Made by a program: the position numbers and the translations under genes. DNA of 64,000 nt from an uncultured Lichenihabitans sp. (GTDB taxonomy: Bacteria > Pseudomonadota > Alphaproteobacteria > Acetobacterales > Acetobacteraceae). The notes beneath the pieces are model-generated. The model saw only the letters and a program-made list of their open reading frames with translations. It was not told where the DNA came from and made no database searches. Below, one piece after another: positions 1-64,000 of this stretch. Where the stretch lies: positions 3,705 through 67,704 of the forward strand of contig CAZZZA010000001.1 of the NCBI GenBank assembly GCA_964658455.1, read 5' to 3'. Every line of letters starts with the position of its first letter. Within the stretch, counting starts at the first letter, position 1.

Positions 1-430
1 CCACCAGCAGGCGGTGCACCGCCTCGACATTGTCGCGGATCGTCATCGCCGGGAAACGCGGCCCGTGGAACGGCTCCGGCGTGTTGCTCGGCGACGAGGA
101 GCGTCCGTTGCCGAACAATTCGCTGGTGACGAGAAACATCCTGGCGGGATCGAGCGCCTTGCCGGGGCCGATCAGCCAGTCGTAGCCGTGCATGTCGGCC
201 ATGTAGTGCGATGGCAGCAGCACCACGTTGTCGCCCTTCGCGTTCAGCGTGCCCATGGTGCCGTAGACGATGCGCGCCTCCGGCAGCACCGGACCGCCCT
301 CGGTGGCGAAGGCGTGGATGACGAACTCGTGCCGGGTCGGGCCGCCGGTATCCTGCGCCGCCGCTTGCGTTGCGCCGAGCTGGGCGGCGAGCAGCAGCGC
401 CGCGGCGGCCGAGACGATCTGGTCATTCAT
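1..430 (-). CDS. alpha/beta-fold hydrolase, MetX-like (homoserine O-acetyltransferase-like esterase family); N-terminal part only, gene runs off the left edge
   Basis: My own translation of the minus strand from the ATG at 428-430: MNDQIVSAAAALLLAAQLGATQAAAQDTGG...HEFVIHAFATEGGPVLPEARIVYGTMGTLN...LLPSHYMADMHGYDWLIGPGKALD. Signal-peptide-like N-terminus and GC-rich third codon positions. Absent from the ORF track because it is truncated. Confidence 0.5.
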   Translation of the reverse strand, partial: MNDQIVSAAAALLLAAQLGATQAAAQDTGGPTRHEFVIHAFATEGGPVLPEARIVYGTMGTLNAKGDNVVLLPSHYMADMHGYDWLIGPGKALDPARMFLVTSELFGNGRSSSPSNTPEPFHGPRFPAMTIRDNVEAVHRLLV

Positions 431-497
431 CGTGATGCCACCGCGACAAGGATCGACAGGAGGGAAGCCGGTCTCCCGGCTCCGGCGCGCCAGCCAT

Positions 498-2402
498 TCA
501 GCGCGCGGTGCGGTCGATGCCGGCCAGCCCGTCGAACAGGCGGGCCGCATCCATCACGCCGAGGCCGGTGGTCTGGTCGTACCCCGGTTGCGCCAGGTAG
601 CCCCAATTGTCGCCGCTGGCGATGTCGCGCGCCGGCGGCGCGCCCTGCTTCTGCAGCCGGTAGAGCAGCGGGTTGAGCTGGCCGAGGCGGTGGCCGAGTT
701 TCTCCACCAGCAGCGCCGTGGTGCCGGCGAACTGCGGCGCGACGAAACTGGTGCCCCCACGAAAGGCGCGCAGGGTTCCGGACACGACGCTGGTATAGCC
801 GGTATCCGGATCCGCATCCGCCGACAGGTCGGGGATGTTGCGGCCGGCGAAGCCCGCCGGCGCGGTGGTCACCAGCGTGCGGGTGCCGTCGGCGGCGATC
901 TCGTACAGCGCCTGGTTCGGCTGCGTCGTGCGTATGCCGGCGAGGCCGCGCTGGTAGGGCGGCACGCCGAAATGCAGGCTGACCCCGCCGCCGCCGCCGA
1001 CCGCGAAATCGTTCTCGATCGCCTTGGCGACGTCGCCGCCCTGCGCCAGCGCCGCCAGCGGGAAATAGCTCCAGCTCCAGGCCTGTTCCTGGGCGATGTC
1101 GATCCGCAGCCCGCTATAGGTGCCGGCGAACGGCACGGTGGTGCCGCCGGCCGCGGTCACCAGCGGATCGCTGGACGGGTGATGGATCGAATAGAACGGG
1201 GTCGCGACCTGGGTGCTGCCGTCGAACACCGGGTAGTCGAACCTGTTGATCTCGAACGCGCCGTTATCGTCGGCGTCGGTGAACACGGTCTGTCCCTGCG
1301 CCGCCATTTCGAGGAACACGTCGTGGAACGCGTCGAGATAGAATGTCCTGGCCGGGGTGCCGGTGGCATCGTTGGCGTAGAACGCGCTCTCCGCCTTGCC
1401 CCAGGAGCACGACACCACGTCGGCCAGGTTGTCGGAGGCGGCGGCCTCGAACCCGTCGAGGAAGGTGGCGTTGCCGCGGTTCGGCGCCACATAGGCCAGC
1501 ACCCGCGCCTGCGGCGCGATCGCGCCGGATTGCTCCACGTCCAGATCGCTCTCGCTGGGATCGCCGTCGCTGTAGGGCGTTTTCGGATCGGTCCCGCCAT
1601 CGACGTCGATCTTGGTCAGGTGGTCCGCGCCGACCGTGATGCCGTAGCCGGACCAGAATTGCGCCGCGTCGGCTACAGCGAAGTTCGACAGCGTGACGAT
1701 GCCGATCGTGGTGCCGCGTCCGGTGGCGCCGGCGGCGACCAGCGGGGTGACGTCGTAGCGGGCTTCGAAATCCGACGGCGCGTAGTGGCCGACGCTGTTG
1801 CCGGACGCACCGACCGGGCCGGCGGAGCGGGCGGTCGGCGCTTCGCTGACCGCCGTCGGGGCGCCGAGTTCGCCCGAATGCAACGGCTGCAGCGTGTCGT
1901 AGCCGCCGATCCCGCGCAGCAGCGGCGACAGGCTGGACGGGATGGTCGGCGCGGTCAGCGATTCGGTGCCGGTGCGGCCGTCCAGGGTGAAGCGATGCAG
2001 GGCGAGGCCGAAGCTGCGCTGCGCGGTGCCGGCGGTCGCGGTCACCTGCAGCGCCAGGTGGTTGGGAAACACGGTGCCGATCGTGTAGCCGAGTTGCCTG
2101 AGCGTGGCCTCTACCATCGCCAGCTGCGCATCGGTCGGCGCGTAGCGGGCGACGAAGCTCTGAAGGGTTAGGAACCGGTGGAACCGCCGGTCGCCGGGAT
2201 CCTGCAGCGCGCGGTCGAACCGCTCCAGCGCGTCGATGTCGCGCGGCTGCAGATAGACCGTCATCGCCAGGCTGTCGCCGATCGCCACCGGTCCCTGGTC
2301 GCGCGCGGCGGCGGTCGCGGCGTGGCTCGACCCGGGTCCGCCCGGCAGGCAGAGCAGGCAGGCCAGGCACAGAACCGTGCGACCGACGACCATCCGGACC
2401 AT
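498..2402 (-). CDS. secreted S53 (sedolisin/kumamolisin-like) serine peptidase with pro-domain
   Basis: 634-aa ORF with a signal peptide (MVRMVVGRTVLCLACLLCLPGG). The N-terminal part resembles a pro-kumamolisin activation domain (LQPRD..LERF...FLT...F..RYAP). The C-terminal part has the catalytic Ser motif GGTSFVAPQFAG. Confidence 0.85.
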   Translation of the reverse strand: MVRMVVGRTVLCLACLLCLPGGPGSSHAATAAARDQGPVAIGDSLAMTVYLQPRDIDALERFDRALQDPGDRRFHRFLTLQSFVARYAPTDAQLAMVEATLRQLGYTIGTVFPNHLALQVTATAGTAQRSFGLALHRFTLDGRTGTESLTAPTIPSSLSPLLRGIGGYDTLQPLHSGELGAPTAVSEAPTARSAGPVGASGNSVGHYAPSDFEARYDVTPLVAAGATGRGTTIGIVTLSNFAVADAAQFWSGYGITVGADHLTKIDVDGGTDPKTPYSDGDPSESDLDVEQSGAIAPQARVLAYVAPNRGNATFLDGFEAAASDNLADVVSCSWGKAESAFYANDATGTPARTFYLDAFHDVFLEMAAQGQTVFTDADDNGAFEINRFDYPVFDGSTQVATPFYSIHHPSSDPLVTAAGGTTVPFAGTYSGLRIDIAQEQAWSWSYFPLAALAQGGDVAKAIENDFAVGGGGGVSLHFGVPPYQRGLAGIRTTQPNQALYEIAADGTRTLVTTAPAGFAGRNIPDLSADADPDTGYTSVVSGTLRAFRGGTSFVAPQFAGTTALLVEKLGHRLGQLNPLLYRLQKQGAPPARDIASGDNWGYLAQPGYDQTTGLGVMDAARLFDGLAGIDRTAR

Positions 2403-2429
2403 CGCGGAACCCTCATGCGGCGGCGACAG

Positions 2430-2996
2430 TCAGCCGGTCCGGCGCCGGGCGGTCAATGCCGTTTTTCTGGACAGCGCCGCCCGCCGCAGCGCATCGAGCC
2501 AGTCCTGGTCGGTCCCGGTGAGCGCCTGCCGCGAGATCAGCCAGGCGACCGGCCAGCCGGAGAGGGACTCGTCGGTCGTGACCAGGGTCGCGCCGTTCGC
2601 CAGCGCGATCAGGCGCCAGCAATGCACCGCCCGGAACACGAGCATCCGTCCGGTCCAGGCGAGGCGTTCCCGCGGCACCAGCAGGGCGATCCTGGAATGG
2701 ATGGTGACGTGGCCGGTCGACCAGTCGAACCGTGCGCCTGCGACGGCAGGGCCGTGCGCGGGGAGGAGGATCGATACGCGGTCGATGCCGGGCTGCCAGT
2801 CCGGCCAATGGTCGATATCGCTCAGCAGCGCCCAGACGATCTCCGGCGGGGCGTCGATCACCAGGCTGGCATGAGCGCTCACCGGCGCGGCCGGGTCGAT
2901 CTCGCCGCGCGCCGCCAGCGCCGCATCGTTCGACCGGCCGCAGGCGCCAAGACCTGCCAGCATCACGGCGCATGCGATGGCGCGCGCCGTTCGCAA
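2430..2996 (-). CDS. SRPBCC (polyketide cyclase/dehydrase-like) lipoprotein
   Basis: 188 aa with a lipobox-like N-terminus (MLAGLGAC). The pattern IDAPPEIVWALLSDIDHWPDWQPGI is typical of the SRPBCC fold. Confidence 0.65.
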   Translation of the reverse strand: MRTARAIACAVMLAGLGACGRSNDAALAARGEIDPAAPVSAHASLVIDAPPEIVWALLSDIDHWPDWQPGIDRVSILLPAHGPAVAGARFDWSTGHVTIHSRIALLVPRERLAWTGRMLVFRAVHCWRLIALANGATLVTTDESLSGWPVAWLISRQALTGTDQDWLDALRRAALSRKTALTARRRTG

Positions 2997-3000
2997 TTCC

Positions 3001-3393
3001 TCAGCCCTGGTAGGAGCTGATCTCGATCAGGTTGCCGTCCGGGTCCTGGCAATAGACCGAGGTGATCGGGCCCAGCGCGCCGAGGCGGGCGACCGGGCCT
3101 TCGGTGACGGTCACGCCGCAGGCGCGCAGATGCTCGATCACGTCGTCGCTGGCGACCGCGGTCACGAAACACAGATCCTGGGTGCCGGGCATCGCATCCT
3201 CGGCGGTGACCCAGCCATCCGCGCCGTACGGGCGCAGGTTGATCTTCTGGCCGCCATATTTCAGCGCGCAGCGGCGGTTGCGGCCGTATTCCTCGTGCTC
3301 CATGCCGAGCACCCGCTGATACCAGGACGACGTCTTGGCGACGTCGCGGCAGGTGATGACGAGATGGTCGAGCCGGTCGACGGTGAAGCGCAT
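3001..3393 (-). CDS. VOC/glyoxalase-family protein
   Basis: 130 aa. LDHLVITCRDVAKTSSWYQRVLGM...DLCF...DPDGNLIEI is typical of the glyoxalase/bleomycin-resistance/dioxygenase fold. Confidence 0.8.
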   Translation of the reverse strand: MRFTVDRLDHLVITCRDVAKTSSWYQRVLGMEHEEYGRNRRCALKYGGQKINLRPYGADGWVTAEDAMPGTQDLCFVTAVASDDVIEHLRACGVTVTEGPVARLGALGPITSVYCQDPDGNLIEISSYQG

Positions 3394-3397
3394 GGGA

Positions 3398-5059
3398 TCA
3401 GGTCAGCCCGTCGTAGAAATCGTTGCCCTTGTCGTCGATGACGATGAAGGCAGGGAAGTTCTCGACCTCGATCCGCCAGACCGCCTCCATGCCGAGTTCG
3501 GGATATTCCAGCGTCTCGACCTTGCGGATGCAGTCCTGCGCCAGCCTGGCGGCCGGGCCGCCGACTGAGCCGAGATAGAAGCCGCCATATTTCTGGCAGG
3601 CATCGCGGACCGCGCGGGCGCGGTTGCCCTTGGCCAGCATCACGAACGAGCCGCCCGCCGCCTGCAGCATGTCGACATAGCTGTCCATGCGGCCGGCGGT
3701 GGTCGGGCCGAACGAGCCGGTCGGCATGCCGTCGGGGGTCTTGGCCGGCCCGGCATAGTAGACCGGGTGGTTCTTGAGGTAGTCCGGCAGGCCCTCGCCG
3801 CGATCGAGCCGCTCGCGGAACTTGGCGTGGGCGATGTCGCGCGCCACCACGACGGTGCCGGTCAGCGACAGGCGGGTCTTGACCGGATAGCGCGACAGCA
3901 GCTGGCGTATCTCCCACATCGGCCGGTCGAGATCGACCTGCACCGTCTCGCCGCCGAGGATCGCGTCGGTGGCGTCGGGCAGATACTGCGCCGGATCGGT
4001 CTCGAGCTGTTCGAGGAAGATGCCGTCCGGCGTGATCTTGGCCTTGATCTGGCGGTCGGCGGAACAGGACACGCCGATCCCCACCGGCAGCGACGCGCCA
4101 TGGCGCGGCAGGCGCACCACGCGCACGTCGTGGCAGAAATACTTGCCGCCGAACTGCGCGCCGATGCCCAGCGACTGGGTCAGCTTGTGCACCGCCTGCT
4201 CGAGCGCCACGTCGCGGAACGCATGGCCGAGCGCGCTGCCCTCGGTCGGCAGCGTGTCGAGATACTTGGTCGATGCCAGCTTGACGGTCTTGAGCGCGAG
4301 TTCCGCCGAGGTGCCGCCGATCGCGATCGCCAGGTGGTAGGGCGGACAGGCCGAGGTGCCCAGCGCGCGGATCTTGCCGCCCAGCCATTCCAGCAGCTTT
4401 TCCTCGCTCGCCAGCAGCGCGCGGGTTTCCTGGAACAGGAAGGTCTTGTTGGCCGAGCCACCGCCCTTGGCGATGAACATCAGGTGAAACTCGTCGGCAT
4501 GGTGCTCGCCCGGCGCCGCGGCGATGTCGAACTGCACCGGCAGGTTGGTGCCGGTATTGACCTCGTCGAACATGGTCAGCGGCGCCATCTGCGAGTAGCG
4601 CAGGTTGGTCTCGGTGTAGGTGCGGTAGACGCCGTGCGACAGCGCCGCCTCCTCGTCGCCCTCGACCCAGACCCGCTGGCCCTTCTTGCCGAACACGATC
4701 GCGGTGCCGGTATCCTGGCACATCGGCAGCACGCCGCCGGCCGAGATCGACGCGTTCTTCAGCAGGTCCAGCGCCACGAAGCGGTCGTTGGCAGAGGATT
4801 CCGGATCGGTCAGGATATGACGCAGCTGCGCCAGGTGCGCCGGACGCAGCAGATGCGACACATCCCGGAACGCGGCGGCGGCGAGATCGGACAGCGCCTG
4901 GGGCGCGATGCGCAGCACGGTGCGCCCGTCGCACTGCGAGACCGTGACGCCGTCGATCTGCAGCTTGCGCCAGGGCGTCTGGTCCGGCCCGAGCGGGAAC
5001 ATCGGCCCGTAGGCGAACGGCTTGACGGGCGGACGAGGAGTCGGCGGCAAGGCGTTCAT
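3398..5059 (-). CDS. fumA: class I (Fe-S) fumarate hydratase
   Basis: 553 aa with [20 protein letters not shown] and a C-terminal beta-subunit-like region (YYAGPAKTP...[11 protein letters not shown]). The alternate-frame ORF 3261..5270 is spurious. Confidence 0.9.
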
Positions 5060-5091
5060 CGCGGCGTTCCGTTCGGCTCGGGGCGGCGGGG

Positions 5092-5661
5092 TCAGCTCGG
5101 GTTGGAGCGCTTGCGGAACGCGTCCAGGCTGACGACCTGCGGCGTCGGATCGGGCTTGGGTCCGTCCTCGTCGGCGGCCGTCGCCTCGGGCTGCGGTGGC
5201 GGCTGCGCCGCTTCCGGCGCCGGCTCGGCATGGGCGGTGTCGGCGGTGAAGCGCAGCGCCAGCCGCACATGCGGATCGGCGAAGCCGGTGATGGCGCGCA
5301 GCGGCACCGCGAGCGTGGTCGGCACGCTGCCGAACGACAGCCCGACGGTCAGCAGATCGGCGTCCTCGTCGACCTTGAGGTCCCAGAACTGGTGCTGCAG
5401 CACGATGGTCATCTCGCTGGGATACTGCGCGAGCATGCGCTTCGGCACCACGGTCAGCGGATCGTCGGTGCGGAAGGTGATGTAGAAATGGTGGCCCTCC
5501 GGCAGGCCCTCGGTGGCGGCATGGTTCAGCGCCCGTACCATGACCTGCTTGTAGGCCTGTTCGATCCAGCGGTCATACGGAAGCAGGCTTTCGGCCATCA
5601 GCCCGTCATTCTCGTCGGAGATCCCGCCGACATCGTCCTCGGCCATGCTCGGCACCCTCAT
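5092..5661 (-). CDS. sspB: SspB-family ClpXP adaptor (alpha-proteobacterial type)
   Basis: 189 aa with [17 protein letters not shown]...HHFYITFRT...[25 protein letters not shown] and an acidic/Pro-rich tail. The start may instead be the ATG at 5646 (MAEDD). Confidence 0.75.
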
Positions 5662-5699
5662 CCCACCTGTCCGGCCAAGCCATGCGACAATCGCCGTCC

Positions 5700-6050
5700 G
5701 GCCGCAACCCGTCGCCGTCCCGCCCGAGCCCTGTCCGAAATGCCCGGGTCCGGACCGGCGCGCCGTCTCGAGTGGGGGGGCTTCTGTTGCCCGGTGCCCC
5801 CCCGAACCGCGCTTATCGCTTATGCAGCGACAGCGAGCGCCTCATGGTTATCATTGGCACTTGTGATATGACCCGATAACGGCGGTATCATGCCGGGCAA
5901 AAGGTAGGTCTTTACCACGCGTGTCGAGCCTGTTTCGTCCCCGCATCGCCCCCTGGGGAGCTGGTGGAGACGCCGGGCACTGCCCCCGGGTCCACAACGT
6001 TTATTCCACGTACCGTTTATCGCCATAGCCGAGGTTGCCCTCTTGCACCG
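5700..6050 (-). ncRNA. ssrA: tmRNA (ssrA), circularly permuted two-piece alpha-proteobacterial type. Acceptor piece about 5962-6045, 19-nt spacer 5943-5961, coding piece from 5942 down to about 5700. Outer ends are approximate.
   Basis: The minus strand reads GGGGACGAAACAGGCUCGAC from 5942. A tag reading frame GCC AAU GAU AAC CAU GAG GCG CUC GCU GUC GCU GCA UAA (ANDNHEALAVAA stop) ends at 5820. Upstream lies ...GGACCCGGGGGCAGUGCCCGGCGUCUCCACCA, ending at 5962. Its CGUCUCC strand pairs with GGGGACG and includes a G3-U wobble (alanine identity). The order, acceptor 3' half before the 5' end, defines the permuted form. Confidence 0.8.
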
Positions 6051-6106
6051 CCAGATATAGGTGACGGCAGGGGTCGCGTCCAGTGCGGTCGCCCGGGAGA
6101 AGGCCG

Positions 6107-7072
6107 ATGCAGAATCTGACCGAGAGCCAGCTCCAGGAGATCGCAGAAAGCCGCGCCGCCGCCAACGTGACCCGACGCGCCGTCAGCGAGGGGCTCGAGG
6201 CGCTGCTGTTCGAGCCGGTGCCGGTGCTCGACAAGGGTTTCGTTAGGGTCGTCGACTACATGGGAGACGATGCCGCCGTGGTGCAGGGCGCGCGGGTGTC
6301 GTACGGCCGCGGCACCCGGGCGGTCCAGGGCGATCGCGGGCTGATCCGCTACCTGATGCGCCACCGTCACACCACGCCGTTCGAGCTGTGCGAGATAAAG
6401 CTGCATGTGCGCGCGCCGATCTTCGTGACCCGGCAATGGTTCCGGCACCGGACCGCCTCGATCAACGAGTATTCGGCGCGCTATTCGGTGCTGGAACGCG
6501 AGTTCTACATCCCCGATGCCGGCGACGTCGCGGCGCAGTCGGCCTCGAACCGGCAGGGACGCGGCGAGGCGATGGCGCCGGGCGACGCCGCCAGGGTGGT
6601 CGAGATGCTGCGCGACGACGCCGCGCGCTGCTACGACAACTATCTGTGGATGCTCAACGAGGCCGAGGATGGCGGCAAGCGGGACGAGACCCGTCCGGCG
6701 GTGGCGCGCGAGCTGGCGCGGATCAACCTGCCGGTCGGCATCTACACCCAGTTCTACTGGAAGGTGAATCTCTGGAACCTGCTGCGCTTCCTCAGCCTGC
6801 GCGCCGATGCGCACGCCCAGGCCGAGATCCGCGCCTACGCGGTGGCGATCGGCGACATGGTGCAGGCCTGGGTGCCCGACGTGCACCAGGCGTTCGCAGA
6901 CTACGTGATGAACGCGAGCACCCTTTCCGGCCAGGCGACGGCGCTGCTGCGGGCGGCGCTGGCCACGCCCGGCCCGCTCGATCCGGCGGCGTTCGGCCTG
7001 TCCGGCCGGGAGCTGCGCGAACTCGTCGAGGCGATGCCGGAACTCGAGCACCGCCTCCCCGTGAAAGGCTGA
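6107..7072 (+). CDS. thyX: flavin-dependent thymidylate synthase
   Basis: ThyX signature RHRTASINEYSARYS. The ORF opens at 6083, but the ATG at 6107 (MQNLTES) is the more likely start. Confidence 0.9.
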   Translation: MQNLTESQLQEIAESRAAANVTRRAVSEGLEALLFEPVPVLDKGFVRVVDYMGDDAAVVQGARVSYGRGTRAVQGDRGLIRYLMRHRHTTPFELCEIKLHVRAPIFVTRQWFRHRTASINEYSARYSVLEREFYIPDAGDVAAQSASNRQGRGEAMAPGDAARVVEMLRDDAARCYDNYLWMLNEAEDGGKRDETRPAVARELARINLPVGIYTQFYWKVNLWNLLRFLSLRADAHAQAEIRAYAVAIGDMVQAWVPDVHQAFADYVMNASTLSGQATALLRAALATPGPLDPAAFGLSGRELRELVEAMPELEHRLPVKG

Positions 7073-7076
7073 GCCG

Positions 7077-7250
7077 ATGTCCGAGCCGCAGAAGCCGAGC
7101 CAGCTGCCGAGCCTACTGCCGTTCGTGGTGATCGCGCTGGTGCTGGCGGCGATCTATGGCGGAGTGCTGCTGTTCCCGGTGATCAAGGGCTACATGGTCA
7201 GGCAGGACTGCATCGCCACCGGCCAGACCAACTGCGCCGATCGCCCGTAG
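7077..7250 (+). CDS. small (57-aa) single-pass membrane protein, hypothetical
   Basis: My own translation: MSEPQKPSQLPSLLPFVVIALVLAAIYGGVLLFPVIKGYMVRQDCIATGQTNCADRP. It starts 5 nt after the thyX stop and has GC-rich third positions. It falls below the ORF-track length cutoff. Confidence 0.4.
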   Translation: MSEPQKPSQLPSLLPFVVIALVLAAIYGGVLLFPVIKGYMVRQDCIATGQTNCADRP

Positions 7251-7260
7251 CCGCCGGGGT

Positions 7261-8238
7261 CTAGACCGAGCCCGGGTTCGGGCTCGCGGTTGGGGCCTGC
7301 TCCAGGGTGCGCCTGGCGAGCGCGATCGCGCCGTCGCGGGTTCGGGCGGCGGCGACGAAGCGGCGCAGATGCACGAACACCGCATCCGCCACCCCGGTGA
7401 CGCGCGCGAGATCGGCTTCCGGCAGCCCCGCCCAGGCCGCCGGCAGCGGCAGCTTCTGGTCGAACGAGCCGGGTTCCGGCGGCACGGTGTCGAGCATCCA
7501 GTTGCCGTTCGAGGCCGGCGAGACCGTCAGCAGCACCGGCAGCGCATGGCCGAGCACCACGTTCTTCCAGGGCATGCCGCGCTCCAGCACCAGCAGACGC
7601 GGGTCGGCGGCGTCGCGATGCGCCGCCAGCACTTCCGCCTCGGCGGCGAGCCGGGCGCGCAGCCCGGCGATGCGACGGCGCAGCACGCCATCGGCGAAGG
7701 CGGCTGCCTGCAGGAACGCCGCGTCGCCGGCGCCGGCCCCCTGCGAGGCCGGATCGTCCCAGCCGGGATTGAATTCGCCGATCAGGCTGGCGAGCCCCAG
7801 CGCGTCGCGTCGCGGCGGGCCGTCGGCGCCGATCCCGTTATCGATCTCGTCGATGCGGCGGATCATGCCGTCATCGATCTCCCCGGCGATCCGCCCGGCG
7901 AGCGCCTGCTCCGACGCCGGCAGCAGCGCGGCGACGGCGCTGGCGCCGTACTTGTCCCAGATCAGGCCGGCCGACGAGAACGGCGTGCCGTCCGCCCGCA
8001 GCGGCGCGCCGCGCTGGTGGTGGTCGAACCGGTCGGCGTCGCGGTCGAAGCGGCCGCCGACGTCGAACACGATGTCGCCGGCCGCGATCGGCCCGGCCTC
8101 GCGGGTGCGCAGCAGCGTATGGTCGGCCCCCGGCGCCTCGAGGCCGAGCGCCAGCCGCAGCACCGTATAGGCGACCACCTCGTCGCAATGGAACTTGCCG
8201 CCATGGGTGACGAGAACGGGGCGCGGCTGATCGGTCAT
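7261..8238 (-). CDS. MYG1-family (UPF0160) metal-dependent hydrolase
   Basis: 325 aa. The N-terminal THGGKFHCDEVVAYTVL and FDVGG.FD....FDHHQR are hallmarks of MYG1. Confidence 0.8.
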   Translation of the reverse strand: MTDQPRPVLVTHGGKFHCDEVVAYTVLRLALGLEAPGADHTLLRTREAGPIAAGDIVFDVGGRFDRDADRFDHHQRGAPLRADGTPFSSAGLIWDKYGASAVAALLPASEQALAGRIAGEIDDGMIRRIDEIDNGIGADGPPRRDALGLASLIGEFNPGWDDPASQGAGAGDAAFLQAAAFADGVLRRRIAGLRARLAAEAEVLAAHRDAADPRLLVLERGMPWKNVVLGHALPVLLTVSPASNGNWMLDTVPPEPGSFDQKLPLPAAWAGLPEADLARVTGVADAVFVHLRRFVAAARTRDGAIALARRTLEQAPTASPNPGSV

Positions 8239-8471
8239 GGGCCAGGGTTCCGGTTACGATTGGCGCGCTTTACAGCATACGGCGCGCCCGGTTGATACCG
8301 TGGCGATCCGCCGAAACCGCCGTCAGGACGGCGCGATTTGCGGAACCGGGCGAATCGCGCTAGCAGGGAACAACTTCCGACGGGTCGACAGGCCTGTCGC
8401 GGATCCCAAGCATCGCCCGGCTCAGACGGTCCGGCGGCGGCGATCCGCCCGTCTCTGCGACAGGATATGTC

Positions 8472-9155
8472 TTGAATCAGAAACTCTCGTTGAATTCCCC
8501 CGTGGATTCGTCGGACGACGCGCTCACCCCATCGGACGATGCGGTGCGCCAGGCCTTGTTGCGGATGGGAGCCGGTGGCGGCGGCCAGCATCAGGGCCAG
8601 GGCAACCATTCCCGGCGTGGCGGCGAGCAGGCCTCCGCCGCCTCGGCCTCGCCGGACGCCCGACGCCGCCGCTTCAGCCAGAACGAGCATGTGCCGGTCG
8701 AATACGTGTCCCGCGAGCGCGCGGCCGGGCGTCACGAGGGCGTCCGCCACGACCAGGGGCGGCACGATGCGGCGGATTCCGCCGCCGACGAGCGCACCGC
8801 CCTGCTCGAGCGTGAGCTCGAGCGCGAGAAACAGGCGCGGTCCGCGGCCGAGCGCGGTCTGGCCGAGGTCAAGACCGCCCTGCAGCACGCCCAGACCCGG
8901 CTGGCGCATCTCGAGATCGACCTGACCGAGGCGCGGGCGCAGCGCCAGGCGATGCTGGCGCTGGCGCAGCAGCCGGAACCGGCCCCTGCCGCTTCCCCCG
9001 CCACGCTGTCCGCGCCGGCCGACGAGCAGCCGGACGATGCCTTCAAGGATCTGCCCCCGGTCAAGCGCGGCCGCGGCCGGCCGCGGCTGTCGTCGGCGCG
9101 TCCGGCGACATCGGAGCCGGAGCCGGAGCCGGTGAAATGGTGGATCGGCGACTGA
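8472..9155 (+). CDS. hypothetical protein with coiled-coil segment and AT-hook-like C-terminus
   Basis: 227 aa. Low-complexity N-terminal half, heptad-like LLERELEREKQARSAAERGLAEVKTALQHAQTRLAHLEIDLTEARAQ, then PVKRGRGRPR near the C-terminus. No enzymatic motif recognised. Confidence 0.5.
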   Translation: MNQKLSLNSPVDSSDDALTPSDDAVRQALLRMGAGGGGQHQGQGNHSRRGGEQASAASASPDARRRRFSQNEHVPVEYVSRERAAGRHEGVRHDQGRHDAADSAADERTALLERELEREKQARSAAERGLAEVKTALQHAQTRLAHLEIDLTEARAQRQAMLALAQQPEPAPAASPATLSAPADEQPDDAFKDLPPVKRGRGRPRLSSARPATSEPEPEPVKWWIGD

Positions 9156-9871
9156 GCGAGACCGCCGGCATGGCGGCCGGCTTCACCGTCGCGCAGCCGG
9201 TGGTGCCGGTCCGCGGCCACCCGACGCCGTTCCCGGTGCGTCGGATCTGGTGCGTCGGGCAGAACTACGCCGACCATGCGCGCGAGATGGGCGCCGACCC
9301 GGACCGCGCGCCGCCGTGCTTCTTCTCCAAGCCCGGCGACGCGGTGGTTCCGGGCGGCGGCACGCTGGACTTTCCGTCGCAGACCGCGGAGCTGCATCAC
9401 GAGGTCGAGCTGGTGGCAGCGATCGGCGTCGGCGGCCACGACATCGATCCGGCGCGGGCGCTATCGCATGTGTTCGGCTATGCAGTCGGGCTCGACATGA
9501 CACGGCGCGACCTGCAGGCGGCGGCCAAGCAGGCCGGCCGTCCCTGGTCGTTCGCCAAGGGGTTCGACGAATCCTGCCCGATCGGCGCCATCGTCCCGGC
9601 CGAGGCGATCGGCTATCCCGTTTCCGGCGCCATCACCCTGTCGGTGGCCGGGCAGCTTCGCCAGTCCGGCGACCTGGCCGACATGATCTGGCCGGTCGCC
9701 GATGCGATCGCCTTCCTGTCGCGCTTCGTCGCCCTGGCGCCCGGCGACCTGATCATGACCGGCACCCCGGCCGGGGTCGGCCCGGTGCGCCCCGGCGAGA
9801 CGGTGACCGGCGCCTGCGCCGGGCCGGGCTTCGATCTCGGCGAAATCACCGTCACCTATCGCGAGGGCTGA
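9137..9871 (+). CDS. fumarylacetoacetate hydrolase (FAH) family protein
   Basis: IWCVGQNYADHAREMG...FFSKP...HHEVELVAAIG...GDLIMTGTPAGVG. The start may be the ATG at 9170. Confidence 0.8.
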   Translation: MVDRRLSETAGMAAGFTVAQPVVPVRGHPTPFPVRRIWCVGQNYADHAREMGADPDRAPPCFFSKPGDAVVPGGGTLDFPSQTAELHHEVELVAAIGVGGHDIDPARALSHVFGYAVGLDMTRRDLQAAAKQAGRPWSFAKGFDESCPIGAIVPAEAIGYPVSGAITLSVAGQLRQSGDLADMIWPVADAIAFLSRFVALAPGDLIMTGTPAGVGPVRPGETVTGACAGPGFDLGEITVTYREG

Positions 9872-9875
9872 GCGG

Positions 9876-10622
9876 ATGGGCTTGCATGTCATCACCGGCG
9901 GGTCGCGCGGGCTCGGACGCTCCCTGGTCAGCCGGCTGCTGGAGCAGGGCCATGGCGTGATCGCGGCGGCGCGCGGCGCGGCGCCGACGGCGAGCGACCG
10001 GCTCGACTGGACCAGCGTCGATCTGGCCGACCCGGAGGCGGCGACGCGCTGGATCGAGGACGCCCTGCAGCGCCAGCAGGCCCAGGCCGAGAAGCAAGCG
10101 GGTCCGGTGTGCCTGATCCTCAACGCGGCGATGATCGATCCGCTGGCGCCGGTCCGAGAGCTGCAGGCGGATGCGGTCGACCGCCATCTGCGGCTCAACC
10201 TGACCGTGCCGATGCTGCTCGCCGCCAGGTTCCTGCGGTCCACCGAATCCTGGGGCGTCGAGCGGCGCATCCTGGCGGTCTCGTCCGGCGCCGGACGACG
10301 CGGCATCCCGCACTGGGGCGCCTATTGCGCCGCCAAGGCCGGACTGGACGGGTTCATCCGGGCGCTGAGCGCCGAGTATGACCAGCCGGGCGCGTCGGTG
10401 CGGGCGGTGTCGCTGGCGCCGGGGGTGGTCGATACCGGGATGCAGCAGACGGTGCGCGAGACGCCGGCGCCGGCCCAGTCGCTGTTCGTGGCGCTGCAGG
10501 CGAACGGCGCCCTGGTGCCCGCCGACGAGACCGCCAGCCAGATGCTGGCCTATCTCGCACGCGACGATTTCGGCGCCCATGTCTGCGACGATCTGCGCGA
10601 GGCCCTGGCTCGGCACGACTAG
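9876..10622 (+). CDS. SDR-family oxidoreductase
   Basis: N-terminal ITGGSRGLG Rossmann motif and the catalytic YCAAK motif. Confidence 0.8.
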   Translation: MGLHVITGGSRGLGRSLVSRLLEQGHGVIAAARGAAPTASDRLDWTSVDLADPEAATRWIEDALQRQQAQAEKQAGPVCLILNAAMIDPLAPVRELQADAVDRHLRLNLTVPMLLAARFLRSTESWGVERRILAVSSGAGRRGIPHWGAYCAAKAGLDGFIRALSAEYDQPGASVRAVSLAPGVVDTGMQQTVRETPAPAQSLFVALQANGALVPADETASQMLAYLARDDFGAHVCDDLREALARHD

Positions 10623-10646
10623 ATCAAGGGGCTCATCGCGAATTGA

Positions 10647-10662
10647 ACACCATATGTTGTGT
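10647..10662. promoter_or_regulatory. candidate NrdR box upstream of nrdB
   Basis: ACACCATATGTTGTGT matches 14 of 16 positions of the published NrdR-box consensus acaCwAtATaTwgTgt. It lies 120 nt upstream of the nrdB ATG in a locally AT-rich spacer. I found only one box. Confidence 0.45.
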
Positions 10663-10781
10663 TTTGTTCGAAGAAAGCTGGTCCAGCCGGGCGTGATGGA
10701 CCATACTCCGCGAACCGACTCGGAAGGGCCTGACGGGCCCGCCGAGCCCTGTCCAGATCGACCGACGCGGAGCATCTTTCC

Positions 10782-11825
10782 ATGGATCAGAACGTCCCGG
10801 ACAACCGGCCGGAGCCACGCTTCGACCTGCTGACGTCCAACCCGGTCTACAAGCCGTTCCGCTACCCCTGGGCCTACGAGGCGTGGCACACCCAGCAGCG
10901 CGTGCACTGGCTGCCGGAAGAAGTGCCGCTCGCCGACGACGTCAAGGACTGGCACAAGAACCTGTCGGCGTCGGAACAGAACCTGGTCACGCAGATCTTC
11001 CGCTTCTTCACGCAGTCCGACGTAGAAGTGAACAACTGCTACATGAAGCATTACAGCCAGGTCTTCAAACCGACCGAAGTGCTGATGATGCTCTCGGCGT
11101 TCTCCAACATCGAGACGGTGCATATCGCCGCCTATTCGCATCTGCTCGATACGATCGGCATGCCGGAGCAGGAATACTCGGCCTTCCTCCAGTACAAGGA
11201 GATGAAGGACAAGTACGACTACATGCAGGGCTTCTCGGTCGAGAACAAGCACGAGATCGCCAAGACCCTGGCCGCGTTCGGCGCCTTCACCGAGGGGCTG
11301 CAGCTGTTCGCCTCGTTCGCGATCCTGCTGAACTTCCCGCGCTTCAACAAGCTCAAGGGCATGGGCCAGATCGTGACCTGGTCGGTGCGCGACGAGACGC
11401 TGCACTGCCTGTCGGTGATCCGCCTGTTCCGGACCTTCATCCAGGAGAACCCGGAGATCTGGACCGACCGGTTGCGCTCGGAGCTGACCGAGGTGTGCTC
11501 GACGATCGTGCATCACGAGGACGCGTTCATCGACCTGGCCTTCGAACTCGGTCCAGTGGAAGGGCTCGATGCGGCGCAGGTCAAGCGCTACATCCGGTTC
11601 ATCGCCGATCGCCGCCTGCTGCAGCTCGGGCTGGAGCCGCTCTACAACGTCGAGAGCAACCCGCTGCCCTGGCTCGACGATCTGCTCAACGCCGTCGAGC
11701 ACGCGAACTTCTTCGAGAACCGCTCCACCGAGTACAGCCGCGCCTCCACCAGCGGCACCTGGGAGGAGGCGTTCAGCTCCTCGATCGGCAGCGACTGGCA
11801 CGCGGAGACCGCGGTCCCCGCCTGA
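10782..11825 (+). CDS. nrdB: ribonucleotide-diphosphate reductase beta subunit (class I R2)
   Basis: 347 aa. FRYPWAYEAWHTQQRVHWLPEEV...FFTQSDVEV...EGLQLFASFA...VRDETLH are the di-iron R2 motifs. Confidence 0.9.
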   Translation: MDQNVPDNRPEPRFDLLTSNPVYKPFRYPWAYEAWHTQQRVHWLPEEVPLADDVKDWHKNLSASEQNLVTQIFRFFTQSDVEVNNCYMKHYSQVFKPTEVLMMLSAFSNIETVHIAAYSHLLDTIGMPEQEYSAFLQYKEMKDKYDYMQGFSVENKHEIAKTLAAFGAFTEGLQLFASFAILLNFPRFNKLKGMGQIVTWSVRDETLHCLSVIRLFRTFIQENPEIWTDRLRSELTEVCSTIVHHEDAFIDLAFELGPVEGLDAAQVKRYIRFIADRRLLQLGLEPLYNVESNPLPWLDDLLNAVEHANFFENRSTEYSRASTSGTWEEAFSSSIGSDWHAETAVPA

Positions 11826-11932
11826 CCGCGCAACCGCGCGGCGTGGCCGCCGTTGATCCTCCTGCCCGGCGTCATGCCCCCGGTCTGCATCCGTGGGGCG
11901 CCTGACGCCAGTCCAGCAGGAGGAAACCGGCC

Positions 11933-12301
11933 ATGGACCGTCCGCTCGAGATCGCGTTCCACAATCTCCAACATTCGGACTCGGTCGCCGCCGAGATCAC
12001 CGCGCAGATGGAGCGGCTGGAAGCGCGGTTCGGCCCGCTGGTCGGCGCCCGGGTCTCCGTCGAGCAGCTGCACCAGCAGCACCGCACCGGCAATCTCTAT
12101 GAGGTGCATATCGTCCTGTCGGTGCCCGGCCAGGAGATCGTGGTTTCGCACGAGCCGCACCATGCCCGCGAGCGGCGCGCCCATCCCGATGTGCGCAGCG
12201 CCGTGAAGGAGGCGTTCAAGGCCGCGGAACGCCGGCTGGAGACGCGAAAGGGCCATCTGCGCGATCACGAACCGAAGAACGCGTCCGTTTTTACGACATA
12301 G
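11933..12301 (+). CDS. HPF/RaiA-family ribosome-associated protein (short form)
   Basis: 122 aa. MDRPLEIAFHNLQHSDSVAAEI...LYEVHIVLSVPG...DVRSAVKEAFKAAERRL fits the sigma-54 modulation/ribosome hibernation fold pattern. Confidence 0.6.
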   Translation: MDRPLEIAFHNLQHSDSVAAEITAQMERLEARFGPLVGARVSVEQLHQQHRTGNLYEVHIVLSVPGQEIVVSHEPHHARERRAHPDVRSAVKEAFKAAERRLETRKGHLRDHEPKNASVFTT

Positions 12302-12387
12302 TCCGTTTCGTTAACGAAAAATTATCGATATATGCCTAGGCAGGATGGTATGGGCGGCCCGCTTCAACCCCGCCCGACAGCCGGAGC

Positions 12388-12726
12388 ATGACGACATTGC
12401 AGCAGGACCGTCTGTTCAATCTGCCCGAGCGTCCTGCCGACGACCGCGCGGCGGCGATCGTGCAGGGCATGGTGGTCGAGACGGCCAGTCTGCACAGCCT
12501 GGAACCCGCCCGGCAGAGCCGTCGCCTGCCGGACCGGCTGCTGGTCGCGATCCACCAGGCCTGCGACCTGGGCGCGCTCGACATCGCCGCCGCCCTGCTC
12601 GAGGTGATGAACGACGTGGTGCGCGAACTGGGCCCGGGCTCGCCCTCCGCCGGACGCCGGGCGGTCGAGGGCATGGTGGCGGCGCATCACCGGCTCTGGC
12701 ATCTGCGCCGCGGCAAGGCGGTCTGA
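12388..12726 (+). CDS. hypothetical small protein
   Basis: 112 aa. This frame has strongly GC-biased third codon positions, unlike the two overlapping minus-strand ORFs. No family recognised. Confidence 0.45.
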   Translation: MTTLQQDRLFNLPERPADDRAAAIVQGMVVETASLHSLEPARQSRRLPDRLLVAIHQACDLGALDIAAALLEVMNDVVRELGPGSPSAGRRAVEGMVAAHHRLWHLRRGKAV

Positions 12727-12763
12727 TCACTCCGCTGTCGCGGGCGGGCCGCCGCCTGCTCTC

Positions 12764-13549
12764 CTAGCCGCCCAGCACCAGCGCCGCGCCGTCCTGCAGC
12801 ACCGCCTGCGCGGCGGCGGTGAAACGGCCGTCCTGCTCGTGCAGGATCAGCCCAGGCAGCACGACCGAATCGCCACGGCCGCCGAGCCGGGCCTGCAGCA
12901 GCAGCAGACGCGCCGCCCGGCCGGCTTTCGGCCAGAACGGCATCAGCCGCACGCTGCCGAACCCCTGTTCCAGCAGCGCCGCGCTGCCCTGGGCGTGCAG
13001 GGCCGCCGGCAGCGCCAGCGTCACCGTGCCCTCGGCCCGCAGGCAGCGCGCGAACGCGGCCAGCCAGTCGTAAAGCACCGTGTCCGTGCCGCGCCGGGCC
13101 AGGTCGCGCCTGGGCTCGGGCGAGCGGCTGGCGGTGCGGCGATGCCAGGGCGGATTGGCGAACCCGTGGTCGAACCGCGTCGCCTGGGTGGTCGCCGCGA
13201 AGATCTCGATCCGCTCCGCGCGCACCGGCCAGTCCAGCCGGTTGGCGGCCAGGTTGTGGCGCGCCAGCGCCGCCATGTCCGGATCCTGCTCCACCCCGGT
13301 CGCCTGCAGCCCGGAGACGCGCTGCCCGAGGCAGAGCAGGCCGGCGCCGGCGCCGCAGCCGGCCTCGATCACCCGGTCGCCCGGGCCGGCCGGAACCGCG
13401 GCGGCCATCAGCACCGGTTCGAGCCCGGTGCGGTGGAAATCGCGATACTGACGGTAGGCGACGCGGCCGCCGAGCAGGCTGCCATCGGTGGTCGGGTGGC
13501 CGCCGGGCGCGGCTGCCGCATCCTTGACCCACCGCATCGCGCCGCTCAT
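12764..13549 (-). CDS. class I SAM-dependent methyltransferase (NPPW motif; tRNA1(Val) m6A37 methyltransferase-like)
   Basis: Last 261 codons of ORF 12764..15487, starting at MSGAMRW. It has a SAM-binding VIEAGCGAGAG motif and FANPPWH. The upstream 646 codons of that ORF are antisense to ispB and the GT61 gene. Confidence 0.75.
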   Translation of the reverse strand: MSGAMRWVKDAAAAPGGHPTTDGSLLGGRVAYRQYRDFHRTGLEPVLMAAAVPAGPGDRVIEAGCGAGAGLLCLGQRVSGLQATGVEQDPDMAALARHNLAANRLDWPVRAERIEIFAATTQATRFDHGFANPPWHRRTASRSPEPRRDLARRGTDTVLYDWLAAFARCLRAEGTVTLALPAALHAQGSAALLEQGFGSVRLMPFWPKAGRAARLLLLQARLGGRGDSVVLPGLILHEQDGRFTAAAQAVLQDGAALVLGG

Positions 13550-13585
13550 ATCTGCCTCGCCGTTCCTGGACCGTGGAGCATTCGC

Positions 13586-14647
13586 TTGGGCCTTGCCGTC
13601 AGTCTCGACGCGAACCTGCCGGAAAAGCCCGAAACGACAAAACGTGCCGGCGGCGAGGCGGCGTTGCGGGCGCTGTCGGACCTGCTCGCCGACGACATGC
13701 AGGCCTGCAACCGGTCGATCGTCGCCAGGATGGACAGTCCGGTGGCGCTGATCCCGCAGCTGGCGGCGCATCTGGTGGCGGCCGGCGGCAAGCGCCTGCG
13801 CCCGCTGCTGACGCTGGCGGCGGCGCGGATGTGCGGCTACGCGCCGCAGCCGGGCGAGACGCCGCGCCACGTCAATCTGGCCGCCTGCGTCGAGTTCATC
13901 CATACCGCGACGCTGCTGCACGACGACGTGGTCGACGAGAGCGCGCTGCGCCGCGGCCTGGCCAGCGCCAACGCGGTGTTCGGCAACAAGGCCTCGGTGC
14001 TGGTCGGCGACTTCCTGTTCGCCCGCTCGTTCCAGCTGATGACCGAGGACGGCTCGCTCGAGGTGATGGCGATCCTGTCGAAGGCGGCCGCCACCATCGC
14101 CGAGGGCGAGGTGCTGCAGATGGCGACGCAGAACGATCTGTCGACCTCGATGGAGAAGTATCTGGAGGTGATCCACGGCAAGACCGCGGCCCTGTTCGCC
14201 GCCGCCTGCCGGGTCGGCGCGGTGGTGGCCGGGCGCGCCGCGCACGAGGCGGACGCGCTCGACACCTATGGCACCAACCTCGGCATGGCGTTCCAGCTGG
14301 TCGACGACTCGCTCGACTACGCGGCCGACCAGCGCCTGCTCGGCAAGACCGTCGGCGACGATTTCCGCGAGGGCAAGATCACGCTGCCGGTGCTCGCCGC
14401 CTACCATGCCGGGTCGGACGAGGACCGCGGCTTCTGGCGGCGGGTGATCGAGGACAGCGCCCAGGAGCCGGAGGATCTCGACCACGCTCTGGCGCTGATC
14501 GCCAGGACCGGCGCGATCAAGACGACGCTGAATCATGCCGCTGCCTATGCCGACCGGGCCTGCGCGGCGCTCTCGGTTTTCCCCGAGAGCGAGGTGCGGC
14601 ACCTGCTGTCGGAAGTGGCCGCCTACACCGTCAGCCGGGGCTGCTGA
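13586..14647 (+). CDS. ispB: polyprenyl (octaprenyl-type) diphosphate synthase
   Basis: GGKRLRPLL, LLHDDVVDES and GKTVGDDFREGK motifs. The proposed TTG start at 13586 has a GGAG 7 nt upstream. The first ATG is at 13697, so the start is uncertain. Confidence 0.85.
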   Translation: MGLAVSLDANLPEKPETTKRAGGEAALRALSDLLADDMQACNRSIVARMDSPVALIPQLAAHLVAAGGKRLRPLLTLAAARMCGYAPQPGETPRHVNLAACVEFIHTATLLHDDVVDESALRRGLASANAVFGNKASVLVGDFLFARSFQLMTEDGSLEVMAILSKAAATIAEGEVLQMATQNDLSTSMEKYLEVIHGKTAALFAAACRVGAVVAGRAAHEADALDTYGTNLGMAFQLVDDSLDYAADQRLLGKTVGDDFREGKITLPVLAAYHAGSDEDRGFWRRVIEDSAQEPEDLDHALALIARTGAIKTTLNHAAAYADRACAALSVFPESEVRHLLSEVAAYTVSRGC

Positions 14648-14661
14648 GACCGGTCCGCCGG

Positions 14662-16224
14662 TCAGAAGGCCGGCGGCATGCCCGCCGTCAGCGCGAGGCC
14701 GAACAGTTCGACCTGGTCGAGATGCAGGAAGGTCGAACCGTCGAGGGTGATGCGGACGAACCTGGCCTCGAACGGGATGTCGCGCCACCAGCGCCAGGGG
14801 CGCGGCGCCGCGCCGCCGCCGAAATCCTCCGCCGCGTCGCGCCGCGCCAGTATGGTCCAGGCGGCGCCGTCGGGCGAGCAGGACAACACCAGGTGGCGCT
14901 CCCGTTCCAGCGCCACGTCGTTGCGGTTGAAAACCCGGATCTCGTTGATCAGGCAGCTCTGGCCGAGATCGACCTGCCACCAGGGGGTGATCTCCGGCGC
15001 CGAGTGGATCTGGTAGCAGCCGGTCAGCCGGCCGCTCACCGCGCCCGCGGCCTCCTGCGCGGTGCTGGCGGCGGCGGCCCAGGCCGGATCGACCGAACTC
15101 ATCTCCGCCGACCGGCCGCGCGACAGGTTGCCGCCGAACGGCTCGTCCAGGAACAAATGCGGCGACACCGTCTCGCGCATGTCGCGCATCTGCATGCGCT
15201 CGGCCGCACCGGCGAGATACGACAGCGCCGCCAGCGTCGAGGCCGAGGCGGCGATCGGATCGGCCAGCCGGGTGGCGGACGCGAAGCCCGCGACCGGGCC
15301 GCTCTCGACCAGCGCGCCGCCGGCATTGAGATAGAGCGCCTGGTGGCCGCAGATCGCGTCGATCAGCACCTGGTTCGAGGGCGCCAGCGCGCCGGGGCTC
15401 AGCGTCAGCAGCTTCCTGTCGCGCACGAACAGCGCCCCGTGCAGCGCCGAGCCCTCGAACCCGGCGACGATCGCATGGCGCCGCCACAGCGCGATCTGTT
15501 CGGCGAGGCTCAGGGTTTCCGGGCTGACCACCACCACGCCGGCATCGGCCAGCCGGTCGGCCAGCGCGGCCTCGTTCTCGATGGTCCTGACCCCCGAGGT
15601 CAGGGCGCGCTTGCTCAGGAACAGCGGCTGGCCGGACCGCTCGCCAGGGTCCGGGCCGGCGATCCGCTCCGCCAGCCGCAGGCAGAACGACGCCATCTGC
15701 GGATGCGCGGCGCTGTTCTCGACGAACAGTGCCTCCGGCACCGCGATGCGGGGGATGATGTCGTGCTCGGCCACCTCGACGAACCGGCTCTCGTCGAGCC
15801 CCAGCGCGTCCAGCACGCAGGCCACGAACGGCAGGCGCAGCTTGCGCGACAGGTCCCCAGGGCCGACCGCGACGATGCGCGGCGTGCCAGGGTGATCCGG
15901 CACCGACCAGAGCCGCGACAGGGTGCTGATCAGGAAATGGCCGAAATGCTCGTGCAGATGGCCGATCCAGATGTAGTCGTCATCGGGGAGCCGGCGTCCG
16001 GCCCGGATGTTGCGGTCGGTGGTGGTCTCGGCGCCGATCGTGGTCAGGCCGCGCCGGCCGCTCTGGATGCCCTCGCGGGTGAAGGCGGAATCCGTGACCA
16101 GCAGCCGCCTGGTGTCGTAGAGCGCCCAGCCGATCACCATCGCGTCGTGGGCGATCCCGGTGCGCGGCGGCGAGCGGGCGATCTCGAAGCCGCCGAAGCT
16201 CGCACGGGCGCGGGTGAACGCCAT
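14662..16224 (-). CDS. GT61/DUF563-type glycosyltransferase fused to a C-terminal F5/8 type C (discoidin) domain
   Basis: 520 aa. GHLHEHFGHFLISTLSRLW and LFLSKR...R.I.NE....PE.LSLAEQI....A..I.G.EGSAL fit the DUF563 pattern. The C-terminal ITPWWQVDLGQSCLINEIRVFNRND fits discoidin. Its ATG overlaps the murI stop (ATGA). Confidence 0.65.
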   Translation of the reverse strand: MAFTRARASFGGFEIARSPPRTGIAHDAMVIGWALYDTRRLLVTDSAFTREGIQSGRRGLTTIGAETTTDRNIRAGRRLPDDDYIWIGHLHEHFGHFLISTLSRLWSVPDHPGTPRIVAVGPGDLSRKLRLPFVACVLDALGLDESRFVEVAEHDIIPRIAVPEALFVENSAAHPQMASFCLRLAERIAGPDPGERSGQPLFLSKRALTSGVRTIENEAALADRLADAGVVVVSPETLSLAEQIALWRRHAIVAGFEGSALHGALFVRDRKLLTLSPGALAPSNQVLIDAICGHQALYLNAGGALVESGPVAGFASATRLADPIAASASTLAALSYLAGAAERMQMRDMRETVSPHLFLDEPFGGNLSRGRSAEMSSVDPAWAAAASTAQEAAGAVSGRLTGCYQIHSAPEITPWWQVDLGQSCLINEIRVFNRNDVALERERHLVLSCSPDGAAWTILARRDAAEDFGGGAAPRPWRWWRDIPFEARFVRITLDGSTFLHLDQVELFGLALTAGMPPAF

Positions 16225-17060
16225 CAGCCCGCTCGCGTGTCACAGAGCCCGGCCACCATCTCGAACCGGGTCAGCCCGTCGAAGCCGTAGGCGCCCAGGT
16301 TCTGGACCAGCCGCGCCTCGTCGGCGGGACGGGCGGTGAACCAGGCGCGGCCGGGATCACGGCGCGCGGCCGGCGTGTGCCCCGGCTGGCGCTCCAGGAC
16401 CGCCAGGGTCTGCCGGGCCACCGCCGCCGCCGGGTCGAGCCAGGCGATGCCGGGCCGGGAGAGTGCCGCCAGCCTGTCGCGCAGGATGCTGTAGTGGGTG
16501 CAGCCGATGCCGACCGCGTCGATCATGGCGCCGCCTGGCTGGCCGAACAGCCCGTCCAGTTCGCGCACCACCGCCTTCTCGTCGATCGGGCGGCCGCGGA
16601 ACGCGGTCTCGGCGATGTCGGCCAGGCCGCGCGCGCCATGCGCGATCAGCGTGCAGTCGGGCGCGAACCTGGCCTGCAGGTCGCGCAGATAGGGCCGGCG
16701 CACCGTGGCGGAGGTGGCCAGCAGGCCGATCGTGCGGGTGGCGCTGAGGCTGGCCGCCCACTTGATCGGCGGCACGCAGCCGACGAACGGCGTCGCGAAC
16801 CGGGCTCGCATCGCCTGCAGCGCCACGGTGCTGGCGGTGTTGCAGGCGATCACCACCAGCTCCGGCGCAAGCCTGGCGATCGCGTGCTCCAGGAGCGCGC
16901 CGAGCCGCTCCACCAGGGCCGCCTCGCTCAGCTCGCCGTACGGATAGACCGCGTTGTCGGCGAGGTAGTCGATCACGAGCCCGGGCGCGGCCTGGCGCAG
17001 GGCCGCGACCACCGAGAGGCCGCCGATCCCGGAATCGACGGCCAGGACGCGACGGTTCAC
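16224..17060 (-). CDS. murI: glutamate racemase
   Basis: VLAVDSGIGGLSV...ACNTAS...GCTHY motifs. The GTG start at 17060 overlaps the pyrE stop. The longer ORF reaching 17252 would overlap pyrE. Confidence 0.85.
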   Translation of the reverse strand: MNRRVLAVDSGIGGLSVVAALRQAAPGLVIDYLADNAVYPYGELSEAALVERLGALLEHAIARLAPELVVIACNTASTVALQAMRARFATPFVGCVPPIKWAASLSATRTIGLLATSATVRRPYLRDLQARFAPDCTLIAHGARGLADIAETAFRGRPIDEKAVVRELDGLFGQPGGAMIDAVGIGCTHYSILRDRLAALSRPGIAWLDPAAAVARQTLAVLERQPGHTPAARRDPGRAWFTARPADEARLVQNLGAYGFDGLTRFEMVAGLCDTRAG

Positions 17061-17851
17061 GACGGCTTGGGCGGAGCCTGCCTGCCTGGCGCCGCGGTCT
17101 GGCCGGTCTTGGCGGCTAGCGCCTCCTCGGCGCTGGCGACCCCGCCATGCTTCGCCGACCAGGCGCAGGGGTCCTCGAGGAAGCGGCGCACCTCGGCGGC
17201 GGCGGATTCGGAGAAGTAGGGCCGCTCGGCGCAGGCCTCGAGCACGTCCCACCAGGTGCAGAGCGCGTGCAGCGACACGCCCATGTCCGACAGGGTGCGG
17301 TGCGCGCCGGGGAACACGCCGTAGAAGAACACCACGAAGGTGTGATCGACCAGCGCGCCGGCGTCGCGCAGCGACTTGGCGAACACGATCTTGGAGGCGC
17401 CGTCGGTGGTCAGGTCCTCGACCAGCAGGGTGCGCTTGCCCTCCGGCACGTCGCCCTCGATCAGCGCGTTGCGGCCGAACCCTTTCGGCTTCTTGCGCAC
17501 ATAGGCCATCGGCGCCGCCATGCGGTCGGCGATCCAGGCCGCGAACGGGATGCCGGCGGTCTCGCCGCCGGCGATCACGTCGATGCTCTCGTAGCCGATG
17601 TGGCGGCCGATCTTCTCGACCGCCAGGTCGATGATCTTGGCCCGCGCGCGCGGGAAGAAGATGATCCGGCGGCAGTCGATATAGACCGGCGACTTCCAGC
17701 CGGAGGTGAGGGTGTAGGGCTCCTCGGGCCGGAAATTGACCGCCTTGATCTCGAGCAGCAGCCGCGCCGTGGTCAGGGCCGCGTCGCGGTCCCAGTCGGT
17801 CGGCGCGTGGCGGACCCGCGTTTCTGCGCTCATGGACCTCAGTTCCTCCAT
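17057..17851 (-). CDS. pyrE: orotate phosphoribosyltransferase
   Basis: C-terminal part of ORF 17057..20530: FTLTSGWKSPVYIDCR...LLVEDLTTDGASK (PRPP-binding motif). The alternative start is the ATG at 17833. Confidence 0.85.
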   Translation of the reverse strand: MEELRSMSAETRVRHAPTDWDRDAALTTARLLLEIKAVNFRPEEPYTLTSGWKSPVYIDCRRIIFFPRARAKIIDLAVEKIGRHIGYESIDVIAGGETAGIPFAAWIADRMAAPMAYVRKKPKGFGRNALIEGDVPEGKRTLLVEDLTTDGASKIVFAKSLRDAGALVDHTFVVFFYGVFPGAHRTLSDMGVSLHALCTWWDVLEACAERPYFSESAAAEVRRFLEDPCAWSAKHGGVASAEEALAAKTGQTAAPGRQAPPKPS

Positions 17852-18013
17852 CCGACCTACCCTCCCACCACTATCCAAGCTGCCACGGAAAATCCATGGC
17901 CGGCGCACCGGCGGACAGAAACCTTGAACCGGAGCGGCCCGCGCGTGCATAAGAGAGGGGATACGGGTTGCGAACGACTTGCAACGCGCCGCACGCGCAT
18001 AAGGAATGCCGCC

Positions 18014-18253
18014 TTGAGCGAGAAGTCGCCTGCCATCACACGCAACTGCGAGCGGGCCGTGGTCACCGCCTATCGCGAGCTGCGGGCCTGCGGGACCCTC
18101 GACATGCAGGCGTTTCATGCCTGCACGACGCTGTATCGAATCCACCATCCCGAAGCCTCGATCAGCGAGGCGCGCTGCCTGGTGTCGGAATGGATCGACC
18201 ATCATGTGGTGCGCCAGGCCGAGGGCGAGACGCCGGGCTGCGACTGCGACTGA
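18014..18253 (+). CDS. hypothetical small Cys/His-rich protein
   Basis: TTG start with AAGGA 8 nt upstream. Translation: SEKSPAITRNCERAVVTAYRELRACGTLDMQAFHACTTLYRIHHPEASISEARCLVSEWIDHHVV...CDCD. It is the tail of the otherwise spurious ORF 17147..18253 and has coding-like third positions. Confidence 0.35.
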   Translation: MSEKSPAITRNCERAVVTAYRELRACGTLDMQAFHACTTLYRIHHPEASISEARCLVSEWIDHHVVRQAEGETPGCDCD

Positions 18254-18490
18254 CGCGCCCGTCGGATTAACGATACGAATTGTTAATTTCCGGTTGCATT
18301 TCCAGGATCGCGCCAGCACAGTCAAATCGACATCGCAACGATGGCCGGCAGCGCGACGCAACGGGTTTTCGCAGTAGGTGAGCATGCCGCCGGAGCCTCG
18401 GCCCGGCGCGCGACCGACCCCTGCCAGCCTGGTGTCGTCCGGCCTTCGGTTTGCGCCGGTCGCAACCCCTTGGCTGGAAGCATTCTCCCC

Positions 18491-20524
18491 ATGACACGAT
18501 CGACACCGCCTCGCCTGACCCGGCTGCTGTCGGGTGCGGCATTCCTGCTCGCCGGCGCGACGCAGCTGCCGGCGATGGCCAGCACCCTGCCGGGCCATTT
18601 CGCCGGCGCCCAGGATCTCGGCGCCGTCGCCGCCGGCAAGGCCATGACCGTCACCGTGCATTTGCCGATGGCGGACAAGGCCGGGTTCGAGAAGGCGCTG
18701 CTCGCCCGCTACACGCCGGGCAACCCGCTGTTCCGGCAGTGGATGAGCAAGGCCGAACTCGCCGCCTACGGCCCCAGGGCGGCCGACCTCGCCGCGGTGC
18801 GCAAGGCGCTGACCGGCTTCGGGCTGCAGATCGGCCGCAGCAACGCCAGCGGCACCAGCATCACCGTGACCGGTGACGTCTCGGCGCTGCATCGCGCGTT
18901 CGGCACCCAGATCCACGCCATGCTGCGCGACGGCGCCACCACCCTGGCCAACACCGCCGCCGTGCAGCCGCAGGGCGCGCTGCTGGGCCGCATCGAGGGC
19001 ATCAGCGGCCTGTCCGGCGGCACGATGCACACCATGCACGTGTCGCCGACCGACGCCTCCGGCAAGCCGTTCGCCGGCATCCCGGTGGCCGAGGCCAACG
19101 CCAGCCAGACCTCGCCGCTGGCCGGGTTCAGCAACAAATGCTTCGACAGCGGCTCGGTGACGCTGGCCAGCTCCACCACCCAGGCGACCTATACCGGCAA
19201 CACCTACGCCTTCAACGGGCTGGTCTGCGCCTACACCCCGCAGCAGATCGCCGCCCATTACGGGATCGACCAGGCCTACAAGTACGGCGTGGACGGCACC
19301 GGCCAGACCATCGTCATCGTCGATGCGTACGGCTCGCCGACCGCGATGGCCGACGCCAACACCTTCTTCGCCGCTGTCGGCATCAAGCCCTTCGACAGCA
19401 GCAACTTCTCGATCATCACCCCGGCCGGCGCCCCGGCCAAGGCCGATTACGGCTGGGCCGGCGAGACCGCGCTCGACATCGAGCTGGCGCACGCGATCGC
19501 GCCCGGCGCCAAGATCGTGCTGGCGGTGGCGCCCGACAATTACGACACCTCGCTGCAGGCGGTGGTGCAGTACGTGATCGACAACCATGTCGGCAACGTC
19601 GTCTCCAACAGCTACGGCGAGGGCGAGACGCAGTCGGACAGCGCGACCATCAACGCCTGGGACCAGCTCGGCAAGGAAGCCTCGGCGGTCGGCATCACGC
19701 TGAACTTCTCCACCGGCGACAGCGGCGACTACAGCGCCTCGCTCGGCTACAAGGACGTGTCCTCGCCCAGCGATTCGCCTTGGGTGACCGCGGTCGGCGG
19801 CACCTCGATCGACGTGCCGAGCCGGAACGGGCCGGTCGAGACCGGCTGGGGCAACTACCGCGCGGTGCTCGGCACCACCACGGCGCCGAACCCGACCCCG
19901 GTGCAGCAGGGCTTCTATGCCGGCGGCGGCGGCGGCGCCAGCGCGTTCCTGGCCAAGCCGGCCTGGCAGTCGGACCTGCCGGGCACCGGCCGCATGCAGC
20001 CCGATCTCGGCCTGATCGCCGATCCCTATACCGGCGCCATCATCGTCGAGCCGGTCAGCGCCACCAGCCCGTCGGTGTTCACCAGCATCGGCGGCACCAG
20101 CCTGGCGGCCCCGGTGTTCTCGGCGATGTGGGCGCTGGTCAACCAGGCCGCCGGCTACGACAAGAACACCAACACGTTCCGGCCCGGCGCGTCGTTCGGT
20201 CTGCCGGCGCCGCTCTATGCCGCCTACGGCAACGAGGCGCTCACCGACGCGGTCGGCGTCGCGGCGTCGCAGCAGCTGTCGGGCACCATCACCACCAGCG
20301 GCGGCACCACCACCATCGACGGCTTCAAGGCGCTCGGCATTCCCGCGACCGCCGGCGCGCTGACCACGCTGCGGCGTCGCGCCGACGGCAGCTACTCGGC
20401 GTTGAGCTTCAACACCGATACCTCGCTCACCACCACCACCGGCTACGACACCACTACCGGGCGCGGGGTACCGAACGGTCCCGGCACCGTCGCCCTGGCG
20501 CTCAGGCTGATCTTCGGCCAGTAG
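18491..20524 (+). CDS. secreted S53 (sedolisin-like) serine peptidase, paralogue of 498..2402
   Basis: Start taken at MTRSTPPRLTRLLSGAAFLLAG (signal peptide). It has a pro-domain, a GETALDIELAHAIAP segment and the catalytic GGTSLAAPVFSAMWAL motif. Confidence 0.85.
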   Translation: MTRSTPPRLTRLLSGAAFLLAGATQLPAMASTLPGHFAGAQDLGAVAAGKAMTVTVHLPMADKAGFEKALLARYTPGNPLFRQWMSKAELAAYGPRAADLAAVRKALTGFGLQIGRSNASGTSITVTGDVSALHRAFGTQIHAMLRDGATTLANTAAVQPQGALLGRIEGISGLSGGTMHTMHVSPTDASGKPFAGIPVAEANASQTSPLAGFSNKCFDSGSVTLASSTTQATYTGNTYAFNGLVCAYTPQQIAAHYGIDQAYKYGVDGTGQTIVIVDAYGSPTAMADANTFFAAVGIKPFDSSNFSIITPAGAPAKADYGWAGETALDIELAHAIAPGAKIVLAVAPDNYDTSLQAVVQYVIDNHVGNVVSNSYGEGETQSDSATINAWDQLGKEASAVGITLNFSTGDSGDYSASLGYKDVSSPSDSPWVTAVGGTSIDVPSRNGPVETGWGNYRAVLGTTTAPNPTPVQQGFYAGGGGGASAFLAKPAWQSDLPGTGRMQPDLGLIADPYTGAIIVEPVSATSPSVFTSIGGTSLAAPVFSAMWALVNQAAGYDKNTNTFRPGASFGLPAPLYAAYGNEALTDAVGVAASQQLSGTITTSGGTTTIDGFKALGIPATAGALTTLRRRADGSYSALSFNTDTSLTTTTGYDTTTGRGVPNGPGTVALALRLIFGQ

Positions 20525-20536
20525 CGGCACGATACT

Positions 20537-20569
20537 GGCGCGGATGCGGCACCTGTTCGCATCCGCGCC
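20537..20569. terminator. GC-rich hairpin between convergent genes (candidate bidirectional terminator)
   Basis: GGCGCGGATGCG-(9 nt)-CGCATCCGCGCC forms a perfect 12-bp stem. It sits between the sedolisin stop (20524) and the gltA stop (20582). There is no clear U-tract. Confidence 0.45.
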
Positions 20570-20581
20570 GTCTGGGCCGGT

Positions 20582-21883
20582 TCAGCCCCGCTGCGCCAGC
20601 GGCACCAAGTCGCGCCGCGCGGCGCCGGTATAGAGCTGGCGCGGCCGGCCGATCCGCTGGCCCGGCTCCTCGATCATCTCCTTCCACTGGCTGACCCAGC
20701 CGACGGTGCGCGCGACCGCGAACAGCACCGTGAACATGCTGGTCGGAATGCCCATCGCCTTCAGGATGATGCCGGAATAGAAATCGACGTTCGGATACAG
20801 CTTGCGCTGCACGAAATACGGGTCTTCCAGCGCCACCTGTTCCAGCGCCACCGCGAGATCGAGCAGCGGCTCGTCGGCGATGCCGAGTTCGGCCAGCACC
20901 TCGTGGCAGGTCTGCTGCATGATCTTGGCGCGCGGATCGAAGTTCTTGTAGACGCGGTGACCGAAGCCCATGAGCTTCACGCCGCTGTTCTTGTCCTTCA
21001 CCTTGGCGACGAAATCCGGGATGTTCTCCTTGGTGCCGATCTCGGCGAGCATCTTCAGCACCGCCTCGTTGGCGCCGCCATGCGCCGGCCCCCAGAGCGC
21101 GGCGATGCCGGCGGCGATGCAGGCGAACGGGTTGGCGCCGGTGGAGCCGGCGAGCCGCACCGTCGAGGTCGAGGCGTTCTGCTCGTGGTCGGCATGCAGG
21201 ATCAGGATGCGGTCCATCGCCCGGGCGAGCACCGGGCTCACCTCGTACTTCTCGGACGGCATCGCGAACATCATCGAGAGGAAGTTCTCGGCGTAGGTGA
21301 GGTCGTTGCGCGGGTAAACGAACGGGAAGCCCTGGGTGTATTTGTAGGCCCACGCCGCCAGGGTCGGCACCTTGGCGATCAGCCGCATCGCCGAGATCTC
21401 GCGCTGCTTCGGATCGTTGATGTCGAGATGGTCGTGATAGAAGGCCGAGAGCGCGCCGACGGTGCCGCACAGGATCGCCATCGGATGCGCGTCGCGGCGA
21501 AAGCCGTTGAAGAAATGCCGCAACTGCTCGTGCAGCATGGTGTGCTGGCGGATGGTGGCGTTGAAGGCGTCGTCCTCGGCCCTGGTCGGCAGTTCGCCGT
21601 TCAGCAGCAGGTAGGCGACCTCGAGGAAGGTCGCGCGCTCGGCGAGCTGGTCGATCGGGTAGCCGCGATGCAGCAGCACGCCCTCGTCGCCGTCGATGAA
21701 GGTGATCTTGCTCTCGCAGGCCGCGGTCATGCCGTAAGCCGGATCGTAGGTGAACACGCCGAGTTCGCCCTGCAGCTTGCGGATGTCGGCGACGGCCGGC
21801 CCCAGCGTGCCGGTCAGCACCGGCAGGGTCGCGGTCTTGCCGTCATAGCTGATGGTGGCGTGGGAGGTCGTGGTCGCGCTCAT
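20582..21883 (-). CDS. gltA: citrate synthase
   Basis: [22 protein letters not shown]...GYPIDQLAE...[13 protein letters not shown]. Start taken at the ATG at 21883. Confidence 0.92.
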
Positions 21884-21971
21884 GCAATGTTCCCGTCTCT
21901 GGCGACGCACGGCCGCATTCGGCGCCCGTCATCGTGGTGGTGGTCGGTCAGGCGAAACGCGGGCCCGATGC

Positions 21972-22538
21972 TCACGGGCGGATCAGTTCGGGCGCGCCGA
22001 GCGGCCGGGAGCCCAGCGCGTCCCAGCCGGAGCCGACCGAAAACCGCACCATGGTGCAGGTGTTCAGCCCGGCCTGCAGCGAACTGGGCGCATCGAGCCC
22101 GGCCAACTGCAACGCCAGCTGGTGCATGCCGGGATTGTGCCCGATCAGCATCAGCGTGCCGACCGTGTCGGGGGTGCGCCGCAGGATCGCCAGCAGGTCG
22201 AACGGCTCGGCGAGATAGAGCTGGTCGCTGATCGTCAGCGTGGGCTGCGGGTCGTCGAAACGGCCGAGCAGCTCCCAGGTCCGTACCGTCCGCCTGGCGC
22301 TGCTGACGAGCGCCAGGTCCGGGTGCAGCGCCAGACGGCGCAGGATCCGGCCCATCGCCGACGCATCGTGCCGGCCGCGCTCGGCGAGGTCGCGCGCATG
22401 GTCGTGCTGATCGGCGTTGGGACCGGGATCGGTGATGGTCGCCTTGGCGTGGCGCAGCAGCAGCAGGCTGCGCGCCGGCGGACCACCGGCCTGCGCGGTC
22501 TCGGCCTCCGCCGCCCCGGTCTGCGCCGCAACACTCAT
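21972..22538 (-). CDS. histidine phosphatase family protein (SixA-like)
   Basis: LLLLRHAKA (RHG-type motif) and LIGHNPG. Its ATG overlaps the stop of the upstream chorismate mutase. Confidence 0.7.
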   Translation of the reverse strand: MSVAAQTGAAEAETAQAGGPPARSLLLLRHAKATITDPGPNADQHDHARDLAERGRHDASAMGRILRRLALHPDLALVSSARRTVRTWELLGRFDDPQPTLTISDQLYLAEPFDLLAILRRTPDTVGTLMLIGHNPGMHQLALQLAGLDAPSSLQAGLNTCTMVRFSVGSGWDALGSRPLGAPELIRP

Positions 22539-22864
22539 GCCGGGCTGGCCTCGGCATGGGCGGGCGCCCCGGCCAGCGCCTCGTGATGGCGGATCACCTC
22601 GCGTATGACGAAACTGAGAAACTTCTCGGCGAAATCCGGATCGAGCCTGGCGTCGTCGGCCAGCCGCCGCAGACGGGCGACCTGTCTGGCCTCGCGGGCC
22701 GGATCGGCCGGCGGCATGCCGTGCGAGGCCTTCAGCCGGCCGACCGCCTGGGTGCAGCGGAAGCGCTCGGCCAGCATGTGGATCAGGGCGGCGTCGATGT
22801 TGTCGATGCTGCCGCGCAGCGCTTCGAGCTGTGTCGCCGCGTCGGTCTCCAGCAGGGTGTTCAC
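22535..22864 (-). CDS. chorismate mutase (AroQ class)
   Basis: GTG start at 22864. LEALRGSIDNIDAALIHMLAERFRCTQAVGRLK...REA.V..R is the typical AroQ helix pattern. Confidence 0.75.
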   Translation of the reverse strand: MNTLLETDAATQLEALRGSIDNIDAALIHMLAERFRCTQAVGRLKASHGMPPADPAREARQVARLRRLADDARLDPDFAEKFLSFVIREVIRHHEALAGAPAHAEASPA

Positions 22865-22910
22865 GTGTCCGGACCTCCTGATCGATCCCTGCACGGCTTG
22901 GGGCCGCGTA

Positions 22911-23687
22911 TCAAGGGGCGAGACCCGGTGGCGGCGTTCCGGCCTCGTGGTCGGCGCCGGGCCTGCCCTGCGGGTCGATGGCGGCGCCGGCCATGTCGTC
23001 GGCGCCGAACCCCGGCAGGTCGATCCAGGCCAGATGCCCGCCCTTGCCGGCGCCGGTATCGGTGAACACCGCCAGCCCGCCGGCACGTCCGCGCTTGCGC
23101 CACGGCCTGCCGTCGGTGCTGCGCTGGTCGTGGCCGCAATAGACGGTGAAGCCGTCCGGGATGTGATCGATCCAGTTCAGGCGCCGTTCCGGGAAGCCGT
23201 CCTCCTGCATCCTGCCGGTGGTCTCGCCGAACAGGGCGCGCGACAGCAGATGCGTCACCCGCTCCAGCCCGGGCGGCGGCGCCTGGTGCATCATGCCGGT
23301 ATGGAAACCGCCATGCACGAAGCCGGTCCGGCCGCGCACCAGCCAGGCCGGCGCCCGGGCGATCTCGAACTGCGCCCGTTCGGCGAGCCCGGCATCGAGC
23401 TGCGCCAGGGTGGCCTCGAGCGGCGGGTCGGGGCGCATCTTGCGGCCGGCCAGCGCGCGGCCGAGCTTGCGGTCATGGTTGCCGAGCAGGAACAGGCCGC
23501 GCCGCTGGTCGATCAGCTCGAACATGATCCGCAGCACCCCGGCGCTGTCCGGTCCGTGATCGACCAGGTCGCCGAGCTGGATCACGAATCGGTCGGTCGC
23601 CACCGCGTGCCTAAACCCGACCGCGTCGCCATGCACGTCGCCGACGATCCTGAGCGCCCGTCCGGTCGGGATCGCGGTCTGATTCAT
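22911..23687 (-). CDS. metallophosphoesterase (PrpE/ApaH-like Ser/Thr phosphatase family)
   Basis: Last 258 codons of ORF 22911..24992: IVGDVHGD...QLGDLVDHG...LGNHD...HGG. Its ATG overlaps the photolyase stop. Confidence 0.8.
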   Translation of the reverse strand: MNQTAIPTGRALRIVGDVHGDAVGFRHAVATDRFVIQLGDLVDHGPDSAGVLRIMFELIDQRRGLFLLGNHDRKLGRALAGRKMRPDPPLEATLAQLDAGLAERAQFEIARAPAWLVRGRTGFVHGGFHTGMMHQAPPPGLERVTHLLSRALFGETTGRMQEDGFPERRLNWIDHIPDGFTVYCGHDQRSTDGRPWRKRGRAGGLAVFTDTGAGKGGHLAWIDLPGFGADDMAGAAIDPQGRPGADHEAGTPPPGLAP

Positions 23688-25156
23688 GGCCCGGCCGCCA
23701 TCGCGTCGCCGCCGCGCACATGGTCGCGGAACGCCGCCAGCGCGCGGTCGCGGCCCTCCTCGAGACCGACGATCGGACGCGGATAGTCCGAGCCCAGCGC
23801 CAGGCCGGCCTGGGACAGGACCGTCTCCGGCGCCTCCCAGGGGCTGTGCAGCCACCGGTCCGGCAGCCGGGCCAGTTCCGGCACGTATTGCCGGACGTAG
23901 CGCCCCTCCGGATCGAACTTGCGGCCCTGCGTCACCGGGTTGAACACGCGGAAATAGGGCTGCGCGTCGGTGCCGCAGCCGGCCACCCACTGCCAGCTCG
24001 CGGCGTTGGTGGCGAGATCGGCGTCGACCAGCGTGTCCCAGAACCAGGCCTCGCCCTGCTGCCAGGACAGCATCATGTGCTTGGTCAGGAACGAGGCGGT
24101 GATCATCCGCACGCGGTTGTGCATCCACCCGGTCTGCCAGAGCTGGCGCATGCCGGCATCGACGATCGGGATCCCGGTGCGGCCCTGCTGCCAGGCGCGC
24201 AGGCCGCGCGCGTCGCGGCGCCAGGGCAGCCGCGCGTAGGCCTCGCGCAACGGCGTGTCCGGCATCGCCGGGTTGTTGTGCAGCAGGTAGGCCGCGAACT
24301 CGTGCCACAGCAGCTCGCCCTGGAAGGTGTCGAAGCCGGCCCGCTTGACGCCGCGATGGCCGCGGGCCGCGTCGCGCGAGGCGTGCCAGACCTGGACCGC
24401 CGACAGCTCGCCCCAATGCAGGTGCGGCGAGAGCATCGAGGTGCCGTGCGGGTCGCCCGGCACGTTGCGCGCCACGTCGTAGAGTTCGAGCCGGTCCTCC
24501 AGGAACGCCCGCATGCGTTCGTGGCCGCCCTGCTCGCCGGGGGACCAGGCCGCCCGCATGCCGCCGGACCAGTCCGGGTCGGTAGGCAGCAGCCGCCAGT
24601 CCTCGAGCCGGTCGGAGGCCGGCGGATTCGACGGACCGGGCACCCTGGCGGGCGCCGGCAGCGGCGGTTCCGGATCGGGCAGCGCCCGGCAGGCGCGGGC
24701 GAACGGGGTGTAGACGGCATAGATCGTGTTGGTCTTGGAGCGCACCTGGTCGAGGTCGAACAGGGTCGCGACCCGATGCCGCAGCAGCGGCACCGCGCCC
24801 AGCGCCTCGGCCACCTTCTCCTCCAGCGCCCGCTGCCAGGGCTCGTGGGTGCGGCCGCAATGCACCGCGACCGCCCCGGTCTCTTGCGCCAGCGACGCCA
24901 GGATCGCCGCGCTGTCGCCACGTCGCAGCACCAGCCGGTTGCCGGCGTCCGACAGCGACCGGCCGAGCGCGGCCAGGCTGTGATGCAGCCACCAGAGCGA
25001 GGCCGCGCCCGGCTTCCAGTCGCCGGCCGCCGCTTCGTCGAGCACGAACACCGGCACCACCCGGTCGGCCTGGTCGAGGGCGGCCACCAGGGCGCGCTGG
25101 TCGGCCAGGCGCAGATCCTGGCGCAACCAGAGCAGTGCCACCGTCTTGCGGGCCAT
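23684..25156 (-). CDS. phrB: deoxyribodipyrimidine photolyase (cryptochrome/photolyase family)
   Basis: 490 aa. LLWLRQDLRLADQ...TGIPIVDAGMRQLWQTGWMHNRVRMITASFL...WQWVAG. Confidence 0.9.
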   Translation of the reverse strand: MARKTVALLWLRQDLRLADQRALVAALDQADRVVPVFVLDEAAAGDWKPGAASLWWLHHSLAALGRSLSDAGNRLVLRRGDSAAILASLAQETGAVAVHCGRTHEPWQRALEEKVAEALGAVPLLRHRVATLFDLDQVRSKTNTIYAVYTPFARACRALPDPEPPLPAPARVPGPSNPPASDRLEDWRLLPTDPDWSGGMRAAWSPGEQGGHERMRAFLEDRLELYDVARNVPGDPHGTSMLSPHLHWGELSAVQVWHASRDAARGHRGVKRAGFDTFQGELLWHEFAAYLLHNNPAMPDTPLREAYARLPWRRDARGLRAWQQGRTGIPIVDAGMRQLWQTGWMHNRVRMITASFLTKHMMLSWQQGEAWFWDTLVDADLATNAASWQWVAGCGTDAQPYFRVFNPVTQGRKFDPEGRYVRQYVPELARLPDRWLHSPWEAPETVLSQAGLALGSDYPRPIVGLEEGRDRALAAFRDHVRGGDAMAAGP

Positions 25157-25249
25157 GTCGCGTTGTCTCCGTCGTGCAAAAGAGCAGAACAGTCCGAACC
25201 GGTTTCGGGTTTCTAGCGCCGCGGGCGTCGCCGCCGCGATCGGCGCGCC

Positions 25250-25951
25250 TCAGGCCGCGCGGCCGCCGATCTCGGACAGGGCGAAACTGAACAGGCGCTG
25301 CTGCCCGAGCAGGAAAGCGCGGCCGCCGCGCGGGAACAAGCCGGCAATCGCCGGGTGCAGCACGTCGAGCCCGCCGGTATAGGCGCCGAACGCCGGCAGG
25401 ATCAGGCGCGACGGATCGCCGACGAAACAGGGCCGCGACACCGTGCCGCCCCGGGTCGCGACCCGCGCCTTCGGGTGGTGGTGGCCGCAGATCTCCGCCT
25501 GTTCCGCGCCCGGGCGCCAGGCGCGTCCGCGCGATTCGTGACGGAACGCCAGCGGACCCAGCGCCAGGCAGGCGCCATGCTCGCCTGGCAGCCCGCGCGG
25601 CGGCAGCGGGTCGTGGTTGCCCAGCACCCAGAACAGGCGCGACGCGGCGGCGATGCGCCGCAGCCGGTCGGATTCCGCTGCCCCCAGCCGGGCCGGCCCG
25701 TCCGGATCGTGGAAGCTGTCGCCGAGCGCGACCACGATCTCTGGTTTCCAGAAGCCGAGCTGCCGCTCCAGGCGATCGAGCGTCAGGCGGCTGTCCCAGG
25801 GCGGCACCAGACCGCCGCGTCGCGCGCTGGCGCTGCCCTTCTCCAGATGCAGGTCCGCCACCGCCAGCAGCCTGGCCGCCGGCCAGAACAGGATGCCGGA
25901 CGGGTCAAGCATCACCCGCTCGCCGGCCAGATGGAACGGCGCCGGGTTCAT
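25250..25951 (-). CDS. pdeM: ligase-associated DNA damage response endonuclease PdeM (metallophosphoesterase)
   Basis: Last 233 codons of ORF 25250..28621: LLAVADLHLEKG...VALGDSFHD...VLGNHDP...GHHHP. Its ATG overlaps the helicase stop. Confidence 0.8.
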   Translation of the reverse strand: MNPAPFHLAGERVMLDPSGILFWPAARLLAVADLHLEKGSASARRGGLVPPWDSRLTLDRLERQLGFWKPEIVVALGDSFHDPDGPARLGAAESDRLRRIAAASRLFWVLGNHDPLPPRGLPGEHGACLALGPLAFRHESRGRAWRPGAEQAEICGHHHPKARVATRGGTVSRPCFVGDPSRLILPAFGAYTGGLDVLHPAIAGLFPRGGRAFLLGQQRLFSFALSEIGGRAA

Positions 25952-28545
25952 GCGCGGCGCGACCGTCCGGCCCGGTTCGGCCCGCGCCGGGGCGGTCGCG
26001 GGCCGGCCTGCCGGGTCAGGCGGCGCAGTTCCTGGGCATGGCCCGGCGCCAGCACCAGCGCCTGCGTCGAGGGCTCGGCCTCGCCCTTTGCCTCCGCCAG
26101 CAGCGCCTCGGTCTCGGCGAGCATCGCGTCCTCGTCGGCGTCGCTGCGCACGAACTCGCGGCCGATATCGAGCATCACCGGGATCGCCAGCGGCGAGACG
26201 CGGTCGAGCCTGGCGACGCGGATATGGCGCTCGACCCGGAGCAGCATGTCGGCCAGCCGGTCCACGTCGGTCAGGCCGCCGGCGGCCTCGGCGCGGGTGG
26301 CGCGCAGCAGCACATGGTCGGGCTGGTGCCGGCGCAGCACGTCGTAGACCAGGTCGCTGTTGATGGTGACCTGGCGGCGGGTCCCGGTCTGTCCGGGATG
26401 CTGCCGCTCGATCAGGCCGGCGATCACCGCGACGTTGCGGAAGGTGCGACGCAGCATCGAACTCTCCGCCATCCAGTCCTCCAGATCGTCGCCCAGCATC
26501 TCCGGCGCGAACAAAGCAGGAATATCGCCGGGCGGGTTCGCGCACCAGAGGGCGATCGCGTAGTCGGTGGCGACGAAGCCGAGCGGCGCGGCGCCGTCGC
26601 GCGACAGGCGGCGGGTCAGCAGCATGCCCAGCGTCTGGTGCGCGTTGCGGCCCTCGAAGCAGTACGCGACCAGGAAGAACCGCCCGTGGCGGGGAAAGAT
26701 CTCCACCAGCAGGTCGTCCGGGCCCGGCAGCAGCGAGCGCTCGCGCTGCAGCTCGAGCCATTCCCGTACTGGCTCCGGATAGGCCGACCAGGCGTCGGGA
26801 TCGTGCAGCATGCGCCGCACCCGCGCCGCCAGGCCGCTGGTCAGCGGGAAGCGCGATCCGGCATAGGTCGGCACCATCGGATCGCCGGCGCCGCCTTCGG
26901 CGACCTCGACCACCGCCTCGCGCAGCCGCACGAATCTGAGCTTGCGCCCGGCGAAGATGAACGCGTCGCCGGGTGCCAGCATGTTGGCGAAGCTCTCCTC
27001 GATCTCGCCCAGCGTGAAGCCGCGCGGGCCGCCGAGCCTGACCTTCATCACCGGCGCCTCGACGATGGTGCCGACATTCATCCTCGCCTGCCGCGCCACC
27101 CGCTCGCCGCGGATCTGCACCATGCCCTCGGAGTCGCGGAACAGCTTGCGGTAGCGCTCGTAGGCGGCGAGCGCGTAGCCGCCATCCTCGACGAAGCCGA
27201 GCACGTCGTCGAAGTCGCGGCGCGCCAGATCGGCATACGGCGCCGCCATGCGGACCTCGTCGTAGAGCGCATCCGGGCTGAACGGCGCGCTCGCCGCCAT
27301 CAGCAGGACATGCTGGGCCAGCACGTCGAACGCGCCCGGGCGCGGCGGCTCGCCATCCAGCTCCATCGCGCCGACGCCATGGATGGCGGCCTGGCATTCC
27401 AGCACCTCGAACCGGTTGGCCGGCACCAGGATGGCGTTCGAGGCCTCGTCCATGCGGTGGTTGGCGCGGCCGATGCGCTGCAGCAGCCGCGACACGCCCT
27501 TCGGCGCGCCGACCTGGATCACCTGGTCCACCCCGCCCCAGTCGATGCCCAGATCGAGCGAGGAGGTGGCGATCACCGCGCGCAGCCCGTCGCCGCCATG
27601 GTTGCCGCGCGCCATCGCCGCCTCGACCCGGCGGCGCTGCGCGATGTCCAGGCTGCCGTGATGCAGCGCGATCGGCAGCGTGTCGTCGTTGATGCGCCAG
27701 AGCGCGGCGAACAGCAGCTCCGCCTGGGCGCGGGTATTGACGAACACGATGGTGGTGCCGGAGGCGGCGATCCGCTCCAGGATCACCGAGGCGCCGGCCA
27801 GGCCCATCCGGCCGGACCAGGGCACATGCTGGTCCGGCAGCAGCATCGACAGCGCCGGCGGCGCGCCGCGCCTGGCCTCGATCAGCACCGCCGGGCGCTG
27901 CGGCGTGCCGACGAAGCCGCGCAGCGAGTCCGGCCAGGCGACGGTGGCGGACAGGCCGACGCGGCGTGCCTCGGGCGCCAGCAAGCGCAGCCTGGCCAGG
28001 CAGAGCGCAAGCTGGTCGCCGCGCTTCAGGCCGGACAGCGCATGCACCTCGTCGATGACGATCCGGCGCAGCCCGGCGAAGGCGGCCGCCGCGTCCGGCC
28101 GCGACAGCAGCAGCACCAGGCTTTCCGGCGTGGTGAGCAGGATGTCCGGAGGGTGGGTGCGCTGGCGCGCCCGGCGGTCCGCCGGGGTGTCGCCGGTGCG
28201 GGTCTCGACCCGCAGGCGCAGGCCGAGCTGCTCGACCGGCTCGGTCAGGTTGCGGGCGATGTCGGTGGCCAGCGCCTTCAGCGGGCTGACATAGAGCGTA
28301 TGCAGGCGATCGCGCTCGCCGGTCTCGTCCAGCTCGACCAGGCTCGGCAGGAAGCCGGCCAGGGTCTTGCCGCCGCCGGTCGGCGCCACCAGCAGCACGT
28401 CCTGCCCGGAGCGGGCGGCCTCGAGCACCGCGAGCTGGTGCGGCCGGGGCTCCCAGCCGCGGCCGGCGAACCAGGCGGCGAAGCGCTGCGGCAGAATCGC
28501 TGGCGGCGGCGTGCTGTGACCCCGGTTCCGGGTGGTGGCTGGCAT
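25948..28545 (-). CDS. ligase-associated DNA damage response DEXH-box helicase (Lhr-like)
   Basis: 865 codons from MPATTRN: RPHQLAVLEAARSGQDVLLVAPTGGGKT (Walker A), IDEVH (DExH), SATV. The ORF-track extension to 30027 is spurious. Confidence 0.88.
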   Translation of the reverse strand: MPATTRNRGHSTPPPAILPQRFAAWFAGRGWEPRPHQLAVLEAARSGQDVLLVAPTGGGKTLAGFLPSLVELDETGERDRLHTLYVSPLKALATDIARNLTEPVEQLGLRLRVETRTGDTPADRRARQRTHPPDILLTTPESLVLLLSRPDAAAAFAGLRRIVIDEVHALSGLKRGDQLALCLARLRLLAPEARRVGLSATVAWPDSLRGFVGTPQRPAVLIEARRGAPPALSMLLPDQHVPWSGRMGLAGASVILERIAASGTTIVFVNTRAQAELLFAALWRINDDTLPIALHHGSLDIAQRRRVEAAMARGNHGGDGLRAVIATSSLDLGIDWGGVDQVIQVGAPKGVSRLLQRIGRANHRMDEASNAILVPANRFEVLECQAAIHGVGAMELDGEPPRPGAFDVLAQHVLLMAASAPFSPDALYDEVRMAAPYADLARRDFDDVLGFVEDGGYALAAYERYRKLFRDSEGMVQIRGERVARQARMNVGTIVEAPVMKVRLGGPRGFTLGEIEESFANMLAPGDAFIFAGRKLRFVRLREAVVEVAEGGAGDPMVPTYAGSRFPLTSGLAARVRRMLHDPDAWSAYPEPVREWLELQRERSLLPGPDDLLVEIFPRHGRFFLVAYCFEGRNAHQTLGMLLTRRLSRDGAAPLGFVATDYAIALWCANPPGDIPALFAPEMLGDDLEDWMAESSMLRRTFRNVAVIAGLIERQHPGQTGTRRQVTINSDLVYDVLRRHQPDHVLLRATRAEAAGGLTDVDRLADMLLRVERHIRVARLDRVSPLAIPVMLDIGREFVRSDADEDAMLAETEALLAEAKGEAEPSTQALVLAPGHAQELRRLTRQAGPRPPRRGPNRAGRSRRA

Positions 28546-28613
28546 GACCGGGAGATAGGCGCGATCGCGCCCGGCCGAAACCCGGCGCCGCGGCCGGCTC
28601 GCCATGGGCGCGG

Positions 28614-29231
28614 TCAGGCATAGGTGGCGGACAGGCGCTGCAGCTCCAGCCCGTTCAGCCGATCGGCCTCGCTGCCGCCCGGCGCGTAGGCCGCCAGTTC
28701 GGAACTGGTCCAGGGCCGGTCCGGGGTCGGGTCGGCCGGGGCCGCCGCCGCCGCCCCGGTGGGCGATGCCGCGCTGTCGCCCGGCGCCGCGGCGGTCGCG
28801 GTCGTCGCGGCGGCAGGGTGGAACACGTGGCCGAGCAGGGCGCGGACGATGCGTTCCGGGTCGATGCCGGTGACCTTCTCGGCGACGGTGATGCCGAGGC
28901 CGATCGGGCCGCTGAGCGCGAAGCTGGTGCCGAGCGAGGCGACGAAGCGCAGCGTCGCGTTGCCCTCGTCGCCGGTCGCGGCGCGATACAGCGCGCCGAC
29001 CACCGGGATGTATTGCAGCGGGTTGATGTCGGACAGGAAGGCGCGAAACGCCGAACCCTGGCTCTTGTCCGTGGCCGCGGACGAGCGGGTAGGCGCGGGG
29101 GCGGCCGTCGCGGCGGTGGTTTCGATGGCCATGGCAGCCTCCTGGCCGCGCAGCATCGGCCGGCGGGATGAATCCCCGGTTAACGCCGCCGCCTCGGCGC
29201 CTGACACAAATCCGTAATAATCCATTGCCAT
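28614..29231 (-). CDS. hypothetical Ala/Thr-rich protein
   Basis: 205 aa. Central conserved-looking block FLSDINPLQYIPVVGALYRAATGDEGNATLRFVASLGTSFALSGPIGLGITVAEKVTGIDPERI. No family recognised, and the start may be internal. Confidence 0.45.
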   Translation of the reverse strand: MAMDYYGFVSGAEAAALTGDSSRRPMLRGQEAAMAIETTAATAAPAPTRSSAATDKSQGSAFRAFLSDINPLQYIPVVGALYRAATGDEGNATLRFVASLGTSFALSGPIGLGITVAEKVTGIDPERIVRALLGHVFHPAAATTATAAAPGDSAASPTGAAAAAPADPTPDRPWTSSELAAYAPGGSEADRLNGLELQRLSATYA

Positions 29232-29259
29232 TCTCGGCCCGGATCGGGAGGATCAGCCG

Positions 29260-30309
29260 GTGATCAGCGATTCCGATATCGTCAACGGCTACATGTGGCT
29301 GCTCGGACGCATCCCGACCGAGGCGGATCTCGCCGTCTATCGCGCCCGTTTCAGCGACGGCGGCCCTGACGCCGTGCGCAGCTTCCAGTACGAGCTTCTC
29401 GCCTCGGAGGAGTTCCGCAACCGGCGCCTGCTGATGCAGCGCATGCACCATCTCGGCCGCCCGGCTTTGCACCAGGACCGCCTCGCCTTCGTGCATATCG
29501 AGAAATGCGGCGGCACCACCCTGCATGCGATGCTGTGCGGGCAGTTCGCGCCGGAGCGGATCTGTCCGGAACGCAACGCCTCGCTGGGCGACTGGACCGT
29601 CAACGAGCTGGCCGCCTACCAGCTGTTCTCCGGCCATTTCGACCTCGCCTACTGCCGCTCGATCCCGGGCACGGTGCGGGTGCTGACGATGCTGCGCGAG
29701 CCCAAGGCGCGCCTGTTGTCGCTGTACCGGTTCTGGAAGGCGCACCGGCCGGATCGCGACCGCGACTTCTACGACCTGCTGGTGCTGGCGCGGAGCTGCA
29801 GCGCCGAGGCGTTCTTCGCCCATCCGCGCGTGACCCAGCACCCGGCGCTGCGCGACGGCATGGCCGGGCAACTGACCCGGTCCGACAGCGTCTGGGCGCT
29901 GCTGCCGGGTCATCCGATCATCGACGATCCGGACGGTACGCTGCAGCAGGCCTGGGCGGCGTTGGAAGCCATGGCCGCGTTCGGCATCCTGGAGGCGTTC
30001 GAGCAGAGCCGGCGGCTGTTCAACCACCGGCTCGGCCTCGCCCTGACGCCGATCGCGCCGCGCCAGGTGCTGTCGGACCTGGTGCGCGACAATGCAGAGA
30101 TGGTGGCGCTCGAGCTCGAGCCGATGACGCCGCGGCTCGACGCGCTGCTCGATGCGATGACGCCGATCGACCGGCCGCTCTATGCCCGGGCGCGTGCCCT
30201 GTTCGAGCGGCGGGTCGCAGAGATGGACGCGCCGGAACCGGTGGCCCGGCGCCGGCTCATGCCGAGCCGGGCGAGCCTTCCAGGGTCACGCCGTTGGCGC
30301 GGGCGATGA
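29260..30309 (+). CDS. sulfotransferase-family protein (Sulfotransfer_2-like) with an N-terminal DUF4214-like segment
   Basis: GTG start. HIEKCGGTTL resembles the 5'-PSB loop (HIPKTGGT type), followed by LREPKARLLSLYRF. The 3' end overlaps the convergent gene by 53 nt. Confidence 0.6.
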   Translation: MISDSDIVNGYMWLLGRIPTEADLAVYRARFSDGGPDAVRSFQYELLASEEFRNRRLLMQRMHHLGRPALHQDRLAFVHIEKCGGTTLHAMLCGQFAPERICPERNASLGDWTVNELAAYQLFSGHFDLAYCRSIPGTVRVLTMLREPKARLLSLYRFWKAHRPDRDRDFYDLLVLARSCSAEAFFAHPRVTQHPALRDGMAGQLTRSDSVWALLPGHPIIDDPDGTLQQAWAALEAMAAFGILEAFEQSRRLFNHRLGLALTPIAPRQVLSDLVRDNAEMVALELEPMTPRLDALLDAMTPIDRPLYARARALFERRVAEMDAPEPVARRRLMPSRASLPGSRRWRGR

Positions 30310-31165
30310 TGTCGGACAGGGTCGGCACGTAGCCCTCGCCATGGCCGAGCCCGACCGCCAGGGCGAAGCTGTTGCGCACCGAGGCGCCGACCGGGTTGGC
30401 GGTGGCCGACGCGTTGGCGTAGCCGGCGAGATAGGTGAGGTCCTTGAGCGCGTTCGACAGCGTGAATTTGTGCGCCTCCGGATTGCCGCCGACCACATAC
30501 TCGAAGAAGGTCTGGAAGAACGGGCAGTCCATCCGGCCGCCGCCGATCACCGCGTGGAACACGCCGGGGGAGACCCCGGCCTTGGCGCCCAGCGTCAGCG
30601 CTTCGGCATAGAGCGCCGCATAGCCCAGCGAGACGAAGTTGTTCAGCAGCTTCATCATGTGGCCGCTGCCGGTCGGGCCGGTCTCGACGATGCGGCCTGC
30701 GAACGCCTCGAGCACCGGCCGCGCGCGGGCGACGTCCGCCGCCGCGCCGCCGACCATCACATCGAGCGTGCCGGCCCAGGCTTCCTTCGGCGTGCGGCTG
30801 AGCGGCGCGTCGATCAGGGTGATGCCCTTGGCCGCCAGCTCGTCGGCCAGCGCCCTGGTCACCGCCGGCTCGGAGGTCGAGCAGTCGATCACCAGCAGGT
30901 CGCGGCCGCAGGCGCCGAGCCCGTCCGGCCCTTCCACCAGGGCGCGCACCTGCGGGCTGCCGGTGACGCACAGCACGACGATGTCGCTGGCCTCGCCCAG
31001 GGCGCGGGCGCTGATCGCCTCGGTGGCGCCGCGGCCGATCAGGTCGTCGATCGCCTCGCGCTTGCGGTGCGCCAGCACCGTCAGCGGGAAGCCTTTCTCG
31101 AGCAGGTTCTTGGCCATGCCATGGCCCATGAGACCGAGGCCCGCGAAACCGATTCTTGCCGTCAT
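30257..31165 (-). CDS. NAD(P)-dependent beta-hydroxyacid dehydrogenase (3-hydroxyisobutyrate dehydrogenase family)
   Basis: MTARIGFAGLGLMGHGMAKNL and later MKLLNN. Start taken at 31165. Confidence 0.8.
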   Translation of the reverse strand: MTARIGFAGLGLMGHGMAKNLLEKGFPLTVLAHRKREAIDDLIGRGATEAISARALGEASDIVVLCVTGSPQVRALVEGPDGLGACGRDLLVIDCSTSEPAVTRALADELAAKGITLIDAPLSRTPKEAWAGTLDVMVGGAAADVARARPVLEAFAGRIVETGPTGSGHMMKLLNNFVSLGYAALYAEALTLGAKAGVSPGVFHAVIGGGRMDCPFFQTFFEYVVGGNPEAHKFTLSNALKDLTYLAGYANASATANPVGASVRNSFALAVGLGHGEGYVPTLSDIIARANGVTLEGSPGSA

Positions 31166-31175
31166 GATCGTCCTT

Positions 31176-32276
31176 TCAGGTGCTTTCGCGAACCGCCAGC
31201 CTGCAGCCGACATCGACGCGGGAGGGGCCGTGGGCGGCGCCGGTGATGCGGGCGAGCAGTTTCGCCGCGGCGATGGCGCCGATATCGAGACGCGGCGAGA
31301 CGATGCTCGTCAGCGACGGGCGGGTCAGCGCGCCGATATCGAGGCCGTTGAACCCGGCGATGGCGATCCGCCCCGGCACCGCGATGCCGTCGCGTGCCGC
31401 GCGCAGCAGCGCGCCGACCGCGAGATCGTCGTTGGCGAAGAACAGCGCGTCCAGTTCCGGCGCCTGCCGCAGGACCAGATGCAGCTGCTCGCCGCCGCGC
31501 TCCGGGCTCGACGGCGCGTCGTAGGTGAAGGGCGGCCGGCGCGGCAGCCCGGCATCGGCGAGCGCGCGGTCGAGGCCGCGGAAGCGTTGCATGGCGCGGT
31601 AGTCCGCCTCCAGCCTGCCGCCGACGAAACCGATGCGCCGGTAGCCGCGCGCGATCAGGTGCCGTCCCATCATCATGCCGGCTTTGACATGCGACAAGCC
31701 GACATTCATGTCGATCGGCCGCGCGCCGAGTTCCATCACCTCCACCACCGGCCGGCCGCAGCCGCGCAGCAGCGCCGTGGTGCGCTCGGCATGCCGCATG
31801 CCGGCGACGATGATGCCGGCCGGCGACCAGCCGAGCAGGGTCGAGACCAGTTCGGTCTCGCGCGCCAGGTCGTACTGGGTGTTGCCCAGCAGCAGCTGGT
31901 AGCCGGCATCCTCCAGCACGGTCTGGATGCCCTGCACCACCTCGATGAACACGGCGTTGGCCAGCGACGGCACGATCACCAGCACCACCCGGCTTTCCGC
32001 CGAGGCCAGCATGCCGGCGAAGCGGTTCGGCACGTAGCCGAGTGCCGCGACCGCATCGTCGATCAACACCCGCAAGGCCGCCGAGACGCTCTCCGGCGCG
32101 TTCAGCGCGCGCGACACGGTGATCGGCGCGACGCCGGCCCGCTCGGCCACGTCCTTGAGCGTGACGGCGCTGGTCCTGGCGCGCCGCCGCACGCCCGGAC
32201 CCGGGCCCTGATCCGGCCCCGCCGCGGGCCCTGCGGCCGGACGCTTGATGGTGTGCGCGCTCATCCGCGCCGACAC
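31176..32276 (-). CDS. LacI-family transcriptional regulator
   Basis: VTLKDVAERAGVAPITVSRALN is the HTH. The remainder is a periplasmic-binding-protein-like sugar-binding core. Confidence 0.85.
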   Translation of the reverse strand: MSARMSAHTIKRPAAGPAAGPDQGPGPGVRRRARTSAVTLKDVAERAGVAPITVSRALNAPESVSAALRVLIDDAVAALGYVPNRFAGMLASAESRVVLVIVPSLANAVFIEVVQGIQTVLEDAGYQLLLGNTQYDLARETELVSTLLGWSPAGIIVAGMRHAERTTALLRGCGRPVVEVMELGARPIDMNVGLSHVKAGMMMGRHLIARGYRRIGFVGGRLEADYRAMQRFRGLDRALADAGLPRRPPFTYDAPSSPERGGEQLHLVLRQAPELDALFFANDDLAVGALLRAARDGIAVPGRIAIAGFNGLDIGALTRPSLTSIVSPRLDIGAIAAAKLLARITGAAHGPSRVDVGCRLAVREST

Positions 32277-32331
32277 TAGCCCCAGGAACGCCCGGTCGCC
32301 AAACCACCGGTCGACGCGCGGCGACGATTGA

Positions 32332-32345
32332 TGGTTGCGCTACCA
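32332..32345. promoter_or_regulatory. candidate LacI-family operator
   Basis: TGGTTGCGCTACCA is palindromic at 12 of 14 positions with a CG-containing centre. It lies in the divergent spacer between the LacI gene and the ABC transporter operon. Confidence 0.35.
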
Positions 32346-32447
32346 AAATCCAAGGTCTAGGGTCTGCCGGCAATCGGGTGGCACGCATCGCCCGTGCTGT
32401 GAACGGCAACGAGCCGCAGGGATGAGGAAGTTCGGGAGCATGGCAGG

Positions 32448-34004
32448 ATGTCCGCGCCGCTAGCGCCAGGCCTTCGCAAAGGTGTCTATCGTGCCGTCGA
32501 TGTCACCAAGAGCTATGGCCCGGTCTCGGTGCTGCGCGGCGTCGGCGTCACGCTCGAGCCCGGCCGCGTGCATACCATGATGGGCGAGAACGGCGCCGGC
32601 AAATCCACCCTGTTCAAGGTGATGGCCGGTCTCGTGCGTCCGAACGGCGGCAGGCTGGAACTCGATGCCGAGACGGTCTCGTTCGGCTCGCCGCACGAGG
32701 CGCATGCACGCGGGATCTATCTGGTGCCGCAGGAGCCGGCGCTGATGCCCGAACTAAGCGTGGCCGAGACCATGTTCGTCGGCCAGCTGCCGGTCACCGG
32801 CGGCCTGCTCGGGCGGATCGACTGGCGGGGGATGCGCAGCCGCGCACGCGAGGCGCTCGACACGCTCAGCCTGGATATCGATGTCGGAGCGCTGAGCCGC
32901 AGCCTGTCGATCGCGCAGCAGCAGCAGATCGAGTGCGCCAAGGCGCTGCTGCGCGGCTGCCGGGTGATCCTGTTCGACGAGCCGACCTCGCCGCTGACCA
33001 CGCACGAGGTCGAGCATCTGTTCTCGACCATGCGCCGCCTGCGCGACCAGGGCTACACGCTCGCCTTCATCAGCCACCGCATGGACGAGGTGCTGGAGAT
33101 ATCGGACGACATCAGCGTGCTTCGCGACGGGATGCTGGTCGACAGCGTGCAGCGGCCGGCGTTCGACCGCACCCGGCTGCTGTCGCAGATGGTCGGACGC
33201 GAGATGCGCACGATCCCGCGCCGCGCCTCGAGCTGTGCCACGGACGAGGCGGCGCTGGTGGTGCGCGACCTCGCGCACTCCACCCGCTTCGCCGGTGTCA
33301 GCTTCACCCTGCATCGCGGCGAGGTGCTGGGGCTGGCGGGACTGGTCGGCGCCGGCCGCACCGAGATCGCCGAGACGATCTTCGGCCTGCGACGCCGCGA
33401 CCATGGCAGCGTGGTGCTGTCGGGCACGGACATCTCGGCATGGCAGACCCATGCGATCATCGCCAAGGGGCTGGTCTATGCGCCGGAGGATCGCGCCCAT
33501 CACGGCGCGGTGCTGCCGATGACGATCGCCCAGAACGTGACGTCGGGGCTGATCGCGCGCGTGCGCAGCCGTCTCGGTCTGATGGATCATGCCGACGAGG
33601 ACAGGATCGGCGCCGAGACCGTGCGACGCTACCGGGTGCGGTGCGCCGGCACCGACCAGACGCTGCGCGAACTCTCGGGCGGCAACCAGCAGAAAGTGGT
33701 GTTCGGCAAATGGATGGGGCTGTCGCCGAGCGTCGCGATCCTCGACGAGCCGACCCGCGGCGTCGATGTCGGCGCCAAGGACGAGATCTACGCGCTGATC
33801 GAGGAGCTGGCGCGCGAGGGCATGGCGATCCTGGTGATCTCGTCGGAAATGGAGGAGCTGGTCCGGCTCTGCGACAGGATCCTGTCGGTCTACGAAGGCA
33901 GGATCGTCGCCGAACTGCAGGGCGACGCGATCACCCCGGAGCGCGTCGGGCGTTCCTATCTCGGCCACGCGGATGCCGGTAGTGGCGTCGGGGCGGCGGC
34001 GTGA
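32448..34004 (+). CDS. sugar ABC transporter ATP-binding protein (duplicated ATPase)
   Basis: 518 aa with two Walker A motifs (GENGAGKST, GLVGAGRT) and LSIAQQQ / LSGGNQQK signatures. Confidence 0.9.
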   Translation: MSAPLAPGLRKGVYRAVDVTKSYGPVSVLRGVGVTLEPGRVHTMMGENGAGKSTLFKVMAGLVRPNGGRLELDAETVSFGSPHEAHARGIYLVPQEPALMPELSVAETMFVGQLPVTGGLLGRIDWRGMRSRAREALDTLSLDIDVGALSRSLSIAQQQQIECAKALLRGCRVILFDEPTSPLTTHEVEHLFSTMRRLRDQGYTLAFISHRMDEVLEISDDISVLRDGMLVDSVQRPAFDRTRLLSQMVGREMRTIPRRASSCATDEAALVVRDLAHSTRFAGVSFTLHRGEVLGLAGLVGAGRTEIAETIFGLRRRDHGSVVLSGTDISAWQTHAIIAKGLVYAPEDRAHHGAVLPMTIAQNVTSGLIARVRSRLGLMDHADEDRIGAETVRRYRVRCAGTDQTLRELSGGNQQKVVFGKWMGLSPSVAILDEPTRGVDVGAKDEIYALIEELAREGMAILVISSEMEELVRLCDRILSVYEGRIVAELQGDAITPERVGRSYLGHADAGSGVGAAA

Positions 34005-34993
34005 GCGGGGCGGTCGCGGTGCCACAGCGGGCCACGGCGCCGAGGGCCCGCGCCGGTGCCGCGCGGCGCGATCCGCGCGCGATCGTGCTGATCGGGGTGA
34101 CCATCCTCACCATCCTGCTGGTGGGCCTGTTCGACCACGGCTTCATGGCGCCGCAGAACCTGCGCTTCATGGTGCTGAACTGCGTGGTGCTGTCGCTGCT
34201 GGCGCTGGGCCAGACCCTGGTGATCGCCACGCGCGGCATCGATCTGTCGGTGGCGCCGGTGCTGGGGCTGAGCGCCATGGTGACCGGGCTGATGGCGCAG
34301 ACCGGCGGATTGCCGCTGGCGGCAGCGTTCGCCCTGGCGCTGGCGATCGGGCTCGTGCTCGGCACGCTGAACGGGCTGCTGGTGGCCCGGCTGGCGATTC
34401 CGCCGATCATCACCACGCTCGGCACCTACAGCCTCTATAGCGGCCTGATCTTCCTGTATTCGGACGGCACCCAGGTGACGTCGGTGCCCGCCAGCTACGC
34501 GACGCTGGGCAACGGCATCGTGCTCGGCCTGGTGCCGATCCCGGTGCTGGTGCTGCTCGCGGTGCTGGCGGTGATCTGGTTCGTGATCGGCCACAGCCGG
34601 TTCGGCCGCGCGGTGCTGGCGATCGGCAACAACCAGGCCGCCTCCTACAATGCCGGCATCCCGGTGACCGCGACCCAGGTCGGCGCCTATGCGGTGAGCG
34701 GCGTGCTGGCAGCACTCGCCGGGCTGATGTTCGTCTCCTATACCGGCTCGGCCACCGTCACCACCGGCACCGGCGACCATATGGAGCTGCAGTCGATCGC
34801 GGTGGCGCTGATCGGCGGCACCGCGATCTCCGGCGGCCGCGGGCCGGTGATCGGCAGCGTGCTGGGCGCGCTGTTCCTGAGCGTGGTGCTGACCGCCCTG
34901 GTGTTCGTGCACGTGCCGCCGATCTGGTACTCCGCAGGCGAGGGCTTGATGATCCTGGTGGCGGTCACCGCCGGCTCCAGGCGGGCGTCATGA
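34001..34993 (+). CDS. sugar ABC transporter permease
   Basis: 330-aa polytopic protein of the RbsC/branched-type permease pattern (GIDLSV). Its start overlaps the upstream stop. Confidence 0.85.
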   Translation: MSGAVAVPQRATAPRARAGAARRDPRAIVLIGVTILTILLVGLFDHGFMAPQNLRFMVLNCVVLSLLALGQTLVIATRGIDLSVAPVLGLSAMVTGLMAQTGGLPLAAAFALALAIGLVLGTLNGLLVARLAIPPIITTLGTYSLYSGLIFLYSDGTQVTSVPASYATLGNGIVLGLVPIPVLVLLAVLAVIWFVIGHSRFGRAVLAIGNNQAASYNAGIPVTATQVGAYAVSGVLAALAGLMFVSYTGSATVTTGTGDHMELQSIAVALIGGTAISGGRGPVIGSVLGALFLSVVLTALVFVHVPPIWYSAGEGLMILVAVTAGSRRAS

Positions 34994-36042
34994 ACAATCC
35001 GTCGCGCCTGGTCGCCAACCGCGTCACCGCGCGCCGCGCCGGAACCCGCCGGCTGCCGCTCGGCAACTGGGAACGCACCCTGCTGCTGCTGCTGCTGGCG
35101 CTGACGATCGGGCTGATCGCCGGCGTGCCGGGATTCTATCCAGGATTCGCCGGCTTCCTGGCGCTGAGCGAGAACTTCCTGCCGTTCGGGTTCGTCGCCC
35201 TCGGCCTGACCACGGTGATCCTGACCGGCGGCATCGACCTGTCGGTCGGCGCGATCGCCGGGCTGGCGGCGATCATCATGGCCTCGCTCTGGAGCGGCCT
35301 GCACCTCTCGATCTGGATCGCGGCGCTGGCCGGGCTGGTCGCCGGCGGCCTGCTCGGGCTGGTGAACGGGCTGGTCATCACCCGCCTGCGCACCGAGCCG
35401 CTGATCGCCACCCTGGCGACCAGCTTCATCTACGGCAGCGTCGGCGTGGCGATCGCCGGCGACACGCCGCCATCGGGCTTCCCCGACGCCTTCAACCGGG
35501 TCGGCACCGGCGCGATCGGCTGGCTGCCGGTGCAGATCATCCTGTTCGCGGCGCTGGCAGGTTTATTCTCGCTGCTGATCGGCCGCTCGACGTTCGGCCG
35601 CAAGGTGGTGATGATCGGCTACAACAGCGACGCCGCGCGCTATTCCGGCATCCGGGTGCGGCAGATCCTGACCATCGCCTACGTGATCAGCGGCCTGATG
35701 GCGGCGCTGGCCGGGATCGTGCTGGCCGCCTACTACAGCGCGGTGCGGCCGGACATGGGCGACCTGCTGCTGCTCAGCACCATCACCACCGTGGTGCTCG
35801 GCGGCGTCAGCATCTTCGGCGGCGAAGGCAGCATCGCCGGCGTGGTGATCGCGGTGCTGCTGCTCGGCATGCTGCGGCAGGGAATGCTGATCGCCGGCTT
35901 CTCCGACATGGTCACCACCATGCTGACCGGCGCGATCCTGCTCGGCGCGATCGCGATGAAGAACCTGTTCGCCGGCCGGGGAACCGGCCTGTCGATGCTG
36001 CTGGACCGGTTCCGGCGCGGCAAGACGGCGTCGGTCGAATGA
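34990..36042 (+). CDS. sugar ABC transporter permease
   Basis: 350-aa polytopic protein with GGIDLSVGAI. Overlapping start and stop. Confidence 0.85.
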   Translation: MNNPSRLVANRVTARRAGTRRLPLGNWERTLLLLLLALTIGLIAGVPGFYPGFAGFLALSENFLPFGFVALGLTTVILTGGIDLSVGAIAGLAAIIMASLWSGLHLSIWIAALAGLVAGGLLGLVNGLVITRLRTEPLIATLATSFIYGSVGVAIAGDTPPSGFPDAFNRVGTGAIGWLPVQIILFAALAGLFSLLIGRSTFGRKVVMIGYNSDAARYSGIRVRQILTIAYVISGLMAALAGIVLAAYYSAVRPDMGDLLLLSTITTVVLGGVSIFGGEGSIAGVVIAVLLLGMLRQGMLIAGFSDMVTTMLTGAILLGAIAMKNLFAGRGTGLSMLLDRFRRGKTASVE

Positions 36043-36077
36043 ACCAAGAAACCAACGATGGAAACGGAAATCGTCTC

Positions 36078-37094
36078 ATGAAAATCTCCCATACCGCCCG
36101 TCGCTCCGCGCTCGCGGCCGTGCTCGCCAGCCTGCCGCTGCTGGCCGCCGCCGCCATCCCGGCCCGCGCCGCCGATATCGACACCGCCAAGCGGATCAAG
36201 GTGGCGATGGTGCCGAAGCTGGTCGGGCTGTCCGTGTTCAAGGCCAACCAGCAGGGCGCGATCGCGGCGTCGAAGGCGCTCAACATCGATTTCCTCTATA
36301 CCGGCCCGGTGACGGCTTCGGCGCAGGGCCAGGTCGACGTGTTCAACAGCCTGATCGCGCGCCGCTTCGACGTGATCACCACCACCTCCAACAACCCCAC
36401 CCAACTGGCGCCGGCGCTGCGCCGCGCCCGCAAGGCGGGGATCAAGGTGGTGTCGTACGACAGCGACGTCGCCGCCGACGCGCGCGACTTCTTCGTGCAG
36501 AACACCGACTACGCCGAGTTCGGCAAGGCGCTGGTCGAGTCCGTCGCAAAGTATGCCGGCCCAAAGGCCAAGATCGCGATCCTGTCCTCGACCCCGGACG
36601 CCACGATCCAGAATGAGTGGATCAAGGCGCTGACCGCCTACATGACGTCGACCTATCCGGACATGAAGATCGTCACCACCCAGTACGGCCAGTCCAGCCC
36701 GTCGCAGTCGCTGACCGCCGGCCTGAACATCCTGCAGGCCAATCCGGATGTGACCGGGATCATCGCCCCCGACGGCGCGGCCGAGGTCGGCGCCGCGGCC
36801 GCGGTCGAGAAACTCGGCAAGACCGGGCATGTGTTCGTGACCGGCTGCAGCGATCCGGATTCGATCCGGCAGTATGTGAAGTCCGGGATCATCAAGGCGA
36901 GCCCGCTATGGGACGAAGTCAAGGAAGGCGCGCTGGTGATGTATGTCGCCAGGCTGGCCGCGAACAACGCGATCCAGCCGAACGGCAGCTTCACCGCCGG
37001 CGACCTGGGCGATTTCACCGCCAAGGATGGCGTGATCGTGTTCAGCAAGCCGTTGGTGTTCGATGCCTCGAACATCGACCAGTACAAATTCTGA
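36078..37094 (+). CDS. periplasmic sugar-binding protein (RbsB/LsrB-like)
   Basis: Signal peptide MKISHTARRSALAAVLASLPLLAAAAIPARA, then VAMVPKLVG. The ORF opens at 36039. Confidence 0.85.
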   Translation: MKISHTARRSALAAVLASLPLLAAAAIPARAADIDTAKRIKVAMVPKLVGLSVFKANQQGAIAASKALNIDFLYTGPVTASAQGQVDVFNSLIARRFDVITTTSNNPTQLAPALRRARKAGIKVVSYDSDVAADARDFFVQNTDYAEFGKALVESVAKYAGPKAKIAILSSTPDATIQNEWIKALTAYMTSTYPDMKIVTTQYGQSSPSQSLTAGLNILQANPDVTGIIAPDGAAEVGAAAAVEKLGKTGHVFVTGCSDPDSIRQYVKSGIIKASPLWDEVKEGALVMYVARLAANNAIQPNGSFTAGDLGDFTAKDGVIVFSKPLVFDASNIDQYKF

Positions 37095-37113
37095 GCCAGA
37101 GGGAAATCACCGC

Positions 37114-38004
37114 ATGAAGCGTATCCTGTTCACCGGCGGTTCCGGCAAGGCCGGCCGCCACGTGGTCCAGTATCTCCTCGATCAGGGCTACCAGGTGTTG
37201 AACATCGACACCAAGCCGCTGGACAACCCGAAGGTACGCACGCTGGTCACCGACATCACCGATGCCGGCCAGCTGTTCAACGCGTTCGCCTCCTATGCCG
37301 GGCTGCACGAGTTCGACGAGGATCTGAGCCCGACGCATTTCGACGCGGTGGTGCATTTCGCGGCGATCCCGCGGATCATGCTGGTGCCCGACAACGAGGT
37401 CTATCGCATCAACGTGATGGGCACCTACAACGTGCTGGATGCGGCGACCAAGCTCGGCATCAAGAAGGTGATCATCGCCTCCAGCGAGACCACCTACGGG
37501 ATCGTGTTCGCGCACGGCCATCGCGACCCGGAATATTTCCCGCTCGACGAGGACTATCCGGTCAAGCCGATGGACAGCTACGCCACCTCCAAGATCTGCA
37601 ACGAGCGCACCGCGGAGGCGTTCGCGATGCGCACCGGCACCGACATCTATGCCCTGCGGATCGGCAACGTCATCGAGCCCGACGAATACGCGCTGTTCCC
37701 GGGCTGGTTCGCGAAACCCGGTTTCCGCAAGCGGATCGCCTGGAGCTACATCGACGCGCGCGACCTGGGCGAGATCGTGCGTCTTGGCGTCGAGACCGAC
37801 GGGCTGGGCTACCAGGTGTTCAACGCGGTGAACGACAGCTCGTCCTCGGACCTGCCGACCGCGGAGCTGGTGAGGCGCTATTATCCGAACGTGCCGGTGC
37901 GTGGCGAGATGGGCGAATTCGAGAGCCTTCTGTCGAACAGGAAGGCGCGCACCATGCTCGGCTTCAAGGAGAAGCATCGCTGGCGCGACTACGTGAAGAG
38001 CTGA
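37114..38004 (+). CDS. NAD-dependent epimerase/dehydratase family protein
   Basis: MKRILFTGGSGKAGRHVV Rossmann motif and the YATSK catalytic motif. Confidence 0.8.
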   Translation: MKRILFTGGSGKAGRHVVQYLLDQGYQVLNIDTKPLDNPKVRTLVTDITDAGQLFNAFASYAGLHEFDEDLSPTHFDAVVHFAAIPRIMLVPDNEVYRINVMGTYNVLDAATKLGIKKVIIASSETTYGIVFAHGHRDPEYFPLDEDYPVKPMDSYATSKICNERTAEAFAMRTGTDIYALRIGNVIEPDEYALFPGWFAKPGFRKRIAWSYIDARDLGEIVRLGVETDGLGYQVFNAVNDSSSSDLPTAELVRRYYPNVPVRGEMGEFESLLSNRKARTMLGFKEKHRWRDYVKS

Positions 38005-38031
38005 ACCGGTCCCGACCGGCCAGTACGGCGC

Positions 38032-38751
38032 ATGGGAGACATAGCGATCATGCCGAAACAGACACTCGTCGTTGCTGTGCATACCGGACCGGTGACGGTG
38101 GCGCCGCTGAACAACCTGGCGCCGGAACTCATTCCCGGCGTCAGGCTGGTCAATCTGGTCGATGACAGCCTGCTCCGGGACACGATGGCGGCGGGCCGGG
38201 TGACGCCCGCCGTCACCCGCCGGCTGTCGCAATACATGACGATCGGCCAGGAGATGGGGGCGGCGATGATCCTGAACTGCTGCTCCTCGGTCGGCGAGGC
38301 GTCCGATGTCGGCGCGGCGCTGCTGGATATTCCGGTGCTCAAGATCGATGTCGCGATGGCCGAGCAGGCGGTCGAACGCGCCAGCCGGATCGGCGTGGCG
38401 GCGACGGTGCAGACCACGCTGGACCCGACCGCGCGGCTGATCGAACATACCGCGCGGGCGGGCGGCAGGCAGGTGACGCTAATCAGGGGGCTGTGCGAGG
38501 GCGCGTTCGATGCGCTGCTGGCCGGCGACACCGCGCTGCACGACAGGATCGTTTCCGACACGCTGGTGGCGCTGGCCGGCGAAGTCGATCTCATCGTGCT
38601 GGCGCAGGTGTCGATGGCCAGGGTGGCGGACGGTCTCGGCGACCGGGTGGCGGTCCCGGTGCTCAGCAGCCCGCGGCTCGGCATGGAGCGGCTGGCGCAG
38701 TGCCTGTCCCGCCTCGCGGCGTCGGACGGCGCGGCGCTGGCGGCGGCGTAA
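38032..38751 (+). CDS. Asp/Glu/hydantoin racemase-superfamily protein
   Basis: 239 aa. ILNCCSS...IGVAAT...IVLAQVSM is the pattern of the two pseudo-symmetric racemase half-domains. Confidence 0.6.
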   Translation: MGDIAIMPKQTLVVAVHTGPVTVAPLNNLAPELIPGVRLVNLVDDSLLRDTMAAGRVTPAVTRRLSQYMTIGQEMGAAMILNCCSSVGEASDVGAALLDIPVLKIDVAMAEQAVERASRIGVAATVQTTLDPTARLIEHTARAGGRQVTLIRGLCEGAFDALLAGDTALHDRIVSDTLVALAGEVDLIVLAQVSMARVADGLGDRVAVPVLSSPRLGMERLAQCLSRLAASDGAALAAA

Positions 38752-38757
38752 GGCGGT

Positions 38758-39402
38758 TCAATGCGGGTCGAGTTCGAAATGGCGCACCAGATCGTCGACC
38801 TGCGCCTGGGTCAGCAGGCGCGGGTTCAGGCCGCGCAGCATGAGATGCAGCCTGGCGGTTTCCTCGAGTTCCTCGGTGGCCTGGACCGCGGCCTGCAGCG
38901 TCTTGCCGGCGACCACCGGGCCATGGTTGGCGAGCAGCACCGCCGCATACCGGCCTGCCAGGCCGCGGATCGCATCGGCCACCGCCGGGTCGCCGGGTCG
39001 GTAGTACGGCACCAGGGCGGTGCGGCCGACGCGCATCACCGAATAGGCGGTCAGCGGCGGCAGCACCTGCTGCGGATCGATGTCCGGCAGCATCGAGACC
39101 GCGACCGAATGGGTGGAGTGCAGATGCACGATCGCGCCCGCCTTGCCGCGCGTCTCGTACAGGGCACGGTGCAGCGGCAGCTCCTTGGTTGGCTTGTCGC
39201 CGGACAGCACCCGACCCTGCGGATCGAGCCTAGTCAGGCAAGCAGGATCAAGAAAGCCGAGCGAGCTGTCGGTGGGCGTGGTCAGCAGGCCGCCATCGTC
39301 GAGACGCACGCTAATGTTGCCCGATGCACCATGCGTCAGCCCGCGTTCGAACATCGAGCGTCCGAACAGGCAGATCTGCTCACGCATTTTCGTCTCGGAC
39401 AT
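38758..39402 (-). CDS. otnC: class II aldolase/adducin-family decarboxylase (3-oxo-tetronate 4-phosphate decarboxylase-like)
   Basis: MSETKMREQICLFGRSMFERGLTHGASGNISVRL...VHLHS. It is clustered with otnK, otnI and ltnD. Confidence 0.75.
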   Translation of the reverse strand: MSETKMREQICLFGRSMFERGLTHGASGNISVRLDDGGLLTTPTDSSLGFLDPACLTRLDPQGRVLSGDKPTKELPLHRALYETRGKAGAIVHLHSTHSVAVSMLPDIDPQQVLPPLTAYSVMRVGRTALVPYYRPGDPAVADAIRGLAGRYAAVLLANHGPVVAGKTLQAAVQATEELEETARLHLMLRGLNPRLLTQAQVDDLVRHFELDPH

Positions 39403-39506
39403 GGTGGGCGCCTTTCTTTCCCGACGGTGCTTTCCCCCGTCGCCGGTGCGCGGCATCCTGGCCAGGGCGGCACCGCCATGCAAGCGCCGATCGGAGACCA
39501 GAGCAG

Positions 39507-40427
39507 ATGAGCGACGCGCGGGCTAACGGAGCAGCGCGCATGCGCTGCGCAGTGATCGGTCTGGGATCGATGGGCGGCGGGATGGCGGCGTCGCTGCTGC
39601 GCGCCGGTTTTGCCGTCTCCGGCTTCGACGTCGATCAGGCGGCCTGCGCGCGGCTGGCGGCGCAGGGCGTGGATATCGGCGCGACGCCGGGCGCTGCGGC
39701 GCAGGGCGCGGACTGCGTGATCGCGGTGGTGGTGAATGCCGACCAGACCGAGCAGGTGCTGTTCGGCGCGCAAGGGTGCGCGGAGACGATGGCGCCGGAC
39801 GGCGTGTTCGTCTCCTCGGCGACGATGGCGCCGGACCGCGCCCGTGCCCTGGCGGCGCGGCTGGAGGCAGGCGGCCGGCACTATCTCGATGCGCCGATGA
39901 GCGGCGGCGCCGCGCGTGCCGCCGACGGCCAGCTCACCATGCTGGCCTCCGGCACACCGGCCGCGTTCGACCGTGCGCGTCCCGCCCTCGATGCCATGAC
40001 CGGCACGCTCTACGAGCTGGGCGATGCGGCGGGGCAGGGTGCGGCGTTCAAGATGGTCAACCAGCTGCTGGCCGGCGTGCATATCGCCGCCGCCTGCGAG
40101 GCGATGGCGTTCGCTGCGAAACAGGGCCTGGACCTCAAGCGCGTCTATGAGGTGATCACGAAATCCGCCGGCAACAGCTGGATGTTCGAGAACCGGGTCC
40201 CGCATGTGCTCGACGGCGACTACACGCCGCGCAGCGCGGTCGACATCTTCACCAAGGATCTCGGCATCGTGCTCGACATGGCGCGCGCGGCGCGCTTTCC
40301 GGTGCCGGTGGCAGGTGCGGCTCTGCAGATGTATCTGATGACCGCCGCGGCCGGCATGGGCAAGGACGACGATGCCTCGGTGGCGCGGCTCTATGCGCAG
40401 GTCGCCGGCCTGACTTTGCCGGGCTGA
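39507..40427 (+). CDS. ltnD: L-threonate dehydrogenase-like beta-hydroxyacid dehydrogenase
   Basis: VIGLGSMGGGMAASL...DAPMSGG...FKMVNQLL. Start at 39507 or 39540. Confidence 0.7.
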   Translation: MSDARANGAARMRCAVIGLGSMGGGMAASLLRAGFAVSGFDVDQAACARLAAQGVDIGATPGAAAQGADCVIAVVVNADQTEQVLFGAQGCAETMAPDGVFVSSATMAPDRARALAARLEAGGRHYLDAPMSGGAARAADGQLTMLASGTPAAFDRARPALDAMTGTLYELGDAAGQGAAFKMVNQLLAGVHIAAACEAMAFAAKQGLDLKRVYEVITKSAGNSWMFENRVPHVLDGDYTPRSAVDIFTKDLGIVLDMARAARFPVPVAGAALQMYLMTAAAGMGKDDDASVARLYAQVAGLTLPG

Positions 40428-40472
40428 GCCGAGATAAATGGTCGCGAGAGAATACGTCTGGAGGGGCCGATC

Positions 40473-41258
40473 ATGCCGCGTTTTGCCGCCAACCTGACGA
40501 TGATGTTCACTGAACTGCCGTTCGCGGAGCGGTTCGATGCCGCGGCCCGGGCAGGCTTTGCCGCGGTCGAGTGCCTGTTTCCCTACGCCATGGCGCCGGA
40601 GCAGGTGGCCGAATGTCTGCGGCGCAACCGGCTCGACCTGGCCTTATTCAACATGCCGCCGGGAGACTGGGATTCTGGCGACCGGGGCCTGGCGTCGCTG
40701 CCGGCGCGCGCCCAAGAACTGCCAGGGGCGATCGCCACCGCGCTGCGTTATGCGAAGGCGACCGGGGGACGCCGCCTGCATCTGATGGCCGGCATCGGCG
40801 ACCGCGGCAACACCGGCTGCGTGCGTGCCTATCGCGATGCGGTGCTGCTGGCGGCGGATGCGGTGGGCAGCGAGGGACTGACGTTGGTGCTGGAGCCGAT
40901 CAACAAGCGCGACATGCCCGGCTACTTCCTGAACGATTTTGCCTGGACCGTCGATTTCATCGACTCGCTGCCGCTCTCCAACGTCAGGCTGCAGTTCGAT
41001 CTCTATCACCGCCAGATCCTGCACGGCGATGTGACGATGGCGCTGCGGGCGATGCTGCCGATGATCGGCCATGTGCAGATCGCCAGCGTGCCGTCGCGCC
41101 ACGAGCCGGACGACGAGGAGCTGAACTGGCCCTATCTGTTCAGTGAACTCGACCGGCTTGGGTATGACGGTTTCGTCGGCTGCGAGTATCGCCCGCGCGC
41201 CGGCACCGTAGAGGGGCTGGGCTGGTTTGCGCCTTACGCCAGGCCTGTCGCGCCATGA
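40473..41258 (+). CDS. otnI: 2-oxo-tetronate isomerase (hydroxypyruvate isomerase family)
   Basis: MPRFAANLTMMFTELPFAERFDAAARAGFAAVE...LEPIN...QFDLYH (TIM-barrel xylose-isomerase-like). Confidence 0.75.
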   Translation: MPRFAANLTMMFTELPFAERFDAAARAGFAAVECLFPYAMAPEQVAECLRRNRLDLALFNMPPGDWDSGDRGLASLPARAQELPGAIATALRYAKATGGRRLHLMAGIGDRGNTGCVRAYRDAVLLAADAVGSEGLTLVLEPINKRDMPGYFLNDFAWTVDFIDSLPLSNVRLQFDLYHRQILHGDVTMALRAMLPMIGHVQIASVPSRHEPDDEELNWPYLFSELDRLGYDGFVGCEYRPRAGTVEGLGWFAPYARPVAP

Positions 41259-42544
41259 GCATCCGTCTCGGCGTGATCGCCGACGATTATACCGGCGCGT
41301 CCGACGTGGCCAACGTGCTGCGCCAGAACGGTCTGCGCACGGTGCAGGCGATCGGCGTGCCGGATGCGGCGCTGGTGCTGCCGCGGACCGATGCGGTGGT
41401 GATCGCGCTGAAGAGCCGGTCGATCGCGGCCGATCGCGCCGTCGCACTGTCGCTCGAGGCGCATGAATGGCTGCGCGCGCGGGGCGCCGGCCACGTAATG
41501 TTCAAGATCTGCTCGACGTTCGACTCCACCGATGCCGGCAATATCGGCCCGGTGACCGATGCGTTGCGGGCGCGCACGGGCTGCGGCGCGGTGCTGGTCA
41601 ATCCCGCGTTTCCCGAGACCGGGCGTAGCGTGTTCGCGGGCCATCTGTTCGTGAACGGCGTGCCGCTGCACGAGAGTCCGCTGCGCGACCATCCGCTCAA
41701 TCCGATGCGCGATTCCAATCTGGTGCGGGTGCTGCAGCGGCAGAGCGCGGCGCCGGTCGGGCTGATCCCGTTCGCGGTGGTCGAGCGTGGCGTCGATGCG
41801 GTGCGCGCGGCGCTGGCAGCACTGCCAGGCGGTGGGGCGGCGATCGCGGACGCGGTCGCGGCGCGTCACCTGGACGTGCTGGGCGAGGCGGCGCTGCACG
41901 ATCCGCTATCCACCGGGGCCTCGGGCCTGGGCGCGGGCCTGGCTCGGGCGCTGGCGAGGTCCGGCGCCGGCCTCACGCCCGACGGCGCCGATCCCGACGG
42001 CGCGGCGTCGGACAGCGCCGGCGGCGACGGCGCGTCGGCGATCCTGGCCGGCAGCTGCTCGGCGGCGACGCGGCGACAGATCGAGGCCGCCGCGGCGGGC
42101 GGCATCGCCTGCCATCGTCTCGACGTCGCACGGCTGCTGCAGGGCGGCCGGGAGAGCGTCGTCGCCGACGCGCTCGCCTGGGCGGCGTCGCACCAACAGG
42201 CGGTGCTGATCGCCAGCAGCGACACGCCTGACGCGGTGCGGGCGATGCAGCAGGCGCATGGCGGCGCCGAGGCAGGCCATGCGGTCGAGCAGGCGCTGGC
42301 CGACATCGCCGAACGCCTGGTCGCCGGCGGGTTGCGGCGGTTGGTGGTAGCCGGCGGCGAGACCTCCGGTGCCGTGGTCGACCAGCTCGGCATCGCCGCG
42401 TTCGCGGTGGGCGACGAGATCGCGCCGGGTGTCCCGGTGTTGCGCAGCCTGGGCCGGGCCGGGCCGGTCCTGTCGATGGCGCTGAAATCGGGCAATTTCG
42501 GCGGCGAGGATTTCTTCCTGCGCGCGCTGTCCATGCTGGAGTGA
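41255..42544 (+). CDS. otnK: four-carbon acid-sugar kinase (DUF1537; 3-oxo-tetronate kinase-like)
   Basis: LGVIADDYTGASDVANVL...KICSTFDST...VVAGGETSGAV. Confidence 0.8.
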   Translation: MSIRLGVIADDYTGASDVANVLRQNGLRTVQAIGVPDAALVLPRTDAVVIALKSRSIAADRAVALSLEAHEWLRARGAGHVMFKICSTFDSTDAGNIGPVTDALRARTGCGAVLVNPAFPETGRSVFAGHLFVNGVPLHESPLRDHPLNPMRDSNLVRVLQRQSAAPVGLIPFAVVERGVDAVRAALAALPGGGAAIADAVAARHLDVLGEAALHDPLSTGASGLGAGLARALARSGAGLTPDGADPDGAASDSAGGDGASAILAGSCSAATRRQIEAAAAGGIACHRLDVARLLQGGRESVVADALAWAASHQQAVLIASSDTPDAVRAMQQAHGGAEAGHAVEQALADIAERLVAGGLRRLVVAGGETSGAVVDQLGIAAFAVGDEIAPGVPVLRSLGRAGPVLSMALKSGNFGGEDFFLRALSMLE

Positions 42545-42598
42545 GCTGGGGCTTTGGGTCGGCAGTCGGAAGAGGGACGCGGTCTGGTTTCTACAGGA

Positions 42599-43024
42599 TC
42601 ACAGCCCCTCTTTCCGGTAACGCAGCAGCCAGAGGATCGTAAACGGCTGGCACAGGATTGCCAGCACACAGAAGATGACCGGTATCGCGTCGTGTGAGAC
42701 CATAAGGACGTAGATCAGCCCGATAGCCGACGCGATGAAGTTGGCGACCAGGATCACGATCGTTGCTGCCCTGACGAACGTTCGCAATTTCGCGGGAGCG
42801 GGAGGCCAGAACAGCAAGCGGACCGCGTAGCTCATGACTCCTGCGACGAAGAACATCGCCAAACCAAAGGTGTCGAGGCCATGAGCCGACTCTCCGCCGG
42901 CCATCGCAATGAATTCGCCACCGAGACCGGTCGCCAGAAACGGCAGCCCTACGAGTGCGAGCGAGAGGCAGATGGTATAGGCAGGGCTGGCCCTGAGGCG
43001 CGGCAGTCTTTCAGCGTCGGTCAT
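42599..43024 (-). CDS. uncharacterised 4-TM small membrane protein B' (paralogue of 43421..43855)
   Basis: 141 aa with four hydrophobic segments. It shares VRL(L/I)FWP.(A/T)PAKLR(T/S)FVRAA and the C-terminal LRYRKEGL with B. Its ATG overlaps the stop of A' (ATGA). Confidence 0.7.
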   Translation of the reverse strand: MTDAERLPRLRASPAYTICLSLALVGLPFLATGLGGEFIAMAGGESAHGLDTFGLAMFFVAGVMSYAVRLLFWPPAPAKLRTFVRAATIVILVANFIASAIGLIYVLMVSHDAIPVIFCVLAILCQPFTILWLLRYRKEGL

Positions 43025-43335
43025 TGATGGATAGCCAGGCAGTGCACTTGCAGCCGATGCAGGATCTTATGATAGGTGGAATCTTCCGTGTTGATTTCCT
43101 CCCGAACCAGGAGGCCCACCGAGTCGGAACCGGTCAGCTTCGCAGTGCCGTCCAGCCCAAGCGCCGCAACAATCTTCTTGCTTCGATCCTGGGCGCGCCG
43201 GTTCGCCCGCGCCGCGATCTGCTGCAGGCGCTCAGCGCGGGTAGCGTTCCTGGTCCGTCCGGCAGGGCCGGTCGCCGCTGCTGCGGTCGTGCGGTCAAGG
43301 GTGCGGATATCCTCGATCTCGACCAGCTCTTTCAC
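43021..43335 (-). CDS. A': 5'-truncated, diverged copy of the C-terminal 105 residues of 43852..44796 (orphan module or pseudogene)
   Basis: 104 codons from a GTG with GGAG 8 nt upstream. By my manual count, 72 of 104 positions are identical to residues 210-313 of A. The similarity fades about 11 codons upstream of the GTG. Confidence 0.55.
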   Translation of the reverse strand: MKELVEIEDIRTLDRTTAAAATGPAGRTRNATRAERLQQIAARANRRAQDRSKKIVAALGLDGTAKLTGSDSVGLLVREEINTEDSTYHKILHRLQVHCLAIHQ

Positions 43336-43420
43336 GAGTTTAACTCCGCCGTTACTGATCCCCGCCAGTGCTAACGGAAAAGAAATGAATAGCTTTGGCT
43401 AGGAAGCATAGTCTCTCATT

Positions 43421-43855
43421 TTACAGGCCCTCCTTCCGATAACGGAACAACCACAAAAACGTCAGAGGTAGGCAAAGCAGTGAAAACACACTAAATGTTT
43501 TTGGTAGAGCCATACCGTGCACCGGCTCCGAGATTAGAAAGATCAGCACTAGGCTGATTGCCGAGACAATCACTGACGTCGCCAAGATGGCAGTCATTGC
43601 CGCGCGGACGAACGAGCGCAATTTTGCAGGGGTCCGGGGCCAGAATATCAGACGAACAGAGTAGCCAAGCACAACCAAAAAACCAAACATCACCTTTCCA
43701 TAAAAGTCGATCGCGTCAATCGAGTTTCCGCCCGAGATCGCAATCATATCGCCACCAAGGCTGACACCCGAAAAGAACAATCCGAGACATGCCGCCGAGA
43801 AGCTTATGGTGTAGCCAGGGCTACCCCAGTTTCCAGTCGCTTGATCCCATTTCAT
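43421..43855 (-). CDS. uncharacterised 4-TM small membrane protein B
   Basis: 144 aa with four hydrophobic segments. AT-richer than the genome. Its ATG overlaps the stop of A (ATGA). Confidence 0.7.
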   Translation of the reverse strand: MKWDQATGNWGSPGYTISFSAACLGLFFSGVSLGGDMIAISGGNSIDAIDFYGKVMFGFLVVLGYSVRLIFWPRTPAKLRSFVRAAMTAILATSVIVSAISLVLIFLISEPVHGMALPKTFSVFSLLCLPLTFLWLFRYRKEGL

Positions 43856-44796
43856 TTTCGATGAACTGCCAGGCAGTGTACTTGCAGGTGCCGCAGAAAT
43901 CGATGATAGCTTGAATCATCGATTGTGACCTCCTCACGTATCAAGAGGCCTACCGAGCCGGTGCCGGCCCCCTTCGCGGTGCCCTCCAGCCCAAGCGCCA
44001 CGGCAATCTTTTTGCTGCGATCTTGGGCGCGCCGGCTCGCCCGTGCCGCGATCCGTTGCAAGCGCTCGGCGCGGGTAGCATTTGTGGTCCGTTCGGCAAT
44101 GCCGGCCGCCGCTGCCGCCGTCGCGCGGTCCAGGGTGCGTAATTCCCTTATTTCAGCAACCTCTTTCAAGAGCTTGACGCTGCCATAGCCGATATCGGGC
44201 AAGGTTGCGATGGTGGCGAAAATCCGGAGACCCTCCGTCTTTTTTTTAAAGTCTTCTGCCCCTTCGTCGTCTCCGTTCAGTTCCATGCCATACGCGAAAC
44301 CGTCAGTCGCAAGGAGGAATCCACCGCCTATCAAGCCGAAGAAGGCGATTACGCTCAATCCAGTTGGTATCAACGCAATCGATAGTGCGACGCAGACGAC
44401 ATCCAACGCCACCCCCACCCCGTCGTCGCGGTGGGTGGTGAGCATGCGGTTGAGCGCCTGGTCCACTGCCCGGCCCATCGCCAGTTCGGCCTGACCCTCG
44501 GCGATCGCCCTGCGGCCCTCCGCTTCCATGACGCGGTCGATGAACGCGCGGACGCGTGGCCAGAAGCCGGAGGGCGGCCTGGGGATCGGCGGTGGCTGGT
44601 TCCAGTCGAAGATCGCGACGGTGCCGATGCCGTCGCCGTCGCGCTTCGGCGCGCGCAGCGGGTAGATGTTGCCGTTGGCGGTCCAGACGATGCCGGTTTC
44701 CGGATCGCAGGCGCGATCGACGAAGCGGGTGAGACAGAAGCGGGCATCGTTGAGGTCGGTGTAGGGACCCCATTCCGGGCTCAAGCTGAGAGGCAC
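43852..44796 (-). CDS. uncharacterised protein A: soluble N-terminal domain, central hydrophobic helical hairpin, Arg/Ala-rich C-terminal domain with a His/Cys tail
   Basis: 314 aa with no signal peptide. The hydrophobic hairpin is VGVALDVVCVALSIALIPTGLSVIAFFGLIGGGFLLATDGFAYG (residues about 127-170). The C-terminus is YHRFLRHLQVHCLAVHRK. I recognise no family. Confidence 0.7.
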   Translation of the reverse strand: MPLSLSPEWGPYTDLNDARFCLTRFVDRACDPETGIVWTANGNIYPLRAPKRDGDGIGTVAIFDWNQPPPIPRPPSGFWPRVRAFIDRVMEAEGRRAIAEGQAELAMGRAVDQALNRMLTTHRDDGVGVALDVVCVALSIALIPTGLSVIAFFGLIGGGFLLATDGFAYGMELNGDDEGAEDFKKKTEGLRIFATIATLPDIGYGSVKLLKEVAEIRELRTLDRATAAAAAGIAERTTNATRAERLQRIAARASRRAQDRSKKIAVALGLEGTAKGAGTGSVGLLIREEVTIDDSSYHRFLRHLQVHCLAVHRK

Positions 44797-44903
44797 GTGG
44801 CGCTGTCCCTATCCATCGCTGCGGCGTTCGTTATCACGCGGCAACGAGCGGCCCGTTGCATCACGAGCCCGTGAGCGGTGCCGGCCGGCCGTGTGCCCGC
44901 CGG

Positions 44904-45713
44904 TCAGCAGGCGGCGGCGTGGATGCGCGCCACCGAGCCGTCATTGGAGGGCACCAGCTCGAGCACCAGGTCGTCGCGGAAGGCGACGTTGCCGCGATGC
45001 GGTCCGGCGGCGTTGCTGACGATCCTGGTGCCGCCGGGGCGGGTCAGCATCTCGGTGCGGTGGGTGTGGCCGTGCACCCAGAGATCGACCAGCCCGGTAT
45101 CGGTCAGGTGCGACAGGTCGGAGGCGGAGTTCCCGGCCGCCCAGCTGCCCCACAGATGCTCCGGCATGCAGGCCGGATGCGGCGCGTGATGCGTCACCAC
45201 CACCACCGGCCTGCCATCCTTCGGGCCGGAGAGCTGCATCTCCAAGCGCGTGCGCAGCTGCGCGTGCAGGCGGGCGGCATCGGCGTTGGTGAGCTGTCTG
45301 GTGCCCTCGACGCCGGCGGAGACCGCGATCTGTTCGCCGGTGCGGGAGGCCGGCGGCAGCCGGTAGCCGCCCAGGGCGCCGTCGGCCCAGAGCGTGCCGC
45401 CGAGGAAGCGCAGGCCGGCGATCTCGACCTCGTCGCCCTCGAGCAGGGTGATGCCCAGCCGGTCGGCCTCCTGCCGCGCCGCGGCCAGGTCGCCCGGCAC
45501 GCTGCCGTTCCAGTATTCGTGGTTGCCCATCACGAACACCGCCGGCTTGCCGCAGGCGAGCCCGGCGACCACCCGCAACGCCCGGTCCGGGTCGCCCTGG
45601 AACACGTCGCCGGCCACCACCAGCACGTCGAAATCCGGCCGCTCCGGCTGGTAGGATTGCGGGTAGTTCCTGGATTCGAGATGCAGGTCGGACAGGATCC
45701 ACAGCCGGGTCAT
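44904..45713 (-). CDS. metallophosphoesterase (calcineurin-like)
   Basis: Last 269 codons of ORF 44904..46742: LWILSDLHLE...VVAGDVF...MGNHEYW...VVVTHHAP...VHGHTH. Its ATG overlaps the serB stop. Confidence 0.8.
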   Translation of the reverse strand: MTRLWILSDLHLESRNYPQSYQPERPDFDVLVVAGDVFQGDPDRALRVVAGLACGKPAVFVMGNHEYWNGSVPGDLAAARQEADRLGITLLEGDEVEIAGLRFLGGTLWADGALGGYRLPPASRTGEQIAVSAGVEGTRQLTNADAARLHAQLRTRLEMQLSGPKDGRPVVVVTHHAPHPACMPEHLWGSWAAGNSASDLSHLTDTGLVDLWVHGHTHRTEMLTRPGGTRIVSNAAGPHRGNVAFRDDLVLELVPSNDGSVARIHAAAC

Positions 45714-46612
45714 TCGCGAAAATCCGCCGCCCGGTAGCCCTGCGCGAACAGCGCCGCCCGCAGGTCGGCATGCTCGATCCGGTTGGCGGTCTGTTCGGCG
45801 ACCACCGGCTTGGCATGGAAGGCGATGCCCAGGCCGGCGGCGCGCAGCATGTCCAGGTCGTTGGCGCCGTCGCCGATCGCCAGCGTCGCGCGAAGCTGCA
45901 GCGACCGGGCGGCGGCGAGCGTGCGCAGCGATTCCAGCTTGGCGGCGCGCCCCAGGATCGGCTGCGCGACCTTGCCGGTGAGCCGGCCGGCCTCGATGCC
46001 GAGCTGGTTGGCGTGGTGCACCTCGAACCCGCAGGCCGAGGCGACCTTCGCAGTGAACCAGGTGAAGCCGCCGGAGACCAGGGCGGTCAGCGCGTTGTGG
46101 GCGCGCATGGTGGCGACCAGGGTGCGGGCGCCGGGTGTCAGCCGGGTCTCGGCCCAGGTCGCGTCGAGCTGCGCGGCGTCGAGCCCCTTCAGCAGCCCGA
46201 CGCGCTCGCGCAGCGCGGCGTCGAAATCGATCTCGCCATTCATCGACCGCCTGGTGATCTCGGCGACACGCGCGCCGACCCCGGCGCGGGCGGCGAGATC
46301 GTCCAGCGTCTCGGAGGTGACGATGGTGCTGTCCATGTCGGCGACCAGCAGGCCCTTGCGCCGGCCGCGCGCGCGGGTCAGCAACACGTCGATCGCCCGG
46401 TCGGCGAACCGGGCGCGGATCGCCGGCAGGCCGGGGTTGGTGTCGGAGAAGGCGGTCGAGGGGGCCGGGCAGGGGATATCCACCGCCTCGCCATCGGACA
46501 GCGCGACCGCCGCCTGGCCGGAAACCAGCTCGCGTGCTTCCTCGATCGCCGCCCGGGTGAGGGTCGTGGAATCGCGGCGGGCAACCAGGGTCAGCACGAA
46601 AGGCAGCGTCAT
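45710..46612 (-). CDS. serB: phosphoserine phosphatase
   Basis: LLVADMDSTIV (HAD motif I DxDST), SGG and GDGANDL motifs. Confidence 0.85.
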   Translation of the reverse strand: MTLPFVLTLVARRDSTTLTRAAIEEARELVSGQAAVALSDGEAVDIPCPAPSTAFSDTNPGLPAIRARFADRAIDVLLTRARGRRKGLLVADMDSTIVTSETLDDLAARAGVGARVAEITRRSMNGEIDFDAALRERVGLLKGLDAAQLDATWAETRLTPGARTLVATMRAHNALTALVSGGFTWFTAKVASACGFEVHHANQLGIEAGRLTGKVAQPILGRAAKLESLRTLAAARSLQLRATLAIGDGANDLDMLRAAGLGIAFHAKPVVAEQTANRIEHADLRAALFAQGYRAADFRE

Positions 46613-46723
46613 GCGTGGAAAAGCCGCGGCTGGTTATGATGGTTGGGGGACATGGCGGATCATGGCGTACGACGATGGCGGCTTGGTGGCAGGGATGACC
46701 ATGACAGGCAAGGCGGGTCAGCC

Positions 46724-47713
46724 ATGCAACCCATAGGCGCAAATCATTGCTTGATCGTTACCGGTCCGACCTGCAGCGGCAAATCCAGCCTGGCGCTCGC
46801 CCTGGCGGTCCGGCTGGGCGGGACCGTCATCAACGCCGACTCCATGCAGATCTATGCCGGCCTGCGGGTCTTGACCGCGCAGCCCGATGCGGCGGACGCG
46901 GTGCCGGCGCCGCACCGCCTCTACGGCGTGCGGCCGCCGTCCGAGCCGGGCAGCGTCGCCTGGTGGCGGGCAGCCGCGCTGGCGGCGCTGCAGGAGGCCT
47001 GGGATTGCGGGCGGCTGCCGATCCTGTGCGGCGGCACCGGGCTCTACCTGCGGGCGCTGACCGACGGGCTGGTCAGGATCGCCGATCCGGGCGCGGCGGC
47101 CCGCGGCGAGGCCCGGGCGCTGCTGACCGAGATCGGCGCGGCGGCGCTGCACGACCGCCTGGCCGCCGCCGACCCGGACAGCGCCGCGCGCCTGCGCCCC
47201 TCGGACGCGCAGCGCATCGCCCGCGCCTGGGAGGTGTGGCGCGGCACCGGGCGCGGCATGGCGTCCTGGGCGAAGGAGGATCCGCTGCCACCGGCCCCCT
47301 GCCGGTTCACCGCGATCCGTCTGGACCCGCCCAGGGAGGCGTTGCGCGCCGCGATCGCCCAGCGGTTCGCCGCCATGCTGGAGCAGGGGGCAATCGACGA
47401 GGTGCGGTCGCTGCTGGCGCTCGGCCTGCCCGCGGACCTGCCGGCGATGCGCGCGCACGGGGTGCCGGAACTGGGCGCGTATCTGCGCGGGGCATCGACG
47501 CTGGACGAGGCAGGGCGCCACGCGATCCTGGCGCAGGGGCGCTACACCAAGCGCCAGGCCACCTGGTTCGCGCATCATCCGCTGGCGCCGCCGGCGCACA
47601 CGCTAATTTTAAGCAAGCGCATAGCTGGTATGACGCAAGATTTGGAAAGAATCGTCGGGGAATTGATACCGTTCATTGTCGGTGCCGTTGACGCGGCGTC
47701 GCTGCGGGCATAG
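46724..47713 (+). CDS. miaA: tRNA dimethylallyltransferase
   Basis: VTGPTCSGKSSLALALA...INADSMQIY...LTAQP...YTKRQ.TWF. Start taken at the ATG at 46724. Confidence 0.88.
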   Translation: MQPIGANHCLIVTGPTCSGKSSLALALAVRLGGTVINADSMQIYAGLRVLTAQPDAADAVPAPHRLYGVRPPSEPGSVAWWRAAALAALQEAWDCGRLPILCGGTGLYLRALTDGLVRIADPGAAARGEARALLTEIGAAALHDRLAAADPDSAARLRPSDAQRIARAWEVWRGTGRGMASWAKEDPLPPAPCRFTAIRLDPPREALRAAIAQRFAAMLEQGAIDEVRSLLALGLPADLPAMRAHGVPELGAYLRGASTLDEAGRHAILAQGRYTKRQATWFAHHPLAPPAHTLILSKRIAGMTQDLERIVGELIPFIVGAVDAASLRA

Positions 47714-47789
47714 AGCACGCCACCGCGGTGCGCCATGCCGGCGGGGAGCGACGCTCTCCCCGGCGGGGCGCCAGCCCAGGAGCCAGACC

Positions 47790-49625
47790 ATGAACGCCCC
47801 GATCGACCCGAAGGACGCCTCGCCCGGCGACACGCTCGGCACCTCCGCGCTCAACGGCGCCGCGGTGCTGCTGCGCGTCCTGCAGGAGCAGCGGGTCGAG
47901 ATCGTGTTCGGCTATCCGGGCGGGGCGGTGCTGCCGATCTACGACGCGCTGTTCAAGCAGAACTCGGTGCGCCACATCCTGGTGCGTCACGAGCAGGCCG
48001 CCGTGCATGCGGCGGAGGGCTATGCGCGCTCGACCGGCAAGGTCGGCGTGGTGCTGGTGACCTCCGGACCGGGCGCGACCAATGCCGTCACCGGGCTGGT
48101 GGACGCGCTGATGGATTCGATCCCGGTGGTGTGCCTGACCGGCCAGGTGCCGACGCACATGATCGGCAACGATGCGTTCCAGGAGGCCGACACCACCGGC
48201 ATCACCCGGCCCGCCACCAAGCACAACTACCTGGTCAAGCGCCCCGGCGACCTCGCGCGGACCGTGCACGAGGCGTTCTACGTGGCGCGCAGCGGCCGCC
48301 CCGGCCCGGTGGTGGTGGATCTGCCCAAGGACATCATGGTGGGGCAGGCGCCCTATGTCCCGGCCTCCGAGGCGCCGCACCGGTCCTACCGGCCGATCCG
48401 CGAACCGGCGCGCGCGGCGATCGCCGATGCGGTGGCGGCGATGCGGCGCGCCAGGCGTCCGTTGTTCTATACCGGCGGCGGGGTGATCAATGCCGGGCCG
48501 GCCGCCTCGGTGGCACTCGGACGGCTGGTGCGGCTGACCGGCTTTCCCTGCACCTCGACGCTGATGGGGCTCGGCGCCTACCCGACCACCGATCCGCAGT
48601 TCCTCGGCATGCTCGGCATGCACGGCACCTTCGAGGCCAACCTCGCCACCCATGGCTGCGACCTGCTGATCAATCTCGGCGCCAGGTTCGACGACCGCGT
48701 CACCGGGCGGCTGGACGCGTTCTCGCCGCACTCCACCAAGATCCACGTCGATATCGACCCGTCCTCGATCAACAAGATCGTCCAGGTCGACATCCCGGTG
48801 GTCGGCGATGCCGGCCGGGCGATCGAGATGATGATCGAGGCCTGGCAGGGGTCCGAGATCACGCCGGAAGGCGAACCGCAGCGCGAGCATCTGGCGGCCT
48901 GGTGGCGGCAGATCGACAGCTGGCGCGCCGTCGACAGCCTGGCGTTCAAGCAGGACCAGGCGCCCTCGGCGATCATCAAGCCGCAGCAGGCGATCCGCCG
49001 CCTCTACGACCTGTCGCGCGAGACCGGGCGCGACACCTTCATCACCACCGAGGTCGGTCAGCACCAGATGTGGGCGGCGACGCACTTCCAGTATGACAAG
49101 CCGAACCGCTGGATGACGTCGGGCGGGCTGGGTACGATGGGCTACGGCCTGCCGGCGGCGGTGGGCGTGCAGATCGGCAATCCCGACGCGCTGGTCATCG
49201 ACATCGCCGGTGAGGCCTCGACGCTGATGAACATCCAGGAACTCGGCACGATCGCCCAGTATCGCCTGCCGGTGAAGCTGTTCATCCTGAACAACCGCTA
49301 CATGGGCATGGTGCGGCAGTGGCAGGAGCTGCTGCACGGATCGCGCTATTCCGAAAGCTACAGCGAGGCGCTGCCGGATTTCGTGAAGCTGGCGGAAGCG
49401 TTCCATGCCACCGGGATGCGGGCGACCAACATGGGCGAACTCGACGACGTGATCCGCGCCATGCTCGCGCATGACGGACCGGTGGTGGCCGACATCTGCG
49501 TCGACCAGATGGAGAACTGCTACCCGATGATCCCGTCCGGCGCCGCGCACAACGAGATGATTCTCGGCGAGGCGCAGAGCGATCAGGCGGCGCGGATCAC
49601 CGACGAGGGGCTGATGCTGGTCTAG
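47790..49625 (+). CDS. ilvB: acetolactate synthase large subunit
   Basis: NGAAVLLRVLQEQRVEIVFGYPGGAVLPIYDAL...GLGTMGYGLPAA (TPP-binding). Confidence 0.92.
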   Translation: MNAPIDPKDASPGDTLGTSALNGAAVLLRVLQEQRVEIVFGYPGGAVLPIYDALFKQNSVRHILVRHEQAAVHAAEGYARSTGKVGVVLVTSGPGATNAVTGLVDALMDSIPVVCLTGQVPTHMIGNDAFQEADTTGITRPATKHNYLVKRPGDLARTVHEAFYVARSGRPGPVVVDLPKDIMVGQAPYVPASEAPHRSYRPIREPARAAIADAVAAMRRARRPLFYTGGGVINAGPAASVALGRLVRLTGFPCTSTLMGLGAYPTTDPQFLGMLGMHGTFEANLATHGCDLLINLGARFDDRVTGRLDAFSPHSTKIHVDIDPSSINKIVQVDIPVVGDAGRAIEMMIEAWQGSEITPEGEPQREHLAAWWRQIDSWRAVDSLAFKQDQAPSAIIKPQQAIRRLYDLSRETGRDTFITTEVGQHQMWAATHFQYDKPNRWMTSGGLGTMGYGLPAAVGVQIGNPDALVIDIAGEASTLMNIQELGTIAQYRLPVKLFILNNRYMGMVRQWQELLHGSRYSESYSEALPDFVKLAEAFHATGMRATNMGELDDVIRAMLAHDGPVVADICVDQMENCYPMIPSGAAHNEMILGEAQSDQAARITDEGLMLV

Positions 49626-49714
49626 GCGCCCGGCCGCCGGCCGCCGAAACGAAACCGTCCCATCATGCGGATCGCGCGGCGAGCGCCACGCGCGCGCCGA
49701 TCCAGGAAACCGCC

Positions 49715-51281
<1,567 letters not shown>

Positions 51282-51314
51282 CCCTGGGCGCGGCAGCGGC
51301 GTGCTGCCGCGCTT

Positions 51315-51527
51315 CTACCCTTCGAGCGAACGCGCCTCGTCGGGGAGCATGATCGGGATGCCGTCGCGGACCGGGAACGCCAGCCCGGCCTTCTGGCTGA
51401 TCAGCTCGCCGGCCTCGCGGTCGTAGCGCAACGGCCCCTTGGTCAGCGGGCAGACCAGTATCTCGAGCAGGCGCGGATCGATCGCGGTCGGCCGTGCCGG
51501 TTCAACAGGCGATGTCGGGTCGGTCAT
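51315..51527 (-). CDS. Trm112-family protein (UPF0434)
   Basis: [17 protein letters not shown]...ELIS...[14 protein letters not shown]. Start taken at MTDPTSP. Confidence 0.8.
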
Positions 51528-51556
51528 CTCTTCCTCTCGCACACGCAGCGCCGGGA

Positions 51557-52282
51557 TCATACCGCGCGCTGGCCGTCCTCGTCGGTTTCGTGCTCGGCCA
51601 TCTCGAGCAGCGCCCGCAACGTCCTGGCGCGATCGGGCAGGGTCGGCGCCTCCAGCAGCGCCTGCTTCTCCGCCGGCGGGAACGGGCAGATCATGCTCAG
51701 CGTGGTCAGCAGGGTCTCGTCGTCCATCTGGTCGATCGCGTCCCAGCGCGCCTCGAAGCCGCGATGGTGGAAATAGCGCCGCAGCGCGCCGACCAGCGCC
51801 GCGCGGTCGAACGCCACCTCGTCCACCGCGGCCAGATCCTGCTCGAACCCGGCATAGGAGACCGACAGGCGGCGATAGGGGGTGTCGCTGGCGATCTCCG
51901 AGACCACGCGGAACCGCGCGATACCGGTCAGGGTCAGGCTGCTGGTGCCGTCCTCGCGCTCGGAGAACGCGGTCAGCCGACCCACGCAGCCGACCGCGAA
52001 CAGGCTGGGCGAGCTGTCATCCTGGACCGCCTCCTCGACCGCCTCCGGGTCGAGATCGAGGCCGGGCGGCGCGTCGCTGGGCTGGATCATGCCGAGCAGC
52101 CGGTTGCCGGCGAGCACGTCCTCCACCAGCGCCTGGTAGCGCGGCTCGAAGATGTTGAGCGGCAGCTTGCCGCGCGGCAGAAGCAGCGCGCCCGGCAGCG
52201 GGAACACCGGCAGCTCGGCCGGCAGTGCTGCGATCCGCAGATCGCGCAGCCGTGGCACCCTGCGAACGAAGCGGCTTGCCAT
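51557..52282 (-). CDS. LON-domain (ATP-dependent protease La N-terminal substrate-binding domain) protein
   Basis: Last 241 codons of ORF 51557..54748: [30 protein letters not shown]. Confidence 0.8.
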
Positions 52283-52317
52283 GCGTGCGTTCCCCCTGCG
52301 AACCCGTTCCCTGGCCG

Positions 52318-53295
52318 CTAGCTGAACAACAGGGCCGACATGCGACGCCGTCCGGCCAGGGTGGCCGGGTCGTCGAACCCCCAGGCCTCGAAGAACCGGA
52401 TCAGCTGCAGCCGCGCCGCCCCCTCGTTCCACGAGCGGTCGCGCCTCAGGATCTCGAGCAGGGCGTCGGCGGCTTCGGTGCGCCGGCCCAGCGCATTGAG
52501 GCCGGTGGCGAGTTCGTAGCGCGCCGCGTGGTCGTTGGGATCGGCGGCGAGCCGGTCCTGGATCCCGCCCAGCGCGTCGGCGACCTTGCGTCCCTCGGCG
52601 GCGAGGGTCAGCGCGGCGCGGGCGCCGGTGATCTCGACATGCTCGGCGAGCTTGGCCGGCGCCTGGTCGAGCACCGCCAGCGCCTGGTCTTCCTCGCCCA
52701 GCGCCAGCAGCGCGCGGGCCAGGCCGCCCCAGCCTTCCGGGCTCTCCGGATCCTGTTCGAGCAGTGCCGAGAACAGGGCGGCGCCTTCCTCCGTGCGCCC
52801 CTCCTCGATCGCGGCGCGGGCCTCGGCGAGCAGGTCGGCGGATGGCATGCTGCCCCCGGCCTGCTTGAGCAGCGCCTCGACGAAGCGCTTGATCTCGCTC
52901 TCCGGCAAGGCACCCTGGAACATGTCGAGGATCTGGCCCTGCCAGAACGCCGCCACGGTCGGCACCGACTGCACCGGCAACCCGACCTGCGCCAGCTGTG
53001 ACACCAGGGCGCGGTTGGCGTCGATGTCGATCTTGACCAGCCGGATGCGGCCGCCGGCGGCCCGGGTGACCTTCTCCAGTGTCGGGGTCAGCGTCTTGCA
53101 GGGCTGGCACCAGGTCGCCCAGAAATCCACCAGCACCGGGATCTGCCGGCTGGCCTCGATCACGTCGGCCATGAAGCTGGTCTGGTCGCCGTCGATGATG
53201 ATGGCCGCGTCCGCCTCCAGGGCGGACGCCCCGGCCTGCGGGCCGGTGGCCCGGCCCTGCGTGTCGCCGCGATTCTGGCCGATGATGTAATCCAT
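52318..53295 (-). CDS. thioredoxin-domain plus TPR co-chaperone (YbbN/CnoX-like)
   Basis: VLVDFWATWCQPCK thioredoxin-fold motif, followed by TPR-like Ala-rich repeats. Confidence 0.85.
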   Translation of the reverse strand: MDYIIGQNRGDTQGRATGPQAGASALEADAAIIIDGDQTSFMADVIEASRQIPVLVDFWATWCQPCKTLTPTLEKVTRAAGGRIRLVKIDIDANRALVSQLAQVGLPVQSVPTVAAFWQGQILDMFQGALPESEIKRFVEALLKQAGGSMPSADLLAEARAAIEEGRTEEGAALFSALLEQDPESPEGWGGLARALLALGEEDQALAVLDQAPAKLAEHVEITGARAALTLAAEGRKVADALGGIQDRLAADPNDHAARYELATGLNALGRRTEAADALLEILRRDRSWNEGAARLQLIRFFEAWGFDDPATLAGRRRMSALLFS

Positions 53296-53461
53296 GGAAG
53301 GTGGTTCCCGCGTCTGCGTCCGGCGGCAGCCGTCTCACTCGTGGCATCAATGTCGGCGTCCCCCGGCCCCGGTGCAAGCGCCCGACGGTTGCACGCGCCC
53401 GGAAAACCGCCTCTTGCACTCCCCGCCGAACCGCCGTAGAAGCCCGCCAACGCACGGGAGC

Positions 53462-53536
53462 GCGGGCGTAGCTCAGGGGTAGAGCACAACCTTGCCAAGG
53501 TTGGGGTCGAGGGTTCGAATCCCTTCGCCCGCTCCA
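53462..53536 (+). tRNA. tRNA-Gly (anticodon GCC), CCA encoded
   Basis: Hand-folded cloverleaf: acceptor GCGGGCG/CGCCCGC, D arm GCTC-AGGGGTA-GAGC, anticodon arm CAACC-TTGCCAA-GGTTG, T arm GAGGG-TTCGAAT-CCCTT, discriminator T, then CCA. Confidence 0.93.
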
Positions 53537-53599
53537 ATTTCCGGTCCCTGCCAAGCCAGCCGCCGAAGCGTCCCAACCAACAGCTTGTCGGCGTTCCAA

Positions 53600-53612
53600 C
53601 CCCCCCCCCCCC
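53600..53612. repeat. homopolymeric C13 tract
   Basis: 13 consecutive C residues between the tRNA-Gly 3' end and the stop codon of the convergent MFS gene (53617). Confidence 0.9.
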
Positions 53613-53616
53613 GGCC

Positions 53617-54915
53617 CTACCCGGACCCGCCGATCTCGTGCCCCGGCGCCGTCTCCGGCATGGCGAGGAACAGCGCCGCCAGCGCGCAGTAGGCTGCCCC
53701 GCCCGATGTCAGGAACGCGGCCGGGTAGCCGAAATGGTCGACGATGATGCCGGCGGCCAGGCCGCTCAGCGACGCGCCGATGCCCTGGACGGTCGCCACC
53801 GCGCCCTGGGCCAGGTTGAAGCGGCCGGTGCCGAGCATCAGGTCGGCGATGATCAGGGGCGTGATCGCGCCGAAGATGCCGGCACCGACGCCGTCCAGCA
53901 GTTGCACGGCGATCAGCCATGGCGCGCTGTCGGAAAAGGTGTAGAGCACGGCTCGCACCGGCAGCACCGCGAAGCCGAGCAGCAGGATCGGCTTGCGACC
54001 GAACCGTTCCGCGGTGCGGCCGACGGCGAGCGCCACCGGCAGCATGATGAGCTGGGCCGCGATGATGCAGGACGACATCATCGCCGTCGCCCAGGCCGGG
54101 TGCGACTGCGCCAGCTTCTGTCCCACCAGCGGCAGCAGCGGCGCGTTGGCGAAATGGAACAGCATCGCGCACAGGGCAAAGACGATCAGCGGCCGCGAGC
54201 GCAGCAGCGACCGGTAGGCGGACGGCGCCTGCGTGCCGGTCGCGTCGGCGTCCTGGCCCGCGGCGTCGCCGGCGCCCAGTCCGCGTGCACGGTCCTGGTC
54301 GATCGCGCCCGCCGGGATCGAGAGCATCGCGATCGAGGCCAGGGCCGCGAACACCGGCACCATCAGGAACACCGCGCGTTGCGCGAACACATAGCCGACC
54401 GCGCCGGCCACGGTGGCGATCGCGACGTTGCCGGCATGGTCGAACGCGGCGTTGCGCCCCATCTGGCGGGCCAGGCGCGCCCGCGTGTAGAGGCCGAGCG
54501 TCACCGCGGCGACCGCCGGTCCGAACACGTCGCCGACGACGGCGATGCCGGTGTTGGCGATCAGCACTGGCCAGAAACGCGGGACGGCAAAGATCACCGC
54601 CGCGCCGAGGCCGACCACCATCAGCGCCAGCACCACGGCGCCGCGCTTGCGGCGGGTGGCGTCGATCGCCGCCCCTGCCGGCGTCTGCGCCAGCAGCCCG
54701 AGCAGCCCGCTGACCGTGGTCACCCAGCCGACCTCGGTCTGGCTCCAATGCTGCTCGGTGATCAGGAACACGTTGAGGTAGGGCCCGAGCGCGCCACGCA
54801 CGTCGGCGAGCAGGAAATTCACCGCATCCAGCGATCGTGGCCGGAAGCCGGCCCGCTTCGCCCGCTCGGTCACGCCATCCAGGCGCGTGCCGGTTGCCGC
54901 GCTGCCTGTCGTCAT
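53617..54915 (-). CDS. MFS transporter
   Basis: Last 432 codons of ORF 53617..55866, starting at MTTGSAATG. About 12 hydrophobic segments. Confidence 0.8.
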   Translation of the reverse strand: MTTGSAATGTRLDGVTERAKRAGFRPRSLDAVNFLLADVRGALGPYLNVFLITEQHWSQTEVGWVTTVSGLLGLLAQTPAGAAIDATRRKRGAVVLALMVVGLGAAVIFAVPRFWPVLIANTGIAVVGDVFGPAVAAVTLGLYTRARLARQMGRNAAFDHAGNVAIATVAGAVGYVFAQRAVFLMVPVFAALASIAMLSIPAGAIDQDRARGLGAGDAAGQDADATGTQAPSAYRSLLRSRPLIVFALCAMLFHFANAPLLPLVGQKLAQSHPAWATAMMSSCIIAAQLIMLPVALAVGRTAERFGRKPILLLGFAVLPVRAVLYTFSDSAPWLIAVQLLDGVGAGIFGAITPLIIADLMLGTGRFNLAQGAVATVQGIGASLSGLAAGIIVDHFGYPAAFLTSGGAAYCALAALFLAMPETAPGHEIGGSG

Positions 54916-54953
54916 CGTGCCTGTCCCCCCGCCCTCCGTGTCGCGGCGCCGGC

Positions 54954-56111
54954 TCAGGCCGGCCGCAGCCGCAAGGCGACCACGATCCCGGCGCCGGCCG
55001 CCAGGGCGCCGATCGCGAACACCAGCGCCGGACGGGACAGCGCCGCCACCGTGCCCAGCAGCGGCCCGGTGAGACCGATCGCGACGTCCTGGAACGCGGC
55101 GAAGCTCGCCACCGCGAGGCCGCGCGCGTGCGGCGGCACCTGTCGGAACGCCTCGATGCCGAACGCCGGGAACAGCAGCGAACACCCGGCCCCGGTCAGG
55201 CCGGCGCCGAGCAGCGCCACTGCCGGCACCGGCGCCAGCCACAGCAGCAGCTGGCCCACCGCCTCCACCATGAGCGAGACCGCCGCCACCCGCCTGCCGC
55301 CGGCCCGGTCCGGCAGGCCGCCGGCCAGGATGCGGACCGCGACGAAGCCGCCGCCATAGGCGAACAGCGCGAAGCCGGCCCCGGGCCAGTGCAGCTTCGC
55401 GAAATCGAGCGAGGCGAACGCCGAGACCGCCGCGAAGCCGATGCCGCCCAGCATCAGGCCGGTGCCGGGATGCCAGACATGGCCGACGACCTCGGACAGC
55501 GACACACGCTGCGCCGCCGGCGGCCGCACCGCGCGCAGCGGCGTCACCGGCAGCAGCGCGCAGAGCGGCACCAGCGCGGTCGCCAGCGCCAGCGTCTCGA
55601 ACCCGGCCTGCCTGTAGAGGGCGAAGCCGCACGGCGCGCCGAGCGCCAGCGCCGCGTACTGCGCCATGCCGTTCCACGACATCGCCGCCCCGGTGCGGCC
55701 CGGGCCGGCGCGGACGATGGCCCAGCTCAGGATGCCGGTGATCAGCAGGCTCTCGCCCACGCCGAGCACCAGACGCCCGGCGATCAGCACCAGCAGCGAC
55801 GCCGTCGCCCCGGCGCCGGGCAGTCCGGAGGCGAGGTAGCACCATCCCGCGCCCGAACAGGCGCACAGGCCAGAGAGCACCGCCGGTTTCGGCCCGTAGG
55901 CGTCGACCAGGCGGCCGGCGGGAATGCGGGTCAGCACCGTCGCCAGCGACTGGATACCCACCACCAGCCCGGCCACCGCGGTGTTGAACCCGAGCGTATC
56001 GCGCACGTGCAGCGGCATGGCGGGCAGCGGCAGGCTGACGGTCAGGAAGCCGAGCGCCATCGTCGCCAGCAGCGGCGCCAGCCGGAGCAGCGGCGTGCCG
56101 TCCCGGTTCAC
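54954..56111 (-). CDS. MFS transporter
   Basis: 385-aa polytopic protein. GRLVDAYGPKP resembles the MFS loop 2-3 motif. Confidence 0.8.
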   Translation of the reverse strand: MNRDGTPLLRLAPLLATMALGFLTVSLPLPAMPLHVRDTLGFNTAVAGLVVGIQSLATVLTRIPAGRLVDAYGPKPAVLSGLCACSGAGWCYLASGLPGAGATASLLVLIAGRLVLGVGESLLITGILSWAIVRAGPGRTGAAMSWNGMAQYAALALGAPCGFALYRQAGFETLALATALVPLCALLPVTPLRAVRPPAAQRVSLSEVVGHVWHPGTGLMLGGIGFAAVSAFASLDFAKLHWPGAGFALFAYGGGFVAVRILAGGLPDRAGGRRVAAVSLMVEAVGQLLLWLAPVPAVALLGAGLTGAGCSLLFPAFGIEAFRQVPPHARGLAVASFAAFQDVAIGLTGPLLGTVAALSRPALVFAIGALAAGAGIVVALRLRPA

Positions 56112-56121
56112 GGCGTTGCCG

Positions 56122-56553
56122 TCAGCCGTGGTCGCGGCCGGACGGCAGCGCCGCCGCGACCGTGGGCGGCCCGCGCAGCGACGTCGCCAGCAGCGCGCCG
56201 GCGGCGACGCCAGCCAGGCAGAGCGCCACCGACAGCACGACGTTGCCCAGCGCCTGCCCGACGCGACCGTCGCGGGCCAGGTCCAGCGTCTGCAGGCTGA
56301 AGGCGGAGAAGGTGGTGAAGCCGCCGCAAAGACCGACCATCACGAAGGTGCGCAGCTCCGCCGGGGCGGCGAAGCGGCTGTCGGCGGCGGTAAGCACGGC
56401 GAAGCAGCCGATCACGAACGAGCCGACCACGTTGATCAGCAGCGTACCCCAGGGAAAGGCCGGCCCGGTCAGCGCGACCATGACGTTGCCGACCCAGGCC
56501 CGCAGCACGCTGCCGATCGCGCCGCCGATCGCGACCAGGACGTAGCTCAGCAT
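56122..56553 (-). CDS. crcB: fluoride efflux channel CrcB/FluC
   Basis: GGAIGSVLR...FPWGTLLINVVGSFVIG...GLCGGFTTFSAFS. Confidence 0.85.
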   Translation of the reverse strand: MLSYVLVAIGGAIGSVLRAWVGNVMVALTGPAFPWGTLLINVVGSFVIGCFAVLTAADSRFAAPAELRTFVMVGLCGGFTTFSAFSLQTLDLARDGRVGQALGNVVLSVALCLAGVAAGALLATSLRGPPTVAAALPSGRDHG

Positions 56554-56568
56554 CGGGCGGTCTCGCGT

Positions 56569-57069
56569 TCAGGCGGTGCGGGCGGTGGCGCCGAACGGCC
56601 GGTTCAGCCGCACGATCGCCAGATTGAGGAAGGCGGCGATCGTCACCCACAGCAGATAGGGGAGCAGCAGGCAGGCCGCCAGCGTCGAGTATGGCCACAG
56701 CGCCACCACCAGCGCCGCCACCGACAGCCACAGGCCGAACACCTCGACCATCGCCCAGTCCGGGCGTTTCGCGGTGAAGAACAGCCAGCTCCAGGCGATG
56801 TTGAACAGCGCGTTGACCGCGAACAGCGCGATCAGCGTGGTCCGGCTGCCGGGCGCGGTCAGATGCGGCCAGACCGCTACCACGGCCCACACCGTCAGCG
56901 CGCCGATCGTGCTCCAGACCGGGGCGAACACCCAGCCCGGCGGCTGCCAGCTCGGCTTGCGCAGGGCGAAATACCACGGGCCGATCCGCGTCAGCGCACC
57001 GCCGATCCCCAGCACCGCCAGCACGCAGACGGCGGCGACCACGACCGGACGCTGGAGGAAGTCGAGCAT
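56569..57069 (-). CDS. tspO: tryptophan-rich sensory protein TspO (CrtK)
   Basis: Last 166 codons of ORF 56569..58131: KPSWQPPGWVFAPVWSTIGALTVWA...NALFNIAWSWLFF. Its ATG overlaps the bchP stop. Confidence 0.85.
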   Translation of the reverse strand: MLDFLQRPVVVAAVCVLAVLGIGGALTRIGPWYFALRKPSWQPPGWVFAPVWSTIGALTVWAVVAVWPHLTAPGSRTTLIALFAVNALFNIAWSWLFFTAKRPDWAMVEVFGLWLSVAALVVALWPYSTLAACLLLPYLLWVTIAAFLNLAIVRLNRPFGATARTA

Positions 57070-58259
57070 CAGGCGGAAATCAGGCCCGAGAGATGCGCCA
57101 CGTTCTTGAAGAAGATGCGCATGTGCGCCGCCGGCTTGGCCCGCACCAGTTGCTTGGTCATGTAGGCCGCCCAGGTCAGATCCTGCACGTCGGGATCGCG
57201 GCAGATACTGCAGAAGCGCTCGCGCCGGCCGTCGGTTGCATACCAGAAGCGCTGCATGATCGACAGGATCCTGAACACCTGCCCGTGCGATCGCATGAAA
57301 CGCTTGCGCGCCAGGCGCAGCGCGCGGACGTCGCCGGTCCGGCAGAAGCGGTCGGCGGCCTGTGCTGCCAGCCGCCCGCCGGTCATGGCGTAGTAGATGC
57401 CCTCGCCGGAGGCCGGCGCCACCACGCCCGCCGCATCGCCGGCCAGCACCACGTTGCGGCCATCGTCCCAGCGTCGCAGCGGCTTCATCGGGATCGGCGC
57501 GCCCTCGCGGCGGATCGTCGTCGCATGCTCGAGCCCGGCGGTGCGGCGCAGTGCCGCGAGCGCCTTGCGCTGGCCGAAGCCCTTTTGCGCGCTGCCGAGC
57601 CCGACGCTGGTGGTCGGGCCGTGCGGAAACACCCAGCCGTAGAAATCCGGCGAATGCGCGCTGCTGTAGTAGACGTCGCACGCGTTGGCATCCTCGCTGC
57701 CGGGGGCGCGTTCCGGCGAGCGCACGATCTCGTGGAACGCGAACACGTAGGGCATCCCGGCCGCGCCCTTGACGCTCTGCAGCGCCACCTGGGACTTGGC
57801 GCCGTCGGCCCCGATCACCACCCGGGTCCTGACCGCGACCTCGCCGCCCTGCGCGTCGGTGTAGGAAACGGTCGCGGTGCCGTCCGCATGCGCGGTGCTG
57901 CGCAGGAAGGTGCCGCGGCGGCGGGCGGCGCCGGCCGCGGCGGCCCGCTCGCGCAGCCATTCGTCGAAACCCTCGCGATCCACCATGCCGACAAACCCGC
58001 CGGCGCGGATCGGCATGTGCGCGATCCTGGCCGACGGCGCGACGATCCGCGCCGCGGTGATGTGCGCGACCAGCATCGAATCCGGGATCTCGAACTCGGT
58101 GATCGCCGCCGGCGGGATCGCCCCGCCGCACGGCTTGATCCGGCCGGCCTTGTCAAGCAGCAGCACCGAGCGACCGCCACGCGCCAGATCGTGGGCGGCG
58201 GTCGCACCGGCCGGGCCGCCGCCGACCACGACGACGTCGAAATCCGAAGGCACGTTCAT
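57069..58259 (-). CDS. bchP: geranylgeranyl diphosphate/bacteriochlorophyll reductase
   Basis: Last 396 codons of ORF 57069..58904: FDVVVVGGGPAGATAAHDLARGG...KPCGGAIP...LAGDAAGVVAPASGEGIYYAM. Confidence 0.88.
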   Translation of the reverse strand: MNVPSDFDVVVVGGGPAGATAAHDLARGGRSVLLLDKAGRIKPCGGAIPPAAITEFEIPDSMLVAHITAARIVAPSARIAHMPIRAGGFVGMVDREGFDEWLRERAAAAGAARRRGTFLRSTAHADGTATVSYTDAQGGEVAVRTRVVIGADGAKSQVALQSVKGAAGMPYVFAFHEIVRSPERAPGSEDANACDVYYSSAHSPDFYGWVFPHGPTTSVGLGSAQKGFGQRKALAALRRTAGLEHATTIRREGAPIPMKPLRRWDDGRNVVLAGDAAGVVAPASGEGIYYAMTGGRLAAQAADRFCRTGDVRALRLARKRFMRSHGQVFRILSIMQRFWYATDGRRERFCSICRDPDVQDLTWAAYMTKQLVRAKPAAHMRIFFKNVAHLSGLISA

Positions 58260-59578
58260 GGACTGTCTCCGATCATGCCACCTGGAAGCGTCACGGGCCG
58301 GCCGGCCGGTTCGATGCCGAACACCCTGGCGGCCTGGATCGCCGCCAGCAGGAACAGGCCCGCTTCGATCACCAGCACCACCGCGTAGGCCTGCGCCGGC
58401 AGCGGCAGCACCGCGCGGGCGGCCTGGATCGCGCCGGCGCCGCCAAGTCCGCCGGCCGCGAACGCCAGCGCCTGCGCCGCGCCCCACAGGCCGATCCTGA
58501 CCCCGCCGCGACGCGCGCCGGCCATCTGCATCATCGCCCCAATCGCCGCCACAGCGAACACGCCGTTGCCCAGGCCGAGCCCGGCCGCCGCGGCCAGGAG
58601 CAGCAACGGCGCATGGATCAGGCCGGAGACCGCCAGCAGCGCCAGCGCCAGCGCCGAGGCGGCGCAGCCGCCCAGCGTCCAGTGCCGCAGCGAAGGGGCG
58701 AGGCCGCGCCCGGCGCCGACCGCCACCGCCAGCATGCCGAGCAGCGCGCCGCCATGCTGCAGGCCGGTGAGCTGCGCGCTCTGTCCCGGCGCCATCGCGA
58801 ACACCGCGCCCGCGAACGGCTCGAGCAGGATCTCCTCGGCGCTGTAGGCCAGCATCGAGATCGCCACGAAGCCGGTGAATCGTCTGGCCTGGCGATCGCG
58901 CCACACCTGCCGCAGCGCCGTGGCCAGGCTCACCCGGGCGACGGCCTCGGCCGGGACGGCGCCGTCGCGCTCCAGGCCGGCGGTCGCCAGCAGCGTCACC
59001 AGCACCGCGAGCCCCGCCACGCCGCCGGTCACCAGGGTCAGCCGGTGCAGCGAGAACGGCCGCAGCGCCTGGCCGGAGAGGCCGGCGGTGACGGCGATGC
59101 CGGCGATCATCATGATCCAGACCGTCGATGCCGCGGCCGGCCGGCGCGACGGCGCGACCTGCGCCGACAGCAGCGCCAGCAGCGCGGTGCCGCTGGTGCC
59201 GACGCCGATGCCGATCACCGCATAGGCCAGGAGCGCCAGGGCGATGCCGGCCGCGCGCGCCGACCCGCCGAGCAGGCCGATCGCCTGTGCCGCCAGCAGC
59301 GCCCCGGCGCCGAGCAGCACCATGCCGCCGACGATCCAGCCGGTGCGCCTCCCGCCCTGGTCGGAGCCGTGGCCCATCGCCGGCCGGATCACCTGCACCG
59401 CGTAATGCAGCGCCACCAGCGCGGCCGGCAGCAGCGCCGGCAGGCCGAGTTCGACCACCATCACCCGGTTCATCGTCACCGTGACCAGCACCACCACCGC
59501 GCCCAGCATCGCCTGCACCAGGCCGAGCCGCAGGATGCCGCCCCAGCCGAGCGCCGCCCCGGCCGCGCCGCGGCTCAC
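58256..59578 (-). CDS. PucC/LhaA-like BCD-family MFS protein of the photosynthesis cluster
   Basis: 440 codons from a GTG that overlaps the bchG stop (GTGA). Polytopic, with TMNRVMVVELG as in PucC-family proteins. The position between bchG and bchP is the classical one. Confidence 0.8.
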   Translation of the reverse strand: MSRGAAGAALGWGGILRLGLVQAMLGAVVVLVTVTMNRVMVVELGLPALLPAALVALHYAVQVIRPAMGHGSDQGGRRTGWIVGGMVLLGAGALLAAQAIGLLGGSARAAGIALALLAYAVIGIGVGTSGTALLALLSAQVAPSRRPAAASTVWIMMIAGIAVTAGLSGQALRPFSLHRLTLVTGGVAGLAVLVTLLATAGLERDGAVPAEAVARVSLATALRQVWRDRQARRFTGFVAISMLAYSAEEILLEPFAGAVFAMAPGQSAQLTGLQHGGALLGMLAVAVGAGRGLAPSLRHWTLGGCAASALALALLAVSGLIHAPLLLLAAAAGLGLGNGVFAVAAIGAMMQMAGARRGGVRIGLWGAAQALAFAAGGLGGAGAIQAARAVLPLPAQAYAVVLVIEAGLFLLAAIQAARVFGIEPAGRPVTLPGGMIGDSP

Positions 59579-60468
59579 GACGCCACCCGCAGCGCCAGCG
59601 CCGCGACCAGCATGCCCAGCACCAGCGCCGAGGTGCCGGTGGCGTTGTAGCGGATCGCCTCGCGCCTCGGGTCGCGCAGCAGGCGCGGCATCAGCGCCAG
59701 CTGCGCCAGCACCAGCAGCGCGATGATCCCGGCATGGACCGGCAGCCGCCACCACAGCAGCAGGCCGATCACGCCGAGCTGCGGCGCCAGCATCACCGCG
59801 CAGGCCAGCCGGCAGGCCGGTCCGACGCCCAGGCGCGCCGGCAGCGACCGCACGCCGCTGCGCCTGTCGCCCTCGACGGACTTGAAATCGTTGAGCGTCA
59901 TGATGCCGTGGGTGGCGATGCTGTAGAGCAGCGCCAGCGCCAGCACCCGCGACGAGGGCAGGCTGCCGGCGGCGACCGCGGCGCCGGCGAACCAGGGCAT
60001 CCCCTCGTACGACACGCCGACCGCCAGGTTGCCCCACCAGCCATTGCCCTTCAGACGCAGCGGCGGGGCGCTGTAGATCCAGGCCAGCACCATGCCCAGC
60101 AGCGCCGTCACCCAGACCCAGGGCCCGAGCGCGCACGCCACCGCCATCGCCAGCACCATCCAGGCCGCGGCGATCCGCAGGCCCCAGAGGCCGGGAATGC
60201 GTCCGGACGGGATCGGCCGTTGCGGCTCGTTGATGGCGTCGACGTCACGGTCGAACCAGTCGTTGATCGCCTGGCTGGCGCCGCACATCAGCGGTCCGGC
60301 CAGCACCATGCCGACGATCGCCACCGGCCAGACGGCGCCGAGCGGCCGTGCCGCCGACAGCACGCCGCAGCCGAACGCCCACATCGGTGCGAACCAGGTG
60401 ATCGGCTTGAGCAGCTCCAGCACCGCCGAGGCGGCGATGCGGTCGCGGCCCTGCACCAGGGCGGTCAC
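59575..60468 (-). CDS. bchG: bacteriochlorophyll synthase (UbiA prenyltransferase family)
   Basis: LLKPITWFAPMWAFGCG...NDWFDRDVDAINEPQRPIPSGR...NDFKSVEGDR. Confidence 0.9.
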   Translation of the reverse strand: MTALVQGRDRIAASAVLELLKPITWFAPMWAFGCGVLSAARPLGAVWPVAIVGMVLAGPLMCGASQAINDWFDRDVDAINEPQRPIPSGRIPGLWGLRIAAAWMVLAMAVACALGPWVWVTALLGMVLAWIYSAPPLRLKGNGWWGNLAVGVSYEGMPWFAGAAVAAGSLPSSRVLALALLYSIATHGIMTLNDFKSVEGDRRSGVRSLPARLGVGPACRLACAVMLAPQLGVIGLLLWWRLPVHAGIIALLVLAQLALMPRLLRDPRREAIRYNATGTSALVLGMLVAALALRVAS

Positions 60469-61880
60469 GACGCGCCGTCCTCGTCGCCGTCGCCGAGCCC
60501 GTAGCGCCTGAGCTTGACGTAGAGGCTCTGCCGGCTGACGCCCAGCATCTCGGCCGCCGAGGCCCGGTTGTTGCCGGTCATCTCCAGCGCCGACTCGATG
60601 CAGAGTCGCTCGATCGCATCGGTGGATTCGCGCACCAGCTCCTTGAGCGGCACCCGGCCGATCAGGGCGCTCATCTTGTCCGCGGAATGCGTCATGCCGC
60701 GCCCGAGGCCGCGGTCGCCGCCCGGGCGGCGGGCGACATCGCGGATGTAGAACGCATAGCCCGGCTGGCCGTCTGGGCGCACGCTGGCGGAGATCTCGAC
60801 GTCGGTGGTGGCGCCCTGCTCGGTGCGGGCGACGCTCGCGAACAGCTTGACGGTGCCGCGCTGGCGCAGGTTGGCGATCAGCACCCCGAGATCGACGCCG
60901 TCATGGCCGATCCAGCGCCCCAGCGGTTCGGTCGCCACCGGCTGCGTCGCCGGCAGCCCGGCCAGGGTCCGGAACGCCTGGTTGACCGAGACGATGTCGC
61001 CATCGGCATCGGTGAGCGCCATCGCGTCCGGCATGTGGCCGATCAGCGCCGGCAGCACCGCGCCGTCGTCGGACTGGCCGGCGGGAGGCGGCGCGTCCGG
61101 CGACATCCTGACCAGCAGGAACAGGCCGTCATCCTCGCGCAGCACCGAGATCGCCACGCTGAGCTGGCGTCCGCACAGCGCCGCCTCGATGGTCTCGCTG
61201 CGGTAGGTGCCGCGCGCGGTGGCGAGCGCGTCGGCGACCGCGGCGCGGCTGGCCGGTTCGAAACACTCGTGGAACGGGCGGCTGGAAGCGCGTTTCGCCT
61301 CGCGCCCGAGGATCATCCTGGCGGCGGGATTGAGGGCCACCGGCCGCATGGTCTGCGCGTCGAGCATGGCGATCCCGTCCTGCGCGGTCTCGAACAGGGC
61401 GCGGTAGCGGGCCTCGGTCTGGCGCAGCGTGTTGTAGTCGCGCTCCAGGCTCTGCTGCGCCTCGATCAGCCGCTGCTGCAGGGCGGCGGTCGAGCGCATG
61501 TCGCGGCCGAGCACGATGACGGAATCGTCGCCGCCGATCGGCACCGCGGAATAGGAGATCGGCACGTCGTCGCCATGGTGGGTTGGATGGTTGAGGTGGC
61601 GCCAGCGCATCGGCCGTTCGGCCAGCGCATCGTCGAGCATCGCGTCGAGCTTCGGGCGGCTCTCCACCGTCACGGCGCTGCGCCAATGACGCCCGAGCCA
61701 GTCGCTTGTATCGGCGATCTCGTCGCGAAGGTCGCTCGATCTGAAAGCGACGTCGCGTACCACACCGGACCCGTCCACAACGACCGCGACATCAGCAGCG
61801 GTCAGAACGATCTTTTTCATTGTGGCCGGGTCGAGTGCGCCGAACGTCTTGTCCGGAAGCGAGGGCGGCGCGTCTATCAC
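60465..61880 (-). CDS. ppsR: PpsR/CrtJ photosynthesis gene repressor (PAS domains plus Fis-type HTH)
   Basis: 471 aa. The C-terminal end is IESALEMTGNNRASAAEMLGVSRQSLYVKLRRYGL. Position next to bchG and ppaA. Confidence 0.88.
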   Translation of the reverse strand: MIDAPPSLPDKTFGALDPATMKKIVLTAADVAVVVDGSGVVRDVAFRSSDLRDEIADTSDWLGRHWRSAVTVESRPKLDAMLDDALAERPMRWRHLNHPTHHGDDVPISYSAVPIGGDDSVIVLGRDMRSTAALQQRLIEAQQSLERDYNTLRQTEARYRALFETAQDGIAMLDAQTMRPVALNPAARMILGREAKRASSRPFHECFEPASRAAVADALATARGTYRSETIEAALCGRQLSVAISVLREDDGLFLLVRMSPDAPPPAGQSDDGAVLPALIGHMPDAMALTDADGDIVSVNQAFRTLAGLPATQPVATEPLGRWIGHDGVDLGVLIANLRQRGTVKLFASVARTEQGATTDVEISASVRPDGQPGYAFYIRDVARRPGGDRGLGRGMTHSADKMSALIGRVPLKELVRESTDAIERLCIESALEMTGNNRASAAEMLGVSRQSLYVKLRRYGLGDGDEDGAS

Positions 61881-61904
61881 GTTGATGATGTTCTCCCGAT
61901 GCCG

Positions 61905-62891
61905 TCATGCCGGTTGTCCTCGTGCGAGGGATGAAACGGCTTTGAGCCCAACCTCCAGATCAGGTAACAACAAGGCCAGTTGATGCGGCGCCTGCGCGCC
62001 GTCGGTCGCCACCATGTCGGCGCCGAACTGCAGCGCCAGCCGCGGATCGTCCATGAACAGCGGGCCGCCGATCACGGTGACGATGCGCCGGTTGCGCGAC
62101 GCCTCCCGCACCGCGGCGATCGAGCGCGCCAGCATCTCGATCTGGACCTCGCAGCTCACCGAGAAGCCGATCGCGTCGAAGGACTGGGTGCGTACGCGAT
62201 GGCGCAGCGCCTCCAGCCGCGCGGGCGATCCGCTCGTCACCGACCAGCCGGCGCGACGGAAGAAATCGGCGGCCATCGCCAGCCCGAACGTGTGCTGGTT
62301 GCCGGGCACGGTGACGATCAGGATCGAGGCCGGGCGCGCCGCCGGTGGGCGCAGCGGATCGCGCGGCATCAGGTGCAGCATCGCCTGCTGCAGCTGCATC
62401 ACGCCGATCGTCACGGCGACGAAATCGTAACGGTCCTGGACCCAGAGGTCGCCGAGATGACGCGCCGCCGGCGCCAGCACCTCGAGACAGACCCGGTCCG
62501 GCCGGGCGCCGCTCTCCAGCAGGCTCTCGAGATGGGCGAACATCTGCTCGGGATGGCGTCCAGCCGCCTCGCGCGCGAATGCGAAGGCGAGCGGCGAGGG
62601 GTCCTGCGCCTGCATCGGCGCGGGATCGCGGGCGCCGTTGGCGTGCAGCGTCAGCAGGTGCGGCACGATCGCGTGCTCGATGGCTTCCTTCAGCAGCGAG
62701 GCGGGCGCCGGCGTCCGCTGCGACGGGCGGTCGGTCTGCAGCTCGGGCCAGTCCGGCTTGTCGCCGCCCGCCGCATGGCCGTGGCCACCAGCGTTCACGA
62801 TCGACCCTTCCGGCTGCACCATCGCGATCTGCTGGATGCCGCTCATGACCCTCATCCCTGCTACCCCGAGAATTGCGAGGCCGGGCATATC

Positions 62892-62897
<6 letters not shown>
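61905..62897 (-). CDS. ppaA: PpaA/AerR cobalamin-binding photosynthesis regulator
   Basis: B12-binding-domain pattern ILIVTVPGNQHTFGLAMAADFFRRAGW...FDAIGFSVS...VIGGP. The true start is probably one of the internal Met codons (62888-62822), because the ORF-track start overlaps an inverted repeat. Confidence 0.75.

Positions 62898-64000
<1,103 letters not shown>

Follow-up and report, generated by a model that had tools for sequence, protein, structure and literature searches.

Four co-directional genes, which we call A, B, A' and B', follow one another in the window, i.e. the whole stretch of 64,000 nucleotides analysed here (Table 1). The first-pass annotation had described these four ORFs, their A-B-A'-B' layout and their ATGA couplings, and all were found again at the positions it had given on the minus strand; the A/B and A'/B' junctions are each a 4-nt ATGA overlap. 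Across the cassette the GC content goes from about 0.70 down to 0.52–0.62.

Table 1. Features of the A-B-A'-B' locus, in window coordinates
Feature	Position	Strand	Description
A	43852-44796	minus	ORF, GTG start, 314 aa; candidate membrane-inserting toxin (effector)
B	43421-43855	minus	ORF, 144 aa; four-TM candidate cognate immunity protein, inner membrane
A'	43021-43335	minus	intact ORF, GTG start, 104 aa; probable 3' remnant of an earlier A allele
B'	42599-43024	minus	141 aa; four-TM paralogue of B; candidate orphan immunity gene
A residues 1-125, "constant" part	44422-44796	minus	host-like codon composition
A residues 124-168, hydrophobic helical hairpin	44293-44427	minus	Kyte-Doolittle windows, AF2
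A residues 199-313, C-terminal region repeated as A'	43858-44202	minus	tblastn and BLASTP
B/A' junction	43336-43420	minus	decayed A homology to about 43368; holds the GGAG of the A' GTG
Inverted repeat GCAACG-N7-CGTTGC	44841-44859		present in the sequence; function not supported

An alpha/beta domain of about 65 aa opens A and is followed by a Pro-rich linker; then come a long helix, a hydrophobic hairpin, further long helices rich in Arg and Ala and, at the C-terminus, a beta-strand. Its AF2 model has a pLDDT of 70.5; the N-domain is the best-predicted part (above 85), and the hairpin is poorly modelled (43–53), with helices at residues 127–141 and 148–173. The hydropathy profile contains a single hydrophobic hairpin, and the N- and C-termini of A are predicted to share one side of the membrane. 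Hydropathy thus bears out the hairpin of A and the four TM segments of B that had been read from the sequence. Four segments are also found in B', and the two termini of B and B' are predicted to be cytoplasmic. AF2 models B as a four-helix bundle (pLDDT 82.7, pTM 0.74); the positive charges of B lie in loop 2 and at the C-terminus.

BLASTP aligns residues 210–313 of A with A' without any gap, 72 of 104 positions being identical (E = 2e-45), precisely the count of the earlier manual alignment; tblastn carries the homology back to residue 199 of A, which corresponds to 43368 in the window and lies upstream of the A' GTG. This start codon is preceded by a GGAG 8 nt upstream, so that the suitable spacing claimed for it is confirmed. 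B and B', said to be roughly half identical, share 49% of their residues (E = 9e-43) and both motifs noticed at first, the VRL(I/L)FWPxxPAKLRxFVRAA block and the RYRKEGL end. The two paralogous pairs are not of the same age: the C-terminal part of A and A' differ with a dN of 0.185 and a dS of 0.563, whereas the dS of 1.6 for B/B' makes this second pair much older. A'-B' is therefore not a simple recent tandem duplicate. The junction between B and A' is a probable displacement breakpoint, located directly after a conserved TLPD motif. By hydropathy, the hydrophobic hairpin is absent from A', as is any TM segment.

An inverted repeat with ATCACG direct repeats had also been pointed out upstream of A. 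It is indeed present, but the intergenic RNA that carries it folds no better than shuffled sequences (z = -1.16), the MFE structure bypasses the hairpin, and neither a terminator nor a promoter was called at its position.

The A-B family and its genomic surroundings

A, B, A' and B' have no match in Pfam, NCBIfam, PADLOC (zero families), PHROGs (nothing below E = 0.02), PDB and BFVD, and no homologue was found among 50,697 phage records. In the PDB the best Foldseek match of A has an E-value of 0.69, and profile search gives only noise. The T6SS markers MIX, FIX, RIX, PAAR and DUF4150 were not found in A with Pfam and NCBIfam; the same databases and direct reading gave no Rhs/YD, haemagglutinin repeat, PAAR, LXG or MafB_N region, and direct reading of the translation no VENN or PxxxxDPxGL demarcation motif. 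Also absent from A are a signal peptide, receptor-binding and translocation domains of the colicin type, and a colicin pore-forming domain, searched for in Pfam and by Foldseek and profile searches of the PDB (which includes colicin pore domains). The statement that A carries no recognisable trafficking domain thus holds for Pfam and NCBIfam.

The A family is rare and patchily distributed: of 1.8 billion cluster representatives (clustering at 50% identity), an exhaustive profile search recovers about 120. It comprises about 48 clusters, all of about 312 aa, and its identifiable members are alphaproteobacterial (Acetobacteraceae, Nitrospirillum and Caulobacteraceae). The N-domain is conserved over the whole superfamily; hhalign aligns A1 with A5 over residues 8–296 and gives the distant A-like proteins a probability of 100%. 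The first-pass annotation had asked whether this N-domain recurs with different C-termini. It does not: all 120 matches, even those matched by the N-domain only, keep a single architecture, and no unrelated C-terminal toxin domains on a common N-terminal region were seen among these cluster representatives. Metagenomes repeatedly yield short relatives, which match the C-terminus only and begin with unrelated leader residues.

Eighteen non-redundant core-family loci were drawn from Acetobacteraceae, Nitrospirillum and Caulobacteraceae, and in all 18 a B homologue lies directly 3' of A, usually with a 4-nt overlap. A homologues standing alone as conserved genes had been envisaged; A was never seen without B among the loci examined. 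A small gene coding for 3–4 TM segments also adjoins the distant A-like proteins. One or two extra, diverged B copies are present in 7 of the 18 loci, two of these copies being frameshifted. In four loci (the window, L001, L016 and L022/L023) a 3' fragment of A abuts the extra B. These fragments begin at A residues 199, 227, 235 and 253, and such differing starts indicate that they arose by independent events. The fragment of L022 is closer to the A of another strain (78%) than to its own A. The chromosomal site of A-B differs in nearly every lineage.

In two unrelated lineages A-B adjoins a T6SS, each time at the edge of the cluster. In four Nitrospirillum genomes, the order TssC-TagJ-TssE-TssF-...-ClpV-Hcp is followed by one or two small variable genes, then by A-B at the cluster end; A-B is itself followed by the gene of a repeat adhesin exceeding 2,800 aa. 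The Nitrospirillum gene that precedes A lacks a Pfam match and is absent at the other loci. L003/L031 carry TssG-F-E-TagJ-TssC-C-B-A; there A-B is divergent from tssA and precedes a Ser/Thr kinase. T6SSs do occur in Acetobacteraceae, since tssC of a Pseudoroseomonas cervicalis plasmid is 66% identical to the L003 copy. A T6SS cluster represents roughly 0.5–1% of a genome; by a rough estimate, made without a tool, the probability that at least 2 of about 13 independent contexts abut a T6SS by chance is below 0.01. On the other hand the edge of a T6SS cluster is also a generic variable region.

T6SS genes are absent from the 64-kb window, as had been stated at first, and, at 13 of the 18 core loci (all except L003 and the four Nitrospirillum), from the 10 kb around A-B. 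None was found either at L028, L029 and L030, the loci of the distant branch whose flanks could be used, one of which is a Sphingomonadales megaplasmid. No conserved adaptor or chaperone gene lies beside A, taking DUF4123, DUF1795 and DUF2169 as the criterion for a linked adaptor, and genes for lysis, a T1SS, CdiB/TpsB or other export were linked to A-B at none of the loci. Four of the 18 loci adjoin type IIG or ISP restriction enzymes or a Schlafen/AlbA_2 ATPase; the others adjoin housekeeping or T6SS genes.

A joint inside A and the exchange of alleles

In the window the GC3 of A is 0.88–0.90 before residue 125 and 0.64 from residue 126, for 0.88–0.93 in the flanking host genes, 0.59 in B, 0.73 in A' and 0.75 in B'. 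A similar trend at about residue 125 is observed in most loci. A thus contains, near residue 125, a joint of both composition and recombination: GC3 is host-like before it and foreign after it, and the joint lies at a conserved HRDDGVGVALD motif. The N-domain is 74–77% identical to that of Acetobacteraceae relatives, the remainder 50–71%; for L002 and L021 the identity is 97% and 93% before residue 125, 77–83% after it, and 59% for B.

The Nitrospirillum genomes offer a natural allele swap. L007 and L009 have the order hcp-x-A-B(type 1), L010 the order hcp-x-x-A*-B(type 2)-B(type 1), and the type 1 copy retained in L010 is 95% identical to the B of L007. A* has a nucleotide identity of 76%, whereas hcp is identical at 96%; the amino-acid differences between the two A alleles are concentrated at residues 125–200. 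Of the two proteins B evolves the faster (0.32 mean pairwise identity, versus 0.55 for A), and its divergence is correlated with that of the helix and hairpin regions of A (rho of 0.70 and 0.60) but not with that of the N-domain (rho of 0.17). We propose that the hairpin is both the membrane-insertion element of A and the region determining immunity specificity.

The displaced module had been first equated with the C-terminal 105 residues of A. These residues are indeed repeated as A', but the module that is exchanged starts at about residue 125 and includes the hairpin. As A' is devoid of this hairpin, it is most likely a non-toxic remnant and not an orphan toxin. Against this, an omega of about 0.33, together with the maintenance of a start codon, an SD and the coupling to B', denotes more constraint than expected of a pure remnant.

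A putative effector/immunity pair, its alternatives and its precedents

A toxin/immunity-like unit, followed by a displaced orphan fragment and its partner, had been proposed from the window alone; the linkage in 18 of 18 loci, the extra B copies, the A 3' fragments beside them, the allele swap and the T6SS adjacency support it. We consider it reasonably probable that A-B is an antibacterial effector/immunity pair fired by the T6SS, belonging to an undescribed alphaproteobacterial family, and that A'-B' are the remains of an older allele. We infer that A, mostly helical, would be toxic by inserting its central hairpin into the inner membrane of the target cell, dissipating membrane integrity or potential. 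Its delivery would most likely depend on the T6SS, A being an Hcp-associated cargo effector. B would confer immunity by neutralising A within the membrane, which would protect the producer and its kin, and would recognise A probably through the helix and hairpin region. As for the change of alleles, incoming DNA with a cognate B and the variable part of its A (from about residue 125 on) would recombine into the resident A via the conserved 5' part, so that the old 3' end of A and the old immunity gene would be pushed downstream; in the window these would be A' and B'. B' would then be kept as an orphan immunity gene, protecting against neighbours in which the ancestral A allele is still present.

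The A-B pair might also be a toxin/immunity system independent of the T6SS—bacteriocin-like, released by lysis or vesicles, or the substrate of another, possibly unknown, delivery route—whose N-domain and Pro-rich linker would serve uptake or trafficking. We consider this unlikely, though not negligible. Most loci, the window, L028, L029 and L030 included, are without a T6SS gene within 10 kb; the N-domain is both the best-predicted part of A and the one conserved superfamily-wide; its Pro-rich linker is reminiscent of the spacer regions of uptake proteins; and the B arrays and orphan fragments fit such a toxin equally well. However, it does not account for A-B abutting T6SS core genes in two unrelated lineages, in one of them after hcp, A has no signal peptide, and no lysis, T1SS, CdiB/TpsB or other export gene comes to its support at any locus. 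Besides, characterised T6SS cargo effectors such as Ssp4 are likewise mostly unlinked. To a similarly low degree we credit the joint proposition that the A superfamily is a membrane toxin but not a T6SS substrate, that its N-domain and Pro-rich linker, clamped by the C-terminal strand, would make up a novel module for trafficking or uptake through a delivery route not yet described, and that A', intact and constrained, would be a functional truncated product, e.g. a decoy or an assembly partner.

Less credible is an action of A-B inside the producer, as an abortive-infection, anti-phage or toxin-antitoxin module in which one partner would permeabilise the membrane upon a trigger and the other restrain it. 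The cassette is compact and translationally coupled, with a horizontally acquired composition; several loci stand beside the restriction enzymes or the Schlafen/AlbA_2 ATPase, which would fit a defence island; and the location of both termini of A on one membrane side is consistent with a resident membrane protein. Yet the searches in PADLOC, PHROGs and the phage records were all negative, and the link with hcp would be left unexplained. The defence alternative, already evoked in the first-pass annotation, explains the B arrays poorly: these arrays, the old B kept after a swap and the effector 3' remnants are hallmarks of interbacterial immunity, with no clear rationale in defence or toxin-antitoxin systems, and if B were the toxin an orphan B without its cognate A would be harmful.

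It is more improbable still that A and B are the subunits of a non-antagonistic membrane complex (structural, stress-related or for transport), next to which A'-B' would be an ordinary tandem duplication in decay. The co-occurrence of both genes across a deep superfamily, the fixed architecture of A and the many loci amid housekeeping genes could suit such a complex. The rarity and patchiness of the family, its foreign composition and its different site in nearly every lineage do not; nor do the allele swaps, the rapid divergence of B, the four independent orphan fragments and the threefold gap in dS between the two paralogous pairs. Finally, metagenome repeats can be mis-assembled, a concern also raised at first, but we give practically no credit to an artefact, because the copies, at 77% (C-terminal part of A/A') and 59% (B/B') nucleotide identity, are too diverged to be collapsed or duplicated by assembly, the same 314-144-104-141 aa arrangement recurs in L018 and L019, two sequencing runs that were assembled independently, and analogous arrangements exist in other genomes.

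If the T6SS-fired effector/immunity pair is the correct reading, A-B would represent a new family of membrane-targeting antibacterial effectors, with immunity proteins acting in the membrane, in Alphaproteobacteria. To our knowledge few alphaproteobacterial T6SS effectors have been characterised, and those forming pores are rare in general. Most likely the protein family is new but its job is of a known kind: A-B reveals no new principle, since pairs of effector and immunity protein, arrays of orphan immunity genes and the displacement of modules are already established. Its evolutionary record is unusually clear: the effector has a defined recombination joint, alleles have been swapped in nature while old immunity genes were kept, and the hairpin stands out as a candidate specificity region. 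The pair would therefore lend itself well to studying how a toxin inserted in the membrane is recognised by a multi-pass immunity protein. As Nitrospirillum amazonense promotes plant growth, the pair may also matter for its competitiveness in root colonisation.

Colicin immunity proteins, which have 3–4 TM segments, are thought to recognise their toxin inside the membrane, and so are the 3–4 TM immunity proteins of TpeX. Pore-forming colicins and the colicin-like T6SS effectors VasX and TpeX resemble A-B in that amphipathic helices flank a hydrophobic helical hairpin and that the immunity partner has several TM segments; A, however, has no sequence or structural match to the colicin pore domain or to other known pore formers.

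The comparison with Rhs, CDI and MafB loci, made at first, stands for the orphan modules of a C-terminal fragment with its immunity gene: here also a constant 5' part is joined to an exchangeable 3' part with an immunity gene, and displaced 3' fragments keep an immunity gene of their own. It fails on the trafficking or repeat regions (Rhs/YD, haemagglutinin, PAAR, LXG), on the VENN and DPxGL motifs, all lacking in A, and on size, A having only 314 aa. Moreover the variable parts of A are alleles of one fold and not unrelated toxin domains. A polymorphic toxin of the Rhs/CDI type was thus rejected, as the family has one fixed architecture.

Closer precedents are the T6SS cargo effector/immunity loci with orphan immunity arrays. 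Ssp4 of Serratia marcescens is a largely helical effector, with a few predicted TM helices and a single small beta-sheet; at its discovery there was neither a homologue of known function nor a convincing match in the PDB. Sip4, its immunity protein, is encoded directly downstream and crosses the inner membrane four times, both termini lying inside (PMC12669606). The ssp4 genes lie mostly in small insertions far from T6SS loci, sometimes by hcp/vgrG or inside clusters, and Ssp4 has been proven to be delivered by the T6SS and to form cation-selective pores (PMC12669606). A-B shares with Ssp4/Sip4 the helical TM effector, the downstream four-TM partner with its termini inside, and genes mostly unlinked to the T6SS. 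At the opposite, no sequence relationship was detected, Ssp4 being compared by its description and not by its sequence; the domain order of A is not known from Ssp4, and the pore activity and delivery of A are predicted. Ssp4 homologues are reported only in Gammaproteobacteria and are very common in Serratia and Pseudomonas (PMC12669606), whereas the profile search with A gave only 120 cluster representatives; any relationship between A and Ssp4 would therefore lie below HMM detection.

In the T6SS of V. cholerae, sequential displacement of resident effectors by incoming effector/immunity modules leaves orphan immunity genes, and sometimes effector 3' ends, downstream, and the arrays of orphan immunity genes accumulate on the 3' side of the T6SS cluster (PMC5361080). 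The effector families are different, and most of the arrays found here are short (one or two extra B) and usually off T6SS clusters; all alleles belong here to one homologous family, with a joint within the effector near residue 125. This displacement model nevertheless fits both the comparison of L007 with L010 in Nitrospirillum and the A-B-A'-B' layout of the window.

The A family and its B partners

The A family comprises 48 clusters in an index of 5.8 billion proteins; nearly all have 310-316 aa and align over their full length with 44-68% identity, and genome matches occur only in Acetobacteraceae, Nitrospirillum, Caulobacteraceae and one MAG labelled Janthinobacterium. When 1.84 billion cluster representatives were searched exhaustively with a profile, only 120 were retrieved. 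Among these are more remote A-like proteins, which we call the distant branch, with 340-455 aa and the whole A architecture (hhalign probability 100% over residues 8-296). Among the profile-search matches the N-domain of A was never found on another kind of C-terminus, and the matches to this domain only keep the A architecture, so that a portable delivery domain of other toxins was rejected. The family thus has one fixed architecture, unlike polymorphic toxins, whose toxin domains are unrelated to each other.

A word-indexed search with B returned B itself only and a profile query added 6 proteins; the B family was gathered by tblastn from the homologous loci fetched from other genomes and metagenomes, and its census combines tblastn and a B HMM on all of them. 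As the linkage of A to a small membrane gene proposed by the first-pass annotation implies, in all 18 non-redundant loci of the core family, i.e. the close A relatives, the gene directly after A is a B homologue, most often with an overlap. Seven of them contain one or two additional diverged copies of B (two frameshifted), and in four a 3' fragment of A directly abuts an extra B. These orphan fragments start at different residues of A—199 in the window, 253 in L001, 227 in L016 and 235 in L022/L023—and so arose independently, and that of L022 is closer to the A of another strain (78%) than to its own. The deep profile search also gave short proteins (P0079, P0100, P0101 and P0115) in which an unrelated start precedes A C-terminal homology beginning at various points.

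One Acetobacteraceae MAG, CALMVI01, carries two A-B loci on separate contigs (L006 and L015), one with a single B and the other with three B copies; the family can thus occur as multiple diverged alleles per genome. In the distant branch, for which a metagenome scan yielded one useful locus, the A-like genes adjoin a small 3-4 TM gene; the products, likewise small 3-4 TM proteins, have no detectable homology to B (hhalign probability < 1%).

In the window, the four co-directional ORFs first described from the sequence are all present exactly as reported (see the table), including the ATGA overlap at both the A/B and A'/B' junctions and the GGAG, 8 nt ahead of the A' GTG. The repetition of the A C-terminus as A' is equally clear by BLASTP (residues 210-313 of A, 72/104 identities, ungapped, E = 2e-45), and B and B', announced as about half identical, share 49% identity (E = 9e-43), the VRLxFWPxxPAKLRxFVRAA block and the RYRKEGL end. 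The A/A' homology seen by tblastn begins before the A' start codon, at A residue 199 (window 43368). The GC content is 0.52-0.62 across the cassette, against ~0.70 in the flanks. Of the hairpin noticed upstream of A, the inverted repeat exists but is not significant: the region is no more stably folded than shuffled sequence (z = -1.16), the direct repeats beside it are not significant, and the scan for sigma-70 promoters and terminators upstream of A remained at background level. The NCBI/ENA annotation of B has 108 aa (P0049, 75% coverage); the Logan gene calls and all homologues support a 144-aa protein that begins at the ATGA overlap, and the deposited annotation probably starts too far downstream, losing the first TM helix.

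Coordinates of the genes of the window and of neighbouring genes in homologous loci
Feature	Sequence	Coordinates	Strand	Remark
A	window	43852-44796	minus	GTG start, 314 aa
B	window	43421-43855	minus	144 aa
A'	window	43021-43335	minus	GTG start, 104 aa
B'	window	42599-43024	minus	141 aa
Restriction or Schlafen-like neighbour	L002	3900-5822		
Restriction or Schlafen-like neighbour	L012	13314-16523		
Restriction or Schlafen-like neighbour	L015	12625-15612		
Restriction or Schlafen-like neighbour	L022	7359-9875		
212-aa and 219-aa genes	L010	8277-9953		N. amazonense BR 11880, between hcp and A
Giant ORF	L007	12183-20948		Nitrospirillum, downstream of A-B
Giant ORF	L008	12659-20948		Nitrospirillum, downstream of A-B
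Giant ORF	L010	12424-20948		Nitrospirillum, downstream of A-B

Predicted structures and the exchangeable part of A

The model of A (pLDDT 70.5 overall) begins with a confident alpha/beta domain (residues 1-65, pLDDT > 85), followed by a Pro-rich linker, a long helix (78-120), a hydrophobic hairpin (127-141 and 148-173 in the model, 124-168 by Kyte-Doolittle), two very long Arg/Ala-rich helices and a confident C-terminal strand (304-312); by hydropathy, A' contains no hydrophobic segment. For B the model shows a four-helix TM bundle (pLDDT 82.7, pTM 0.74); since its positive charges cluster in loop 2 and at the C-terminus, both termini are predicted to be cytoplasmic.

None of the four proteins has a meaningful match in Pfam, NCBIfam, PADLOC or PHROGs, and 50,697 phage records contain no homologue; no colicin-like domain is detectable in A, and HMM searches against PDB sequences yielded nothing beyond noise and one designed coiled coil. 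With Foldseek, no PDB structure matched the model of A or B at E < 0.1, and no BFVD entry matched that of A at this level. In BFVD, several small uncharacterised phage proteins superpose locally on part of the A model at E > 0.1, with an rmsd of 0.8-2.2 Å and TM-scores, normalised to the target, of 0.73-0.80: they come from Mycobacterium phage PP (96 aa) and the Burkholderia phages BcepSauron (83 aa) and BcepSaruman (77 aa).

Nitrospirillum strains allow different alleles of the cassette to be compared. After hcp, L007 and L009 have the order x163 - A - B(type 1), to which L008 adds a B(type 3), and L010 reads x212 - x219 - A* - B(type 2) - B(type 1). The type 1 B retained in L010 is 95% identical to the B of L007, while types 1 and 2 share only 50% identity; A* and A have 76% nucleotide identity, compared with 96% for the neighbouring hcp. 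L010 is thus an effector/immunity allele replaced with the old immunity gene kept. The amino-acid differences between A and A* are concentrated at residues 125-200, where 25-residue windows fall to 0.80, 0.60 and 0.72 identity, with at least 0.88 elsewhere.

A joint also appears inside A, near residue 125. In the window, the GC3 of A residues 1-125 is 0.88-0.90, the same as in the flanking host genes (0.88-0.93), and drops to 0.64 for residues 126-314, 0.59 for B, 0.73 for A' and 0.75 for B'; this trend from high N-terminal to low C-terminal GC3 is found in most loci. Independently of composition, L002 and L021 share 97% identity over residues 1-65 and 93% over 66-125, but only 77-83% beyond residue 125 and 59% between their B proteins. 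Of the two proteins, B is the faster-diverging (mean pairwise identity 0.32 vs 0.55 for A, 14 loci), and its divergence follows that of helix 81-125 (Spearman 0.70) and of the hairpin 126-175 (0.60) rather than that of the N-domain (0.17), among pairs of the same 14 loci that are not phylogenetically independent. The constant part of A therefore covers about residues 1-125, and the exchangeable module consists of B together with the hairpin and C-terminal helices of A.

In the window dS is 0.56 between the C-terminal region of A and A', and 1.6 between B and B'. This threefold difference, together with orphan fragments that match other strains' alleles elsewhere, led us to reject a simple tandem duplication; it speaks against a single in-situ duplication and favours displacement by a related incoming allele, with partial gene conversion as a possible later step. 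A' has nevertheless kept 104 codons free of indels and stops, its own GTG and GGAG, its ATGA coupling to B', and an omega of ~0.33 relative to the A C-terminal region. This constraint exceeds what is expected for a dead remnant, and may reflect a function of the fragment or a recent gene conversion.

Genomic sites and the type VI secretion link

In four Nitrospirillum genomes A-B is preceded by genes for TssC, TagJ/ImpE, TssE, TssF, two small reverse-strand genes, ClpV and Hcp, with one or two small variable genes between hcp and A-B. In L003/L031, a metagenomic lineage unrelated to Nitrospirillum, A-B and tssA are transcribed divergently where a TssG-F-E-TagJ-TssC-TssC-TssB-TssA arm ends, and a Ser/Thr kinase gene comes after A-B. 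The same T6SS/A-B locus is present in L032, from the same sample as L031 (ERZ26165376; 97.6% nucleotide identity), a 5x-coverage contig where indels split A into fragments, B is identical and a 188-aa gene precedes B; it was discarded as an informative variant, and reflects either strain-level effector pseudogenisation with the immunity gene kept or a long-read assembly error.

Downstream of A-B, three Nitrospirillum loci have an ORF that exceeds 2,800 codons and continues past the end of the locus, with 57-nt and 441-nt tandem repeats and Gly/Thr/Leu/Asn-rich units. Its product looks like a giant adhesin built of repeats or a protein of autotransporter type, which places A-B at the edge of the T6SS cluster. 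In L010 the 212-aa gene directly after hcp has a weak YkuD/L,D-transpeptidase match (E = 0.0036) and precedes the 219-aa gene, of which the other three strains have only a 163-aa homologue (64% identical). From sequence, the two genes look like a second candidate effector/immunity pair, with an orphan immunity gene in the strains devoid of the effector. The YkuD-like gene resembles the Tlde1 L,D-transpeptidase effector family, a resemblance that suggests a cargo region.

In the window, as in the loci other than Nitrospirillum and L003/L031, there is no T6SS gene within 10 kb of A-B, which is then a minimal insertion between such housekeeping genes as uvrA, trpS/tyrS, GST, argG, ggt, pyk or that of an aldehyde dehydrogenase. 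The same aldehyde dehydrogenase flanks different cargo in three Acetobacteraceae loci. In four unrelated genomes the neighbour of A-B is either a restriction-modification enzyme, of type IIG/MmeI-like or type ISP, or a Schlafen/AlbA_2 protein of 838 aa; such sites look like hot spots of general variability or of defence genes. We roughly estimate at P < 0.01 the chance that 2 of ~13 independent contexts abut a T6SS cluster, a value that is supportive and not decisive since cluster edges are variable regions. Acetobacteraceae can carry T6SSs: among the matches listed, the tssC of a Pseudoroseomonas cervicalis plasmid is 66% identical to that of L003.

Of the readings weighed, the one with the best support, which we consider fairly probable, is the following: A-B would be an antibacterial effector/immunity pair, in which A acts as a candidate membrane-inserting toxin, probably an Hcp-linked T6SS cargo effector, and B as a putative four-TM immunity protein that, within the membrane, probably recognises the helix and hairpin region of A. 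A'-B' would be the displaced remainder of an older allele, B' serving as an orphan immunity gene and A', deprived of the hairpin, being most likely a remnant. The initial proposal of a toxin/immunity system with an orphan module is in this way supported and sharpened, as far as sequence comparison goes, by the 18/18 linkage, the B arrays, the orphan fragments and the L010 swap.

A toxin/immunity pair independent of T6SS keeps a small but real chance; the many A-B loci unlinked to T6SS genes and a homologue on a Sphingomonadales megaplasmid speak for it, and the two T6SS-abutting contexts for the cargo reading. It is rather improbable that A-B is an intracellular abortive-infection or toxin-antitoxin module, as the restriction-enzyme neighbours could suggest, for this leaves the B arrays, the retained old B and the hcp linkage unexplained. 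Still less credible is a non-antagonistic membrane complex that underwent ordinary duplication, against which stand the unequal dS values. Finally, an assembly artefact is hardly conceivable: the 314-144-104-141 aa layout recurs in two separately assembled runs (L018 and L019), and the nucleotide identity between copies, only 77% (A C-terminal region/A') and 59% (B/B'), makes it very unlikely, so that the duplication stands the check for mis-assembly.

Comparison with known systems

The A and B protein families are undescribed; the kind of system is already known. The closest functional precedent for the effector/immunity pair that we propose is Ssp4/Sip4 of Serratia, matched by description only. 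The effector Ssp4 is helical, contains TM helices and one small sheet, and had no known homologues when found; Sip4 is a four-TM immunity protein with both termini inside; their genes are mostly distant from T6SS loci, sometimes by hcp or vgrG, and Ssp4 is reported in Gammaproteobacteria only (PMC12669606). Re78/Re79 of Rhizobium etli was set aside as a different system, its immunity protein being periplasmic, of ~32 kDa and provided with a signal peptide.

The analogy with Rhs, CDI and MafB loci drawn by the first-pass annotation holds for the dynamics of orphan modules, common to both, and fails for class membership: A lacks both a repeat or trafficking region and a demarcation motif, and unrelated C-terminal domains do not occur. 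A nearer parallel for the replacement in L010 is offered by the T6SS clusters of Vibrio cholerae, where effectors are replaced by the same process while the immunity gene is retained, in some cases together with the 3' end of the former effector gene (PMC5361080).
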